64,000 bases of DNA from Nitrosopumilus sp. (GTDB taxonomy: Archaea; Thermoproteota; Nitrososphaeria; Nitrososphaerales; Nitrosopumilaceae): positions 1,559,849 to 1,623,848 of the forward strand of contig CBDBLX010000002.1 in assembly GCA_965207445.1 (NCBI GenBank), read 5' to 3'. Shown in pieces: positions 1-64,000 of the stretch. The notes under the pieces were generated by a model. The model did no database searches, had not been told where the DNA came from, and saw only the letters and a list, made by a program, of their open reading frames with translations. Both the position numbers and the translations under genes were made by a program. Every line of letters starts with the position of its first letter. Positions within the stretch are counted from its first letter, which is position 1.

Positions 1-971
1 AGATCATCAATATCATCAAGGGTCAATAATGCACCTGCTGCATTAAATATTACAGTCTCAATGACAGATCTGCTAGCAGTACCATCAATTGCACCTACAA
101 CGCATGCAACTGATTCACGTGCATCATTTACCTTTATATCAGCAATATCGGATCTTTGTAGATTGACATCTTCGGGTCTTACTATCATCTCACTCATACG
201 TCTGCTACCATCATATCCGTCTGCTACAACTAACATATTTGAGGATACTGTAGATAGTTCATCCATACCCTCATTTGACATTACAGTAATTGCATATTCA
301 ACACCACGCTTCAACAGTATACGTGGTATACGATACAACAAATCTTTTGAAGATACGCCTACTAGTTGTCTTGATACAGGTGCAGGGTTTGCAAGAGGTC
401 CCAACATGTTAAATGCAGTTCTCTGTTTTCCAAGCATTTTACGAGCAGATGCAACATGTCTCATTGCAGGATGAAACTTTTGTGCAAAGATAAAACAGAT
501 GTTATTCTTCTCCAAGATATTTTGTATACGAAATGGCTCAGCATTATTATCATATCCCAATGATGCAAAAACATCAGCACTCCCAGATACACCAGTTGTA
601 GAGTGGTTTCCATGTTTTGCAACTGCACACTTGCCATCAGCAGCAGACATTGCAACAAATGATGCAGCAGTAGATATGTTAAATGTCTGTTGCATATCCC
701 CACCTGTTCCACATACATCTATTATTGGGCATTTCACATTAGGTAAAATTCTAGATGCTTTTTTGATCATTACATCTAATAGTGTTAATAATTCTTGATC
801 AGTTTCACCCTTTGCAGATAAAGATTTTAGAAAATGCATGTTTTGCTCATCAGTTGTGCCTCCATCAAGTATACAAGAGGCCATACTATACATCTGAGTA
901 TCACTCAAGTCTTCTCCACGCCCTAATTGTTGCATACATGATAGAAACAATTCATCATTTTTTGCAGTCAT
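1..971 (-). CDS. trpD: Anthranilate phosphoribosyltransferase; 3' end runs off the window
   Basis: Manual translation from ATG 971, which overlaps the trpG stop: MTAKNDELFLSCMQQLGRGEDLS...KGETDQE...IIDVCGTGGD...FNISTAASFVA...VAKHGNHSTTGVSGSADVF. Absent from the ORF track because its stop is outside the window. Confidence 0.95.
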   Translation of the reverse strand, partial: MTAKNDELFLSCMQQLGRGEDLSDTQMYSMASCILDGGTTDEQNMHFLKSLSAKGETDQELLTLLDVMIKKASRILPNVKCPIIDVCGTGGDMQQTFNISTAASFVAMSAADGKCAVAKHGNHSTTGVSGSADVFASLGYDNNAEPFRIQNILEKNNICFIFAQKFHPAMRHVASARKMLGKQRTAFNMLGPLANPAPVSRQLVGVSSKDLLYRIPRILLKRGVEYAITVMSNEGMDELSTVSSNMLVVADGYDGSRRMSEMIVRPEDVNLQRSDIADIKVNDARESVACVVGAIDGTASRSVIETVIFNAAGALLTLDDIDD

Positions 972-1852
972 TGTGGACCTCCTTTGGGGTTTTTGTTGTG
1001 TTTTTTGGCATCTGCAACAAGAGATGCAAGTTTTAAGAAATTCGATAGTATGGTTTTGCCATGAATAGTCATAATTGATTCAGGATGAAATTGAACGCCC
1101 TGAATAGGATATTGTTTATGTTGAACTGCCATAATCTCATCATCATCTTCTGCACGTGCAATGACATCTAACACATCAGGTATGACAGTATTGTCACCTA
1201 CTAGACTGTGGTATCTAGTAGCAACAAATGGATTTGATACGCCTGCAAATAGATTAGGCGTGTTATATGATATTTTAGTGTTATTGTTGTTGTTATTGTT
1301 GTTATTGTTATTATTGTTGTTATTGTTGTTGTTGTTATTGTTATCATCATCATCATTACTATTAACAATAACATCACTCTTATTATTAATATTATAATGT
1401 GTAACGTCACGATTGTTGCATGTATTATATGCTAAAACAACATCAGCATCATCATCATCACTGCCAACATCACTGCCACTCTTACTACTACCATCACATA
1501 CATCATGACCATATTTGATCATGCTAGTTTTGCCATGTCTAACACATTTTGCATTCACCACTTTACCACCAAATGCATGAATTATTCCTTGGTGTCCAAG
1601 ACACACGCCAAGTATTGGAATTGTGGGCCCCAATTTCAATATAACATCAGTGCATATACCAAAGTATCGTTTATCTTCTGGTGTTCCAGGTCCAGGTGAT
1701 ATCACAATTGCATCATACATTGCATCTGTAATATTTTGTATAGTGATAGCATCATTTCTTACAACAGTACAACTAGCACCAAGCTCACCCATATACTGTG
1801 CTAGATTATACACAAAAGAGTCGTAATTGTCAATTATCAAAACTTTGATCAT
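968..1852 (-). CDS. trpG: Anthranilate synthase component II (glutamine amidotransferase) with a ~85-aa D/N-rich insertion
   Basis: IIDNYDSF, ISPGPG, LGVCLGHQ, RYHSL and GVQFHPES motifs; lies between trpE and trpD. Confidence 0.96.
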   Translation of the reverse strand: MIKVLIIDNYDSFVYNLAQYMGELGASCTVVRNDAITIQNITDAMYDAIVISPGPGTPEDKRYFGICTDVILKLGPTIPILGVCLGHQGIIHAFGGKVVNAKCVRHGKTSMIKYGHDVCDGSSKSGSDVGSDDDDADVVLAYNTCNNRDVTHYNINNKSDVIVNSNDDDDNNNNNNNNNNNNNNNNNNNNNTKISYNTPNLFAGVSNPFVATRYHSLVGDNTVIPDVLDVIARAEDDDEIMAVQHKQYPIQGVQFHPESIMTIHGKTILSNFLKLASLVADAKKHNKNPKGGPQ

Positions 1853-3516
1853 TTTTTTGATGCCTCCTTTAAAGCTAAAAGTAGTGCGTTTGCCTTGTGT
1901 TCAGTCTCATTGAACTCGTATTCGGGAACTGAATCATACACAATACCAGCACCTGATTGTACAAATCCTTTCTTGCCATTTATGAATATACTACGGATTG
2001 CAATTGCAAAGTCACAACAACCATTGTACGAAAAGTATCCAACTGCACCAGCATACGGCCCCCTTGCATTAGACTCTAGTTCATCTATAATCTCCATAGC
2101 TCTGACCTTTGGTGCACCAGAGACTGTCCCTGCAGGAAAGACTGCCTGAAATGTATCAAACATATCATTGCCATCATCAAGAGTTCCCATTAGATGCGTG
2201 ACTATATGTTGCACATGACTGAATTGTTTTATCTTCAAAAGTGACTTTGGATATACAGTTCCAAACTTGCAGACACGTCCAATATCGTTTCGACCCAAGT
2301 CCACTAACATCGTATGTTCTGCCAACTCTTTTTTATCAGCAAGTAACTCTTGTGCAAGCGCATCATCAGATGACTTTATGCCAGTGATTTTTCTAGTACC
2401 TGCTATTGGAAAAGTTTCAACCACATTACCTGTAATGCGTATGAGCATTTCAGGGGATGCACCTATTGTAACGTGGTCGTCGTGTTTTAGATGATACATG
2501 TATGGAGAAGGATTAATGTCTCGAAGTGCATCGTATAGTACAAGTGTGTCGCCAGACGTATCAAAATCAAAGCGTCGTGACAGCACAACCTGAAAAATAT
2601 CGCCATTGTGTATGTATTCTTTTGCTTTGTTAACCATCTTTGAGAAAGTGGGTTTGTCAATATTTGGAGTCGTGTTGCTTGCATGGAATTGCTCATTTAA
2701 ATAGTCATTTTTACGAAAGTTTTCATATACATTCATCAAATAATCAAGTTTGTTAGTGCCACGGTAAAAGTAAAATGGTTTTTGAAGTTTATTATCATAT
2801 AAAATACCATCATTGTATATTCCAAACTCCATGAGCAATGGACTCGAATCATTTGAATCAGGAATATTTTCTATTATGCGAATTGCATCGTAGTTGACCA
2901 TTCCAACTGCACCACCAACATAGCGGTAATTACACATGGGCATAGAATGTGCAGCATCGTCATTTTTGCATGTGTCATCATTACAAATGTCATTGGGATT
3001 ATCAGTGTAGTGGTCATTATTATTATTATTGTTGTTGTTGTTGTTGTTGTTGTTGTCATTGTTACTGTTCATATTATAATTAGTATGAGGGTGTGGAGTA
3101 TTATAGTAATCAACGTATAATTTTTCTAAATCTAGTATGTCTGGTTGTGTTGCAAAATTACGTAAAAGAAATCGCAATAGTTTGAATGGGTCATCAACGT
3201 TTATCACAGTAGAAGTTGTATCAACACGTCTACAATTATCAGTACAATTATTATTATTATCACCATCACGAACATTATGCTGCTCATCATCTTCATCATT
3301 GTGCATAGTAATCTCAACACGGTCACGATACCCTTTGAAAATCACAGTTGGATTAAATCCCATAATAGACATCTCAGCAAGATTTTTTGGCCCAACAAGA
3401 GATTCAAATAAAAACGAGTGTTTAAAGTTCAAAGACAAAAATCTATAAATTTGAAATTGGTCACTGTCATCTGACAAGTTTAGTGGAAGTACATGTACAT
3501 CTCCAAATATGTCCAC
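1849..3516 (-). CDS. trpE: Anthranilate synthase component I with Asn-rich insertions
   Basis: FLFESL, GDIFQVVLS, NPSPYMY, PIAGTR, AEHTMLVDLGRND and FPAGTVSGAPKVRAM motifs; probable start GTG 3516 (MDIFG...). Confidence 0.95.
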   Translation of the reverse strand: MDIFGDVHVLPLNLSDDSDQFQIYRFLSLNFKHSFLFESLVGPKNLAEMSIMGFNPTVIFKGYRDRVEITMHNDEDDEQHNVRDGDNNNNCTDNCRRVDTTSTVINVDDPFKLLRFLLRNFATQPDILDLEKLYVDYYNTPHPHTNYNMNSNNDNNNNNNNNNNNNNDHYTDNPNDICNDDTCKNDDAAHSMPMCNYRYVGGAVGMVNYDAIRIIENIPDSNDSSPLLMEFGIYNDGILYDNKLQKPFYFYRGTNKLDYLMNVYENFRKNDYLNEQFHASNTTPNIDKPTFSKMVNKAKEYIHNGDIFQVVLSRRFDFDTSGDTLVLYDALRDINPSPYMYHLKHDDHVTIGASPEMLIRITGNVVETFPIAGTRKITGIKSSDDALAQELLADKKELAEHTMLVDLGRNDIGRVCKFGTVYPKSLLKIKQFSHVQHIVTHLMGTLDDGNDMFDTFQAVFPAGTVSGAPKVRAMEIIDELESNARGPYAGAVGYFSYNGCCDFAIAIRSIFINGKKGFVQSGAGIVYDSVPEYEFNETEHKANALLLALKEASKK

Positions 3517-3568
3517 CCATACAACTAGGACTTGAAGCCATAATTTAAACCGATACAAATGAAAATTG

Positions 3569-3660
3569 GTAACCGTTTAACCCCCATTACCTGCGCCAAA
3601 CGTTAGGCGGTGAATTTGTGCCTAAATTTTGAAAGGGGTTGAACTTGTCTGACAAGTTAC
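3569..3660. mobile_element. MITE family 1 copy (TIR GTAACCGTTCAACCC); right TIR disrupted
   Basis: Matches the copies at 26484 and 30452 except for a short insert in the right TIR. Confidence 0.85.
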
Positions 3661-3815
3661 TGAAAAGTGGTGAAAATTGAAGATTTTGTGAATCCAATCA
3701 AAAAGTAATTGGCAAGATGACAAGAATCACGATAAATACATTATTTAACATACAAAATATGTACAAAACCGTACAAGTACGGTACTTTTATATTCTAGTA
3801 TTACATATACAAATT

Positions 3816-4007
3816 ATGAAAACACAAATGATACTACAAGACATGTACATGCCAAAACCACCAATGGTATGTACAAGTGCAAAACCCGTTGCGTGTAATG
3901 AATGTGGTAGAGGGTTAGAGGCAGGATATGGAATCAGAGCCATACGCATAAATGACAAAAATGTTATGCTATGTGATCTGCATTATCCAAAAACATCAAA
4001 GAGATAA
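3816..4007 (+). CDS. Small putative Zn-binding protein
   Basis: CNEC...CDLH pattern; ATG at 3816 downstream of TTTTATA. Confidence 0.6.
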   Translation: MKTQMILQDMYMPKPPMVCTSAKPVACNECGRGLEAGYGIRAIRINDKNVMLCDLHYPKTSKR

Positions 4008-4220
4008 CCACCACGCACAATATTTTATCAATAATATACAAATTATAAAATAATAAAGAATAGTGATAAAGACTAGCAGGATATGGAATCAGAGCCATAC
4101 GCATAAATGACAAAAATGTTATGCTATGTGATCTGCATTATCCAAAAACATCAAAGAGATAACCACCACGCACAATATTTTATCAAATAAAATAATAAAG
4201 AATAGTGATAAAGACTAGCC
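3921..4220. repeat. Tandem duplication of ~140-155 bp covering the 3' end of the 3816-4007 gene and its downstream flank
   Basis: gcaggatatggaatcagagcc...gataaagactagc occurs at ~3921-4078 and ~4077-4220. Confidence 0.92.
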
Positions 4221-4613
4221 AGGTGCCCTAGTTGGATCGCGACTAAGGATTCCTAATACTTTGGATATTATCTGTTGATGTCCACCTGCATGCAAGTCTT
4301 GGCGCACAGTCTCAGAGCCGACACTCACAAAGATCAGATTGTCATCACCTAGTGGAAATGTTATTCGAGTGATCTTTTCAAAGGCGGCCATTGCATATGT
4401 GCCAGAACCTATCTTTGGTCGTAGTGCTCGTCTACCCTGCCATGCACCTGCTGCTCGTTTGAGTGATGCGGCAGTTTCTTCCTCTGATAGATAATTCACT
4501 ACTCCTTGACGGTGACTGACTTCTAAAATATTTCCATCAATATCTGTAATTATACTGTGCCTTATGTTAACATCACAGTCCATGATTCGTCGCAAGAGGT
4601 TTGTGAAATTCAT
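4215..4613 (-). CDS. Thaumarchaeal hypothetical protein, Roadblock/profilin-like (DUF6659-like)
   Basis: IRHSIITDIDG...KIGSGTYAMAAFEKITRITFPL pattern recalled from this thaumarchaeal family. Confidence 0.65.
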   Translation of the reverse strand: MNFTNLLRRIMDCDVNIRHSIITDIDGNILEVSHRQGVVNYLSEEETAASLKRAAGAWQGRRALRPKIGSGTYAMAAFEKITRITFPLGDDNLIFVSVGSETVRQDLHAGGHQQIISKVLGILSRDPTRAPG

Positions 4614-4827
4614 AAAATACATCTACAAGAATATTACTTAAGGGTTTTTGATGTAGATGCGGCAGTAGTAGAGTCCCCTTTTGCAAGATTTGAGATGTAT
4701 GAAAGTATACGCATCAATTTTAGTGATGTCCATGTCAAAATATCATAGTCATCATTTAACCCGTGTGTCTGTACCATAGTGTGGTGGATTGAATATGTAT
4801 ATTATGACAAGTATGTCTAAATTTACT

Positions 4828-7800
4828 CTAACGACAGATCTTTTGTTGTTGTTGTGATAGTGGTGGTGACGATGGGTCTACTAGTGAATCCACGTCAACT
4901 CTAATCTCCGATGAATAATAGCCAGTTCCAAACACGATACCATCGTGCAGTACGAGCCAAGAGCGTTTCATCTCTGTATTACCAGTTGTCGGTGATACAT
5001 GTTCATAATTGACCCATATTCCGGATCCTCTGCTCAGTCTATCTATTACATTCTGCTCTGCTGTCATAATGGCGCTCCAATCAGTTATCTCATTTACAAG
5101 TGCCGTATTTACGCCCTGTGCGAGTGTCATGTTTGTTGCAGTATCAACTGCAAACGAGTATCTAGTCGGCGGCACGTCTGCAAGCATGTTTATTGACTCA
5201 ATAGCATCATCTCGCCCATCACGCTCATACTCTAGCACACGGCTATGAGTCTGAGCTTGCGCATCAGTATCAAGTGTATAATAACCAGAACCAAACACCA
5301 ACCCATCGTGCAACTGCAAAAATGAGCGTTTTAACTGCTCAACATCAGTTGCAGGATTGTGAAATATGTAAGTGACCCACAATGAACCTTTGGCATCTAA
5401 TTCTGATAATACATAATCCACTGATACGGCAGCCGTATCTAGTATGGTCTCTGGTTGGTTTACCCTTGTAGGCACAACACCATCTGCTAATCTGACCCAC
5501 GTGTCTCTATCTATGACAAACGGGTATAGTGCATCAGTCGTCAACTGCCGACTAGGAGTAATTATGTCTGCCCATGTGTTCGGATATGACTCATAGGTGT
5601 CAATTGCACCACGCACTACAAACTTTACATCTGTCTCGTGTATATCATGCTGATAGTGTCCAGTACCAAATATCAGATCATCGTGTAGTACCAACCATGT
5701 ATGTTTTAACTCTGTTGCACCAGTCACAGGTGATGTATGCATATAGTTAACCCATATGCCACTCCCACGATTGAGTTCAGCTAGTATTGTATTTTTTGAA
5801 TGTACATCTATTATAGCATTCCAATCAGAATTCATTGCAATCAACGCCGGATTCACATTTTGCGCCAACGTATGATCATTTCTAGGTTGAACCAAAAAAG
5901 AGTACGTTGTAATTGGGGTATTTGGGATCATATTTATTGATGATATAGTCGATGCCATGCCGTCGCGCTCATACTCTAGTACACGACTGTGTGCCAATGA
6001 CTGTACTTTAGAGTCAAGTACGTAATATCCAGACCCAAACACCAAACCATCGTGCAACTGCAAAAATGAGCGCTTTAACTGCTCTACCCCAGTAGCTGGA
6101 TTGTGAAATATGTAAGTTACCCATAATGAGCCTTTTTGGCGTAATTCTGCAAGAACATCATCAGGCGATCTTACAGATGTATCTAAGATGGTCTCTGCTT
6201 GTCCCACTCTGCCAGGTACCACACCGTCTGCTAGTCTAGTCCAAGTTGCAGCGTCAATTACAAACGGGTATAGTGCATCAGTTGTGATCAGTTGATCAGG
6301 TGTAATGACATCAACCCAGTTTTCATTTGATTCGTAAATATCAATTGTGTTTTGTACGACAAATTCGACATCAGTTGCAGGAATATCATGCGAATAGTAT
6401 CCAGTACCAAATATCAGACCATCATGCAATACCAACCACGAGTGCTTGAGTTCAGGCTCACCAGTGATTGGAGATGTGTGGGTATAGCTAAACCATACCC
6501 CCGTGCCGCGGCTGAGTGTATCTAGTATAGATGATTTTGAGAGTATGGTAGTGATAGCATTCCAGTCAGTCATCGTACCTATTATTGCAGGGTCTGCATT
6601 TTGAGCCAACGTGGTATCAGATGTAGGATCAATTACAAATGCATATGTGGAGATGGGTGTATCAGGAATCACATTAATAGAATTAATGACTGCATCTCTG
6701 CCGTCGCGCTCATACTCTTGTATCTTTGTGTGTGTTATTGACTGTACTCTAGAGTCAAGTACATAATATCCAGACCCGAACACCAAACCATCATCGTGTA
6801 ATTCAAGATATGTACGCTTTAACTGCTCTACCCCGGTGGCGGGATTGTGAAATATGTAAGTTATCCATAATGAGCCTTTTTGGCGTAATTCTGCAAGAAC
6901 GTCATCAGGCGATCTTACAGATGTATCTAAGATGGTCTCTGCTTGTCCCACTCTGCCAGGTACCACACCGTCTGCTAGTCTAGTCCAAGTTGCAGCGTCA
7001 ATTACAAACGGGTATAGGGCATCAGTTGTGATTGGTTGATCAGGTGTAATGATATCAACCCACCTATCATTGTCTTTGTTGTTGTTGTAGATGTTTATTG
7101 CATTACTTACTGCAAACTTTACATCAGACTCTGGAATCTCAGATGCATAGTATCCAGAACCTATCAAAAGTCCATCATGTGAGACAATCCATGTGCGTTT
7201 TGTCTCTGCAACACCAGTTATCGGATTAACATGCGTATACCCAACCCATACACCGGGCGCATTACTTGTCATGTCTAGAATATCATCCACTGCAAGTGTC
7301 ATGGTAATGGCATCCCAATCAAATGTGCCTATCAATTCAGGATTCACACCCTGAGCCACCGTAACACCGGTTTGTGGATCTACTACAAACGTATATGATG
7401 TAATCGGTTTATCAGGTATGATATTAAGGGATGCAAGAGTAGCATCGCGTCCGTCACTGTTGTAATCTAGTATATTTGCATATACAATAGCCTGCACACC
7501 AGAATCAAGTATGTAATAGCCGGATCCGAACACAAGATCATCTTTTTGCTGAAGGTATGTGCGCTTTAACTGCTCTACCCCGGTGGCGGGATTGTGAAAC
7601 GTATATGTCAACCATACTTGGCCATCTCTAGCAAGATCATCTCGTATATCTTGTACAGATCTACTAGATGTATCCAGAATCGTTTCAGGTTGTCCCACTC
7701 TGCCAGGTACCACACCGTCTGCTAGTCTAGTCCAGGATGTAATATTGATGACAAACGGATACAGATCATCAGTTACGATTGGTGCGTCTGGAGTAATGAT

Positions 7801-9507
7801 CTCCTTCCATGCATCGTTTTCACGATTGGACTCGTAAATGAATCTGGCATAATCAGTCACCGACTGAACACCGGCATTTGCAACGGTGTATGGTGATAGA
7901 AACGCATAACCGTCATAATGGACGTACCAGGTACGTTTGATTTGTGTTATGCCCGTAGTGGCATCAAAAATTGCAATCTGTGCCCAATACGTGTCCCCGT
8001 CATCAAAGTCCGAAAAAGAGCCACCTCCTGGCCTTGCCACGTGTACATCAAATGGTCCGATCAGACTTGGCACCAAGCCATGTGCAAGCAAATGAGTCGA
8101 ATTTCTTATCACAGGAAAGAGATCATCTCTGTTCAAGCTCCCAGAAGTGACAATATCAAAACTATTTTGTGGATCGTTTCTGTATGTGTAAAGAGCATCA
8201 TCAACCACAGATTGTACACGAATATCAGGTAGTGAGACAGTTGCACCAAATATGTATCCATCATATAATACTAAATATGCACGTGTTAGTTGATCAGTTT
8301 GAGTTGCAGGATTTCTATCCATATACCATACCCATATGCCTTTTCCTTGTTCACTGGCAACCCGCAGCTCGTCTATAATGACTTGTGATGGCTTGTTGGC
8401 ATTCTCAAACTGCATAAAGGTTGTTCCCACAAACTCAATTGTCCTTGCATGTGCTAAGACTTGAAGAGTATTGGCATCTAGTACAAAAGTGGAATCTGCT
8501 GACAATGGATCAGATACATCAGGAGTTATTATATTATCAAAAGCAGCATTGCCATGAACAGTATACAACATCAGAGCAGAGTCTACCAAAGATATGGTAC
8601 TTGTATCAAGTGGATAATAACCAGACCCAAACACATATCCATCATACAGATAAAGCCAAGAGAGTTTGAGTTGTGTTATATCCGTAGCTGGATTGTGAAA
8701 TGTATACGTAACCCATGCAGAACCAGTATCATCTAATTCTGCACGAACATCAGCAACTGACCTTACAGCAGTGTTTAGTATGCCTTCTGGTTGTCCCACT
8801 CTCTCAGGTACGACACCATCTGCCACTCTGCTCCAATTTGCAAAGTCGATCACAAAAGGGTACAGTTCATCAGTTATGATAGGTGCATCAGGAGTAATCA
8901 TATCAAATGCTACAATGCCATATGTCTCATATTGTACAACCACATTCTCTATTAGATTTTGAACCTCAAAATCTGCCAAAAAGTAGCCTGCAGCAAAGAT
9001 ATATCCATCATCATGCAAGTGCAACAAAGTACGTTTTGCCTGTAGTTGTCTATTCTCAGGGTTTATCTCCATGTGTTCAATCCATACCATACCATCATTG
9101 TTCAAATGGGCTCGAATCTGACTAGATGACATGTTTGCAACATCAAATGGCATTTCCCCCACGTATAGAGAGCCTGCTCCATGAGCTATGACCTCTAGTG
9201 TGTTGTAGTTTATGACAAGTGGAATTGGCGCATCAGAGTTAGAATCTTGGGCATTTGTAATCATATTAAATGCGCTCTGCCCATTCTCAGAGTACACATT
9301 GAGTGCATTTGATACGGCTGTCTGAACCTGCGCATCAATACCACTCTGATCAAATAAAATGCGGTCTTGAGGTTCATCATCCACTGCAAAGGCCGGAGTC
9401 ACAGATACAACAAGTGTAATTGCAAATACCATAATAATTGATCGATTATAGTTTAGAATACTCAATATGTTATTATCCTCAAAACGACATAATAAAGACT
9501 TTGACAA
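4828..9507 (-). CDS. Large secreted protein with 12 tandem single-Cache (sCache_2-like) domains
   Basis: Signal-like segment MVFAITLVVSVTPAFA (start may be ATG 9432); 12 units of ~124 aa ending Y.xxNP.TG..E.K..(W/Y)L...DG.(V/I)FGSGYY; no other TM or output domain seen. Confidence 0.85.
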   Translation of the reverse strand: MSKSLLCRFEDNNILSILNYNRSIIMVFAITLVVSVTPAFAVDDEPQDRILFDQSGIDAQVQTAVSNALNVYSENGQSAFNMITNAQDSNSDAPIPLVINYNTLEVIAHGAGSLYVGEMPFDVANMSSSQIRAHLNNDGMVWIEHMEINPENRQLQAKRTLLHLHDDGYIFAAGYFLADFEVQNLIENVVVQYETYGIVAFDMITPDAPIITDELYPFVIDFANWSRVADGVVPERVGQPEGILNTAVRSVADVRAELDDTGSAWVTYTFHNPATDITQLKLSWLYLYDGYVFGSGYYPLDTSTISLVDSALMLYTVHGNAAFDNIITPDVSDPLSADSTFVLDANTLQVLAHARTIEFVGTTFMQFENANKPSQVIIDELRVASEQGKGIWVWYMDRNPATQTDQLTRAYLVLYDGYIFGATVSLPDIRVQSVVDDALYTYRNDPQNSFDIVTSGSLNRDDLFPVIRNSTHLLAHGLVPSLIGPFDVHVARPGGGSFSDFDDGDTYWAQIAIFDATTGITQIKRTWYVHYDGYAFLSPYTVANAGVQSVTDYARFIYESNRENDAWKEIITPDAPIVTDDLYPFVINITSWTRLADGVVPGRVGQPETILDTSSRSVQDIRDDLARDGQVWLTYTFHNPATGVEQLKRTYLQQKDDLVFGSGYYILDSGVQAIVYANILDYNSDGRDATLASLNIIPDKPITSYTFVVDPQTGVTVAQGVNPELIGTFDWDAITMTLAVDDILDMTSNAPGVWVGYTHVNPITGVAETKRTWIVSHDGLLIGSGYYASEIPESDVKFAVSNAINIYNNNKDNDRWVDIITPDQPITTDALYPFVIDAATWTRLADGVVPGRVGQAETILDTSVRSPDDVLAELRQKGSLWITYIFHNPATGVEQLKRTYLELHDDGLVFGSGYYVLDSRVQSITHTKIQEYERDGRDAVINSINVIPDTPISTYAFVIDPTSDTTLAQNADPAIIGTMTDWNAITTILSKSSILDTLSRGTGVWFSYTHTSPITGEPELKHSWLVLHDGLIFGTGYYSHDIPATDVEFVVQNTIDIYESNENWVDVITPDQLITTDALYPFVIDAATWTRLADGVVPGRVGQAETILDTSVRSPDDVLAELRQKGSLWVTYIFHNPATGVEQLKRSFLQLHDGLVFGSGYYVLDSKVQSLAHSRVLEYERDGMASTISSINMIPNTPITTYSFLVQPRNDHTLAQNVNPALIAMNSDWNAIIDVHSKNTILAELNRGSGIWVNYMHTSPVTGATELKHTWLVLHDDLIFGTGHYQHDIHETDVKFVVRGAIDTYESYPNTWADIITPSRQLTTDALYPFVIDRDTWVRLADGVVPTRVNQPETILDTAAVSVDYVLSELDAKGSLWVTYIFHNPATDVEQLKRSFLQLHDGLVFGSGYYTLDTDAQAQTHSRVLEYERDGRDDAIESINMLADVPPTRYSFAVDTATNMTLAQGVNTALVNEITDWSAIMTAEQNVIDRLSRGSGIWVNYEHVSPTTGNTEMKRSWLVLHDGIVFGTGYYSSEIRVDVDSLVDPSSPPLSQQQQKICR

Positions 9508-9515
9508 TACGTAAT

Positions 9516-9597
9516 GTAACCGTTCAACCCATTCTCAAATTTAGACACAAATTCACCACCTAACGTCTGGCGCAGGTAACGGGGGTTGTACGGTTAC
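9516..9597. mobile_element. MITE family 1 copy, reverse orientation
   Basis: 82 bp, GTAACCGTTCAACCC...GGGTTGTACGGTTAC. Confidence 0.9.
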
Positions 9598-9932
9598 TCT
9601 GTTAGAAGATATGTATCCAGTATATCTTGGGACGGAGTCTGTTACAATGAGAACGTAGGTATTCATACGTCTCAAAGTCGCGTAGAGTCGAGGAATTAAA
9701 GAGCGAGTTTCCTAGCAAGAGATCCAGATCGTGCTTGAGTCGATCAGGATCAACTAGGTACATCAAAGCTCTGCTGCAAGCACAATGTCCATCTCCTTGT
9801 ACTTTTCGCGTAGGATCCACTACACCTGCCCCTCGTCAAGGTTGCTTACAACCAGAAGCTTGTCTGTCATTTGGCTCGAGTCTTGATCATTTTGCTTTGT
9901 TTGGTGACCCACACGTCAATGTTTCCATTGTA

Positions 9933-10036
9933 TAATGATTTCATTAAAGATCCGATAGTTTTCTAATATTTTGTATTCATAATGTGTGCTCAACTTTGAG
10001 ATGAATATCAATCAAAATATCGGATCTTTAATCATA
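9933..10036. mobile_element. MITE family 2 copy with IS630-derived ends
   Basis: Ends TTTCATTAAAGATCCGAT / ATCGGATCTTTAAT match the TIRs of the IS630 element at 32288-34025; second copy at 46377. Confidence 0.85.
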
Positions 10037-10733
10037 TCAGTATGCATGGGTGTTCATAGGCGAATATGGCATCAGTTTTGTCATTACTCACTCACGTGGT
10101 GCGGTGGTGTTAGATGTACACTGTCCGTTATTTGACATTCGAACCGCGGTGGATGGATACGCCGCATACAACAAATTCAAAACCAAACAGCGCTGCTGGG
10201 CGCATGTTTTGCGCGATGCCGAACTGCTGGCAGCCATGTATGGTGGCAATCTCGTAGAATTGCACAGAACACTCCAGCACATATTTCACGAGGCCAAACA
10301 GCTACTACCAGACACCACAGATCAACAACAACAAAAACAACTGCAAGACAACTGGATAGATCCCGTCATGGCAATTGCAGGCACATATACAGAACTAGTA
10401 ACACTCGTTTGGTGGCAAACTACTCAATGCGGCGCCAGACCTGTTTACATTTGTCAAATATCCGGGCATGCCACCTGCCAACAACAAATCCAAACGATCA
10501 CTGTGGTGGTGGCGCGTCATAATTCACAAAAAGATTCGTCAGATGTTTCGCAGTACAACAGGAATGGAAGTTTATGGTATATTGATGTCATGTATGATGA
10601 CTTGGTATGATCAGGACAAGGATCTTGTAAAGAATATCCATGACACCATTCATGGCAAGATAAATCATTCACCAAACTTCATCGCATAGTAGTAGATGTG
10701 TGTTGAGGTGTACAAGTAGGGGGTTTAACTTAC
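10037..10733 (+). pseudogene. IS66-family transposase remnant (frameshifted C-terminal part) with right end
   Basis: VDGYAAY...QRCWAHVLRD, then in another frame PDLFTFVKYPGMPPANNKSKRSL..VIIHKKIR; GGGGGTTTAACTTAC at 10719-10733 resembles the MITE1 TIR. Confidence 0.8.
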
Positions 10734-11028
10734 AATACCGCACATCATATTTGTTGTGGCAATATGAATTTTTATGTATAACTACATTATAACAGATGGT
10801 ATATTATATGGTAAAGGCTCAACCAAACACATAATTTCCAATATAGGTAAACCATCACACATATGCAAATTATTACAATTTGAACAAGTCACCAATCAGT
10901 ATTCCAACAGTCCAAACATTTGTGTTCTGATGTATAGCACGTTTCACGACCGCACACCTTTCTATTACATCGAATACAGACTCGCATCTGATCCTCAAAT
11001 GGATCATCACGTCCACAAGATGCACATC

Positions 11029-12267
11029 TCATCGCACATCACCTTTTTCATACACATTTAGTACTACTAACATGGGTAATGCAGAACCAGTCATGTATAA
11101 TACAAGTGCACCACCAGCAGTTGATACATGATTGATATTTTTTACCAAATCTAACTTTCTCAAAGCAGTAGACAAGTGACCGCCACTAATAATCGTAGTT
11201 GCCATTGAAGTGGAAATGGCAGATAGTAGTTTGTTAGTACCATGTGTGAATTTTTCTATCTCAAATATTCCAGCAGGTCCGGACATAAACACCATACCAG
11301 CCGATGAAATTATTTTTGAAAAATACTCGACTGTCTTTGGACCTATATCAGAAATTTTAACATTTTTAATATCATCACTTTGACCAAACCCGAATGTTTC
11401 TCTTACATCAACATCAATACGTTCATTCTCAACATCCAAACCTAGATCAATTGGAGTATGAATTTTACCAGGATAATTTTCCATCAATATGTGGGCTTTT
11501 TTTACTAGTTCAGGATCGCGTATCTCAGGTGTGCTAGATACAGTAGGATCAAGTCTAGCTTGTGCATTTAAAAATAAACAACCAATAGAACCAGTTAAGA
11601 GAATATGATCTGCCATGCCATTTTCTAAAAACAGCGTCATTGCATTCAATCTATCTTTTATCTTAGAGCCACCCAATACAATTACGCGTGGAGATTTTGT
11701 GACGCTTTTAATTTTTTCAAGATTAATAATTTCATCACCTATCGATAAACCAGCATACGTATCAATACCTATACTAGGAAAACCGGTTATTGATGGATGT
11801 CGTCTATGTGCACATGGAAATGCATCTAATACACACGCATCTATAAAACGGCTCAGTCTTTTGACAAATATTGTTTTTGAGCTTTCTATGTTAGTTTTGT
11901 AATCAACATTTTCTTCAGCACAGAATCTTAAATTATCCAAAAGAATGATATCACCATTTTTCATGTTTTGTATGGCATTGATTGCGCAATCTCCAATCAC
12001 ATCTCGAACATATTTTACCCTACGGCCACACTCTTTTGTTAATATCTCAGCGTGTTCATCAAGTTCAATAAATTCTTCATTCGTTACTCTACCTTGGTGG
12101 GTTGCCATAACTACCTTTGAATCTTTAAGATAATCCAAGTTTTTAACAATCTGTTTAATACGACCAGTACCATGTATACGACCACCATAGATTGGACAGT
12201 TTATATCAACTCGTAAAAAGACAGTCAGGTTTTGTAATTGGTCGTGATAATCTTTTAATAATTTCAC
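11029..12267 (-). CDS. pgk: Phosphoglycerate kinase
   Basis: FLRVDINCP, THQGR, LDNLRF, LGGSKI, DIGPKT and HVSTAGGA motifs. Confidence 0.97.
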   Translation of the reverse strand: MKLLKDYHDQLQNLTVFLRVDINCPIYGGRIHGTGRIKQIVKNLDYLKDSKVVMATHQGRVTNEEFIELDEHAEILTKECGRRVKYVRDVIGDCAINAIQNMKNGDIILLDNLRFCAEENVDYKTNIESSKTIFVKRLSRFIDACVLDAFPCAHRRHPSITGFPSIGIDTYAGLSIGDEIINLEKIKSVTKSPRVIVLGGSKIKDRLNAMTLFLENGMADHILLTGSIGCLFLNAQARLDPTVSSTPEIRDPELVKKAHILMENYPGKIHTPIDLGLDVENERIDVDVRETFGFGQSDDIKNVKISDIGPKTVEYFSKIISSAGMVFMSGPAGIFEIEKFTHGTNKLLSAISTSMATTIISGGHLSTALRKLDLVKNINHVSTAGGALVLYMTGSALPMLVVLNVYEKGDVR

Positions 12268-12682
12268 AAGTAGATTTTGATCTCATATTTTTATAAATGA
12301 ACCGCTTATGTTTAATCGTGTATAAAGTACAGATTCAGATAAATTATCATATATGGTAACAAACGCATGGAAATAAACATATTATGAAACTATTCAATTG
12401 TATGTAAAGCCGGCCAAGATATATGTTAAGAAAATTTGTGAATTAAATTGTCCTGTAAGTATCTACATGTGATTATTATAAGTGATTCTTCAATTTGGTA
12501 CTAAAATGCGCAGCATATGTAAGGATATGATTTTTCTTTAGGATGATTCGAATATGTATCTATACGAGTATTAAATCTCAATACTATGCGTCATCCATTC
12601 ATTAGAGTCACTGCAATTAATTCCCCAAGCATTAAATCTCACACTTGTAGCGACGCTCACAAGTCTTAGCACAGATCAAATA

Positions 12683-12763
12683 GTAACCGTTCAACCCCCG
12701 TACTTGCGCTAGATGTTAGGTGGTGAATTTGCGCCTAAATTTGGAAAAGTATTGAACGGTTAC
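12683..12763. mobile_element. MITE family 1 copy
   Basis: GTAACCGTTCAACCCCC...TTGAACGGTTAC, 81 bp. Confidence 0.9.
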
Positions 12764-13394
12764 CATATACTTAATGTAAGTTATTTATACATATATGTAT
12801 ATATTAATTAATAATCACATTTTAAACTATTACAAAATTTGAGTTTTGTTGTTTTTTGAGTTTATTTGTACTATAATCTAAGTGACATTTTTTGAATACT
12901 GCCGTGTCACTTTAATTACACATATCATCTAATGAAAAAAAAGAGGAGAGATGAAGGGTAGCAAATATACCAACCCAAAAGGTAAGAAGAAAAGATAAAC
13001 GCAATCAATCTCCGTCTGAGATCAACCATGATATTCCAATCAAATCTTCCCATGCTTCACCAGTATTGTCTTTTTCTTGCATAAATGCAATTATACTAAA
13101 CACTATATAACGAGCAAGAATGATTTATTCATTTTATCATCACGCATATCTTAAAATATTTTATATTCATATTTTTTTTGAGCAAGTGTAAATTTTTACT
13201 ATGGGGTATACATGTACAGGATAGATAAATTTCTGAGTGTACTTTATTACGTGCGTTATGAATATTTGCCATCAACAACAACCATACGTCTTTGTTCTAT
13301 TTTTTATCTTATTTAGAATTACATCAATTGTATCTTACCTGTTATGACAAGTACAAGAAATGTAATATCTAAAACATATTACAGATAAAATCAA

Positions 13395-13883
13395 TCAAGA
13401 TGCAAGCTTAACTGCATCAGAGTCATTTGCAGTCTTTTCATAGTGAAATTCTTGTCGCTTTAGGTCTTTTTCTGAAATTATACGACATTTTTTCATCGAT
13501 ACGAGACGTGACACCTGCTCATACGTACCCATATCTCTAACATCAGATGCAAATGCAATCTGCATGAATGGTGCTCTCTCAAGAATCATAGATTTTGCCT
13601 GCTCATATCCACTTCTCTGTTTCATACCAGTGCGAAACAATCCAAGTTGTTCATCATCTTTTGAGACTTGAGGGTCTTGATAACAGCATATAGCAAACTC
13701 ATCATCTATTTTTTCGATTATGGTCAGACGAGTAAACTTGTCACACCACTTTCCAACTGTTCTTGCAACCATAGTTGCAAGTTTCATATCCTCAAAGACA
13801 AGAGATATTACAAGTCGATCTTTTTCATAAGCCCAAGATATGCCATAAAACAAAGTCTGCCAATTGATAGAAAATGAAGGCAT
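13395..13883 (-). CDS. Hypothetical protein
   Basis: 162-aa ORF with ATG start and globular composition. Confidence 0.75.
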   Translation of the reverse strand: MPSFSINWQTLFYGISWAYEKDRLVISLVFEDMKLATMVARTVGKWCDKFTRLTIIEKIDDEFAICCYQDPQVSKDDEQLGLFRTGMKQRSGYEQAKSMILERAPFMQIAFASDVRDMGTYEQVSRLVSMKKCRIISEKDLKRQEFHYEKTANDSDAVKLAS

Positions 13884-14017
13884 GTATCTATTGTATTTGA
13901 CCTCAAATTAATAATTTTGCGACAAATCAAGAACAATGCAGATAATTAATGAACATGGTATGGTTTTAAAATAGAAAAAAATCAACTAGCAAAATAGAAA
14001 AAATGTAGGTATATTGA

Positions 14018-14623
14018 TTATGATTGAAAAGTATTCTTGTCATTTGATGTAGTGTCTTTCTTAGCAAAAGCATCAAAAGTACTTTCATTACGAGACACAT
14101 GTCCTCGATATCTGCCGCTGCCGCTACCACGACTAGCACCTCTTCTATTTGGTAGACGATTACTATCACGTCCCATTCTACGACCACTAGTTTTATTGTT
14201 GTCGGGTTTGTTAGAATTTTTGGTTTGTGTAGAATTAGAGTTGTTATCTTTTGTGTTGTTATTGTTTTTATTATTATTATTGTTAAAGTTTTGAGAACCA
14301 CTTTTATCATGTTGTGTCTGTTTTTCGAATTTACGCTTTTTGCCCATGTTTAACACCTCATATTTTTTATCAGCCTCGCAGATCTTCATCTCACCAGACA
14401 CTGGATCATGCATAGTTTCTAATCCACCTTCTGAGAGTAATAATCCTATAATATTCCATGTTTCAGATTCAGTAATATCAAACTTTGAGGTAATTGTAGA
14501 GAATTTTGTAAAATAACCATTTCGTGAATTTCTCAAGATAAATGATTCTATTTTTTTTTCCAAGGACATTTCGGGGCGCTTTTTGAACTTTCCAGACGAA
14601 CGCTTTGGTCTCATACCACTCAT
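14018..14623 (-). CDS. Hypothetical protein, possible winged-helix N-terminus with a basic N/G/R-rich low-complexity tail
   Basis: 201-aa ORF; TATA-like AT run ~25-30 nt upstream of the ATG. Confidence 0.75.
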   Translation of the reverse strand: MSGMRPKRSSGKFKKRPEMSLEKKIESFILRNSRNGYFTKFSTITSKFDITESETWNIIGLLLSEGGLETMHDPVSGEMKICEADKKYEVLNMGKKRKFEKQTQHDKSGSQNFNNNNNKNNNNTKDNNSNSTQTKNSNKPDNNKTSGRRMGRDSNRLPNRRGASRGSGSGRYRGHVSRNESTFDAFAKKDTTSNDKNTFQS

Positions 14624-14741
14624 TATAATTAATTTAAAACTTAGGACTATTTAATATGTGGTAATTACTTTTGAGACACTAAAAAATACCAAATAATAAA
14701 AAATTGAAATCTGTATTGTAAACACACAAGTATTAAGATGC

Positions 14742-14942
14742 GGTAGTTTGCGACTAGAACAGTCGCTACCACCTACCACTGTTAGATGTCATATTCAATG
14801 GCGTGCAGTTGACAGAGGGGATTTCTGTCGCACTGCAAAAGGACCGGTCGTTTTAGCAAACGCAAATCCCAAGCCAATTGAATGCAAAGTCAAGTGGTCT
14901 GACTATATACCAATGTTGATCCTTTGGAGATCAGTAGGTGGC
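14742..14942. ncRNA. Candidate structured non-coding RNA (multi-helix with pseudoknot), family not recognised
   Basis: Eight complementary segment pairs found by eye (listed in findings); locally GC-richer than flanks; no convincing ORF. Confidence 0.55.
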
Positions 14943-15195
14943 ACATTAGGCAGAATACACCTTACTTTATGTCTGCTATGTTATATTATACAGATTTTTG
15001 TATATAACGATGCGCAGTGTAATATTATTGTGTCAATTGTGGACAAAAGTTACATCTCACCTACGTCTCATCCCCACAACACATGAATGCGATTCACAAA
15101 CGCGCCAGACTAGTCATCCAGGTAATCATTTGACCGCTTTCTCACCTCTACCATTCCCATTAATAGTCTGAGAAGGTTATATGCAACTTTGACTT

Positions 15196-15240
15196 GTAAC
15201 AATTCAACTATCTCACTTTAGGCACATATTTCACCACTTT
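15196..15240. mobile_element. Degenerate partial MITE family 1 copy next to a transposase C-terminal scrap
   Basis: gtaacaattcaac...tttaggcacatatttcacc; the adjacent minus frame reads VKVAYNLLRLL. Confidence 0.55.
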
Positions 15241-15479
15241 GTCTTAATGTATAGATTAATTTAAATATGAGAAAAAATATTATCATAAAACCTAAAATCT
15301 AAATTATTTTATTTATTCATATTTAAATTTTAAATGAATATATCAGTCAGGAAGGTTGGTTCACACAAACATAGAGATGATATATGGCACTTTTAGCCCA
15401 CCACACCATATTCGTCTATTTTGGAATCAGTAGTGCTGAGATTTACCTTTACAGATGAGCACATGAATCTTTTTTGGCG

Positions 15480-15700
15480 GCCTGCGCTTTCAAAATCTTT
15501 TAAATTCACTCAAATATGTGAATTGTCAATAAATTTGTACACGGCGTTTAGATGGGTCATTTTGCCAGCAGTATTCTGACTGTGTTATCAACTGCTCACT
15601 TGAGTATATCCCATACCTCTTTTATCGTATTCATATAAGGATATCCAGAAATTATATACTTGTGTAGCACAATAATATAACCACATAAATTATATACGAT
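15480..15700 (-). pseudogene. IS630-type transposase C-terminal remnant
   Basis: Minus frame SGYPYMNTIKEVWDILK*AVDN resembles the IS630 SPxLNPIExxWxxLK motif. Confidence 0.5.
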
Positions 15701-15810
15701 TAAGCAACAGAACCATATTCATACTTAAGATATTTTGCAGTGAATATTAGACACAGGGTACCGTAGATTATACAGTTTGTTTTACACTCTTACTTTTCTA
15801 ACTGTGACAT

Positions 15811-16071
15811 TCATTTTTCTAGTTTGGCAATATCCAAACCATCTTGCTCTAACATACCGAATATATCTGGTATTATGGTGGTATCTTTGGCGACTATATT
15901 CAGTCTATTTTCTATTGTGGACAAACGAGCGTCAACATCATCTAGTCTTTTTGAAATATAGTCAAATTTACTGTTCAGTTTATTTATCAACTCTTTATTC
16001 AACTGAGTAATTAAATTTCCATTAGCAATGTTAATTGCATCCAACACAAATTTTTTGTCATCATCATTCAT
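15811..16071 (-). CDS. Small coiled-coil hypothetical protein
   Basis: Heptad-like LDDVDARLSTIENRL; TTTAAA ~25 nt upstream. Confidence 0.65.
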   Translation of the reverse strand: MNDDDKKFVLDAINIANGNLITQLNKELINKLNSKFDYISKRLDDVDARLSTIENRLNIVAKDTTIIPDIFGMLEQDGLDIAKLEK

Positions 16072-16113
16072 ACAATATTGTCTCCATAAAATAATTTAAA
16101 GGTTTGAAGAGAC

Positions 16114-16323
16114 TGGATCCTTTGCATTAATCGCGGGTAACTTGCACGTTACTGCCATTGTCGCTTGTGCGACATTGATGCGCCCCGTAATATCACTGTC
16201 GTTACATGACAGACTCAAGACCCTTGGATTCACATGGTAAGATTATGCAGACTCAGGCCACTGCTCCTCCCATGGCTGCCACGCCAGCATTGCCGATGAG
16301 TGTAATCATTTGTTATTACCGTG
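16114..16323 (+). ncRNA. Second candidate structured RNA, possibly a non-coding part of a mobile element
   Basis: About ten helices; five G-U pairs work only on the + strand. Confidence 0.4.
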
Positions 16324-16328
16324 TATTG

Positions 16329-16477
16329 GTGTGAACCAAGCTCATTGGGCACAATAATGAAATCACATACTTATATTTGGTTACATTCGTGCCCGCATAT
16401 CGAATATCGTGCATGCGATACATTTAGCTAGGAGTTGTTTTTGAATAATCATGTCAGTCATGGAGGTTGGTTTACAC
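16329..16477. mobile_element. MITE family 3 copy (~148 bp, TIR GTGTGAACCAA)
   Basis: Homologous to the copies at 31531, 60058 and 61635. Confidence 0.88.
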
Positions 16478-16574
16478 GGTATATGGAATTTTCATTTTTG
16501 TCTCAAAAATGACTAGTCTCAAAAATTACTAGTCTCAAATCTAATCTCAATTCATCGACTCTAAAATAAACTTG

Positions 16575-17210
16575 TCATTTTTTTAATGTGGCAAACATCT
16601 TATCATACTTTGATTGTACATCAGTATTACACCCAAAAGTAGTCTCAGAATCATAATCTAAGCGCATCTTTTCAAGTGACTCACCCAACTTGTGAATTAT
16701 CGGCTCTATAACAAGAGCAGAGTCATTTTTTGCAAATTGCTTGCGTTGTTCTTCGTTTTTGCCTCGTGTAGGAAAATACTTTTTGTATAAATGGTCACGT
16801 ATACCATCTATCTCTTTGCGCATTACAATTTCACCAAGATCAAAGTGTCCTTGCTGATGATTTAACTCTGCATCATTGCAATCAGGACGCGCCCATGACA
16901 AACATGACCAAAACTCTGTTGCAATATCAAGGCGTGTAATCACAAAGAATATCTCACCTACTGTACGTTCTTTGTCTTGTGCATATGGTACGGCAAAATT
17001 ATCAAAAGTCTCAGAGTCATTACCGAACCCTTGTTCGTTTGTATAATGTTGCTGCTCTGCATTTACATATACAGAACCCACAGTCCAATGCGGCCTGTAT
17101 CGTATTGCACTGTATGCATCTTGAAACTCTGCAGGGTTTGCATCGGCCTTAAAGTCAGACCACTCAAGTAATTTATCAGGGAACCATTGTACAACATCAT
17201 GCTCTGACAT
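16575..17210 (-). CDS. DUF922-like hypothetical protein (putative Zn-peptidase fold)
   Basis: LEWSDFK...SWARP...LNHQQGHFDLGE...YDSET; the Glu of HExxH is replaced by Gln. Confidence 0.6.
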   Translation of the reverse strand: MSEHDVVQWFPDKLLEWSDFKADANPAEFQDAYSAIRYRPHWTVGSVYVNAEQQHYTNEQGFGNDSETFDNFAVPYAQDKERTVGEIFFVITRLDIATEFWSCLSWARPDCNDAELNHQQGHFDLGEIVMRKEIDGIRDHLYKKYFPTRGKNEEQRKQFAKNDSALVIEPIIHKLGESLEKMRLDYDSETTFGCNTDVQSKYDKMFATLKK

Positions 17211-17565
17211 AAATTATATCTATAATTCCCATTTATGTTCTTGTAGAAAATCACCAAAATGTCATACAATACCATAAAAGACACACAGATGTCAAAAAGT
17301 CTAGACAGCACAGCAGTTAAAAAAAATAGAGTTGTGTGTGTGTTTTTTTGTTACTTACAAATCCACATACAACATGTACTTGAAAAAAATGTTGCAATCA
17401 TCTGCAAGCAGAGTTATGGTTCTATTCGCCCACTTTTCGTCTGCAAACATAATTTACGTATAGTGGGAGAATCATTACAACATGCATCATTTTGATCTGA
17501 GATTATATTATGTTAAGATGAAAAGTCAATGATTTAATACCAATTCATAAACACGACAAATATCA

Positions 17566-19239
17566 ATGCTAGATCACATACCATACCCATTTGTACCACG
17601 TCAAATTCAACTAGAAATATTTGATCAGATCGAGGAATGTATAGGCTCAGGATATACCAAAATCATATTGTGTGCACCAACAGGAGTAGGCAAATCACTG
17701 ATAGGTGTTACGATAGCACGTAAATTTGGCAGCTCATTTATAGTGACAGCATCAAAAAATCTGCAGAATCAATACGTAAATGACTTTAACTTTTTAAAAT
17801 CAGTCAAAGGAAAGTCAAACTTTCCATGCCATCAGACGATGACAGATAAGAGAGTCGACGATCCTATATTTGCAGTACGTCAAGGTATGACATGTGAAAA
17901 AGGAAAGTGTGTCACAAAAAAGATTACAAACGGCAAGACAGAGACCATCACATGTAGATTCAAGCCCACAATACAAGAGGTAGAAGTAGATGACAACATT
18001 ACACCAGAAACATGCAAGTATTATCTACAAAAATACAGAGGACTTGTACACGACCACTCGCTATGGAACTATGCGTCATTCTTTCAAGTTGTTAAATTTA
18101 ACAAAAAAATATTCGCAAAGCATCTAGATAGAAATGTTGCCGTATTTGATGAGGCTCACACAATTGAAGAACAAATAGTACAATTTATCGGATATGACAT
18201 AAAGCAACGTCAGGTAGAGGATGCAAACATTGCAATTGACAGGTATGATCTTGACAATACAGATGAAATTCTTTCAATTATAACTGAAATTTCAAAGCAT
18301 TATTCAGAACGTATAAAGGATATAGAAGAGACGGCAGATCCTCAAACACATCCAGAATATGGTATACTTAGTAGACTCCAGAGTAATTATGAGGCAGCAG
18401 CACAAGCCAAGATAGACATTACAGCAGACAAGGAGAATTTTATTGCAAATAAACCCGAAATGGACATTAACAACAAGCTCAAAACATTGTCAATAAAACC
18501 AATAGACATATCGGGGTATTTAGAAGAGTTCCTGATTGCAGAAAATAACGTATTCATGTCAGCTACTATAGACAAGGCAAGTTTTTGTGAGAATATGGGA
18601 CTTGACCATGATGATGTGGCAATAATTGACACTCCAAAATCACCATTTTCAGTTGAGAGTAGAGCAGTAGAGATCTCACGTATTAGGCATCTTAATTATC
18701 AAAGCACGTATGAGGATGAAAAGGCAGTCATAAAGGCAATTGATGATATAATGGATACATATTCAGACAAACGTGGATTGATTTTAACGTCATCAATAGC
18801 AAGATGTTACAAAATACTCAATGAACTCTCACCACACAACAAACAAAGAGTGCGCATATGTCACAGTACCAACCCAAATGGCAAGACACAAGGTGAGATT
18901 ATAAATGAACATAAAAATGATCCTGATGGAGTATTGTTATCATCATCATTGTGGGAGGGAATCGATCTCAAAGACGATCTTTCCAGATTTCAAATTATTG
19001 CAAAGGTGCCATATCCAAATTATGCAGAGAACAGGACACGTATCAAGATGAGGAGGTTTCCAAGCTGGTATCAGTCACGTACATTGACTAAAATGCTACA
19101 AGGTATGGGACGTTCTGTGCGAAACGACGAGGATTGGGCCAAGACATACATACTTGATGGGGCAGTTGATAAATTGCTCAGAATGAGAAACATGATACCA
19201 AAGTCATATCATGATGTACTTGGGATGGATACTCAATAG
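17566..19239 (+). CDS. XPD/Rad3/DinG-family ATP-dependent DNA helicase
   Basis: APTGVGKS, four Fe-S-type Cys, DEAH, MSAT, WEGIDL and QGMGRSVR motifs. Confidence 0.93.
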   Translation: MLDHIPYPFVPRQIQLEIFDQIEECIGSGYTKIILCAPTGVGKSLIGVTIARKFGSSFIVTASKNLQNQYVNDFNFLKSVKGKSNFPCHQTMTDKRVDDPIFAVRQGMTCEKGKCVTKKITNGKTETITCRFKPTIQEVEVDDNITPETCKYYLQKYRGLVHDHSLWNYASFFQVVKFNKKIFAKHLDRNVAVFDEAHTIEEQIVQFIGYDIKQRQVEDANIAIDRYDLDNTDEILSIITEISKHYSERIKDIEETADPQTHPEYGILSRLQSNYEAAAQAKIDITADKENFIANKPEMDINNKLKTLSIKPIDISGYLEEFLIAENNVFMSATIDKASFCENMGLDHDDVAIIDTPKSPFSVESRAVEISRIRHLNYQSTYEDEKAVIKAIDDIMDTYSDKRGLILTSSIARCYKILNELSPHNKQRVRICHSTNPNGKTQGEIINEHKNDPDGVLLSSSLWEGIDLKDDLSRFQIIAKVPYPNYAENRTRIKMRRFPSWYQSRTLTKMLQGMGRSVRNDEDWAKTYILDGAVDKLLRMRNMIPKSYHDVLGMDTQ

Positions 19240-19439
19240 ATACCCGTTGATCATTATAGTACCTACATTAACCCATTTCATTCATCTGTAATTTATTAGA
19301 TGATACAAGATCATTTCAGACTGTCAAATTAGATGATTATGTCACAATTCCAAATAGGATTCGGAGATTAAACATGCATATAATCAAAGCAGACATGAAA
19401 TCAAATATTCTAGTAAAAATTATCCAGTGATTCTACAAA

Positions 19440-21197
19440 TCAATCACGCGGTGTTGTAGTTGCTCCTTGTGCTGCAGATCCGACAAGGGATGCAAATTTT
19501 GCAAGTGCACCCACAGTGTAATTGGGTTTTGGTCTCACCCACTTGGCGCGTCTAGCAGTCATCTGCTCATCTGATACACCCACAACATCAATACGACTAG
19601 CATCAATATCAATAATTATTTTATCGCCATCCTCAAGCAGTGCAAGTGGCCCACCTACGTAAGCCTCAGGTGCAACGTGTCCGACCATAAAGCCCCTAGT
19701 TCCACCTGAAAACCTGCCATCTGTGACCATTGCAACATCTTTTCCGAGTCCTTGGCCCACCAATGCAGCAGTAGTTGCAAGCATCTCTCTCATACCAGGT
19801 CCACCTTTTGGACCTTCATATCGTATCACAACCACATCACCTGAAACGATCTCGCCTTTAGATACCATATAAAACGCATCATCTTCTCGATCAAAGACTC
19901 GTGCTGTGCCCTCAAATTTTCTCATCTGAACACCGGCAGTTTTAATTACAGCACCATCAGGTGCAAGTGATCCTTTGAGTATAACAGCAGTACCAGTATT
20001 ATGAATTGGATTCTCAACTGTACGCAATATACCAGGCGCATACTGTAGTTGATTTATTTGATCATTATTTTTAAGATCAGTGTTTGGTGGGGGATTCAAA
20101 GTCTTTTGTGCATTATTAATTATACTTTTTAGATTCTCTGATCTAAGATTTTCTGATATGGTCTTGCCCGTGACGGTAATACAGTCCCCATGCAATAATC
20201 CAGCATCAAGTAAACGTTTCATTACAATTGGAATTCCACCGATCTTATCAAGTGAATTCATTACATAGTTTCCACCAGGTTTCATATCTGTAATGTGAGG
20301 CGTCTTTTTGCGTACACGCTCAAAATCATCATAAGTGAGATTCACACCAACCTCCCGTGAGAGTGCAAGTAAATGCAGTATTCCATTTGTAGAACCGCCA
20401 ACTGAATTTAACATTGCAATGGCATTCTCAAATGCCTCAAAACTTAAAATGTCACGTGGTCTAATATTAGACTCGAGTAACTTTACACAAGCCACACCAG
20501 TGTCATATACCATCTGCTCACGTCTTGCATCTTCTGCAGGCGGACTCGCGCTTCCAGGCAGTGCAAGCCCTATTGCCTCTGATATTGATGCCATTGTATT
20601 TGCAGTAAACATGCCACCACAGGAACCAGCGCTAGGACACGCAGTATCTTCTATACGTTTTAACTGCTCAAGTGATATATTTCCAGCATCATACGAGCCG
20701 ACTGCTTCATAAACATCAACTATTGTTAACTCATCTCCATCAAGCATACCAGGCATTATCGTCCCACCATACACAAAAACAGATGGAAGATTGAGTCTTG
20801 CCATCGCCATCATTGTACCAGGCAGGCTCTTGTCACAGCCCGCAATACCCACTAGTGCATCATATTGGTGCGCACGCATCATTAATTCAATAGAATCAGC
20901 AATTACCTCACGAGATACCAGAGACGATTTCATCCCTTCATGTCCCATTGCAATGCCATCACTCACAGCAATAGTGGAAAACTCCCTAGGTGTTGCACCT
21001 GCATCAGATACACCTTTTTTTGCTTTAAGAGCCAATTGTGGAAGATGTATGTTGCAAGGAGTCGCCTCGTTTCCAGTGTGACAGACACCTACAAACGGCT
21101 TTTGGATATCATCATCTGAAAGTGACATTGCCTTGTACATTGCCCTGTGCGGTGCTCTAGCAGTACCACTGACTACATTTCTACTCGATATTTCCAT
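19440..21197 (-). CDS. ilvD: Dihydroxy-acid dehydratase
   Basis: [43 protein letters not shown] and TDGRFSGG motifs. Confidence 0.97.
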
Positions 21198-21297
21198 ACA
21201 GTTTCAATACAGATAGTCATTATAACATTGCCTATTGGTTTGTTGTTGATGTGTGTTGTAATTGAAATTGTTGTTGGTAAGAGTGGGAACTTTGCCA

Positions 21298-21510
21298 TTA
21301 CTGCTCCATGACAAGCATGTTAAAGTCAGTTGTGCGTCCGTTCGCTTCGGCTGCACATTCCATTGCCTCTCTCACATTACCCATCACCTCACCAAATGTC
21401 TCACCCTCTGATACTGCGTGGAGCTCGTCACAAGTACCTACGAATCCGCCTTCCTCAAGATCTTTGGTTAACACAACCGTGTATGTCTTTTTTTGTACCG
21501 TAGTGCTCAT
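21298..21510 (-). CDS. hicB: HicB-family antitoxin (short form)
   Basis: YTVVL..D.EEGGFVG.C.EL.AVSEGET.GE...NVREA matches the HicB N-terminal fold. Confidence 0.8.
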   Translation of the reverse strand: MSTTVQKKTYTVVLTKDLEEGGFVGTCDELHAVSEGETFGEVMGNVREAMECAAEANGRTTDFNMLVMEQ

Positions 21511-21943
21511 GATGTTGTTACCCTCCAGAGTCTTAAAAAGATTGTCTGCGTTGCATGTGTCTTTGTGTACAAAAGCAGGCTATAAACTGCATCAACTCTC
21601 GAAAGGATTGATGCAATCTTTTGTTGCTCTAATAAAGAAGGAGTTGGAACTCGTATAATGCCAAGGTTTGTTTTTGATAGCCCGTAAACAGAAATCCCGG
21701 TAACATATGATATGATCTGGATTTTTACTAGCCTGGATGACGTGATGTAGGCCCTGAAATTCGAATCTGTAATGCCACTGCTGTCTCGTAACGCTATTGT
21801 GTGCAACCCAGAAACAATCTGCTTATCATCTATGTTTTTTATTAAAATGCTGGCACCAGAGCCCTCATGATCTTCTGACGCATCCGCAATTATTAGGTCT
21901 CCGTTCTTCAACACAGATGCTTTTTGAACTTTGTCATGATTAA
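21507..21943 (-). pseudogene. hsdS: Type I restriction-modification specificity subunit fragment, 5' cut at an IS5 end
   Basis: LKNGDLIIA..SED...VSGLHTIALR...GISVYGLSKTNL..IRVPTPSLLEQQKIASILSRVD. Confidence 0.8.
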
Positions 21944-23635
21944 GAGGTTGGTGCGTAATTGACATTTGGCCTGCCTGTGACCCGTCTGTGAACTTGGTTT
22001 ATTGCACATTCAATCTACAAAAGACTGGAATCTATCTATAGTGCGTTTCGTTTTTGAATATGCATGTGTGTTGTTTTGGCAAACATGGATTATAGAACAT
22101 GAAACGTGCAAGTGTGATAGCAGTCACTATCATTTGTATGATGGAATCTTTTGCCCTTTTTCATGAGCGCAGATAAATCTGTTCAGGGCGTTGATATTCC
22201 ATGCAATCGATAATATTTTACCAAACCGCTTTCTGTTTTCGGCCAGACGCATACGACAGTGTAGCCTATGATTCTTTGTCTCTTCTACTGCTCCAAATAT
22301 TGCCTCGATAAGTGCGCGTTGTTTGTATGTATCTTTGTCAAAGATCTCCGCTGCTTTTTTTCTGCTTGGTGGTTTGCCACGGTTTGTATGACCTGCGCCA
22401 TCTGTGTGATTGCGCTGCTTGATGTTCGGTTTCATGTTTGCATTGAATATTATCTCACAGTTTTGATCCGAGTCATATCCCTTGTCTCCGTTGAATAAGC
22501 GTTCTTCAATACGTGTATAGTTTTTTGTGAGAAAGCTGACCATATATGGAAGCATTGACGTGTCACTCACATTGCTTGGAGTTGTGTATGATGCAAGTAT
22601 GATCTGGTGTCCGGTTATCGAAGTAATGTGATATTTTAGGTACGTCTTGACGCGTGTCGGCTCAAAGTCTTGTAGTACATGATTAGGTCTTTCTTGTTTT
22701 TCGTACCTGTCAATCTCTATACCACACTACTGTCTATCCCAATTGGAGCTGTAGGTTCTTGTTTTACGTCTTGTTTACCGCCCTCAAAATCCTTATACCC
22801 GTGCGTAAGTATGGTCTCTTTACCTTTTATCGGTACCGGATCTGTCCCCGATTTTTTAAAGTTCATTTAGACACATATTGGCAGTATATCCAAAATAGAA
22901 TCAAGCCAGTCGAGATCAATTGTTTGCATATGTTTTGGTTACCCAACTAATCAGGCACCGGCTCGTCAACCCATTCATCATACATATGTCCAAGCTCATT
23001 TACCACGTCACGAAAAGGAATATTTTTTGCAACTTTAAAAAGACACAAAAAATCCATCTTGTCACGCGAGTGTACTGGCTTGCATCCTACTCTATTTGTC
23101 TTCTTTTCCTTGCACGGGTGTGGGTTTTTTCGTATCGCCGACAACCATGTCTTGCGCATAAAATCCTGCTCAGATTTGCGTGCCTGTTCGTAATACAGCC
23201 AGTAACCTTTGCGTCGCTTGTGCTGCTGCTCTGTCACTATACGGTCTGCATCCTTGATTTGTTCTTATTTGAAACCCACACACTAAATTTACACAAACAA
23301 CAAGCAGACGTCACATTCATCACAAACCATGCATTGTAATGGGTGTCATTCTCTGTGTAGTATAGCATGTTGTGGCAGCCCACCATATGTCGTCGTTCCA
23401 CCACACTTCACAAACGATACGTTGATAACATTGGCTAGTCAACGTTGTTTAGCATCCCCTTTGGTGGTATCACAATTATTCAATTGGGATGCCCCTATAA
23501 GTAACTTTTGGTATGCGCGCAGATACTTCTATATATAAGCTTATTAAATATATGTACATAAAACTCTGGTGATATTTGCAGATGGCTTTGCAAGTACGAT
23601 GCAGGTGGCGATTTGATGAATTACGCACCAACCAC
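21944..23635 (-). mobile_element. IS5-family element, copy 1; transposase frameshifted, no target duplication
   Basis: TIR G(A/T)GGTTGGTGCGTAATT; close inverted homologue of 36655-38326; transposase split over 22130-22570, 22947-23237 and further pieces. Confidence 0.9.
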
Positions 23636-23703
23636 TCACAATCATCACACTTTAAAAAGAAAATAAAAGAACTAGTTAATTATGACAACATCATAGCACA
23701 GAT

Positions 23704-24090
23704 ATGGGTATGTATGCAGCACTTGTCTGTACAATCATAGGTGCAATTGCAGTCATGGCAGTCATATTTGGAATGGATGTATTGAAGATGAGTGTATCAA
23801 CTGAAAAGTACTCGGTATTTGTGGATCCCATAATAGACAAACAAAGTCTCTTTGTAGTCGGACGCGTAACGGTCCAGAATACAGGCTCAGAACCACTCAC
23901 AAATGTGCGCGTTAACTTTGGAAATGAAAAAGTACAAGAGATACCCATTATCAAACAAGGTCAAAAAATAATCCTCACACCACCTGAAAATAACTCCATG
24001 CAATTTGTAACGATCAGTGCAGATAATGGAATATATCAATCAAAGGCATACAGAGAACTACCAAAGATGGTCGGAATGATGGGCTCATAA
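23704..24090 (+). CDS. Membrane-anchored hypothetical protein with an Ig-like domain
   Basis: N-terminal TM segment; VTVQNTGSEPLTNV. Confidence 0.8.
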   Translation: MGMYAALVCTIIGAIAVMAVIFGMDVLKMSVSTEKYSVFVDPIIDKQSLFVVGRVTVQNTGSEPLTNVRVNFGNEKVQEIPIIKQGQKIILTPPENNSMQFVTISADNGIYQSKAYRELPKMVGMMGS

Positions 24091-24246
24091 CAACTCAGAG
24101 AAAAATAACGACAACCATACGCATAGACAACCATACGCATAGACAACTATTAAAACAAAAGACATTAAAAAATAATTATAAAAATAACACACCAACTGAA
24201 CAACCTCAAATACAACTTCATATATCAACAGAAAATAACCAAACGT

Positions 24247-24687
24247 ATGGACAACTGCAAATCAGCAGAGCAGAATATTGAAAAAGACACAAATGTGCAC
24301 GATAAAAAGTCAACATATACAGAGACGACTCACTATCAAGCATTTTATCAAGATATACAAGAACTAGTTCAAAAGTACAAGAGTAAAGGAACATATCTAA
24401 AAATAAAGCACGATGATGAAAACAACATTATACGCATTACAAGTGAGCAATCCACACCAAAATCAAGGGCAATAAACGGCCTTGAGGACATCATTGAACT
24501 AGCACAAGCAACAGCAGAACATCATCCATATTGGGGACTCTTATCAAACTCAGCAGAGATAGTAAACACAACACTAGACAAATGGAACGATACGATGACA
24601 GACAAGGATATAGAAGACATCAAATGGTACGTTCAAAAAATAGAATACATTGTAAACAACAATATTGCAATAGAGAAAAACAATTAG
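24247..24687 (+). CDS. Hypothetical protein
   Basis: 146-aa ORF containing AEHHPYW. Confidence 0.75.
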   Translation: MDNCKSAEQNIEKDTNVHDKKSTYTETTHYQAFYQDIQELVQKYKSKGTYLKIKHDDENNIIRITSEQSTPKSRAINGLEDIIELAQATAEHHPYWGLLSNSAEIVNTTLDKWNDTMTDKDIEDIKWYVQKIEYIVNNNIAIEKNN

Positions 24688-25155
24688 ACAACATGAATCG
24701 TGTAAACTAAAAATGTGCAGATGTAAAAATTAGGCAAACAAGTAAGAGATGTAAATCACATATCATAGTCAACCTGCAAGTATCTTTCACTACAAGTGAC
24801 ATACGTGTAAGTTTATTAAAAATGATCATAATAATTTTATAATAAATTAAACATGTAAAACGTGTTTTTGTATAAATTATATATATTGACTCTACAAATA
24901 TATCATAAATGATTTCATAATAAAATAGTTGCAGTTTTTGGCCACAGTGATTATATAATTTGTAAAGTATCATTTAACTATATAATATCACATAGTAAAA
25001 TAACATATTTAAAAAACATTAACTAGTGCACGATCTTTTTATTATAAGCTCATAATAAATAGAATATAGATAATTATATTGACACTATAGAGATATATTG
25101 AATTTATGTAGAAAATCTGAAAAATAATTAAAAAGGATAAGGTCGTAACTATACC

Positions 25156-26067
25156 ATGCAAAAGAAGATAGAAGATATATCAGAACAGTGCTCTGGATGT
25201 GGAAACATGCAGATCATAGCAGATGACATTACAGGTGAACTCTTTTGTAACAAGTGCGGCCTAGTCTTAAGTGACAGACAGGTAGATGAGGGAGCAGAAT
25301 GGCGCTCGTTTTCAAATGAAGAGCAGAGTAGAGCGCGCACAGGTGCAGGTACAACACTGACTATGCACGACATGGGGCTCTCCACCGTAATAGGTGCAAT
25401 AAACAAAGACTCTACTGGAAAACCACTTGCAGCAGGTGTAAAGAGTTCAATTGACCGACTACGTACATGGGACAATAGGACACAAGCAAAAAATTCCACA
25501 GACAAGAACCTAAGACAGGCGCTAAACGAGATGAATAAACTAAAAGATAAACTAGCGCTAAGTGAGGCAGTCATTACAAATGCAGCATACATATATCGCA
25601 AGGCCATGGAGAAAAAGCTTGTAAAAGGGCGTACAATACACGGCCTAGTAGCAGCATGCATGTATGCAGCATGTCGCAATGCAGAGACACCTAGAACACT
25701 TGATGACATTGCAGAAGAGATGAATATACGGCGCAAAGATGTTGCAAGGTGTTATCGGTTAATATTCCGAGAGCTCGACCTCAAGATGCCAGTGGTAGAC
25801 CCAGTAAAGGGCATATCACGAATTGCAAGCATTGTAGGACTGAGTGAAAAGACACAAAGAATTGCAGCTCGTACGCTAGCAAAAGCAAAAAAGAAAGGAA
25901 TAGCAGCAGGCAAAGATCCAATGGGTCTTGCAGCAGCAGCGTTATACCTTGCATGTGTCAATAATGGAGAGTCCAAGACACAAAAGGACATATCAGTGGC
26001 ATCAGGTGTCACAGAGGTCACTGTACGAAATAGATGTGCAGGGCTTCGAGCACTAGTTGAAGAATAG
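25156..26067 (+). CDS. tfb: Transcription initiation factor IIB
   Basis: Zn ribbon CxxC...CxxCG, EWRSF, HDMGLST, two cyclin repeats, GVTEVTVRNR. Confidence 0.97.
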   Translation: MQKKIEDISEQCSGCGNMQIIADDITGELFCNKCGLVLSDRQVDEGAEWRSFSNEEQSRARTGAGTTLTMHDMGLSTVIGAINKDSTGKPLAAGVKSSIDRLRTWDNRTQAKNSTDKNLRQALNEMNKLKDKLALSEAVITNAAYIYRKAMEKKLVKGRTIHGLVAACMYAACRNAETPRTLDDIAEEMNIRRKDVARCYRLIFRELDLKMPVVDPVKGISRIASIVGLSEKTQRIAARTLAKAKKKGIAAGKDPMGLAAAALYLACVNNGESKTQKDISVASGVTEVTVRNRCAGLRALVEE

Positions 26068-26169
26068 GGTTCTATACCTATTCTTTTATTTTATTTTATT
26101 TTATTTACCAAATATAATGTATACTAATATAAATATATTATAAACATATTATGAACATCGCTATATGAG

Positions 26170-26480
26170 TGTCACTATATGGCCTCTTGCCTATTCAAAT
26201 CTTCGAAGAAAGTCAGTGTTCATTCGATTTTGGAATTTAATGTCGCTTCCTTTTTCAAATGTGCCCTGATCAGAATATGTGGGTTTTCAAGTTAGGCCCC
26301 CATTCTTTTTAACTCAGCCACCTTTCTTTTTGCTTCTGCAAGCAGTGTGACTAACTTGTGATCATATGTGAATGCCGATGGTAGCATCCGAGGAACAAAT
26401 GTTGTATCCTCATTTGAGATATCCTCAAATTTGTCATTTGGTTTGATGAACTCATCTAAATTACTCCATGGGAATTTGTT
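26170..26480 (-). pseudogene. Fic-family protein N-terminal remnant
   Basis: FVPRMLP...LVTLLAEA...ELKRMG, then after a frame change LENPHILIRAHLKKEATLNSKIE* (Fic_N-like); catalytic HPFxxGNGR part absent. Confidence 0.65.
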
Positions 26481-26483
26481 ATA

Positions 26484-26565
26484 GTAACCGTTCAACCCCC
26501 GGTACCTGCGCCAGACAGTAGGCGGTGAATTTGTGCCTAAATTTGGAAATGGGTTGAACGGTTAC
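26484..26565. mobile_element. MITE family 1 copy
   Basis: 82 bp with perfect 15-bp TIRs GTAACCGTTCAACCC. Confidence 0.92.
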
Positions 26566-26681
26566 TGTGTCATACTCTGATGATTTTAAATGACGTTAAA
26601 AAGTATCCATCTGCTTTAATCGTAGCAACAGTATACTCAAGTCTTGTTTACGTATTGGTGCAAATTATTTAAAACATAAAA

Positions 26682-27275
26682 TCATCTAAGGATGATCTGG
26701 TTTTCCAAACGCAATAACTGTGATTCTAACTTGTCAGGTTCTGCCCCATACGATACCAAAACACGGTCATTTTCCATTGGTTCATAATCTCGCAAATCAT
26801 CCATAGGTTCACCATTTACATAAAATACCAAATTGTACGTATCATCTGTACAAAATGACCTACTATCTGGAAATATAAAACAATTTTCATCAATTTGTAT
26901 TCCAAGTGTCTCAAATAGATATCCCAGCGTCACACCTGTAGCATGTTTGTGTATAGTAGAGCCATCCCGCCCTTCAAAATGAATCCAGTTTGATTTTAAT
27001 TGATATGAAGGAGATGAAAAGTCAAATCTGTCGTTAAATATCTCAACTAGTATTGCAGTGTGATCGTGTGCGCTTCCAAGTGCACCAGCATTAGGAGGCC
27101 CACCAGGTGCTGTGCCAGGCATCTCCAAATAAAGTAGTATCGCATAACCAAGAATTGAGCCAATTACTGCCAACACACCAATTGCAATCAACAAATGTTT
27201 TCTTTTCTCAGAGGATTGTTTTGATGCATAACTCTGACGTTTTTGTTCACGTTCTCGTCTCTCTTTACGGCCCAT
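26682..27275 (-). CDS. Thaumarchaeal membrane-anchored hypothetical protein
   Basis: Basic N-terminus, one TM segment, HDH...IHFE...IHKHA motifs. Confidence 0.8.
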   Translation of the reverse strand: MGRKERREREQKRQSYASKQSSEKRKHLLIAIGVLAVIGSILGYAILLYLEMPGTAPGGPPNAGALGSAHDHTAILVEIFNDRFDFSSPSYQLKSNWIHFEGRDGSTIHKHATGVTLGYLFETLGIQIDENCFIFPDSRSFCTDDTYNLVFYVNGEPMDDLRDYEPMENDRVLVSYGAEPDKLESQLLRLENQIILR

Positions 27276-27621
27276 TAATAATCACAGCCTCATATGACCT
27301 TAATTAAGGATTTGGTACTTTGACATGATTGTGATTTTGTGTGCCTAAAGACCCATCAATGCCACTGCACAGATTCTAATTGTGATTTTGTAGAATATTA
27401 GAACCAATCATACCTCTGATAAACTCATTTGAATAGGTAAATTAAAAAAAATGACCCACGGTTTTTTGTCTAATTTTTGGAAAAGACTGTGTGTTTACTA
27501 CCGTGTATTATTTTACTCACTGTCAAAATTTAGCAATACATACCCAAATAGTTGCATATCAAGAGTTTACAAGAGAGTCAATAAAACAAACATTATTAAA
27601 AAAAATATTGCACAAGTGTGT

Positions 27622-28047
27622 ATGAAGTGTGTGTTCTGTGAGATTGTGCACGGTTCAAGTAATGCACACATAATATACGAAGACAAACTACACATGGCGT
27701 TTCTTGACAAGTATCCCATCAGCAAGGGGCACTGTCTGATAATCCCAAAACAACATTACAAAAAGATAACGGATATGAAAGACACAAATGTAGGAAAGTT
27801 ATTCTCGATCGTCCCACACGTGGCAAAAGCAGTATTAAATGCAACAAGAGCAGATGGATTCAATCTTGGGCAAAACAACGGCAAGGCTGCACGGCAGATA
27901 GTACCCCATGTACACATACACATCATACCACGATACAAAAAACATGATGTAATATGGACAAAGCGTGAAATGGTCAAAGATGAAGACTTGGGAAAACTAG
28001 CAAACAAGATAAGAAAAAAGATGTCTGTTAATACCGCATTCAAATGA
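27622..28047 (+). CDS. HIT-family nucleotide hydrolase
   Basis: MKCVFCEI...FLDKYP..GH.LIIPK.H...QIVPHVHIHIIPR. Confidence 0.95.
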   Translation: MKCVFCEIVHGSSNAHIIYEDKLHMAFLDKYPISKGHCLIIPKQHYKKITDMKDTNVGKLFSIVPHVAKAVLNATRADGFNLGQNNGKAARQIVPHVHIHIIPRYKKHDVIWTKREMVKDEDLGKLANKIRKKMSVNTAFK

Positions 28048-28239
28048 TAATTACAAGTAATGTATCATTAATAATATAATAATAATAATAAACATAATAA
28101 TAAACATAATAATAAACACAATAATATAATAATAATTATAATAGTAATATAATAGTAATATAATAGTAATATACATACTATTCAATATAACAGCGTAAAA
28201 TTAGAATTTTAATAGTTATAATTTTAACATGTAATAACG

Positions 28240-29520
28240 CTACTTTGCATGTCCAGGATTATACCGAAGTATTGCACCAACTTTGCCAAGACTTGCAAGC
28301 ATATTCCCATGCTCAGCAGTACCAGATACAACCTCAATATCAGATCCAGTTTTAGTTGCAATCAATCCCAGATAATCTATCACATCCTGAACAACAACAT
28401 CAATATCGTGAGCATCACAAGACGGACAAGGGTTACTCAAAAAAGCAGTCTTTGTTGGGACTACATCAGTAATGTTTACTATATTTTCTTGTTCATTTGC
28501 ACAACGCTTGCAAGTTGCAACGACTCTGTGTAAGGCAGTATCATCAGTAATTATTACAGTCTTGACAGTGCGGTTCTTGAGATGTTCTATGACTTCTGAT
28601 AGTCCGTATGAGCCCAACCCACTACGTGCATTTATCTCCCTGAACAGATTATCAACTAGTTTTTTTTCTTCTACCATACGAAAACCTGCCAAAATGTCAT
28701 CAGAGCGTGCAAAGGCCTCTCGGATTCCCTCTGCACCAGAGTATGAAGAATCAATGGTTGCAAGTATCATGTTTTGAAGTCTGTACTCCAAGTATCCACC
28801 GTTTACAAATTCTTCTTTTGTAGGTCCGGGTCCGGATACAATCAACCCCTTTATTTGATATGTATCAATAAAAAATTCACGAGTTGTATTGCCAACCCTA
28901 TTAAAAAAGTATGTCAGTTCCATCTCACGTAATTTTTGAAATCGCTTTGCAGACTGCCCTCCCTGTCTATGCTTTCCTGCAACACCAGAACCCGTTTGGC
29001 TCAACACCTCCACCTTACTGCCTTGCAGTAACCCCCAACCAGCATCTTTAGAGTCAATTGCTAAAAATCCTATCATATTATCGTCTTTGAGCATATCCTT
29101 TAGCAGATCAACGTGAAAATGATTATCGCATCTATACAGATACTGATTCAGATCCTTTGGAGGATCAATCTCCCAAATTTTTATCACCTCGCTTCCAAGT
29201 GGTCCACCACCATCAGGCGGAAGCGCACCACAAAATACTGCCAATCCTCGCTCAGGAGTCTTTTTGTATAGTTTGAGTCTCTGCACTACCTTTTTGAGCG
29301 AATCAACAACATGTGTTCTTGTTGTATCGGATTTTATATTCTCAGCAGTTCCTTGTTCTTGTTGCAAGGTGTTTATCACTTCATGAAGTTGCTTGCTCTT
29401 TGGAATATACACAGATACGAGTTCAGTCCCTCTACCAACCTTGTGAGATAGTTCATCAAGTGCGCGTCGGATTCGGTACATCTTTACAGAATCCTGTTTT
29501 TCGACGTTTATCTTTTTCAT
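28240..29520 (-). CDS. prf1: Archaeal peptide chain release factor aRF1
   Basis: GRGTELVSVYIP, NIKS, YRCD, GKHRQGGQSAKRF and GAILRY motifs. Confidence 0.97.
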   Translation of the reverse strand: MKKINVEKQDSVKMYRIRRALDELSHKVGRGTELVSVYIPKSKQLHEVINTLQQEQGTAENIKSDTTRTHVVDSLKKVVQRLKLYKKTPERGLAVFCGALPPDGGGPLGSEVIKIWEIDPPKDLNQYLYRCDNHFHVDLLKDMLKDDNMIGFLAIDSKDAGWGLLQGSKVEVLSQTGSGVAGKHRQGGQSAKRFQKLREMELTYFFNRVGNTTREFFIDTYQIKGLIVSGPGPTKEEFVNGGYLEYRLQNMILATIDSSYSGAEGIREAFARSDDILAGFRMVEEKKLVDNLFREINARSGLGSYGLSEVIEHLKNRTVKTVIITDDTALHRVVATCKRCANEQENIVNITDVVPTKTAFLSNPCPSCDAHDIDVVVQDVIDYLGLIATKTGSDIEVVSGTAEHGNMLASLGKVGAILRYNPGHAK

Positions 29521-29557
29521 GATCAAAGTATACACTATGTATATAATAAATCTCAGG

Positions 29558-30265
29558 TTAGATCAAAAGACGATCAATTGCGTTGACAAACACATCAAGT
29601 GGTTGGTTTCCACGTATCTTAATTACATGTGTATCATTGAATATCATAAATGAGGGAGTTGCATCAATTCCAATGTTTTGTCCCGACTCATATGCATCCT
29701 CAACATACAAGACATATCTTTGTTCATCAACACACTGTGCAAATTCAGATTTGTTAAGATTTATCTGATCAGCAAAGTCATATATCGCATCATCTGTTAT
29801 CCAACCAGTATTCTCACCACCCCAGTTCTCGTACAATATATTATGGTATTCCCAATATTTTAATTGATCTTTTGCACAATGAGAAGCAGATGCTGCTAAT
29901 ACAGAGTCAGGTCCGTTGAGTGGAAAGTCTTGAAATACAAGACGCACCTTGTTTGTATCGATATAGTGTGATTTAATATAATCTAATGTGTCATTGTGAA
30001 ATAAAAAGCAAAACGTGCATTGATAGTCACCCCACTCTACAATCGTGACGGGTGCATCAGATTCACCTAAAAATGGAGAGCCACCTTTGATCAAAGAAGA
30101 TGCATAAAGTAGAGTAGTTGAGCTAGAATCGACAAGTTTGATGTGTGTGTATGTTTGGGATGTTTGAGCAATATTATTATCACTATAGTAAGATGCCAAA
30201 AACAATCCTGCAGTAATACCAACTATAACAGGTATCACAAAAAATACCAAACCATTGTACATCAC
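29558..30265 (-). CDS. DsbA-family thiol-disulfide oxidoreductase
   Basis: N-terminal TM; APVTIVEWGDYQCTFC; GIDATPSF. Confidence 0.92.
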   Translation of the reverse strand: MMYNGLVFFVIPVIVGITAGLFLASYYSDNNIAQTSQTYTHIKLVDSSSTTLLYASSLIKGGSPFLGESDAPVTIVEWGDYQCTFCFLFHNDTLDYIKSHYIDTNKVRLVFQDFPLNGPDSVLAASASHCAKDQLKYWEYHNILYENWGGENTGWITDDAIYDFADQINLNKSEFAQCVDEQRYVLYVEDAYESGQNIGIDATPSFMIFNDTHVIKIRGNQPLDVFVNAIDRLLI

Positions 30266-30451
30266 AGATATAAAAAATATGCTTGAAATAACTGTTTGTT
30301 GAACTTGATTTTATATTTAAATTGGTTATCCTATGATAACATCCCAAGTCCGTCAGATGACGATCCGAGAGTTTCTTCAATTTTACACCCAGGTTGTGTA
30401 GTGAGTCGTTTATGGCTTACGCTAAGGTGTGAATTTCCAATACGTTTGGTT

Positions 30452-30533
30452 GTAACCGTTCAACCCCCGGTACCTGCGCCAGACGTTAGGCAGTGAATTT
30501 GTGCCTAAATTTGGGAAGGGGTTGAACGGTTAC
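30452..30533. mobile_element. MITE family 1 copy
   Basis: 82 bp, TIR GTAACCGTTCAACCCC. Confidence 0.92.
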
Positions 30534-30588
30534 GGCCACTCCCAAATTATATATAATCCACATCACCTTAATATCTTTGAAAGATATT

Positions 30589-31413
30589 ATGGTTGCACAA
30601 AATATAACACTGGGCCCACAGGAGACCAAACTCCTCTTCACGCTGGAGGAGAACGGATCAAGCACCTTTGGTATGGATGATGTTACGAGTATACTGGGAT
30701 CAGGGGCGGCGGCCAGCAGGCAGGTGGCCAGCAGGCTGACGCAAAAGGGGCGGATTCGCAGAATTGAGCGGGGCAGGTACATGCTTGTGCCATCGCGCGC
30801 AGGCGTTTTGGGACACTGGGCAGAAGAACCATGGGCAGTTGTTCCGCGCCTGTTTGATGAATACTATGTCGGGTTCCTAACCGCCATGAACTATTGGGGA
30901 ATGACAGAACAGATTCCACATACGGTCTTTGTTGCAACGCCAAAAAGGAGAAAGAACAGGCGGCTGGAGTTTGGAAACCAGCAGTACGAGTTCATCACAC
31001 TTGCCAGGAAAAAATTCTTTGGGTTTGTCACGGAAATAGCATGGAATACAAGTTTCAACATATCAAGCAGGGAAAAGACAATAGTCGACGGACTGACCCA
31101 TCCCGAATACTGCGGCGGGATTCCAGAGGTGGCAAAGGCGATGTGGAATGTGCGCAGTGAGGTATGCTGGAGCGATGTCACAAGGGCCGCAGAACGGACA
31201 AAGATCGGTGTGGTGATGCAGAGACTCGGATACCTGCTATCTGTCATGGGTCTTGAAAGCCACGTATCAGAGTCAATAACTGCAAGGGTGGACAGCTGTC
31301 CGCAACAGTATCTGGATCCATGCGTGCCAAAAAAAAGGATCGAATCAAGCGCCAAGTACAGGCTGACAGTCAACAGGAGCAGAGAGGAGCTGCTCGGGTG
31401 GATGGATCACTGA
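30589..31413 (+). CDS. Type IV toxin-antitoxin AbiEi-family antitoxin / transcriptional regulator
   Basis: RLTQKGRIRRIERGRY, YYVGFLTAMNYWGMTEQIP, ISSREKTIVD, QRLGYLL; visibly GC-richer than host genes. Confidence 0.88.
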   Translation: MVAQNITLGPQETKLLFTLEENGSSTFGMDDVTSILGSGAAASRQVASRLTQKGRIRRIERGRYMLVPSRAGVLGHWAEEPWAVVPRLFDEYYVGFLTAMNYWGMTEQIPHTVFVATPKRRKNRRLEFGNQQYEFITLARKKFFGFVTEIAWNTSFNISSREKTIVDGLTHPEYCGGIPEVAKAMWNVRSEVCWSDVTRAAERTKIGVVMQRLGYLLSVMGLESHVSESITARVDSCPQQYLDPCVPKKRIESSAKYRLTVNRSREELLGWMDH

Positions 31414-31530
31414 TGGAAGAAAATCAACTGTGTAGCATGGCAGACAGGCAGGGAATCTCCATGTGGATGCTAGAAAAAGATCATGCGCTGACATGCCTGC
31501 TTTCTGTAATTTCCAACTTTCCCAAGATCG
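31413..31530 (+). pseudogene. AbiEii nucleotidyltransferase toxin, first ~39 codons only, cut by a MITE3
   Basis: TGATG overlap with the abiEi stop; MLEKDHALTCLLSVI matches the AbiEii N-terminal EKD motif. Confidence 0.75.
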
Positions 31531-31679
31531 GTGTGAACCAATCTCCATGACTTATATGATCATTTAAAAATAACTCCTAGCCAAATATATCGCATGCACG
31601 ATGCTCAATATGCAAACAAGAATGTGACCAAATACAAGTATATGATTTCATTATTACGTTCAAAGAGCGTGGTTCACAC
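31531..31679. mobile_element. MITE family 3 copy
   Basis: GTGTGAACCAA...TGGTTCACAC, 149 bp. Confidence 0.9.
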
Positions 31680-31747
31680 AATTTACGAATTATGTAACAC
31701 GCTAACGCATGGATACAATTTTTATTAATCAATATTGCACAAGATGT

Positions 31748-32269
31748 ATGTCATTACAACAACTTCCCAGTGCCAATCATATAGCAGATTTCATGTTAGC
31801 CATGGCTAAATTAGACTATAATATGGATATTGACCAGTTACAACTTAACAAATTATGCTACCTTGTAAACGGCTTTACACTAAAAGAACAAGACACACCT
31901 GCATTTTATAATGACGTTGAAGCTTGGCGGTATGGGCCCGTAATACCCGAAGTGTATGCAACATACAAGCATTATGGTGAGATACCAATAACACACTTGG
32001 ATATGTGCAGAACATCTCTGAAAGATAAAAATAGAGTATTGCAGCGTTATACTGAACTTGTACAGATAATCGGTGAGTTTGTTGCATCTATAATAAGTGG
32101 TGTAATAAAAGAGTATGGAAAATACAATGGAAATCAATTGGTTTCAATAACGCACGGCAATGACACCCCTTGGAAAAGAGTATACAAATCAGGGCGTAAC
32201 AATATCATACATACAAGCATAATCAAAGACTTTTACAGGAGATTACAGCCAGATGATGCCGGGCGGTAA
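31748..32269 (+). CDS. Panacea-domain (DUF4065 / SocA-like) antitoxin
   Basis: ANHIADF...LQLNKLCY...EAWRYGPVIPEVY...LVSITH...PW. Confidence 0.88.
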   Translation: MSLQQLPSANHIADFMLAMAKLDYNMDIDQLQLNKLCYLVNGFTLKEQDTPAFYNDVEAWRYGPVIPEVYATYKHYGEIPITHLDMCRTSLKDKNRVLQRYTELVQIIGEFVASIISGVIKEYGKYNGNQLVSITHGNDTPWKRVYKSGRNNIIHTSIIKDFYRRLQPDDAGR

Positions 32270-32287
32270 CGATGATAATGTAAAGGA

Positions 32288-34025
32288 TAGTGATTTCATT
32301 AAAGATCCGATGGTTTTTGCAGGCGATTTCGGCTAGGCAGGCGGGTACGGAGTGGAAAAATAGACGTAATTGGCACTATGTGTAGCAGATACCGTGTGGT
32401 GGCCAGAAGAGAGACGATGAATTGGGTGTGTATGTCAGTGGCAGGCATTAAGTAACTTTTGATCATTTGGTTGAATTAATTTGACCTCGAGTGTCAAAAG
32501 GTGATGTGTCCATTAGTGTTTAATGAATTACCACAAAATGGTACATCGACTAGTACTCGTCGATGCCATATTTAACGACTCTGCAGGCAGATTGTCTTGC
32601 AGCATTGACGAGGTGCGTATTTTTTGAAGACAGCCTATGTAGAAAGAGGGGATGGGTTCATGCCCGACGTGTCCCTGGAAGATCTAAAAGCCGCCTACCG
32701 CAAAGAGCCTCCGGGCAAGTCCCGGGACAGACTGCAGGCGGTAGTTGGACGAAAAAAGGGCAAGAGTGAGTCTGCAATAGCCGTCCAACTCGGACGCAGC
32801 CAGAGCGTCATATCTGAGTGGCTCAACAGGCTACAAACAGAGGGCTTGGAGGGCAGGTATGACCGCAAGAGCCCCCGGCAGGCCGTGCAGACTCACAAAA
32901 GAACAACAAGAACAGGCAAAGGCCGATCTGAGTAAAGAGCCGATGCAGTGCGGCTTTGAGCGTGGGACATGGACTGCCGCATTGTTTGCATTGCATCTGG
33001 CAAACATTTTTGACGTCCAGTACACGTGGACCGGGGCCCTGGCGCTAGCTCACAGGATGGGTTTTTCAATAAGAATGCCCACAGCCAATCCACCACAAGT
33101 CTGTCAGTCCATTAGAAGAACTGCATTATGTACACGACACAATACGCGCCATCATGGCGCACGCCCGCGCCGGCTATGAGGTGTTCTGTATGGACGCTTC
33201 TGCAATCACAAACTCGCCGTATGTCGCGCGCCGACTACATCTCCGAGGAGGCTCTGAGACTGTAAATGTCAACTTTTCAAAAACGAGCATGAAAATGCGG
33301 GGTGCACTCGGGGCCGGTACATGCCACCTGCACTTTTGCGACAGTGCGAATACTGTAAACGTCATAAAGTTGTTGGAGATGCTCCGAGAAAAGTACGGCA
33401 AGGTATTTGTCATATGTGACAATGCGTCTGCGCACAAGTCCAAAGACATCAAGCAGTATCTGGAACAGACAAGAGGACAAGTTGCACTATGGTACTTGCC
33501 GCCATCACGCCTCAGCACAATCCCATAGAGATCCAATGGCGCGAGATAAAGCGCGCACTAGCAGGCAGATACTACAAGGATGGTTTTCCAGAGATTCAAA
33601 AGTCCATACTACACATGATGGAAAACGGCGAGGTGGGTACAGTCAGGCTACTAGCCAATAGTACATACAAACATATCCTAACTGCTTTGATGGAAAACGG
33701 CGAGGTGGGTACAGTCAGGCTACTAGAGTACATGCGCAATGCCATACAAGACGCAAAGAACAACGCGCTCATATCCGAACTCCGGGCTGCATGAACTGCA
33801 TATTACGCGAACTAGCGTCCGGGTGAGGCTGTGCGACGCACAGACCGCACTATGATCAGGACGGCTGCGCACATACCCTTTGCCACGTCGAAATACATGG
33901 CTAGCATGCACATGTCCATGGAAAAATCATGGAGCATGTCTGGATTACAACATGGGGACTGCCTGATTTCCCAATATATGATTATAAAAATGTCTAAAAA
34001 CTATCGGATTTTAATGAAACCACTA
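32288..34025 (+). mobile_element. IS630-family element; transposase (~32624-33794) has several frameshifts
   Basis: Ends TAGTGATTTCATTAAAGATCCGAT / ATCGGATTTTAATGAAACCACTA with TA at both termini; HTH plus MDAS, CDNASAHKS, WYLP and NPIEIQWREIK motifs. Confidence 0.9.
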
Positions 34026-34215
34026 TGCACTCCATCAGCATGCGGGTCACGTCGGCCCTTTTCTTTCGATCAGATATGTCCTGCGAGAGCAAAAAGTGAG
34101 TCTTGGCATCCGTTGAGTCAAATATGTAGTGTTCCTTGCCGCCTATCTTTTCGATTATCTCGTCGGCCCTGACGCAGTCGCCCAAATGGTTGAGTGAAAC
34201 ACGTAGCATGTAACA
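34026..34215 (-). pseudogene. IS6-family transposase fragment abutting the IS630 end
   Basis: ADEIIEKIGGKEHYIFDSTDAKTHFLLSQDIS resembles the first IS6 DDE motif. Confidence 0.6.
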
Positions 34216-34580
34216 AAACAAGAGAACCACAATGCCGAGATTATTATGATCATAAAAACGTGCATGATTTTTATCTTATATGTGCACTTCAAAAAGCAAA
34301 ATAGTCACTTCCAATATCTAATTTTTTATATATGAACAGAAGTACTAGGGTATTCTCATATGTTATACTTTTTATTTGATCTGATCAAGTATGATCATCA
34401 ATGTTTAACGACATTATATATTATTCAAATAAAATCATATAAAGCATATTGTGGACTACTGATGCCTCGAACTAGACAGTCAAATATAATACAATGGCAA
34501 CACGATGATAATCCCAAATCTAATTCTATGTATTGAGAGTAGACAAGATGTTTAAATAGATTTTATCATTATCAAGTGTA

Positions 34581-34907
34581 TTGTCAAAGATAACACTGCC
34601 TCAGCTCAAAAAATATGACATTAACCAAAAAGTAATTACAGCACTAGCAGATGCAGAATCACGAGCAATTTTGTTTTCTATGATCAAAAAATCAAAATCT
34701 GCACCAGAGTTGGCAGAAAAACTAAAAATACCAATCAGTTCAGTGTACAAAAAACTCTCAGAGTTGCAATCATTGACATTGATCGAAGTTGAAAAGATCA
34801 TGCTATCTCACAGTGGGAGACGAATCAAACTGTATCGTAGTCGCATAAAACAGGCAGACATATCAATTAAAAAACCAGAGCCAGCGCTGACACTGATCCC
34901 AAACTAG
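34581..34907 (+). CDS. ArsR-like winged-helix transcriptional regulator
   Basis: ALADAESRAILF...SAPELAEKLKIPISSVYKKLSEL...GRRIKLYRS. Confidence 0.88.
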   Translation: MSKITLPQLKKYDINQKVITALADAESRAILFSMIKKSKSAPELAEKLKIPISSVYKKLSELQSLTLIEVEKIMLSHSGRRIKLYRSRIKQADISIKKPEPALTLIPN

Positions 34908-34918
34908 AGCGTGGTGTT

Positions 34919-35272
34919 TTGGTAAAGTCAGGCTTGATTGAACTCTCCGAAGTTGACGTCACACAAAAGATCATAGAAGCACTAAGCAATGTATGTACAA
35001 GATCAGTACTCTTTGCAATACGTGACAGATCAAAAGATGCGTCTCAAGTAGCAGATGAACTTGGCCTAGCCGTATCAACAGTGTACAAGTCACTTGCAAC
35101 TTTAGAGTACTTGGCACTAGCAGAAATAGACAAATTTAACATAACAGTAGAAGGGAAAAAGATCAAGATGTATCGAAGCAGAATAGAAAAGATAGAGATA
35201 GTGATACAAAACCAAGAGCCGGTTTTGAGTATTTATCCAAACACGATAAACCCAAAGCAGAATCAATCATAG
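34919..35272 (+). CDS. ArsR-like winged-helix regulator, tandem paralog
   Basis: ALSNVCTRSVLF...LAVSTVYKSL...GKKIKMYRS. Confidence 0.88.
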   Translation: MVKSGLIELSEVDVTQKIIEALSNVCTRSVLFAIRDRSKDASQVADELGLAVSTVYKSLATLEYLALAEIDKFNITVEGKKIKMYRSRIEKIEIVIQNQEPVLSIYPNTINPKQNQS

Positions 35273-35306
35273 TGTAATTATAGTGCAAGTTAGTAATTGT
35301 ATAGTA

Positions 35307-36347
35307 TCAAGTGGTCACCATATCAATCTTTTCTGATTCTGCAGCTTGTTTGATCTCCCTTGCAATACGTCGCCCCATACTCATTGACTCACCATACAGT
35401 AGAGAATAGTAAGGTGATCCATCCATGTATATGTTAGTTCCTGCTACAATTCTAGCAGAAAACTCAAACGATGTAAATTGAGCATTCTCATCATATACAC
35501 CTTCAATACAGAACGGACCATTCATCCCAGGTGGAACAGCATCACGAGCAGCCTTGACAAACCGCTCACCCATTGCATATGCCTCATCAAGTAAAGACTC
35601 GCGTAATACAATAGGGCTATTGCCTATTACATTAAATGATGGAACATCAGATATGCCGCCACCAGAAATCTGCTCTTTTGCAGGCACACGCGCTAGCCCT
35701 TCAATATCAGATTCGTGTCTCTGGTCTGCTCCAAAAAACTCAATGTCATCTAAAAGTGGCGAGTAGAAGAACTGTAAATATGCAAGCACACCAGAGGCAT
35801 ACTCTTGTATGTATAGTTGCTCATCAGCAGATATCACACCATCACGAATCAATGCCTGCCGTTTTGTATTATAGTCATCTTTGTTCATGGCAATAAAGTA
35901 TCCCTTGCCACCTGCAGCACCCTGACGTTTTACTATAGTAGCTCCATTGATATCATCAGGGGTCAGTACGGGTGAGGGTACCTTTAGATGTGCTCTTTTC
36001 ATGAGATCCTCTTTCATATTGCGGTCAGACTCCCATCGCAGTATCCACTTGTTGCCAAAGATAGGTGTTTTTATTGACTCTATCTCATCAGAGCTCATCT
36101 GTGCAATCAAAGTTCCATGAGGAATCAAGACAGAGTTGTGTGCATGTAGTGTTCGTTGAGTAGAGTCATCTAGTATAGCTCGAAAAGAGTCAACTGGTAA
36201 TATAGTATCAATAAATGGGAATCTTCTATATAGTCGCTCTCGTCGTCGCTCACAGACCAAAAGAGTTCCGAGTCCCTCATCATGTGCACCCTTTAGCACT
36301 TGAAGAGAACAATGAGAGCCAAGTGTTGCAATTGTAGGAAGTGTCAT
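35307..36347 (-). CDS. purP: 5-formaminoimidazole-4-carboxamide ribonucleotide synthetase
   Basis: IATLGSHCSLQVLKGA, IPHG, GGKGYF, GPFCIE and FEFSARIVAGTN motifs. Confidence 0.95.
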   Translation of the reverse strand: MTLPTIATLGSHCSLQVLKGAHDEGLGTLLVCERRRERLYRRFPFIDTILPVDSFRAILDDSTQRTLHAHNSVLIPHGTLIAQMSSDEIESIKTPIFGNKWILRWESDRNMKEDLMKRAHLKVPSPVLTPDDINGATIVKRQGAAGGKGYFIAMNKDDYNTKRQALIRDGVISADEQLYIQEYASGVLAYLQFFYSPLLDDIEFFGADQRHESDIEGLARVPAKEQISGGGISDVPSFNVIGNSPIVLRESLLDEAYAMGERFVKAARDAVPPGMNGPFCIEGVYDENAQFTSFEFSARIVAGTNIYMDGSPYYSLLYGESMSMGRRIAREIKQAAESEKIDMVTT

Positions 36348-36370
36348 TGTATTAAACCACACACACACAC

Positions 36371-36589
36371 TTATGAATTATGAGCAGCCGTGACAGATTC
36401 AAAGACATCCTCAATTATATCTGTGGTTAGATGTTCTTTGTATTTACTAGGAATTGAATCAAGTACAAACCCATACAATGTAACATTCCCAGGGATATCA
36501 TCTCGTTCTTTTAAAAGAGAGTATACAGCAATACTATTTGCAACAAGGGCAATTAGGGTTTCAGATTCAGATAACATAATTACTATCAT
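36371..36589 (-). CDS. Small hypothetical protein
   Basis: 72-aa ORF directly upstream of purP on the same strand. Confidence 0.65.
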   Translation of the reverse strand: MIVIMLSESETLIALVANSIAVYSLLKERDDIPGNVTLYGFVLDSIPSKYKEHLTTDIIEDVFESVTAAHNS

Positions 36590-36654
36590 ATGAGATGTAA
36601 TTTAATTGGATTGCAACTACAAAGATGCATCAATAATTGTTAATTGGTTGTTGT

Positions 36655-38326
36655 GTGGTTGGTGCGTAATTCATCAAATCGCCATCTGCATCGTACTTGC
36701 AAAGCCATCTGCAAATATCGCCAGAGTTTTATGTACATATATTTAATAAGCTCATATATAAAAGTATATGCGCGCATACCAAAAGTTACTTATAGGGGCA
36801 TCCCAAATGAATAATTGTAATGTCACCAAAGGGGATGCTAAACAACGTTGACTAGCCAATGTTATCAACGTATCGTTTGTGAAGTGTGGTGGAACGACGA
36901 CATATGGTGGGTTGCCACAACATGCTATACTACACAGAATGTCGCCCATTACAATGCATGGTTTGTGATGAATGTGGCGCCTGCTTGTTGTTTGTGTAAA
37001 TTTAGTGGGTGGGTCTCAAATAAGAACAGATTATGGAGGCAGACCGTATAGTGACAGAGCAGCACAAGCGACGCGAAGGTTATTGGCAGTATTACGAACA
37101 GGCACGCAAATCTGAGCCGGATTTTATGCGCAAGACCTTGCTGTCGGCGATACGAAAAAACCCACATCCGTGCAAGGAAAAGAAAACAAATAGAGGATGC
37201 AAGCCGGTACATTCTCGTGACAAGATGGATTTTTTGTGTCTTTTAAAAGTTGCAAAAAATATTCCTTTTCGTGACGTGGTAAATGATCTTGGACATATGC
37301 ATGATGAATGGGTTGACGAGCCGAAGCCTGATTATAGTTGGGTAACCAAACATATGCAAACAATTGATCTCGACTGGCTTGATTCTATTTTGGCACATAC
37401 TGCCAACATGTGTCTAACTGAACTTGAAAAATCTGGGACAGATCCGGTACCGATAAAAGGTAAAGAGACCATACTTACGCACGGATCCGAGGATTTTGAG
37501 AGCGGTAAACAAGACGTAAAACAAGAACCTACAGCTCCAATTGGGATAGACAGTAGTGGGGTAGAGACTGACAGGTACGAAAAACAAGAAAGACCTAATC
37601 ATGTACTACAAGACTTTGAGCCGACACGCATCAAGATGTACCTAAAATATCACATTACTGCGATAACCGGACATCAGATCATACTTGCATCATACACAAC
37701 TCCAAGCAATGTGAGTGACACGTCAATGCTTCCATATATGGTCAGCTTTCTCGTAAAAAACTATACACAGATTGAAGAACGCTTATTCAACGGAGACAAG
37801 GGATACGACTCGGATCAAAATTGCGAGACAATATTCAATGCAAACATGAAACCGAACATAAAGCAGCGCAATCACACAGATGGCGCAGGTCATACAAACC
37901 GTGGCAAACCAAGCAGAAAAAAAGCAGCGGAGATCTTTGACCAAGATGCATACAAACAACGCGCACTTATCGAGGCAATATTTGGAGCAGAAGAGACAAA
38001 GAATCACAGGCTACACTGTCGTATGCGCCTGGCCAAAAACCAAAAGCGGTTTGGTAAAATACTATCAATTGCATGGAATATCAACGTCCTAAACAGATTT
38101 ATCTGCGCTCATGAAAAAGGGCAAAAAATTCCATCATACGAATGATAGTGACTGCTATCACACTTGCACGTTTCATGTTCTATAATCTGTCTGCTAAAAC
38201 ACACACGTATATTCAAAAACGAAACGCACTATAGATAGATTTCAGTCTTTTGTAGATTGAATGTGCAATAAACCAAGCTCACAGAAGGGTCACAGGCAGG
38301 CCTAATGTCAATTACGCACCAACCTC
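36655..38326 (+). mobile_element. IS5-family element, copy 2, intact, with 9-bp target site duplication
   Basis: TIRs GTGGTTGGTGCGTAATT / AATTACGCACCAACCTC; GGTTGTTGT at 36646-36654 and 38327-38335. Confidence 0.95.
37033..38145 (+). CDS. IS5-family DDE transposase
   Basis: GIDSSG, GDKGYDS and YKQRALIEAIFG motifs. Confidence 0.92.
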   Translation: MEADRIVTEQHKRREGYWQYYEQARKSEPDFMRKTLLSAIRKNPHPCKEKKTNRGCKPVHSRDKMDFLCLLKVAKNIPFRDVVNDLGHMHDEWVDEPKPDYSWVTKHMQTIDLDWLDSILAHTANMCLTELEKSGTDPVPIKGKETILTHGSEDFESGKQDVKQEPTAPIGIDSSGVETDRYEKQERPNHVLQDFEPTRIKMYLKYHITAITGHQIILASYTTPSNVSDTSMLPYMVSFLVKNYTQIEERLFNGDKGYDSDQNCETIFNANMKPNIKQRNHTDGAGHTNRGKPSRKKAAEIFDQDAYKQRALIEAIFGAEETKNHRLHCRMRLAKNQKRFGKILSIAWNINVLNRFICAHEKGQKIPSYE

Positions 38327-38581
38327 GGTTGTTGTTGTAGTTATTTTGTTTAGTGATGATATATTTGACATGCTGCTGTCAATTGTATATACTGTTGCAT
38401 CATATGTGATATTGTGCGCCTCAAAGTTACTTGGGTCTTGTGAGTATTGATATCCTACATATCCACCTGCAAGAATAAATATGGCGATCACAAGTATGAT
38501 AAGTATATCCAACTTGAAGTGGCTTTTAAGGTCTGTATTATAAGGATTCAGATTATATAACATGATATATTTTGTCATTAT
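38312..38581 (-). CDS. Small membrane protein whose last codons come from the IS TIR
   Basis: TM segment ILIILVIAIFILAGGYVGY; start uncertain. Confidence 0.55.
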   Translation of the reverse strand: MMTKYIMLYNLNPYNTDLKSHFKLDILIILVIAIFILAGGYVGYQYSQDPSNFEAHNITYDATVYTIDSSMSNISSLNKITTTTTEVGA

Positions 38582-38819
38582 AAAATGGTGGATTATATAG
38601 AAAAGTAGACTAGATACAGAGCAGCCCGGAACCATGCACCTCGAGGCACAACACACCATAGCCTTGACTGAGGTTTGTGTGTGGATGGTAATGCACATGA
38701 TGCATGCATTTTAAGTAGATGAAAAGAGAATGTGCTTGGATGGTTGCTACGAACTATCTAGGCTTGACTGACAGTCATTGAATGCGCGTTGTTTTAAACA
38801 AAACATGAGGTAGTAGTAT

Positions 38820-39224
38820 ATGACGTGGGAGTTAGGCACAACATTGTTCTTGTTTGGATTGTTGTTTATGCATTGGTGGTTTCATAAGATATACACTTGC
38901 CGCATACGACATCTTGACGACAACATCGGTGAGATGATCGAGATTGATGATGGTAAAGATGATTACACGTCAGACGCCCTTTCTGATCTCGTTCGAATGA
39001 AAGCTCAAGCCAAAGTCGATAAAGACAGCAATCTACGTCACGCCATTGTCGTTCATAGCATCTGCGCTACCGGGAGTCTCTTCCTGGCTCTTTGGAGCCT
39101 GATCAACATTACGGCAACTGCCGGGTGGTTGTTCACACTGGTCGTGATCCCGCCTATGGTTCTATTCCTCCATCACATGCAAAACGTGTGGGTGTCGCGC
39201 GTGAAACGGAGAGGTGTTTTATGA
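38820..39224 (+). CDS. 3-TM hypothetical membrane protein
   Basis: TM, acidic linker, then two TMs. Confidence 0.7.
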   Translation: MTWELGTTLFLFGLLFMHWWFHKIYTCRIRHLDDNIGEMIEIDDGKDDYTSDALSDLVRMKAQAKVDKDSNLRHAIVVHSICATGSLFLALWSLINITATAGWLFTLVVIPPMVLFLHHMQNVWVSRVKRRGVL

Positions 39225-39701
39225 GTGGAATCTTCAAACATACTTCATGTAATAGAAAATGCAACAAGCGTGATAGCACTCACCAGTAGCGCCGAGTCTG
39301 AGACTTCTCTCGGTGTCTTTGCAATGTTGGCTACCATGATGGCAATAATTGCAGGTAGTACCGGCATCCGTATGGTGTTCATAGATAAAGCGTACAGATA
39401 CATCATAAAATCCACAGAAGATGAAAATTCCATTAGTACATCTGATGATGACAGTTCATCAAATGACACGATGTCACTTGCGCAACGACTTGCAGATATA
39501 CATGCCAAAAGGGCATCCAATAAACGCGGCGTGATCGTGGACGGGTTTGGTATCCTCATCATACTTGTTGTCGGGTTCTTGGCTGCGCTTGATTTGATTC
39601 CTCATCCATTCATAACAGTAGGAATACCCATTATGTTTTTTCTATCAACGATGATACCATTCTACATACATGCGCAGGCCGTTCTCAATCAGTCTGCTTG
39701 A
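39225..39701 (+). CDS. 3-TM hypothetical membrane protein, probable paralog of the upstream gene
   Basis: Same layout; shared SN.R..IV and IP segments. Confidence 0.7.
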   Translation: MESSNILHVIENATSVIALTSSAESETSLGVFAMLATMMAIIAGSTGIRMVFIDKAYRYIIKSTEDENSISTSDDDSSSNDTMSLAQRLADIHAKRASNKRGVIVDGFGILIILVVGFLAALDLIPHPFITVGIPIMFFLSTMIPFYIHAQAVLNQSA

Positions 39702-40170
39702 ATCGATCAATGATCGTACTACGTTCAGTGTACTTTGGATAAGAGTAATAGACCCCTTCTAATAATCGCTCTAGTCTCATTTTTTGCAGATTTGTAATTT
39801 TTTCATACAAGGCTTCCATCTCTTTTTTATGATTGGTCAGAATCTTGCGCCATCTGATACGTCCCTTAATAGTAAACGAATATTGTTGTGTCTTTAGAAT
39901 TTTATCGACAGACGTGACGTTGATCAATTTACTTTCACGACATTTGTCAACGTCTTCTTTGAGACTTTTACTGAATGGTCCGTACCAAAGTGATTCCCAG
40001 TCATCATAGAATGTGAGTTTGGGTTCGTGCTCAGATATATTTTTCAGCTCTTTGTCATACTGCATACGGAGCAAGAATCCATACTTTTGGAGTCGAGTGG
40101 TTCCGCGGATCGTCGTGTCACTGATGATCATTAATGCACGATCTGTAGTCTCAGATTCAATGACGCTCAT
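39685..40170 (-). CDS. YwgA/Panacea-like winged-helix protein, putative antitoxin
   Basis: IRGTTRLQKYGFLL...WYGPFSKSL...YSFT.KG...YYSYPKY. Confidence 0.7.
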   Translation of the reverse strand: MSVIESETTDRALMIISDTTIRGTTRLQKYGFLLRMQYDKELKNISEHEPKLTFYDDWESLWYGPFSKSLKEDVDKCRESKLINVTSVDKILKTQQYSFTIKGRIRWRKILTNHKKEMEALYEKITNLQKMRLERLLEGVYYSYPKYTERSTIIDRFKQTD

Positions 40171-40305
40171 TTCCTATTCTGCCTACTACAGGTAACTGAA
40201 AAGTGTTTTATAATCATAACCGTTCAACCCCCCAAGCCCAGAGGTGTTGGTAGATTGTTAATTACCATTACAAAAATTAATTACCTCAAATAAAGACGTA
40301 ATGTT

Positions 40306-41664
40306 ATGGCAATAGAGACAAGTTTGGGCAGTCAAAGGAGAACACATTATTCATCGCAGATATCCCCAGAGATGGATGGGCAGAAAACGATCATCATGGG
40401 ATGGGTGCTGACTGTACGTGAACATGGCAGTATTACATTTGTAACTATTAAAGACAAAGACGGAGAGATTCCAATAGTTGCAAAAAAAGGCAATTGTCCT
40501 GACGAGGTAAGAGAAGAGATCGCAACACTCAAGGCTCACTCATCAATTGCAATTAGCGGAACCATCAAATCTTCACAAAAGTCACCATTTGGATTTGAGA
40601 TTATACCAGATCAGATACGAGTATTCTCAAAGGTACAAAAGGTGCCACCGTTTGAGCCTGTTGCAAAGACAGTAAAAAATATCGATACTAGACTAGAAGT
40701 CAGATCAATTGATCTGCGCAGAGACATACTACAACACACATTTAAGATTAGAAGCCACGTATTGCATGCAATACGCCAATACTTTGTAGATGGTGGTTTT
40801 ACAGAGATCAGTACACCCAAGATAATATCAAGTGCAACGGAGGGTGGAGCGGCACTGTTTTCAATATTTTATTATGACAAGCAAGCGTTCTTGGCACAAA
40901 GTCCACAATTGTACAAAGAACAACTCACCATGAGCTTTGAAAAGGTTTTTGAGATTGCCCCCATATTCAGAGCAGAATCATCTAGGACACAGCGACATTT
41001 ATCAGAAGCAATATCAATAGACTTGGAAGAAGCATTTGTAGATTATAATGATGTGATGGATAGAATAGAGTCAATTCTCAAAGTGTCAGCAAATGCAGCC
41101 AAAACGTACATGCAAAACATTAAAGGCAACAATAACACAATTGCAATACCAAACATACCAAACAAGATACCACGATACACATATCAAGACTTGCTTGCCC
41201 AAATACAACAAAAGGGATCAAAGGCACAGTGGGGAGACGACTTGTATCCATCTGATCTTAAAAAACTTGGATTGGATGGATTTTACTTTATTGTGGATTG
41301 GCCACTTGGTCCAAAGCCATTTTATGTCAAAGAGGCAACTTTAAATAAAAAATATCAAAATACACCAAACAATACAGAAGATAACAAACGAATCTCAGAG
41401 TCATTTGATCTAATGTACGGAGAGTTGGAGATATCATCAGGCAGTACAAGGATTGAAAAACGAGAAGAGTTAGAGGCACAATTGAAGATAAAGGGGATGA
41501 ATGTTGACTCTTTTGAGTATCATCTAGGGGCATTTGAATATGGAGTCCCACCGCATGCAGGATGCGGAATAGGACTTGAGCGTCTCATGATGGCACTCAC
41601 AGGGACAGAGAATATTAGAGATGCTACATTTTATCCAAGAGATGTAGATAGACTTGTGCCATAA
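40306..41664 (+). CDS. aspS: Aspartyl-tRNA synthetase, archaeal type, likely non-discriminating
   Basis: OB fold, TEGGA, FLAQSPQLYKE, FRAE, EISSGSTR and PPHAGCGIGLER motifs. Confidence 0.96.
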   Translation: MAIETSLGSQRRTHYSSQISPEMDGQKTIIMGWVLTVREHGSITFVTIKDKDGEIPIVAKKGNCPDEVREEIATLKAHSSIAISGTIKSSQKSPFGFEIIPDQIRVFSKVQKVPPFEPVAKTVKNIDTRLEVRSIDLRRDILQHTFKIRSHVLHAIRQYFVDGGFTEISTPKIISSATEGGAALFSIFYYDKQAFLAQSPQLYKEQLTMSFEKVFEIAPIFRAESSRTQRHLSEAISIDLEEAFVDYNDVMDRIESILKVSANAAKTYMQNIKGNNNTIAIPNIPNKIPRYTYQDLLAQIQQKGSKAQWGDDLYPSDLKKLGLDGFYFIVDWPLGPKPFYVKEATLNKKYQNTPNNTEDNKRISESFDLMYGELEISSGSTRIEKREELEAQLKIKGMNVDSFEYHLGAFEYGVPPHAGCGIGLERLMMALTGTENIRDATFYPRDVDRLVP

Positions 41665-42397
41665 TACGCATGTCGTTTGATTTGACGTGTTTTTTTTATC
41701 TTAGTCAAGTTGATTTGATTGTAATATGCATTGTTAAAAAACGACAACGTTACTACAACGGACAAAAAATACACAGATTATCATCACCACAACAAATCTC
41801 AAATCCAAGAAAATCATATATTAAAACAAATACAGGACGCGCCCTTGGTTTTGATGTGTGAATTAGTGTCAAAAATCTACATGGCACGTTTTCATGCAAT
41901 TTGGAGTTTTTTATATAATCATATTTTTATATCCATTTAGACAAAAACCCACTTGATTTGAAGACATTTGTGTTAACAGTAGTGTAACCGTTCAACCTCC
42001 TTTTTGCTCCCGTGCACAACATCTACACCCTTGGTACATTTGACACAGTCAAAAATAATTGACACAGTCAAAAATAGTCGGCGATCGGCTTCTTGAGTTT
42101 GTACAGATAAATTTTTGTGAAATAGATTGGTATGAATTTTTGGTATGGTGTCATCTATTTGGTCTATGATGATTCTATGTTGAGAATTCGAATACTAGAA
42201 GAATGTATAAGAGAACGGAATTTCCGTAGACTGAGACGGTGAGTTTGTGGATAGTCCGGCGGCTTGGGTTAAAAGTCAGAGGTGTAGTGTGGTGTGGTGT
42301 GGTGCTACTGATACTCATCATTTGATTTGTTATTCATTTGCCATGACGGTTTGGATCAAAAGTCAGCGGTGTAGTGTGGTGTTGCTGGGAGACATAT

Positions 42398-42624
42398 CTA
42401 GCCTGAGGCTTCAAGTCTTTGTAGTTCTGTGACGACAGGAATCCATCTATCCCAGCCCCGATCTACATAGATTTGAGCTTCTGTTGCAGTCATCGGGTTG
42501 TCATAGGTGACATCTCCAAATGCCGCCAGCACCCCGGTCCACCTATCGACGTACCCTGCTCCGCCTTTTGCAATATACAAGTGAATGTTTGCAACCAACA
42601 CGGGGTCTATGGCAACTGCCACGT
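42398..42624 (-). pseudogene. Detached copy of the C-terminal repeat module of the adjacent surface protein
   Basis: AVAIDPVLVAN...YVDRWTGVLAAFG...NPMTATEA; 5' end abuts the ISH3-type TIR. Confidence 0.7.
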
Positions 42625-43010
42625 CAGTAGTTCGCAATGTGCTAATTTTTAATGATCTTATTTTTAATTATGCAGTGCGACACATTTACTATGACAAGTA
42701 ACTACCATGTTTTAATTCCCATCAAAGCAGTCTTCTGATTAATCCGGCAATTGAATCCATAAATAATCTATTGTGAATAGTTTTCCACCTGCAAGTCCGT
42801 CGTAATTTTCGTACCTTGCCATTGTTTACAAGTTATACAACAACATTTCAAAAAAATATCAACAGTAATCAGACTTGCAAGGCGTTGCTAGTTGTTTTTG
42901 GAGTCATGTTTTTTATCACTAATCCAGTCTCTATTATCCAGCGCTTGCAATAGTTGGAAATTACATACATTAGTTCACTTTGACCATGCGGGCAGTTAAT
43001 TCGCCTCCGA
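42625..43010 (-). mobile_element. ISH3-type (IS4 superfamily) right-end remnant, copy 1
   Basis: End CAGTAGTTCGCAA; YCKRWIIETG...PKTTSNALQV; ~330 bp repeated at 54651. Confidence 0.7.
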
Positions 43011-43017
43011 GCTGTTG

Positions 43018-45930
43018 CTATTCGCGCGTCGCTAGCGCGTTGGCAATCTGCGGCCATAGTGGGCTGCTGTACTTTTCGGCGTTAGTGCGGGCCTCTGCTG
43101 CGGTCATCGGGTTTGAGTGGTCAATCTCACCAAAGGCAGCTAGGACGCGGTTCCATCTGTCCACGTGCGCATCGCCGTGCTGTGTCTGTGCTGCCAGCTC
43201 CCTGACGCTGTTGATCAGCGCAGGGTCTATGGCAGGCGGCGCGTCTGGCTCAGTCGGTACGTCTGGCGGCGTCTGCGGCCCGTCCTGTTCTGCTACTGCT
43301 GCCGCCTCTAGTAATGTCAGCACGTCGGCAATCAGGGGCCACAGTGGGCTACTGTATTTCTCGGCGTTGGCGCGGGCCTCTGCTGCAGTCGTCGGGTTGT
43401 CGTGCGTGATGTACCCAAACGCGGCCAGCACGCGGTTCCACCTGTCTACGTGCGCGTCGCCGTGCTGCGTCTGGTTGGCCATCGCGGTCACGTTGGCGAC
43501 CAGCGCTGGGTCTATGGCGACTGCCGTCAGATTCTGCGCCTGGGTGAGCTTGTTGTACACGGGCGGCGGCTGCATCAGACTTGACGTCGTCCCGGCGTCC
43601 TGGACGTCCACAGTCCAGCTTGCAAATTGTCCCAGCGTGTAGTCGGCTCCGGGGTTTATCGTGAGTGTAACATTGTTGACGTCTATGACGCCGTCATCTA
43701 TGGTCGGAACCTCCAGTGTATACGAGCCGATCGGCGGAATCTCCACGATGCGCCAGCCCGCATCAGAGGCGTTCAGAATCCCGCCGGCGCCCGAAAGGGT
43801 GACATTGACTGGCAAAGGCGACAGGGGGGGCGGGGACGCGCCGATGCCAAAGGAGACGTGTTCGCCCTCTGAACCACCGCCTGATATACCAATTGATACC
43901 TCGGGTGGTGGAGGTGGGGAGTTATTGACATGGGGGCTGTCTGCCACTGAGATCGTCACGGTGTTTGCAGAGCCGACCTGGTAGCCGGCCCTTGAATGTA
44001 ACTTAATTGTGATGGAGCCGGCAGGGTTGGCGTCGTTGCCGTTGCTCTTTGTGACGATGCCGCCGCCGGGATTTTGATTTTTGCCCTGTGCAATCAGTAC
44101 GTCACTGTTAAAGGAACTAGAAAATGAATTATCACTCGAAACGGCTCCGGTGATAGACAGGCTTACTCTAGGATAGATGTCAGAACAAGCCAAGTATTCT
44201 GATTTGACCAGTCCAGTAAGGTTGACCGTGTCGCCCTCTGTCACTGGTAGTTGTCTATCAATGACACTTTTATCAAGCCAGAAGACGGGGCCGTCAGGGT
44301 GCGGTTTGTGTTCAATCAATGTCATCCTCTGCCAGTTCTCATCGCCGTCGCGTATTTGGTAGTTTTTACTGGGTTTTAGTCTAAACTCTATCCAATTCTG
44401 ACCAGAGGGGTTGCAATCCCTTACCGTCTCAGACTGAAAGTAGTCGACTCTGCCGTGCACACCGAATATGTGCATCGTATTGTCGGATGCTTCAAGTATA
44501 TGGCCACTGTCTTTAGTCTCGAACATTACTTGCAGCGCAGTACCTGAGATGTGCGGCGGGTCCACGTGTATGGGTATCGACACCTTGCGGCCCTCAAAAT
44601 AAGAGCCAGATGTGTCCAGTGTGACGCACGGTTTGTCTGTGGTGCAGGGAGGAGGGGGTGGGGGTGGTGGAGGCGGGTTGGGGTCCGGGTCGTTGTCTCG
44701 AATGGTAAATGTGACAGTCGACGGCTCACCTACAATGTAACCATCCCCGGGAAGCAGAGTGTACGTTATAGTGCCGTCTGGTTCATGGACATTGTCATTA
44801 TCTGTGATAAGTAGTATTCGATTACCTTGCACATTACCGGCGTTAATTGGATGAGGAAAAACCCAGTCAGGTCCCATAGGCCTATACGTGGGTATTAGAA
44901 TGTCACCTAATTCAACTGTGCATGCGGGATCAAGCTGGCATCTGGCAATCTCCCTATACGAGGAGAATAGAAAGTCACCTAATTCAACAGCAGAAACTCT
45001 AACCGTTATATCAACGGGTGAGGGATTAGATAGATGTATGTTAGTTCTAGTCTGTCCACCCTCAGTCTGCACCAGAGCCAGGGATGGAGATAGTGTAACA
45101 GTCGGTATAACATAAGCAGGCACATCCTCCGCGATGACTCTGAATATTGGAGATATGCCATACGAGTATCTAACGGCCTGCGTATACTTGCCGTGCTCGT
45201 TGCGGCTTTCACTTGACTCGCCAGGTGTGTCTCCTGCGTAAAAGTCATTATAGTTGTCAGCTATCTTGCTATTGCTACCAAGCCAGTATATTGGTACGTC
45301 TACTCCTTCTTGAGTGTAAGTGTGACTCCTGACGCTGTCGCGATCAGAGTGACCGAAATGCAGTACACGAAAATACTCTGAGAACTCGCGCATCGCAGAG
45401 GGCTCTGAGTTTGCAACGCTTACTGTCCGTTTATACACATAATAACAATAATCCGAGCTGTCTCCATTTATGTCAGTTCCCTCACCATTATTGTTCCTTT
45501 TAACAATATCCCAATAGACATCTGAGCCGACTGTCTGGCCATAATAACCATAACACTCAACATCAGGATCATCGGTTATATGATAGTACGTCGCCTTGCC
45601 GTACGTAAAGATGTTGGATGATTCAATCAGGTCCTGTATCTTTGTATCCGTAAATGAATGGCCCTCGGATGGTGAGAACAGTAGTCTGAACGTGTCCCCG
45701 GCTGCCAGGCCATCGGGTGTATAATCCCAGTCAGCAGGCACTGCAACTATTGTCTGTGCGTAGGCTTGCTGATCAGATGGTAAAAGTGAGATTGCTGTTA
45801 CTGTTAGTATGGCTAGTATGATAGGTAATAAAACGCGACGCTTGGTGTGTGATCTATTACTGCCTGCCTGCCTGCCCCCCCCCCCCCCGAGTGAGTGTGT
45901 ACAGTTGAGTGGGTGGCGCGTAGTAATCAT
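43018..45930 (-). CDS. Large secreted/surface protein: signal/TM, lectin-like domain, Calx-beta-like domains, proline linkers, two C-terminal HVDRWNRVLAAFG repeats
   Basis: VLLPIILAILTVTAISLL; VPADW..PDGLAAGDTFRLLF...PIYWL; DNDNVHEPDGTITYTLLPGDGYIVG...IRDND; GC-richer than host. Confidence 0.85.
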   Translation of the reverse strand: MITTRHPLNCTHSLGGGGGRQAGSNRSHTKRRVLLPIILAILTVTAISLLPSDQQAYAQTIVAVPADWDYTPDGLAAGDTFRLLFSPSEGHSFTDTKIQDLIESSNIFTYGKATYYHITDDPDVECYGYYGQTVGSDVYWDIVKRNNNGEGTDINGDSSDYCYYVYKRTVSVANSEPSAMREFSEYFRVLHFGHSDRDSVRSHTYTQEGVDVPIYWLGSNSKIADNYNDFYAGDTPGESSESRNEHGKYTQAVRYSYGISPIFRVIAEDVPAYVIPTVTLSPSLALVQTEGGQTRTNIHLSNPSPVDITVRVSAVELGDFLFSSYREIARCQLDPACTVELGDILIPTYRPMGPDWVFPHPINAGNVQGNRILLITDNDNVHEPDGTITYTLLPGDGYIVGEPSTVTFTIRDNDPDPNPPPPPPPPPPCTTDKPCVTLDTSGSYFEGRKVSIPIHVDPPHISGTALQVMFETKDSGHILEASDNTMHIFGVHGRVDYFQSETVRDCNPSGQNWIEFRLKPSKNYQIRDGDENWQRMTLIEHKPHPDGPVFWLDKSVIDRQLPVTEGDTVNLTGLVKSEYLACSDIYPRVSLSITGAVSSDNSFSSSFNSDVLIAQGKNQNPGGGIVTKSNGNDANPAGSITIKLHSRAGYQVGSANTVTISVADSPHVNNSPPPPPEVSIGISGGGSEGEHVSFGIGASPPPLSPLPVNVTLSGAGGILNASDAGWRIVEIPPIGSYTLEVPTIDDGVIDVNNVTLTINPGADYTLGQFASWTVDVQDAGTTSSLMQPPPVYNKLTQAQNLTAVAIDPALVANVTAMANQTQHGDAHVDRWNRVLAAFGYITHDNPTTAAEARANAEKYSSPLWPLIADVLTLLEAAAVAEQDGPQTPPDVPTEPDAPPAIDPALINSVRELAAQTQHGDAHVDRWNRVLAAFGEIDHSNPMTAAEARTNAEKYSSPLWPQIANALATRE

Positions 45931-46376
45931 TATGACGTAGTTACAAAGTACATATTATTAAAAGTATCGAATATATTAACGTGTTGTATAATTTAGTTAA
46001 TCAAGTATTCAAACCTACAAATTTTGTCAAAATATAATTGATTATATAAAAAACTCTAAATTGGATAAATCATACCACGTATAGTGATATTCATAAATTC
46101 TGATATAAAACACACAGGTGATTTTTAACAGACATTTTTGCACAGGAATACTCAATAATTCAGTTACGCGCCGCACTTGCGGCCATGTCAGAAATATATT
46201 AAAAATGATCAGAAATATATTAAAAATGATCATGAATTATTTACAATAGATTCGTTGCTTTGTGCTAGAGTTTTTGAGTATTGTTGTAGTAGATGTACAT
46301 TGCAGCAATCTAGAGGACCTGCACCACCATCATCATCATCATCATCATCATCACCATCATCATCGATTCCAATCCA

Positions 46377-46478
46377 TAATAGTTTCATTAAAGATCCAAT
46401 AGTTTTCTAATATTTTGTATTCATAATATGTACTCAACTTCGAGATGAATATCAATCAAAATATCGGATCTTTAATCA
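46377..46478. mobile_element. MITE family 2 copy
   Basis: Near-identical to 9933-10036. Confidence 0.85.
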
Positions 46479-46704
46479 GGGGATTATATACGAAAGTTAA
46501 CTAGGCACACTGACACCACCCAACAAACCCGTAATTTGTTGGCATGACTACGATACGCAAGTAGAGTGGATGATGAATTATGCAACAAACTAATTTGCAG
46601 TAAGCCCGGTCTACACTGCCAAACAACGCCTGTTCAAATGGAAAAAGCAGAATGGAGGTTTATATGATTAAATATGTAAAGCTCCAAGTCCTGGCACATT
46701 CTGT

Positions 46705-47670
46705 TTATTGAGATTTTTCAATAATCTCGTAAATTTCTTTAAGACATTTTTCATAGCTGCCGTGAAGAATTTTACTACATGCTGCTTTTGCATGCTCGTC
46801 AGAATTTTTGGGTGCAAAACTGTACTCACATGCCTTAAACATGGGTACATCCAATTGTGAATCACCCACTGCAATCTTGTATGATGTGCCCCACTTCATT
46901 TTATCTGCTAATTTGAGTATGGCAGATCCCTTGTCTATGTCTTTTGCAGATATATGATATGAGTTCTGGCTTTTGTGTACCGCTACTTTAGCTTTCGTTG
47001 ATTTAATAGCACGTTTGATTTGATCTTCTGTCACGTCATCTTGCAAAAAGATCACCTCTGTAATTCTTTCACCCTGTTCCATATCTTCTTTGATTGTATA
47101 GTGTTTTTGAAGATATTCCAAAACTTTTCTTGGTTCTTCCTTATTTCCCCATTCTAAATATCCATCATGAGTGAAACCCAGAATAATGCCACCGTTTTCT
47201 GCAATTGAGTTCCTCTGTATTGTTGGATTTTGTCTAATTATTTCAGATAGACTTTCTATAGATCTTCCGGTTGCAATATAAATCCATATACCTTTGTCTT
47301 GGATCTTTTTTAGTATTGGTGGAATTGAATGATGTATTATTCCCGCTCTGCGGGTTATTGTACTATCCACATCAAGTATAAGCCGGATGTTGTTTGTTGC
47401 AAATAATCTCGTTGATTTTGTATTTTTGTGCTTGGGTATCTCAATAGGCGTTATTGATTCCACATAACGCATGCCCATAATGATGTCTCGTATTGATTTA
47501 TATTTTTTAGAACGATTACTAGTCTCTATAAGATTAATTATTATTTCATCAAATGTTTCGTTGGCACTTGTTATGATTATGTCATGCTTTAGTATCATTG
47601 AGCAGACCGTACGACATTTTCCTTTTTTTGTACTAATATATACATAAACCACAATATGACATGAGACCAT
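46705..47670 (-). CDS. HAD-IIB (Cof / phosphoglycolate phosphatase-like) hydrolase with an extra N-terminal domain
   Basis: LDVDSTI, IATGRS, IAENGG, DKGSAI and VGDSQLDVPMF motifs. Confidence 0.88.
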   Translation of the reverse strand: MVSCHIVVYVYISTKKGKCRTVCSMILKHDIIITSANETFDEIIINLIETSNRSKKYKSIRDIIMGMRYVESITPIEIPKHKNTKSTRLFATNNIRLILDVDSTITRRAGIIHHSIPPILKKIQDKGIWIYIATGRSIESLSEIIRQNPTIQRNSIAENGGIILGFTHDGYLEWGNKEEPRKVLEYLQKHYTIKEDMEQGERITEVIFLQDDVTEDQIKRAIKSTKAKVAVHKSQNSYHISAKDIDKGSAILKLADKMKWGTSYKIAVGDSQLDVPMFKACEYSFAPKNSDEHAKAACSKILHGSYEKCLKEIYEIIEKSQ

Positions 47671-47682
47671 TAAAAGATAAAT

Positions 47683-47979
47683 CTATTGATCGTCGGTGAT
47701 GATGTGTAAATTATTTACACCTATAGGTCTTGAAGTTTTGGTAGTCAAATTCCATAATGATTTTTCAAATGCGGACTCATTTGACTTTTGCACCAGTGCA
47801 GTAGCAGCAACACACCATCTCTCGCCTCTTATATGGGCATTAGTGACATGTGCCTTTCTTATATTGGGAAAAGCACTGACAAGTGCATCTCGAATCTGCT
47901 TACATTCATCATGATGTTTTTTGTCACATTGCAACAAAACAAATGCAGTCTTTAGTTGGTTTTCTGACTGTTGCATCAT
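47683..47979 (-). CDS. Small Lrp/AsnC ligand-binding (RAM)-like protein
   Basis: KTAFVLLQC start and beta-alpha-beta-beta-alpha-beta pattern; 12 bp upstream of the HAD gene. Confidence 0.55.
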   Translation of the reverse strand: MMQQSENQLKTAFVLLQCDKKHHDECKQIRDALVSAFPNIRKAHVTNAHIRGERWCVAATALVQKSNESAFEKSLWNLTTKTSRPIGVNNLHIITDDQ

Positions 47980-48054
47980 TACACATACACCTTTGTTCTA
48001 CTTAACCTCATTGCTTGCCATACTATTTTTAATATAAATGGTGTAGATTTATGC

Positions 48055-49903
48055 TAGCGTGTTGCATAACTCGTAAATTTATACTCCTCTGGGGTCGTGG
48101 CCATGTGGTCTGAGCCGCGCAACCTACGTTACACGATTCGAAGCCACTCAAATGCTCTGTAAACTGGACAGGAAGACTGTCTGCCTCAAGCTACGATGCC
48201 AGCGGGTGTGTCAAGTCACGCCTACAACAAGCCATAAGCAGGCCGTGCTTCCAAGCCTACAAAGTGTACGCGCAAAACATGGCGTGGTAGACGCCTTGGT
48301 ATTTTGTTAGTACATACACATATCTCCATATGTGTATTTAAGCTGTACAATGTGCCATTATACGGCAGTGTAGATGTGCAAATAGGTTAAATACGCATGA
48401 CGTGAGATCTCATCGATCAGAAAATGATGAGATCAAAACATCAGCAATACAATATTGTAAAGGGTAAATTTAACACTGCTTGTGTCCCGCGCACGCAAAC
48501 CAGAGATGAGGTTGTATCATGAACAAAAGTGCAGAGCAGGTAGACAAAACTACCAGGCTAGGCAAAACTACCAAGCAGGTAGACAAAACTACCAAGCAGG
48601 TAGACAAAACTACCAAGCAGGTAGACAAAACCACCAGGCAGCGAAAACCAGACAAGCGATCCTCATACGAATACAATGACAAGTATGTCAAACGTTCACA
48701 CCATCTGTTTGATATGATAGCAAACCTACTTGAAAACTGTAATGATCCAGAGGAGCTAGCTGCCATGAACCGCAACAAGCAAGGGCGTCCATTCGTGTAC
48801 ACACGCAGCCTAATAGCAATTGTATCGCGTGTACGTGATATAATACGACTACCATACAGATCATGTGAGGGTATGTGTGAGGCGGCTATGAAGGAGGGAT
48901 ATCCAGATTTCACCACACTGTTTAGACGAATTAATACACAAAATGTATCTATAAAGGACAGCCTCTCAAAGACTACTTGTGAGAACTTTTCAATCAATAT
49001 TATACCTGATGGTACTGGGCTGACACCTTTTACACGCAGTGAGTACATTCGTATCGTACACAAGGTGCGACGTGGATTTATCCGACTAGTCATAATGATT
49101 AATAGAGACACCCAAGAGATTCTGTCATTTAGCATCACAGACAGTTCAACAGGTGAGCAGCCCGTATTCAAGAAACTTTTAGAAGACGCCCTCAGAAATA
49201 TGGATATTGAACCTGGCGCGCGACGCAGACAGGTCAAAGAGCAAAAAAATCACAAGAGCAAGACATATCCTAAAATTACTATGACTGCTGATGGTGGTTT
49301 TGATACAAGAAAGATATTCTCAATGTGTAGAGAATTAGACATTACGCCAAACATTAGAGTTCAGACAAACTCAAATACCAAAGCTCGTGGCGTTGACCGC
49401 GCTAGATCCAATGTGGTACTCGAGCAGCTCGCGGGGGCCCAGATGCCACACCAATGAAACTTGCATCACTTCCAGAATCCGAACGTGAGGCAAACCGCAA
49501 AGAGTGGAAAAACAAGTAGATTATGGACTACGGTTAGCTTGTTGAGATTGTGATATCTGCATTCAAGAGAACATACGGTGGTGCGGTCATGGCAAGAAAG
49601 ATGGAGAATATCTGCCAAGAGATCAAATTAAAGATCCGCACCTATAACACAATGCTGCGAGTTGGCAAGGGGGTGAAACCATAATTCTAACAACATAAAC
49701 ATAAACAACTATTTGTGCACATAATTACGCACTAGATGCAAATAGAGTCCTAGTGCCGGATCAACATGCTTGATTTTTGAAGATGTAAGGCTTCAAATCC
49801 GGTCATTGTGGCTTGCACTCTTACACGTGTCACTGCAAGTCTGCTGAATCATATTGCAACGGTGTCGTCCTATAGGATGCGCATTGAGTTATGCAACACG
49901 CTA
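48055..49903 (+). mobile_element. Second IS5-family element; transposase 48519-~49690 frameshifted near the C-terminus
   Basis: Perfect 18-bp IR TAGCGTGTTGCATAACTC / GAGTTATGCAACACGCTA; GRPFVY, LPYR, PDFTTL, PDGTG, ADGGFD and VEIVISAFKR motifs. Confidence 0.88.
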
Positions 49904-50059
49904 ATACGCCTGCACGCTTCAATACCTCATATCCATCATGGACGGTGTCTGTACCCAGCCGGAGATACCCACAATTAACGCAAGAATATCCCCCTTTAAT
50001 CATATCAGTATCCATATTTAGTAGTAGTGCAAAAAAACTATTCATTGATAATTGATGAG

Positions 50060-50300
50060 AAACTCAAATGACAGATATAGATAGTGTGCATCTCAAATTG
50101 CAGGCATCTACAAAGAGATTACTTGTCCCACATTTGACACCAAACTGGCAAACGCGCCACCCGATCTGTTTGTGTTTGTCAAATATTCTGATACCATCTA
50201 CAAACAATGCATCTAAGCAGATTCTTAGACTAGTTGTGCTGTACAAAAAAGTTCGACTTATTTCAGAGAACAATTAGCATTCAGATATACAGTAGGCCTA
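50060..50300 (+). pseudogene. Second IS66 transposase C-terminal remnant
   Basis: KLANAPPDLFVFVKY and IPSTNNASKQILRLVVLYKKVR parallel the 10.4-kb remnant. Confidence 0.65.
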
Positions 50301-50401
50301 GATGGCACATATGTTTACTTTAGACTATGCCCACATATATACCCCATTGTGCATGCTTGTCATACAGTAAGGCTGATGACACATATGTTTACTTTAGAAA
50401 C

Positions 50402-50480
50402 GTAACCGTTCAACCTCTTCTCAAATTTAGGCACAGATTCATCGTCTAACATCTAACAGGCACAGGGGTTAAACTGTTAT
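50402..50480. mobile_element. MITE family 1 copy, degenerate, reverse orientation
   Basis: GTAACCGTTCAACC...aaatttaggcaca...GGGGTTAAACTGTTA. Confidence 0.8.
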
Positions 50481-50527
50481 ACAGTAGTAATGCCAACATT
50501 CATTATATTTGAGGAAATAGAGATATT

Positions 50528-50746
50528 GTGGATATTGCATCGCGTAGAATTCCTTTGATGATAATAGGTATATTGCTTGCCATATTGGTCGTTCAGTATG
50601 TTGCAAATACATCAAACACAAACATGTTCATAGACCCCACCACATGTGAAATATATACACAGAGTGTTCCAGGTAGTGCAAGTGAAAAGGTATACACAGG
50701 AGAGTTTGATGAAAAGTGTATGGAATTAAAAGAGATATTACCATAG
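50528..50746 (+). CDS. Small membrane-anchored hypothetical protein
   Basis: N-terminal TM and two Cys. Confidence 0.7.
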   Translation: MDIASRRIPLMIIGILLAILVVQYVANTSNTNMFIDPTTCEIYTQSVPGSASEKVYTGEFDEKCMELKEILP

Positions 50747-50945
50747 TCATTACAAACACAACAACAAATCTCTTCTACCATCTTTGAATATGCAAATCAT
50801 CTCCCACTATCAACTGCAAATATAAACAAGTATCACATATAATACAACTCAAATATTCACACAGTTATAATCAAAACTCATGTTAAAATTCTAATTTAAC
50901 AAACTATCAAAGTTAATAATAACTCTACAAATCACAAAAACAGAA

Positions 50946-51212
50946 ATGACAGTAGAAGAAGAGATTAAAAATATATCAAAGCTCATGAAGATCAGGATAA
51001 TAGATCATCGAGAATATATTGAAAAAGTCCAAAACATGTTAGATTTTTTCAATATGTTAGATTCAGCAGGTGTAGAAGAAGAAGAGATACCAAAAAACAC
51101 AAAATTAATTTCACAGTTGCGAGAAGACAAACATGTAACGTTTGATGAAGAATTACTAGAGAATCTCAAAGAGTTCAGAGACGGCTACATAAGAGCGCCC
51201 AAAATGAATTGA
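50946..51212 (+). CDS. gatC: Asp/Glu-tRNA amidotransferase subunit C
   Basis: LRED...YIRAPKM; first gene of gatCAB. Confidence 0.88.
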   Translation: MTVEEEIKNISKLMKIRIIDHREYIEKVQNMLDFFNMLDSAGVEEEEIPKNTKLISQLREDKHVTFDEELLENLKEFRDGYIRAPKMN

Positions 51213-51220
51213 TACAAGTA

Positions 51221-52699
51221 ATGGAGAAGAATTCAACAATGATACGTATATCTGCATTAGAATATGTTCAAAAAATTTCAGAAGGGGTATTTACAGCAGA
51301 AGAATTTGCATCAGAAACAATAGAACATATAAAAAATACAGAGTCAAAACTTCATTCGTTTTTACATATAACAGACAGCAATAAAATACTAGAACAAGCA
51401 AGGAGTATAGACAAGAGGATAAAGTCAAATCATAAAGTCGGCATATGCAAAGGTATGCCAATTGCAATAAAAGATAACATATGCATCAAGGGCCAAACAA
51501 CCACATGTGGCTCCAAAATGCTAGAAAAATACATCTCACCTTATGATGCAACGGTAATCTCAAAATTAAATGCGCACGATTCAATAATAATTGCAAAGGC
51601 CAACATGGACGAGTTTGCAATGGGACTCACAACAGAGTTCAGTGCGTTTGGTACTAGTTGTAACCCATGGAATACAGATTATGTTCCAGGTGGGTCGTCA
51701 GGTGGTAGTGCAACAGCAACGGCTGCCTATGAGTGTGTAGCATCACTTGGTTCTGATACAGGAGGCTCTGTTAGAAATCCTGCAAGTTTCTGTTCTGTTG
51801 TAGGGTATAAACCGACATACGGATTAGTAAGTAGATATGGTCTTATATCATACTCAAACAGCATAGAACAGATAGGCCCCATTACACGAACGGTAAGTGA
51901 TGCAGCATTTCTCTTAAATGTAATTGCAGGACATGACATAAACGACAACACGACAATTGATTCCAAGTATGAGATAGATTATCTTGATGGTATAAACGAT
52001 AGTATGCAACAATTACGAATAGGCATAATAAAAGAGGCAACTGAAGGTGACGGTATAGACCCACAGGTCACAAGAGCAACCAAAAATGCCATACGGGATA
52101 TGGAGCGCGCAGGTGCAGTATGTGAGTATGTGTCACTTGAGATGATCAAATATTCAGTACCAGCATATTATGTCATTACAGCAGCAGAAGCAGGGAGTAA
52201 TTTAGCAAGATATGACAATCTACGATACGGATACGATCTCTCACTTGAAGGCTACGAGTTTAACTCGTATGTTGAAGAGGCGCGTACTAAACTTGGAGCC
52301 GAGGTTGCAAGACGCATGATAGTGGGCGGTTATGTATCCACCTCAGGGCATAGTGGGAAATACTATCTAAAGGCGCAAAAAGTACAAGCAAAGCTTACAA
52401 GAAAAGTGACAGAAATGTTTGATAATTATGACATATTGATATCACCCACTGTCCCAATACCACCATTTAAGATTGGTGAAAAGATAGACGATCCCATTGC
52501 ACTATTTATGGTAGATTTTAACACCGTTGTGGCAAATCTAACAGGTAATCCAGCAATATCCATCCCATATACAACATCAGATAAAGGATTACCAATAGGA
52601 ATTCAAATGATGGCAAACAGATCAAATGACAAGTTGCTCCTAAAGGCAGCAAGAATACTTGAAAAACAGAGGCCACCATTACCAGAGGTTCAAATATAA
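51221..52699 (+). CDS. gatA: Asp/Glu-tRNA amidotransferase subunit A
   Basis: Amidase signature KDN, NMDEFAMG, PGGSSGGS, LGSDTGGSVR; SNLARYD. Confidence 0.96.
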   Translation: MEKNSTMIRISALEYVQKISEGVFTAEEFASETIEHIKNTESKLHSFLHITDSNKILEQARSIDKRIKSNHKVGICKGMPIAIKDNICIKGQTTTCGSKMLEKYISPYDATVISKLNAHDSIIIAKANMDEFAMGLTTEFSAFGTSCNPWNTDYVPGGSSGGSATATAAYECVASLGSDTGGSVRNPASFCSVVGYKPTYGLVSRYGLISYSNSIEQIGPITRTVSDAAFLLNVIAGHDINDNTTIDSKYEIDYLDGINDSMQQLRIGIIKEATEGDGIDPQVTRATKNAIRDMERAGAVCEYVSLEMIKYSVPAYYVITAAEAGSNLARYDNLRYGYDLSLEGYEFNSYVEEARTKLGAEVARRMIVGGYVSTSGHSGKYYLKAQKVQAKLTRKVTEMFDNYDILISPTVPIPPFKIGEKIDDPIALFMVDFNTVVANLTGNPAISIPYTTSDKGLPIGIQMMANRSNDKLLLKAARILEKQRPPLPEVQI

Positions 52700-54375
52700 T
52701 GTCACAGCACAAAGTCATTGCACATAGCGTTGCAAGTCAATCAAACAGCAGAAATGATGATGATGAAATACCAAAAGTGATCATAGGAATAGAGATACAC
52801 TGCCAAATGACCAGTTTAAATAGCAAGTTGTTTTGCCCTTGCAAATCAGACTATCGTAAGATGAGGCCAAATCAAAACATATGTCCAATATGTACAGGAT
52901 TACCAGGTACACTACCACTGCTCAACAAAAAAGCAATACACAAAGCAATGATGATTGCAATGGCTCTAAAATGTGCAATACCAGATAGAATATCATTTTT
53001 TAGAAAAAATTATTTTTACCCAGACTTGCCAAAAAACTTTCAGATAACGCAATTAAATATGAACGAGGATATCAGTATAGGGAATAGAGGTAAAATATCA
53101 GTTGATGGAAAAGAGATACGAATACGACGTATTCAGATCGAAGAAGACCCAGGACGACTGATATATGAAGGAGCGTCGTCTAAAAATACTATAACGCTTG
53201 TAGATTATAACAGAGCCGGCACTGCACTAGTTGAGATTGTAACAGAGCCGGACTTTGAGAGTCCACGACAAGTTAGGTTGTTTTTGCATATGTTATCAGA
53301 CATGTTAAAGAACTTGGAGGTATCTGATCCCACACTTGAAGGTGCCATGAGAGCAGATGCAAACGTGTCACTTGCAGGTAATAATAGAGTAGAGATCAAG
53401 AACATTAGTTCATTTCATGATTTGGAAAAAGCAGTGATCTTTGAGATTGCAAGGCAAGAGGCACAATACAGTAGAGGACACGATATTATACAAGAGACAC
53501 GACATTGGGATGCAAGTAGAAAGATAACCATACCAGCAAGACGAAAAGAAGAAGACATGGACTATAGATATCTGCCAGAAGCAGATATTCCGTGGATTGA
53601 GATCGATGCTGATACAATAAATTCATTAAAAGAAAAAATGCCAGAGAGCATATCAGAAAAGCTGGCAAGGTATACTCAAGAGTATGGTATGGCACCCCAA
53701 GTGGCAAAAGTATTGTCATCAGACAAGTTATACTCTGATCTGTTTGATGCAGCACGTAGCAATACAAACGCAAAAGAGCTTGCAAACATAATCACGACTG
53801 ACTTGATTGGTATGATAGAAGTTCAAAGACGTAAAAAAATAGATGGATTAGATGATTTTGGTGGTGGTGAGATGGTCGATAAAGCAGGAGGTGATGACGA
53901 TGGGATGGTCGATAAAGCAGGAGGTGATGACGATGGGATGGTCGATAAAGCAGGAGGTGATGACGATGGGATGGTCGATAAAGCAGGAGGTGATGACGAT
54001 GGGATGAACTATGAGGATGAAATGAGCAATAATATACCAATTACACCGCCTAATCTGCAAAAGTTAGCAGATGCCGTCACGACAGGTGAGATTGCACGCA
54101 ACTCTGCAAAACAGATACTATATGATATGATCAAGACAAAAAAGAGTTTTGAGGATACAATAACGAACATGGAAACAGGTAAAATAACAGGCTCAACGGA
54201 GTTGGAAAATATAGTAAAACAAGTAATTGCACAAGAAACAGAAGCAGTCAAACAAGCAGCAACAAATCCAAATACGATAAACTATCTAGTAGGTAAAATA
54301 ATGCAAAAGACAAGAGGTAGAGCTGACCCACAAATTACAATGAAAATACTCAAAGAGCAGATACAAAAAAAATAA
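52699..54375 (+). CDS. gatB: Asp/Glu-tRNA amidotransferase subunit B with a tandem-repeat insertion
   Basis: IGIEIHCQ, RKNYFYPDLPK, DYNRAG, EIKN, DYRY and GRADP motifs. Confidence 0.96.
   Translation: MSQHKVIAHSVASQSNSRNDDDEIPKVIIGIEIHCQMTSLNSKLFCPCKSDYRKMRPNQNICPICTGLPGTLPLLNKKAIHKAMMIAMALKCAIPDRISFFRKNYFYPDLPKNFQITQLNMNEDISIGNRGKISVDGKEIRIRRIQIEEDPGRLIYEGASSKNTITLVDYNRAGTALVEIVTEPDFESPRQVRLFLHMLSDMLKNLEVSDPTLEGAMRADANVSLAGNNRVEIKNISSFHDLEKAVIFEIARQEAQYSRGHDIIQETRHWDASRKITIPARRKEEDMDYRYLPEADIPWIEIDADTINSLKEKMPESISEKLARYTQEYGMAPQVAKVLSSDKLYSDLFDAARSNTNAKELANIITTDLIGMIEVQRRKKIDGLDDFGGGEMVDKAGGDDDGMVDKAGGDDDGMVDKAGGDDDGMVDKAGGDDDGMNYEDEMSNNIPITPPNLQKLADAVTTGEIARNSAKQILYDMIKTKKSFEDTITNMETGKITGSTELENIVKQVIAQETEAVKQAATNPNTINYLVGKIMQKTRGRADPQITMKILKEQIQKK
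53872..54003 (+). repeat. Perfect 4 x 33-bp tandem repeat (MVDKAGGDDDG) inside gatB
   Basis: atggtcgataaagcaggaggtgatgacgatggg four times. Confidence 0.97.
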
Positions 54376-54650
54376 GATATTATATAATATTACAAGCATG
54401 CAAATTATACCACATATAGCGACGGACACAAGTTCCTGTACAGTAAATTTTTGTGATTTTGTGCCTGAAATAATCACATGTGGCAAAGTCCAATTGTGAA
54501 AACGTTACAGGAGAACATAATATGACTATTTTTATGTTCAAAATTATGGCAGTGTATTGCAATATACACGATCATACACCAAAGAATAGAATAAATTCAC
54601 AATAGAGATGAATTGCTACGATGTGTGCTTACACGTAGTGATAACCATGT

Positions 54651-54985
54651 CAGTAGTTCGCAATGTACCAATTTTTAATGATCTTATTTTTAATTATGCA
54701 GTGCGACACATTTACTATGGCAAGTAACTACTATGTTTTAATTCCCATCAAAGCAATCTTCTGATCAATCCGGCAATTGAATCCATAAATCATCCATTGT
54801 GAATAATTTTCCACCTGCAAGTCCGTCGTAATTTTCGTACCTTGCCATTGTTTACAAGCCATACAACAACATTTCAAAAAAATATCAACACTAATCAGAC
54901 TTGCAAGGCGCTGCTAGTTGTTTTTGGAGTCGTGTTTTTTATCACCATATATTTCAGCTCTATTATCTAGTGTTTGCAACAAGTC
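54651..54985 (-). mobile_element. ISH3-type right-end remnant, copy 2
   Basis: Highly similar to 42625-42950. Confidence 0.72.
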
Positions 54986-55063
54986 TCTAGGACGGTTTTG
55001 ATGTTTATTTTTATTAAATATTAATTTTAATGTATTAATTTTAATATATTAAAATAGTATAAG

Positions 55064-56374
55064 TTAATGTTTGTAATTTTTGTGTGTGGATGATCGTCGC
55101 TTTCTTTTCTTTTTTAAATAATCTGCAACCATTGGAATAAATGCACCCACATCAGATACAATTCCAAGTGCCTGCCACGTACCACGGTCCATAAGTTTGG
55201 TGACAGTAGGCTGATTGATATCCACAACTATTACCTTTACATCTGCAGGGATCATATTACCAGTTGCAATAGAGTGAAGCATAGTTGAGATCATTATAAC
55301 CATTTTAGCGTCACGTAATACTTTTTTGTACTCTCGTTGAGCTTGAACAACATCAGTAATCACATCAGGCAGTGGACCGTCATCTCTAATTGAGCCTGCC
55401 AACACAAACGGTACATTATTTTTAACACACTCATACATAATCCCACTATGTAGTATGTCCTTTTTTACCATATCACGTATAGAACCTGCTTTGAATACTT
55501 CGTTTATTGCATCCATGTGATTTCGGTGTCCTTTTGGTGCAAGTGTTGCATCATGTACATGCATTCCAAGTGAGGTGCCAAGTAAGGCGTGTTCTATATC
55601 ATGAACAGCAAGTGCATTTCCTGCAAGAATACCATCAATATAGCCATCTTTTATCATACCAGACAATGCACTAGCAGAGCCCGTGTGGACAATTGCAGGA
55701 CCACCCACTACGACGATCTTGCCTCCATTTGACTTTGTTTTGTATATGTCATCTGCAACTTTTTTGGCAATATGTTGTGTAGGGCGTTCACTAGAACTAG
55801 AACTTGCCATAAACTCAAAGACACTACTTCCCTCCCTAGGACGCTCCGGAGGCATCACATGTACACCATTGTCACCTACGACAATCTTGTCACCTCGTTT
55901 AACATCACGGATTGGGGTACAAAATGCACGATTATCACGTACAATGATACACTTGTCCATCATCATATTCTCAACATCTATCCATTTGTTATTATGATAT
56001 ATGCGAGTACGATTGTTAGTAGAGCTGTAAAACCCATCAGGCATAACACAGTTTTTGGGGGCGCGTCTCAACAAAACAGTAGATTGTCTAGTAGATACTG
56101 CACCTATACGGTACAAAGAATCCAACAGTGTGTCAAGATCTTTTTGGTTCTTTGCAGATACAGATAGTTTAGCAACAGACGGATCATTTTTCTTTTTACC
56201 TATCTCAAAGTTCAAAAATTCAAACTCACAGTGCATATCCATAATGGTCTCTAAGATCTTGCTGAGGATTAACGAGTCTACAAGATGCCCATGCACTTCA
56301 ATCTCCTGAGAGTAAGGTTGTGCATTAGATGATGATTTAGTATTCAATGCCACCTCTATATCACACCATATCAT
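55064..56374 (-). CDS. TIGR00300-family (LOR/SDH N-domain, ornithine cyclodeaminase-like) protein
   Basis: GHLVDS, MPDGFYSSTN, GNALAVHDIE, LAGSIRDDGPLP and TKLMDRG motifs; start uncertain. Confidence 0.9.
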   Translation of the reverse strand: MIWCDIEVALNTKSSSNAQPYSQEIEVHGHLVDSLILSKILETIMDMHCEFEFLNFEIGKKKNDPSVAKLSVSAKNQKDLDTLLDSLYRIGAVSTRQSTVLLRRAPKNCVMPDGFYSSTNNRTRIYHNNKWIDVENMMMDKCIIVRDNRAFCTPIRDVKRGDKIVVGDNGVHVMPPERPREGSSVFEFMASSSSSERPTQHIAKKVADDIYKTKSNGGKIVVVGGPAIVHTGSASALSGMIKDGYIDGILAGNALAVHDIEHALLGTSLGMHVHDATLAPKGHRNHMDAINEVFKAGSIRDMVKKDILHSGIMYECVKNNVPFVLAGSIRDDGPLPDVITDVVQAQREYKKVLRDAKMVIMISTMLHSIATGNMIPADVKVIVVDINQPTVTKLMDRGTWQALGIVSDVGAFIPMVADYLKKKRKRRSSTHKNYKH

Positions 56375-56394
56375 AAACTAAGCGATCACACAGT

Positions 56395-56742
56395 TCATGC
56401 AGGGAGCACAACATGTCCATTGAACTTTTCTATATTGTCTGCAACGAGTTGTTTTTCAATTAGTTCTGCTTGTTCTGGTGTAACACCTTGAACAATAGAT
56501 TTTGAGATGCCAGTCTTGTCAACTAGTGCTAGTATGTACCCACTTGTATCAGTTAACACAAATCCTTGTGACTCGTTAACAAATGCATACAAATTCTCTT
56601 TGCCCACAGGCTCCCAGTTGTTAGAATCAGGCTGTGCTAGTGCCATTGCAGGCATTGCTTTTCCACCAGTTAGTTTATCCAGATATGCACGTGCCTCTGC
56701 CACACGACGTTGGCCCTCTTTGAGTGCGCTAAAATACTGCAT
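56395..56742 (-). CDS. Thaumarchaeal hypothetical protein
   Basis: MQYFSALKEGQRRV...; co-oriented with the TIGR00300 gene. Confidence 0.75.
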   Translation of the reverse strand: MQYFSALKEGQRRVAEARAYLDKLTGGKAMPAMALAQPDSNNWEPVGKENLYAFVNESQGFVLTDTSGYILALVDKTGISKSIVQGVTPEQAELIEKQLVADNIEKFNGHVVLPA

Positions 56743-56821
56743 AAAAAATACACAACACATACAGTATAAAAATAATCCCTAATTCATAGTAATGTTAGAT
56801 TATGAATGTCAACAGAATAAA

Positions 56822-56901
56822 GTAACCGTTCAATCTTTTTCTAAATTTAGGCACAGTTCACCGCCTAACGTCGGGCACAGGTATAAAGATTGAACGGTTA
56901 C
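56822..56901. mobile_element. MITE family 1 copy, reverse orientation
   Basis: GTAACCGTTCAATCTTT...AAAGATTGAACGGTTAC. Confidence 0.85.
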
Positions 56902-57047
56902 GAGTGTATTTGCAGACGGTGTACGTCCTGATGCCCCATTGCTAGATGAACATAAGTTAAACGATTACGTGTGTATTTGCAGACGGTGTACGAGTAGTTT
57001 CGTCTTCTACCGTAACCGGATTAGAGGATCACTCAATTGTGAATACG

Positions 57048-58124
57048 TTAGTTTAATTTGTCATATGGTCCTAAAAATCGCTCACCATCAAAGTGTATCA
57101 TGTGATCTGGATTGTCAGCAATCCAAACCTCAGTCTCCCAGGATATATCGGTAACGTATTTTTTCATTGCAACTCTGTTAATAAAGGCAGTAACATATAC
57201 AATTCCTGAATTCAGATTGGCAAATAATTTACCTAGTTCGGCTCGTCTCTTTGCATTCATTGGACCATGACTAGTTACAGCCTCAATGAGAAAGAGTCAA
57301 TTACGCTTCACATCATATACAATTACATCAGGGATTTTACCGTGTTCATCAAGTTTAATGTCAAGATCGGCAAATCCTGACTTGTCAATATATGCAAAGT
57401 TTTTTGCCGTATCACCAACATATAATATTCTAGCATCTTGTATATGATGATTTGTGAAATCTCTACAAATGTGTCGTAAAAGTTTACCATGTTCACCAGG
57501 TGACATTTTCATCGATATTGTTGATGTGAGCTGAAAATGTATGGGCATATTGTGGAGTCCATCATTATTTACATCATTATTTACATCATTATTTACATCA
57601 TCTTCAATTAACAATGATGGTCGTTGTTGAAATTGAGACACATCATAAAGTCTAGCCTTATACTTTTTTTTATCATAATTATTTTGCAGTGGCGGATATA
57701 CTAAAAGATACTGCGCTAATTTTTTATTCCAATTTTTATTTTCATACGTTCTAAGAGTTACCAAGGCATCATTTGCTATCTGGTATACAGTCTTGTCACT
57801 ATTTGTTGGCCTATTAGGGTCATCCGGATTTACCAATACAAGTTTTGCTTGAACAAATTGATGCACGGTATTTCGTCTTACTGTCTCGCGTGTATTTGGT
57901 GCATATTTTTTACCATATTGTGTAGAAAAAAACTCCATCATTGGAGTTATTCCGCATAATGGTGCTGTAGCATTACTCCACGGATCGGATGGTTTTAGTT
58001 TTAACAATGCAAGCAACGTAAGCGCCGAACGTATGTTTTGCTGTTTTTTTGGAAATCCCAATTGCTTTAATACATCTTGAGCTTCAATAATTTTTTGATT
58101 ATTGTCTATAGACATATCAGTCAC
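57048..58124 (-). pseudogene. BsuBI/PstI-family type II restriction endonuclease with one in-frame TGA
   Basis: YAPNTRETVRR, NPDDPNRPTNS, MSPGEHG, LYVGDT, HGKIPDV...[15 protein letters not shown]...ISWETEVW. Confidence 0.9.
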
Positions 58125-59701
58125 CGAAATACTATTTTTTCTATTAAATCATTAATTTCATCTTGCAACAGACCACTCTCATATTTTTTACCAAGTCTTT
58201 TGAGTTTGTCAATTGACGGGTATCTTAAATACTCTAAATCAGTTGCGTTGACTTGCGTACTACCATTGAACTGTCTAAAATACAAATCCACCAGAGTGCT
58301 ATTAAGAAATAGAGACATTCCTTTTGCAATATTATCTTTCAATCCTTTTCCACAATTATGAAAATAGTTTATACGATTTTCAAATCCAACCAAATCAGAC
58401 TGATGTGTATTTTCAGACCATACAGCTGCAACAACTCTCCTTTGCTGTTCTTTTGTGGTAAATCGTTTTACCAACACATAACTACCACCATCATTATTTG
58501 ACACAAGTAAATTCTTTGCAAATTCCACATCAATACGTATAAAATTATGATGTTTTTTGTGTATTATGGGAAATTGTATCTTTCCATCAATTATAATATT
58601 AAACGGTCTTACTAGAGGTGCTGTAATTGATTTTTTTTCTTCAAATAAAAGTGCCTCTCGAATCCTAAAATCAACAACTTTGCCCGTAGACACACTAATA
58701 CCAAGATCATTTAATGTATACTTCAAGTCATTTCTCATACGCGTTGATATTAAGGATCCATGTTTGTCTGAAATAATATGGATAAATTTTTTGGAGTCAT
58801 GTGGAATAAGTAATTCAGACAACCTTGCTTTCCGTTGAATCATATTGACACCAGGAGTACTGCTAGAAGACACAACAACCATCTGTCCATTATCTGGCAT
58901 GTTCCAACGCAATCCTTTTTTCTTCTTTTGTACAGAAACTATCACATTCTCCTGCAATACATCATCATCTGCAAACGATGCGGTTCTAGAATCAAACAGG
59001 TGTATTTTTTTCAAATACATCATATCAAAAAGTTCGCTACGAAACTTGTGAAAATATACTCCATTACAGAAACTCCTCGGAGTTATGAATACTAGTTGAC
59101 CCAATGGTTCCATCAGACGCATTGAAATGCTCACAAAGGCAACATATTGGTTGATTGCAGGTATACCTTTTTGAGATAGTAATTCATGTATATCTGATCC
59201 ATTTTTTATTTTGCCATATGGTGGATTTGTAATTACATGAGTGAATCCCTCACATGGGTCATTTTTTTGCGTTGGTGTCAGAGAGGAAGCATTACAATAT
59301 TCTATAATATAATCCTCATTTTTAATTTTATATGAAAAATCAATTCCATGTAAATTGCACTGTTTATGAGCCATTTTTGTCACATTTGTAAGATGATCAA
59401 TTAAACTTTTATCTTTTTCATACAAAACAACTGAAATACTTTGAGGCTTTTGCCCATCAGGTATCATACAAATATTATCAATACATGCAGACATTAAAGA
59501 ACCTATTCCTGCACCCGGATCTAATAGATTTATATGTTCACTATTATTATATAACATCATATTAGCCATAAAACGTGCAATTGGCGCACGTGTAAAATAT
59601 TGTTCCATCTGTTTCTGTTTTTTTAGTGTCTTATGTGTGGCAATTCGTATAGAATCGGCATATTCTAAAAGTGAAATATTAGGGGTTTGTACAAGTGCCA
59701 T
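58121..59701 (-). CDS. BsuBI/PstI-type (Eco57I-like) N6-adenine DNA methyltransferase
   Basis: QYFT, LDPGAGIG, NPPY, ITPRSFCNG, STGKVVDFR and FRQFNGSTQVNATDL motifs. Confidence 0.92.
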   Translation of the reverse strand: MALVQTPNISLLEYADSIRIATHKTLKKQKQMEQYFTRAPIARFMANMMLYNNSEHINLLDPGAGIGSLMSACIDNICMIPDGQKPQSISVVLYEKDKSLIDHLTNVTKMAHKQCNLHGIDFSYKIKNEDYIIEYCNASSLTPTQKNDPCEGFTHVITNPPYGKIKNGSDIHELLSQKGIPAINQYVAFVSISMRLMEPLGQLVFITPRSFCNGVYFHKFRSELFDMMYLKKIHLFDSRTASFADDDVLQENVIVSVQKKKKGLRWNMPDNGQMVVVSSSSTPGVNMIQRKARLSELLIPHDSKKFIHIISDKHGSLISTRMRNDLKYTLNDLGISVSTGKVVDFRIREALLFEEKKSITAPLVRPFNIIIDGKIQFPIIHKKHHNFIRIDVEFAKNLLVSNNDGGSYVLVKRFTTKEQQRRVVAAVWSENTHQSDLVGFENRINYFHNCGKGLKDNIAKGMSLFLNSTLVDLYFRQFNGSTQVNATDLEYLRYPSIDKLKRLGKKYESGLLQDEINDLIEKIVFR

Positions 59702-59703
59702 CT

Positions 59704-60057
59704 TTATTCACATTTGTTGAGAAATTTAATTATTCGTTTATTAGCATCAGGTAATTGCATAGGTACAGGAACACCACCCATTTCAGTTGCGCTGTGACTA
59801 GTTAGTAACCATTGACCAACACCGAACTGAATGGATTCTTGTATTGTTTCATCTGACAAACCAAATGCTTCTTGAATTCTGTCTCTATCTGTTGCGCGTG
59901 GTAGTTTGCTTACAAAGTATGTATGGGGTTGCCCAAGTAGGTTCATATTAAGATAAATTATGCGTTGTGTTGCTATTCCTATACCCAACTCATATTTTCT
60001 ACCACGCCATGCAAGTTGCTCAACAGTGTGCTTGGATTCTCGCATACCATATTGTTT
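59704..60057 (-). pseudogene. HerA/DUF87-like P-loop ATPase C-terminal remnant, cut by a MITE3
   Basis: LAWRGRKYELGIGIATQR motif. Confidence 0.7.
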
Positions 60058-60205
60058 GTGTGAACCAAGCTTTATGACGGATATAATCATTCAAAATAAC
60101 TACTAGCCAGATGCATCGCATGTACAATACTCGACATGCAGACAGGGATGTGACAAAATACAAGCATATAATTTCATTATTGTGTCCAAAGAGCTTGGTT
60201 CACAC
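60058..60205. mobile_element. MITE family 3 copy
   Basis: GTGTGAACCAAGCT...AGCTTGGTTCACAC. Confidence 0.92.
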
Positions 60206-60370
60206 TAAAATTGCAAAGACAGACTACACTAGATGTGGTTAGAAACAGGGTCTTCCGTGATAGATTTTTTAAGTAATCACTTTTTTGTTTTTGTTATTGT
60301 CTTTAAATTATACTTTTGTAGACATGTCCCATGATCACAGATTTATTAGTAAGGGCAATTTAAAATTAAC

Positions 60371-60715
60371 ATGTCCCAATTACAACATTATCAATCACAA
60401 CAACGTTCATACCAACCTCTCAAACAGACGAATGTTACCTCTCAACAGTGGTACGAAACATTCCAAGAGACGTTTTCCGAAATACAAATCAAATCAATTA
60501 AAAAACGTACCGACTCCGAAGATCAAAGTCATGTTATAAAATTTGCGTTTAAACCCGTCTACGTGACGGAAAGAGGGGGTAAATCCATATTGATGTACGA
60601 TTCACGTATGATGAAAAATGGCGAAAAGTACTTTGTGATGTGGAATGACAATCCACTTGCATTAGTTAAAGAAGGCGATAATGTAATAATTTATGAAGGG
60701 GAAATTATTTCATGA
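60371..60715 (+). CDS. Hypothetical protein
   Basis: 114-aa ORF; TTTATTA ~25 nt upstream. Confidence 0.65.
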   Translation: MSQLQHYQSQQRSYQPLKQTNVTSQQWYETFQETFSEIQIKSIKKRTDSEDQSHVIKFAFKPVYVTERGGKSILMYDSRMMKNGEKYFVMWNDNPLALVKEGDNVIIYEGEIIS

Positions 60716-60891
60716 TAGAGGAGTTTGAAGTGTCCATGTGGGAAATGAAAATTAAATTTAAACAGCGTAACGTGGCACCAGCAATCTTAAAATCTTGTGA
60801 ACATGCATTACTTAATGAAGGGTTTTTGAGAAAACGAAAGTTGTCTGTCCATTATGATCTAAATGATAAAATGAACGTCGAGGAAATTTAG
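60712..60891 (+). CDS. Small hypothetical protein (59 aa, not in the ORF track)
   Basis: ATGA overlap with the upstream stop; MIEEFEVSMWEMKIKFKQ...EEI*. Confidence 0.5.
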   Translation: MIEEFEVSMWEMKIKFKQRNVAPAILKSCEHALLNEGFLRKRKLSVHYDLNDKMNVEEI

Positions 60892-60900
60892 GTGTGCGTA

Positions 60901-61362
60901 ATGACCATTCCACTAGAAGAAATTTACAAGGAGGTTAAAGATATGAATTACATAATAGTCAATCCACGACATACACCTGTACCAAGTTTTTACAAGCTCG
61001 ATGACGGGACGATGTTGGGCATTTTAACCCGCATAAACCACCTTATTCCAAATCCTATGAATACTAACGACATATCAACAAATCTAAGTACACAGGTGTT
61101 TGCATTTGTTCCAGAGAATAAAAGAAATCCAAATGGCAAACAAGAAGGTTCAGGTGTTAGTGTGACAATAATTGAGGAGGATGTCGAGTATGAAACATTA
61201 AAAGAGGATTTTAACACATATGACTTAAGCAATGACATAGTACTCAGCTTAAAAACGGTACTTGGGCAAGTCCAAAAGACCGATATTCATACGAATATGG
61301 GCGAACCAATTTACAATATAAACAGTCAACCAGTAATCAAAATTAAAAAAAGTACTAAATAA
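60901..61362 (+). CDS. Hypothetical protein with two related beta-rich halves
   Basis: YKLDDGTML versus YDLSNDIVL; ends GEPIYNIN. Confidence 0.7.
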   Translation: MTIPLEEIYKEVKDMNYIIVNPRHTPVPSFYKLDDGTMLGILTRINHLIPNPMNTNDISTNLSTQVFAFVPENKRNPNGKQEGSGVSVTIIEEDVEYETLKEDFNTYDLSNDIVLSLKTVLGQVQKTDIHTNMGEPIYNINSQPVIKIKKSTK

Positions 61363-61634
61363 GATAATGTTGCAAATATGGACCAAAGTGGCATTTTGCT
61401 TACAACTGATCCCTACCACATGCCAGTGATACAATCATGGCCGTCATGATTGCCAAAAATACAAAAACACAAACTACACTCGATGCGACTAGAAATAAGA
61501 TCTTCCTTGGTATATTTTTCAAGAAATTACTTTTTTGTTTTTGTTATGGGTTTCAAATACATTGCCTTTGCCGGTGCACCCTTGCGCAGTCCAGTAATCG
61601 TTTTGTTGTCAATGTCTGCCTCAAACATGATTTC

Positions 61635-61841
61635 GTATGAACCAATCTCTTTGGACACAATAATGAAATTGCATACTTGTATTTTGTCACATCCCTGTCT
61701 GCATGTCAAGTATCGTGCATGTGATGCATTTGGCTAGTAGTTATTTTGAATGAGTATATCCGTCATGGAACTTGGTTCACACAATTTATGACTAAGAATT
61801 ATTTTCAAATGAGCATATCCATCACGGATCTTGGTTCACAC
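61635..61841. mobile_element. MITE family 3 copy (61635-61782, inverted relative to 60058) plus a partial extra end
   Basis: Reverse complement of 60058-60205; second CTTGGTTCACAC ends at 61841. Confidence 0.88.
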
Positions 61842-62125
61842 CTCCGCCCTACAATGTAATTATTCATATGTCAACTGGTTCAGAATTATTTTAAGAGTGT
61901 AGAGTCCAAAGTATGACTCATCCATGCGGTCTTTTCATATCCGCATCTACTATACGCATATACTGTCTTGAGCAGGTTTCATCTCCATCGACGCGTATAA
62001 TTCCTGTGAGATGTGTTTTTCTACAAGTGATATATATGTTCACTAAGATGATATTTGTATTAATATGACCTTATTTAGGCACAATGCAGCAGGTGGAGAT
62101 GACATGTTACCAATTTACAATTTAC

Positions 62126-63082
62126 CTATGATCTTGAATCCTTTTCTCCTTCTTTTGCAGTATTTTTGTTAATTTTTGGATTGAGTGCATTTGCCAGATC
62201 ATTTTTTACAGTCTCGATCTGTTTTGTAAATATCTCATTAGTCTCTTTTTGTTTATTTACTAATTTGTTGATTTCGTAATTGATTTTGTGATTGATCTGT
62301 TGTTCTATATCTTCATCTAATTTTGAATCTGAACTAGAACGAATCTTACACTTTATTGAAAATAACACACGTAAAACAGCCTCTACACATATTGCAAATA
62401 TAACAAATGTTGCAATTTTGCCTAAAAATGGAACAAATCCATCTAACCGATCATAAAATTGATCTAGTGTAAATATGGACGTATTTACCAAAAATATACC
62501 CAAAAGTGCAAATGGTATCATTTTTGCCAAATCTTTTGATAAATCTTCTTTATAGTATGCTGCCATTCTAATAGCAATGACAAGTGAGATTACAACAAGA
62601 AATACAAAATCTTGTGGTATGTCAGGGGCCAAAAAGAACATGAATAGAGAATAGACAAAAAACCATGCAGTAATTATTAGAGGAAAGACAATTATGTATT
62701 TTGTGACATATGCGATAAATAATACAGTCTTTTTTTTACCAGAGTCATGACGATTTAAGTCAAGTGATATGATCTCTCTTCGTGAGATCAATCTGTAAAA
62801 ATGCCAAATAAACACCGAATACATGACAATACCTAGGGAAAAACTCAAAAGATCAATAGTAGACACATCATTACTAAAATCAATAGAAAATGTCTCTAAT
62901 AGTCTCTGAGGTGATTCAAATAAATCTAAGATTTGTTGTGTTGGAAGATCAAAATAATCACTAGTATCAGCAAGTTCCTGAGAGTATGCAAGTGGAGTCA
63001 TTGTAACACATAAAACAGCAAAAGAGCACAAACAGCACGCCAGCAAGTTATAGGTGTATGACTTTAATCTCAAACATTTCAT
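62126..63082 (-). CDS. Multi-pass membrane hypothetical protein
   Basis: Five to six hydrophobic segments and a coiled-coil C-terminus; start uncertain. Confidence 0.8.
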   Translation of the reverse strand: MKCLRLKSYTYNLLACCLCSFAVLCVTMTPLAYSQELADTSDYFDLPTQQILDLFESPQRLLETFSIDFSNDVSTIDLLSFSLGIVMYSVFIWHFYRLISRREIISLDLNRHDSGKKKTVLFIAYVTKYIIVFPLIITAWFFVYSLFMFFLAPDIPQDFVFLVVISLVIAIRMAAYYKEDLSKDLAKMIPFALLGIFLVNTSIFTLDQFYDRLDGFVPFLGKIATFVIFAICVEAVLRVLFSIKCKIRSSSDSKLDEDIEQQINHKINYEINKLVNKQKETNEIFTKQIETVKNDLANALNPKINKNTAKEGEKDSRS

Positions 63083-63330
63083 AATCAAGATCAAAGTATT
63101 AAAGCACAACACATTATCTCTTAGTAAAACGGTAAAACCATCAACCTTGAAAAATTATACATTTGTAAATAATTTCACACCTGTATCGTCAATAATATTT
63201 AAAAAAAAGAGAATGCTCAATACTCCAAACTATCATAGCGATATTGCTCAGATGTAAATAAATAAATAATCAAATTATACAAAAAATCAATCAAGTTATG
63301 TTGTCCAAAACAATATAGCAAAAAACACAT

Positions 63331-63687
63331 CTATCGAGTATCTTTTATGGTAGATAATGTGCTTTTTGTCACACGTCCGATATCGCCAATAGTTAAACTA
63401 TTATATTTTTTCTCCAAATATCGCCCTGCCAGTATCATCGGCGCACCCACTGCAATAGTAGCGCCAGTGGGCTCTGGTATCCACAACATTATGAATCCAA
63501 TCTTTTGAATTCGTCTACCAGGTGCAGATACGTGTCGTAGATGGGTAAAAGAGCCATCAGTTGCAGTACCTTTCCCGACCTTTGCCACATCACCGTATAA
63601 TTTAGCACGCATATGAGTAGAATCAGAGATGTGTTTGAGTCGAGCAAGACGTTTTTGCAGACGCTCATCAATCATAGTTTCATGCAT
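63331..63687 (-). CDS. Hypothetical protein
   Basis: 118-aa ORF containing GFIMLWIPEPTG. Confidence 0.7.
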   Translation of the reverse strand: MHETMIDERLQKRLARLKHISDSTHMRAKLYGDVAKVGKGTATDGSFTHLRHVSAPGRRIQKIGFIMLWIPEPTGATIAVGAPMILAGRYLEKKYNSLTIGDIGRVTKSTLSTIKDTR

Positions 63688-63799
63688 ATGATTTAATCAC
63701 AAGGTAACTAGATAAACACAGCTAGTTTATTCATACACACACACATACATACAAACCAAAAACGCAACACCCAATTACCATATCATAACACCAATTACA

Positions 63800-64000
63800 A
63801 TGACAAAGGACACACGTCGATTAGACTCTATAAAAGCAGCTCATAAATCAGAAAGATTGCGCTCAAGTTCTAGAATGGAGGATTACTTAGAGGTGATCGC
63901 CGAACTAGTAGAACTAAAGGGATATGCGACGACATTAGACATATCAAGGTACATGGATGTTAGCGCCCCGAGTGTCACGCAGATGTTAAAGAGACTCGAT
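63800..64000 (+). CDS. DtxR/MntR-family metal-dependent repressor; 3' end runs off the window
   Basis: Manual translation MTKDTRRLDSIKAAH...MEDYLEVIAELVELKGYATTLDISRYMDVSAPSVTQMLKRLD. Confidence 0.9.
   Translation, partial: MTKDTRRLDSIKAAHKSERLRSSSRMEDYLEVIAELVELKGYATTLDISRYMDVSAPSVTQMLKRLD

Follow-up and report, generated by a model that had tools for sequence, protein, structure and literature searches.

A stretch of DNA from Nitrosopumilus sp. very probably encodes a lengthened version of a hairpin RNA that most Nitrosopumilus-type ammonia-oxidising archaea have kept. The stretch occupies positions 14742-14942 of the window, the 64,000 nucleotides of contig CBDBLX010000002.1 that were analysed and to which all coordinates refer. 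A preliminary description had singled it out as a stand-alone, possibly undescribed structured RNA of thaumarchaea, and the absence of Rfam matches, the homologues found in other genomes and the varying identity of the downstream gene support that proposal. We put at roughly 0.9 the probability that the element is an uncatalogued, conserved RNA gene. Its conservation, covariation, synteny and non-coding character are established by computation; that it exists as a transcript we infer with the same degree of confidence, and for its function we offer a proposal.

All ten paired segments listed in the preliminary description lie where it placed them, nine as exact reverse complements and the tenth with the bulge that it had specified. 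The element is, as described, richer in G+C (46%) than its left (21%) and right (37%) flanks, and its single-copy status, reported for the window, holds across the 2.6-Mb genome. Compared with dinucleotide-shuffled controls, 14742-14942 folds better on both strands, with z -2.96 on the plus strand (1 of 200 shuffles as good) and z -5.51 on the minus strand (0 of 200). Sixteen of its 6-mers are matched exactly by a complement further downstream, whereas shuffles average 4.8 and none of 1000 reaches 16; a lone 8-bp complement, like the long-range helix drawn earlier, is seen in 20% of shuffles. From these counts, the set of helices exceeds chance and the long-range helix alone is at chance. The overlapping open reading frame at 14748-15086 shows no conservation at the protein level: anchor spacings shift by +2 and +5 nt among homologues and the frame is not conserved, tblastn gave no match over the element in the homologues, and Pfam gave none for the frame. 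One sequencing run, of what we guess to be DNA, held a single 213-nt contig of depth 2, covering 14779-14991 only and too thin to count; its one change turns a G.U pair into A-U on the minus strand.

The element matched no catalogued RNA. Rfam 15 gave no match in the window at the gathering threshold, two sub-threshold snoRNA matches (E 0.11 and 3.9) are attributable to chance, and neither the RNA nor its short form, block 1 (see below), was matched in 16 homologous loci (8 + 8). RNase P, SRP and 5S RNAs are, like the element, single-copy structured RNAs with a multi-way junction. A duplicate or divergent copy of one of these was rejected, in line with the missing signatures noted at the outset: full-scoring copies lie elsewhere in the genome, and the models miss this locus. 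The earlier suggestion of a ribozyme found nothing in its favour, as self-cleaving types (HDV-like, twister, hammerhead) gave no Rfam match and a 10-mer at 14866-14875, which we take to be twister-like, is not retained in homologues. Likenesses to T-box, Y RNA, K-turn, bulge-helix-bulge, HDV, twister and group II 5' ends, judged by eye, were dropped because the homologues keep none of them.

BLAST with the DNA of the element matched none of 100 relatives, and homologues were located by synteny rather than by sequence similarity. Among 29 other loci of the adjacent gene A (Table 1), three, all GC-rich, carry a co-linear element upstream, and most of the others have a protein gene in that place. 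With one of the GC-rich elements as the query, 5 of 150 genus genomes were retrieved at E <1e-112. Altogether, six relatives, belonging to two further lineages, have full or partial long homologues at this locus, with compensated helices. A non-circular check came from an HMM built from the five GC-rich sequences alone, for which this element is the top match in its own genome (E 0.013, model positions 4-252). Likewise, pairwise scores against the GC-rich clade reach z 9.5-13.8 over dinucleotide shuffles, compared with 1.2-1.6 for the flanks. This genome shares 95% identity in 23S rRNA with two GC-rich relatives and 91-92% with seven other relatives, indicating that it and the GC-rich relatives are close kin.

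The third lineage is represented by genome G028, whose syntenic gap gave a match with E 2.5e-5, a value computed in 16 kb of chosen loci (eight loci). It retains the first hairpin and the two inner hairpins and has a different 3' end; its extension can be aligned, though weakly, with the GC-rich form (z 2.7), but not with the extension found in this genome (z -1.4). The CCAAA tip is present in all three long-form lineages. A match in another genome, G279, is at chance level (E 0.045). Pattern scans returned one stretch from metagenomes, five from GTDB (four thaumarchaeal records without any new variant and one coding match in a Chromatiales record) and three from viral contigs that lack the hairpin; the named records recovered by pattern are Nitrosopumilaceae, and the taxon names used here follow from them.

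On the minus strand, the RNA is predicted to fold into the parts listed in Table 1; the helix counts, which use anchors chosen by the analyst and three independent lineages, are not a blind test. P1 has z -3.45 in this genome on the minus strand, against +0.33 on the plus strand, and is probably the diverged counterpart of the ~100-nt family RNA. In 5 of 6 sequences, the minimum-energy fold on the minus strand has the topology of the three-way junction, and G028 has a related fold. The stem of P4 has a different sequence in each of the three lineages and retains its pairing, and its loop is always C-rich and 7 nt long. Between this genome and the GC-rich clade, P5, P5a and P3a differ by compensatory changes; the GACAUC linker is not recognisable in G028. 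The 3' part, with its three-way junction and C-rich 7-nt loop, is clade-specific.

The preliminary description had paired the loop of P4 with 14865-14870 as a pseudoknot. All six of its pairs are present here, five of six in the GC-rich clade and four of six in G028. The same segment can instead close a nested helix with 14840-14845, which is complete (6/6 pairs) in this genome and in 4 of 5 GC-rich homologues, with all three substitutions compensated; the equivalent helix in G028 has 5/5 plus 6/6 pairs. These pairings are mutually exclusive, with similar duplex energies. Given the pair counts across the three lineages, we consider the nested helix the better-kept state and the pseudoknot a possible alternative. 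The search of the syntenic gap proposed earlier did yield homologues, in which the pseudoknot is only partly kept. Two other helices were lost in the comparison. The long-range helix retains 3 of 8 pairs, in ungapped register, in five of five close homologues, competes with P5 and is probably a chance complementarity; the hairpin AGTCA/TGACT at 14888-14904 retains no pairs in three of three homologues.

Table 1. Features of the RNA locus and its surroundings, in window coordinates unless a locus is named.
Feature	Position	Strand	Basis
P1, long imperfect hairpin with U/G-rich 5' bulge and CCAAA tip loop (14923-14927)	14886-14968	-	predicted fold, family covariation, alignment
Three-way junction closed by P2 (14873-14882 with 14794-14802)	14794-14882	-	minimum-energy fold
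P3/P3a, nested hairpin	14840-14870	-	14865-14870 pairs with 14840-14845 or with the P4 loop
P4, hairpin with 7-nt C-rich loop (14817-14823, UCCC core)	14805-14836	-	comparison of stem and loop
Single-stranded linker, GACAUC motif in common with GC-rich clade	14773-14793	-	fold and comparison
P5/P5a, 3' hairpin with A-rich bulge	14740-14772	-	compensatory changes relative to GC-rich clade
Predicted TATA box of the RNA	15001-15007	-	A/T hexamer at fixed spacing
Predicted 5' end, start at about 14977	14970-14977	-	8-nt motif; start placed by its distance from the TATA box
Gene A, conserved hypothetical protein downstream of the RNA; synteny anchor	14018-14623	-	98 of 121 genus genomes
Conserved gene for a 211-aa protein; synteny anchor	16575-17210	-	136 of 151 genus genomes
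Degenerate dispersed repeat of ~100 bp, where relatives have an operator-like site	15020-15120		copies with E 2e-8 and 1e-6
Block 3	L072:2321-2409, L090:914-1003 and homologues	- and +, respectively	alignment A4

The evidence favours an RNA of ~240 nt, read from the minus strand between about 14977 and 14737 and served by its own TATA box, so that the right limit originally given for the element falls ~35 nt short of its end. We assign strand and ends with good confidence. The whole RNA (14737-14977) has z -4.16 on the minus strand (0 of 200 shuffles), against -1.34 on the plus strand (18 of 200), and the 149-nt 3' domain folds better on the minus strand in six of six sequences (z -2.8 to -4.9, against -0.5 to -2.9 on the plus strand). 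Read on the plus strand, the upper stem of the family would require 15 A.C mismatches, with 1 G.U. In this genome and in the three GC-rich homologues looked at, the first-stem anchor is preceded by an A/T hexamer at a distance of 43 nt; the distance is 43-44 nt in G028 and 41-44 nt in 43 of 48 upstream regions of short family members, for which a different hexamer pattern was used. Similar boxes, read by eye, stand ~30 nt upstream of tRNA genes in this genome. The 8-nt motif of the predicted 5' end is identical in this genome and in five of five GC-rich homologues, and its first base, 14977, lies ~30 nt from the TATA box. As for the 3' end, predicted at about 14737, U-tracts follow the last hairpin in this genome, and none was found behind it in the GC-rich clade.

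Some signals run contrary to this assignment: the tip stem of the family amounts to 22 G.U on the plus strand in a five-pair register, one position of P2 is A.C on the minus strand in 3 of 5 GC-rich homologues, and the P1 region of the GC-rich homologues folds about equally well on both strands. The plus-strand fold originally drawn, a pseudoknotted RNA (a ribozyme or similar) closed by the long-range helix, could draw on the plus-strand folding score, on some G.U pairs that fit that strand only and on the pseudoknot of the GC-rich clade, which keeps its five pairs on either strand. Yet no TATA-like element was found upstream on the plus strand of the GC-rich homologues, the closing helix is neither retained nor above chance level, Rfam ribozyme models do not match and the strand statistics and TATA spacing favour the minus strand, which leaves this version very improbable.

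A search with R1, a sequence-only model, gave two weak matches directly upstream of a homologue of the gene at 16575-17210. In the AT-rich majority of relatives, this gap contains three blocks: a hairpin of ~100 nt (block 1), a conserved stretch upstream of it (block 2) and a structured segment of ~75 nt on the other strand (block 3). Over 21 block 1 sequences, 93.3% of cells are paired and 16 of 28 pairs have changed on both sides; over 33 sequences, the values are 92.3% and 17 of 22. None of 500 shuffles did as well, a count that is not a probability because the rows are related, and slid controls were 25-52% paired. The letters of the loop and internal loop are invariant, and the stems covary freely. 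Block 1 RNA was found in 124 of 151 genus genomes, including 88 of the 98 good ones, at one place per genome, apart from a duplicated contig and a match on the opposite strand; the training set included three GC-rich sequences. At the family level it occurs in 32 of 151 genomes from 5 of 27 genera, with the same 32 strong matches in a repeat search, and it was found in none of 127 genomes that represent 19 other families of the order. Nine of ten weak matches of the family search with R1 were viewed and rejected, as none had the synteny genes and all read as coding or repeat DNA; two weak matches in the genus were coding. Genome G031 carries a strongly diverged GC-rich member (L170:958-1057, plus strand) that keeps the CCAAA loop and has no 3' extension.

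The RNA in the window is linked to this short family by a chain that passes through its long-form relatives only. Model R2, built without the GC-rich copies, has these five as its top five matches, at 15-19 bits and in the expected place, and neither R2 nor R3 matched the copy in this genome at E<10; this unscored copy is the weak point of the chain. The link is supported by synteny, by the CCAAA tip, by the block 2 site in GC-rich loci and by equal TATA spacing. Of the traits of the family, the window copy has the CCAAA tip on a long hairpin, the 5' bulge, the TATA box 41-44 nt upstream and the same locus; in place of the G-U-A/G-A internal loop below the tip, it has Watson-Crick pairs. We hold it quite likely that P1 is orthologous to the short family RNA. 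The best explanation of the long form would then be that one clade gained the 3' three-way junction with its C-rich loops, the linker and the terminal hairpin.

A matrix made from block 2 places an operator-like site upstream as its top match in five of five GC-rich loci; here, the site ranks 343 of 127,952 and overlaps the dispersed repeat at 15020-15120. Being palindromic and upstream of the TATA box, the site suggests control by a transcription factor. Block 3 appears to be a second uncatalogued RNA, of ~75 nt, which many Nitrosopumilaceae transcribe in the direction leading away from the family hairpin. It has a 10-bp closing stem, a highly conserved unpaired loop and a GAGUCAU 5' end preceded at a fixed distance by a TATA-like box, and its strand is fixed by 10 G.U against 3 A.C. 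It was not found in this genome, nor by exact pattern in four GC-rich relatives. Homology between block 3 and the 3' domain was rejected (z -1.0 to 1.4, no HMM match), and pairing between the two family RNAs is near shuffled values.

Relatives carry the RNA on the strand opposite to the homologue of the 211-aa gene and immediately upstream of that homologue, and here that gene is inverted and displaced; its product has no Pfam match and contains a QQGHFD motif resembling that of DUF922-type metalloproteases. Downstream of the family RNA there is a small membrane-peptide gene or a TFB gene, and here gene A, each with a promoter of its own. The product of gene A, possibly a winged helix with a long basic tail, belongs to no Pfam or NCBIfam family over cut-off, and its first match in the Atlas (0.86) is a lead only. 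In this genome and the GC-rich clade, the tail is a low-complexity, RG-rich segment of 88-118 residues; in G028 it has 52 residues and no RG pairs, and the open frames of most other relatives are much shorter. Coevolution of the RNA with the RG tail, which we had considered, is weakened by G028.

This arrangement also bears on whether the RNA is a cis-acting leader or riboswitch of gene A, in which the nested helix and the pseudoknot would form a switch and the 3' hairpin and U-tract a terminator. In six genomes the RNA indeed stands in the same orientation as gene A, 100-115 nt upstream of it, and the mutually exclusive pairings of 14865-14870 and the U-tracts of this genome would suit such a device. 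However, gene A has its own TATA-like element, as the preliminary description had observed, the pseudoknot is reduced to four pairs in G028, and in that genome ~800 nt with an IS remnant separate the RNA from gene A. Because the downstream gene changes across homologues, a riboswitch, one of the possibilities first raised, is unlikely, and we regard a leader of gene A as improbable.

The neighbourhood is full of dispersed repeats, which might suggest that there is no RNA and that the element is a palindromic DNA element or the relic of a mobile one. The repeat at 15020-15120 ends ~15 nt before the predicted TATA box, and another copy is likewise placed before the TATA box of a tRNA-Gly gene. 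An AT-rich, MITE-like dispersed repeat of ~120 bp lies at 15251-15369 and has 38 BLAST matches in the genome, one of them adjoining the 5S rRNA gene. Two or three more families of multi-copy non-coding repeats, with 80-93% identity, occupy 15370-15650 and 16113-16480. There is also an IS66 transposase fragment at 10050-10610 (plus strand, Pfam E 1.2e-7), and an 86-aa coiled-coil ORF at 15811-16071 (minus strand) that is present in only 7 of 121 genus genomes. The element itself, however, is single-copy, its G.U-type substitutions are strand-biased as RNA pairing predicts, its spacing to the promoter is fixed and its helices covary across genera, all of which makes a DNA element extremely unlikely.

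As for function, we tentatively favour, at somewhat less than even odds, a stand-alone RNA that regulates in trans by pairing its C-rich loops with ribosome-binding sites. The ~240-nt RNA would be transcribed from the minus strand, from about 14977 to 14737, under a promoter with a conserved operator-like site; the unpaired 7-nt UCCC loop, the CCAAA loop and the linker would be offered to the G-rich Shine-Dalgarno/start regions of target mRNAs, and 14865-14870 would either mask the C-rich loop, in the pseudoknot, or release it, in the nested helix. The pairing with mRNA and the switch are hypotheses only. As far as sequence can tell, the RNA has its own promoter and is independent of neighbouring genes. 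The genome carries a Shine-Dalgarno signal, with GAGG found 81 times at -20 to -11 compared with 11-20 in other bins over 1156 crude ORFs, and the C-rich loop could pair with it. When five exposed segments were compared with 2535 start regions of this genome, complementarity lay inside the range given by shuffles or at its upper end. Short family members lack the C-rich loop, and the base-pairing mechanism therefore cannot account for the conserved core, in which the CCAAA loop and the non-canonical internal loop are more suggestive of a protein site.

Alternatively, the RNA could work by binding protein, as a scaffold, a decoy or the RNA of a housekeeping ribonucleoprotein; its protein sites would be the CCAAA loop, the 5' bulge and the G-U-A/G-A internal loop, and the 3' domain would be an expansion segment. 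Its near-universal retention as a single copy in the genus, the invariant loop letters set in freely covarying stems, the lack of any mRNA target in the search of start regions and the RG-rich tail of gene A in this genome and the GC-rich clade would all fit. Against it, G028 has the long RNA and a gene A tail devoid of RG pairs, the internal-loop motif has been lost from the copy in this genome, and the RNA was not found in 22 of the 27 family genera searched, which is odd for a housekeeping RNA. We see protein binding as possible, and as nearly as likely as base pairing.

A guide for the modification or processing of rRNA or tRNA (H/ACA, C/D or U3-like) was also considered. Archaeal H/ACA guide RNAs have an ACA box after a hairpin and a bipartite rRNA target. 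The family RNA shares with them a long hairpin with an asymmetric internal loop, and on the plus strand there is a 9-nt match to 23S near position 1298. Unlike H/ACA RNAs, the element has no conserved ACA box (nor C/D boxes), canonical K-turn or conserved rRNA target: complementarity to rRNA never exceeds 9-11 Watson-Crick pairs and is located differently in this genome and in genomes G184 and G187, local similarity to 23S is within that of shuffles, and the family hairpin lacks a consistent target for a bipartite pocket. We accordingly give a guide RNA scant credence. A bipartite match of block 3 to the 23S of this genome near 1306 was discarded, as it is weaker in the 23S of the genomes that carry block 3.

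A bolder scenario can also be drawn, which we regard as a long shot. Most Nitrosopumilus-type archaea would have a cassette of two uncatalogued RNAs transcribed divergently. One of the two would either belong to an unknown ribonucleoprotein as its RNA component or regulate translation globally; in one clade, it would have gained a switchable domain, with a segment of six bases that closes a hairpin in one state and masks an anti-Shine-Dalgarno-like loop in the other.

Known regulators offer partial parallels. RsaE of Staphylococcus, in which an unpaired UCCC motif is described as blocking ribosome binding (PMC2790875), is likewise a stand-alone intergenic RNA with a conserved UCCC in a loop, in a host with a G-rich Shine-Dalgarno signal; unlike RsaE, the element is archaeal, has no similarity to it in sequence or by model, and bears C-rich loops only in its clade-specific extension. 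Methanosarcina mazei has archaeal stand-alone sRNAs of the kind proposed here, sRNA162, which is reported to pair through a single-stranded linker, and sRNA154, under the control of a transcription factor (PMC4152357). Homology of either to the element was not detected, and the control of sRNA154 recalls the conserved site upstream of the family RNA. According to the same review, no study of thaumarchaeal sRNAs existed in 2014 (PMC4152357). Table S6 of a Red Sea study lists a 113-nt thaumarchaeal 'hypothetical ncRNA' with a mapped start on contig KF901103 (PMC5069720). Compared by size and neighbours only, that RNA is of a size like the short family form, but the genes around it differ (cysQ, cysC side). 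The literature searched showed no prior description of the element or of the family RNA; the main text of 2026 preprints on prokaryotic non-coding elements has neither Nitroso- nor Thaumarch-, and their catalogues may hold the RNA. The genome paper of N. maritimus reportedly listed candidate non-coding RNAs, and a prior mention of the short form is possible.

Archaea of the Nitrosopumilus type have small genomes and are major ammonia oxidisers in the ocean, and to our knowledge almost nothing has been described of their regulatory RNAs. This structured RNA, retained in 88 of the 98 good genus genomes, has a fixed promoter architecture and another conserved RNA alongside. It can be tested at once, since expression is expected in cultured members and should be visible in stranded transcriptomes that already exist. 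The long form analysed here illustrates the gain of a whole new RNA domain within one clade. If the reading as a cassette with a switchable domain were true, it would be a modular, conformationally gated regulator of a kind undescribed for archaea in the literature searched.
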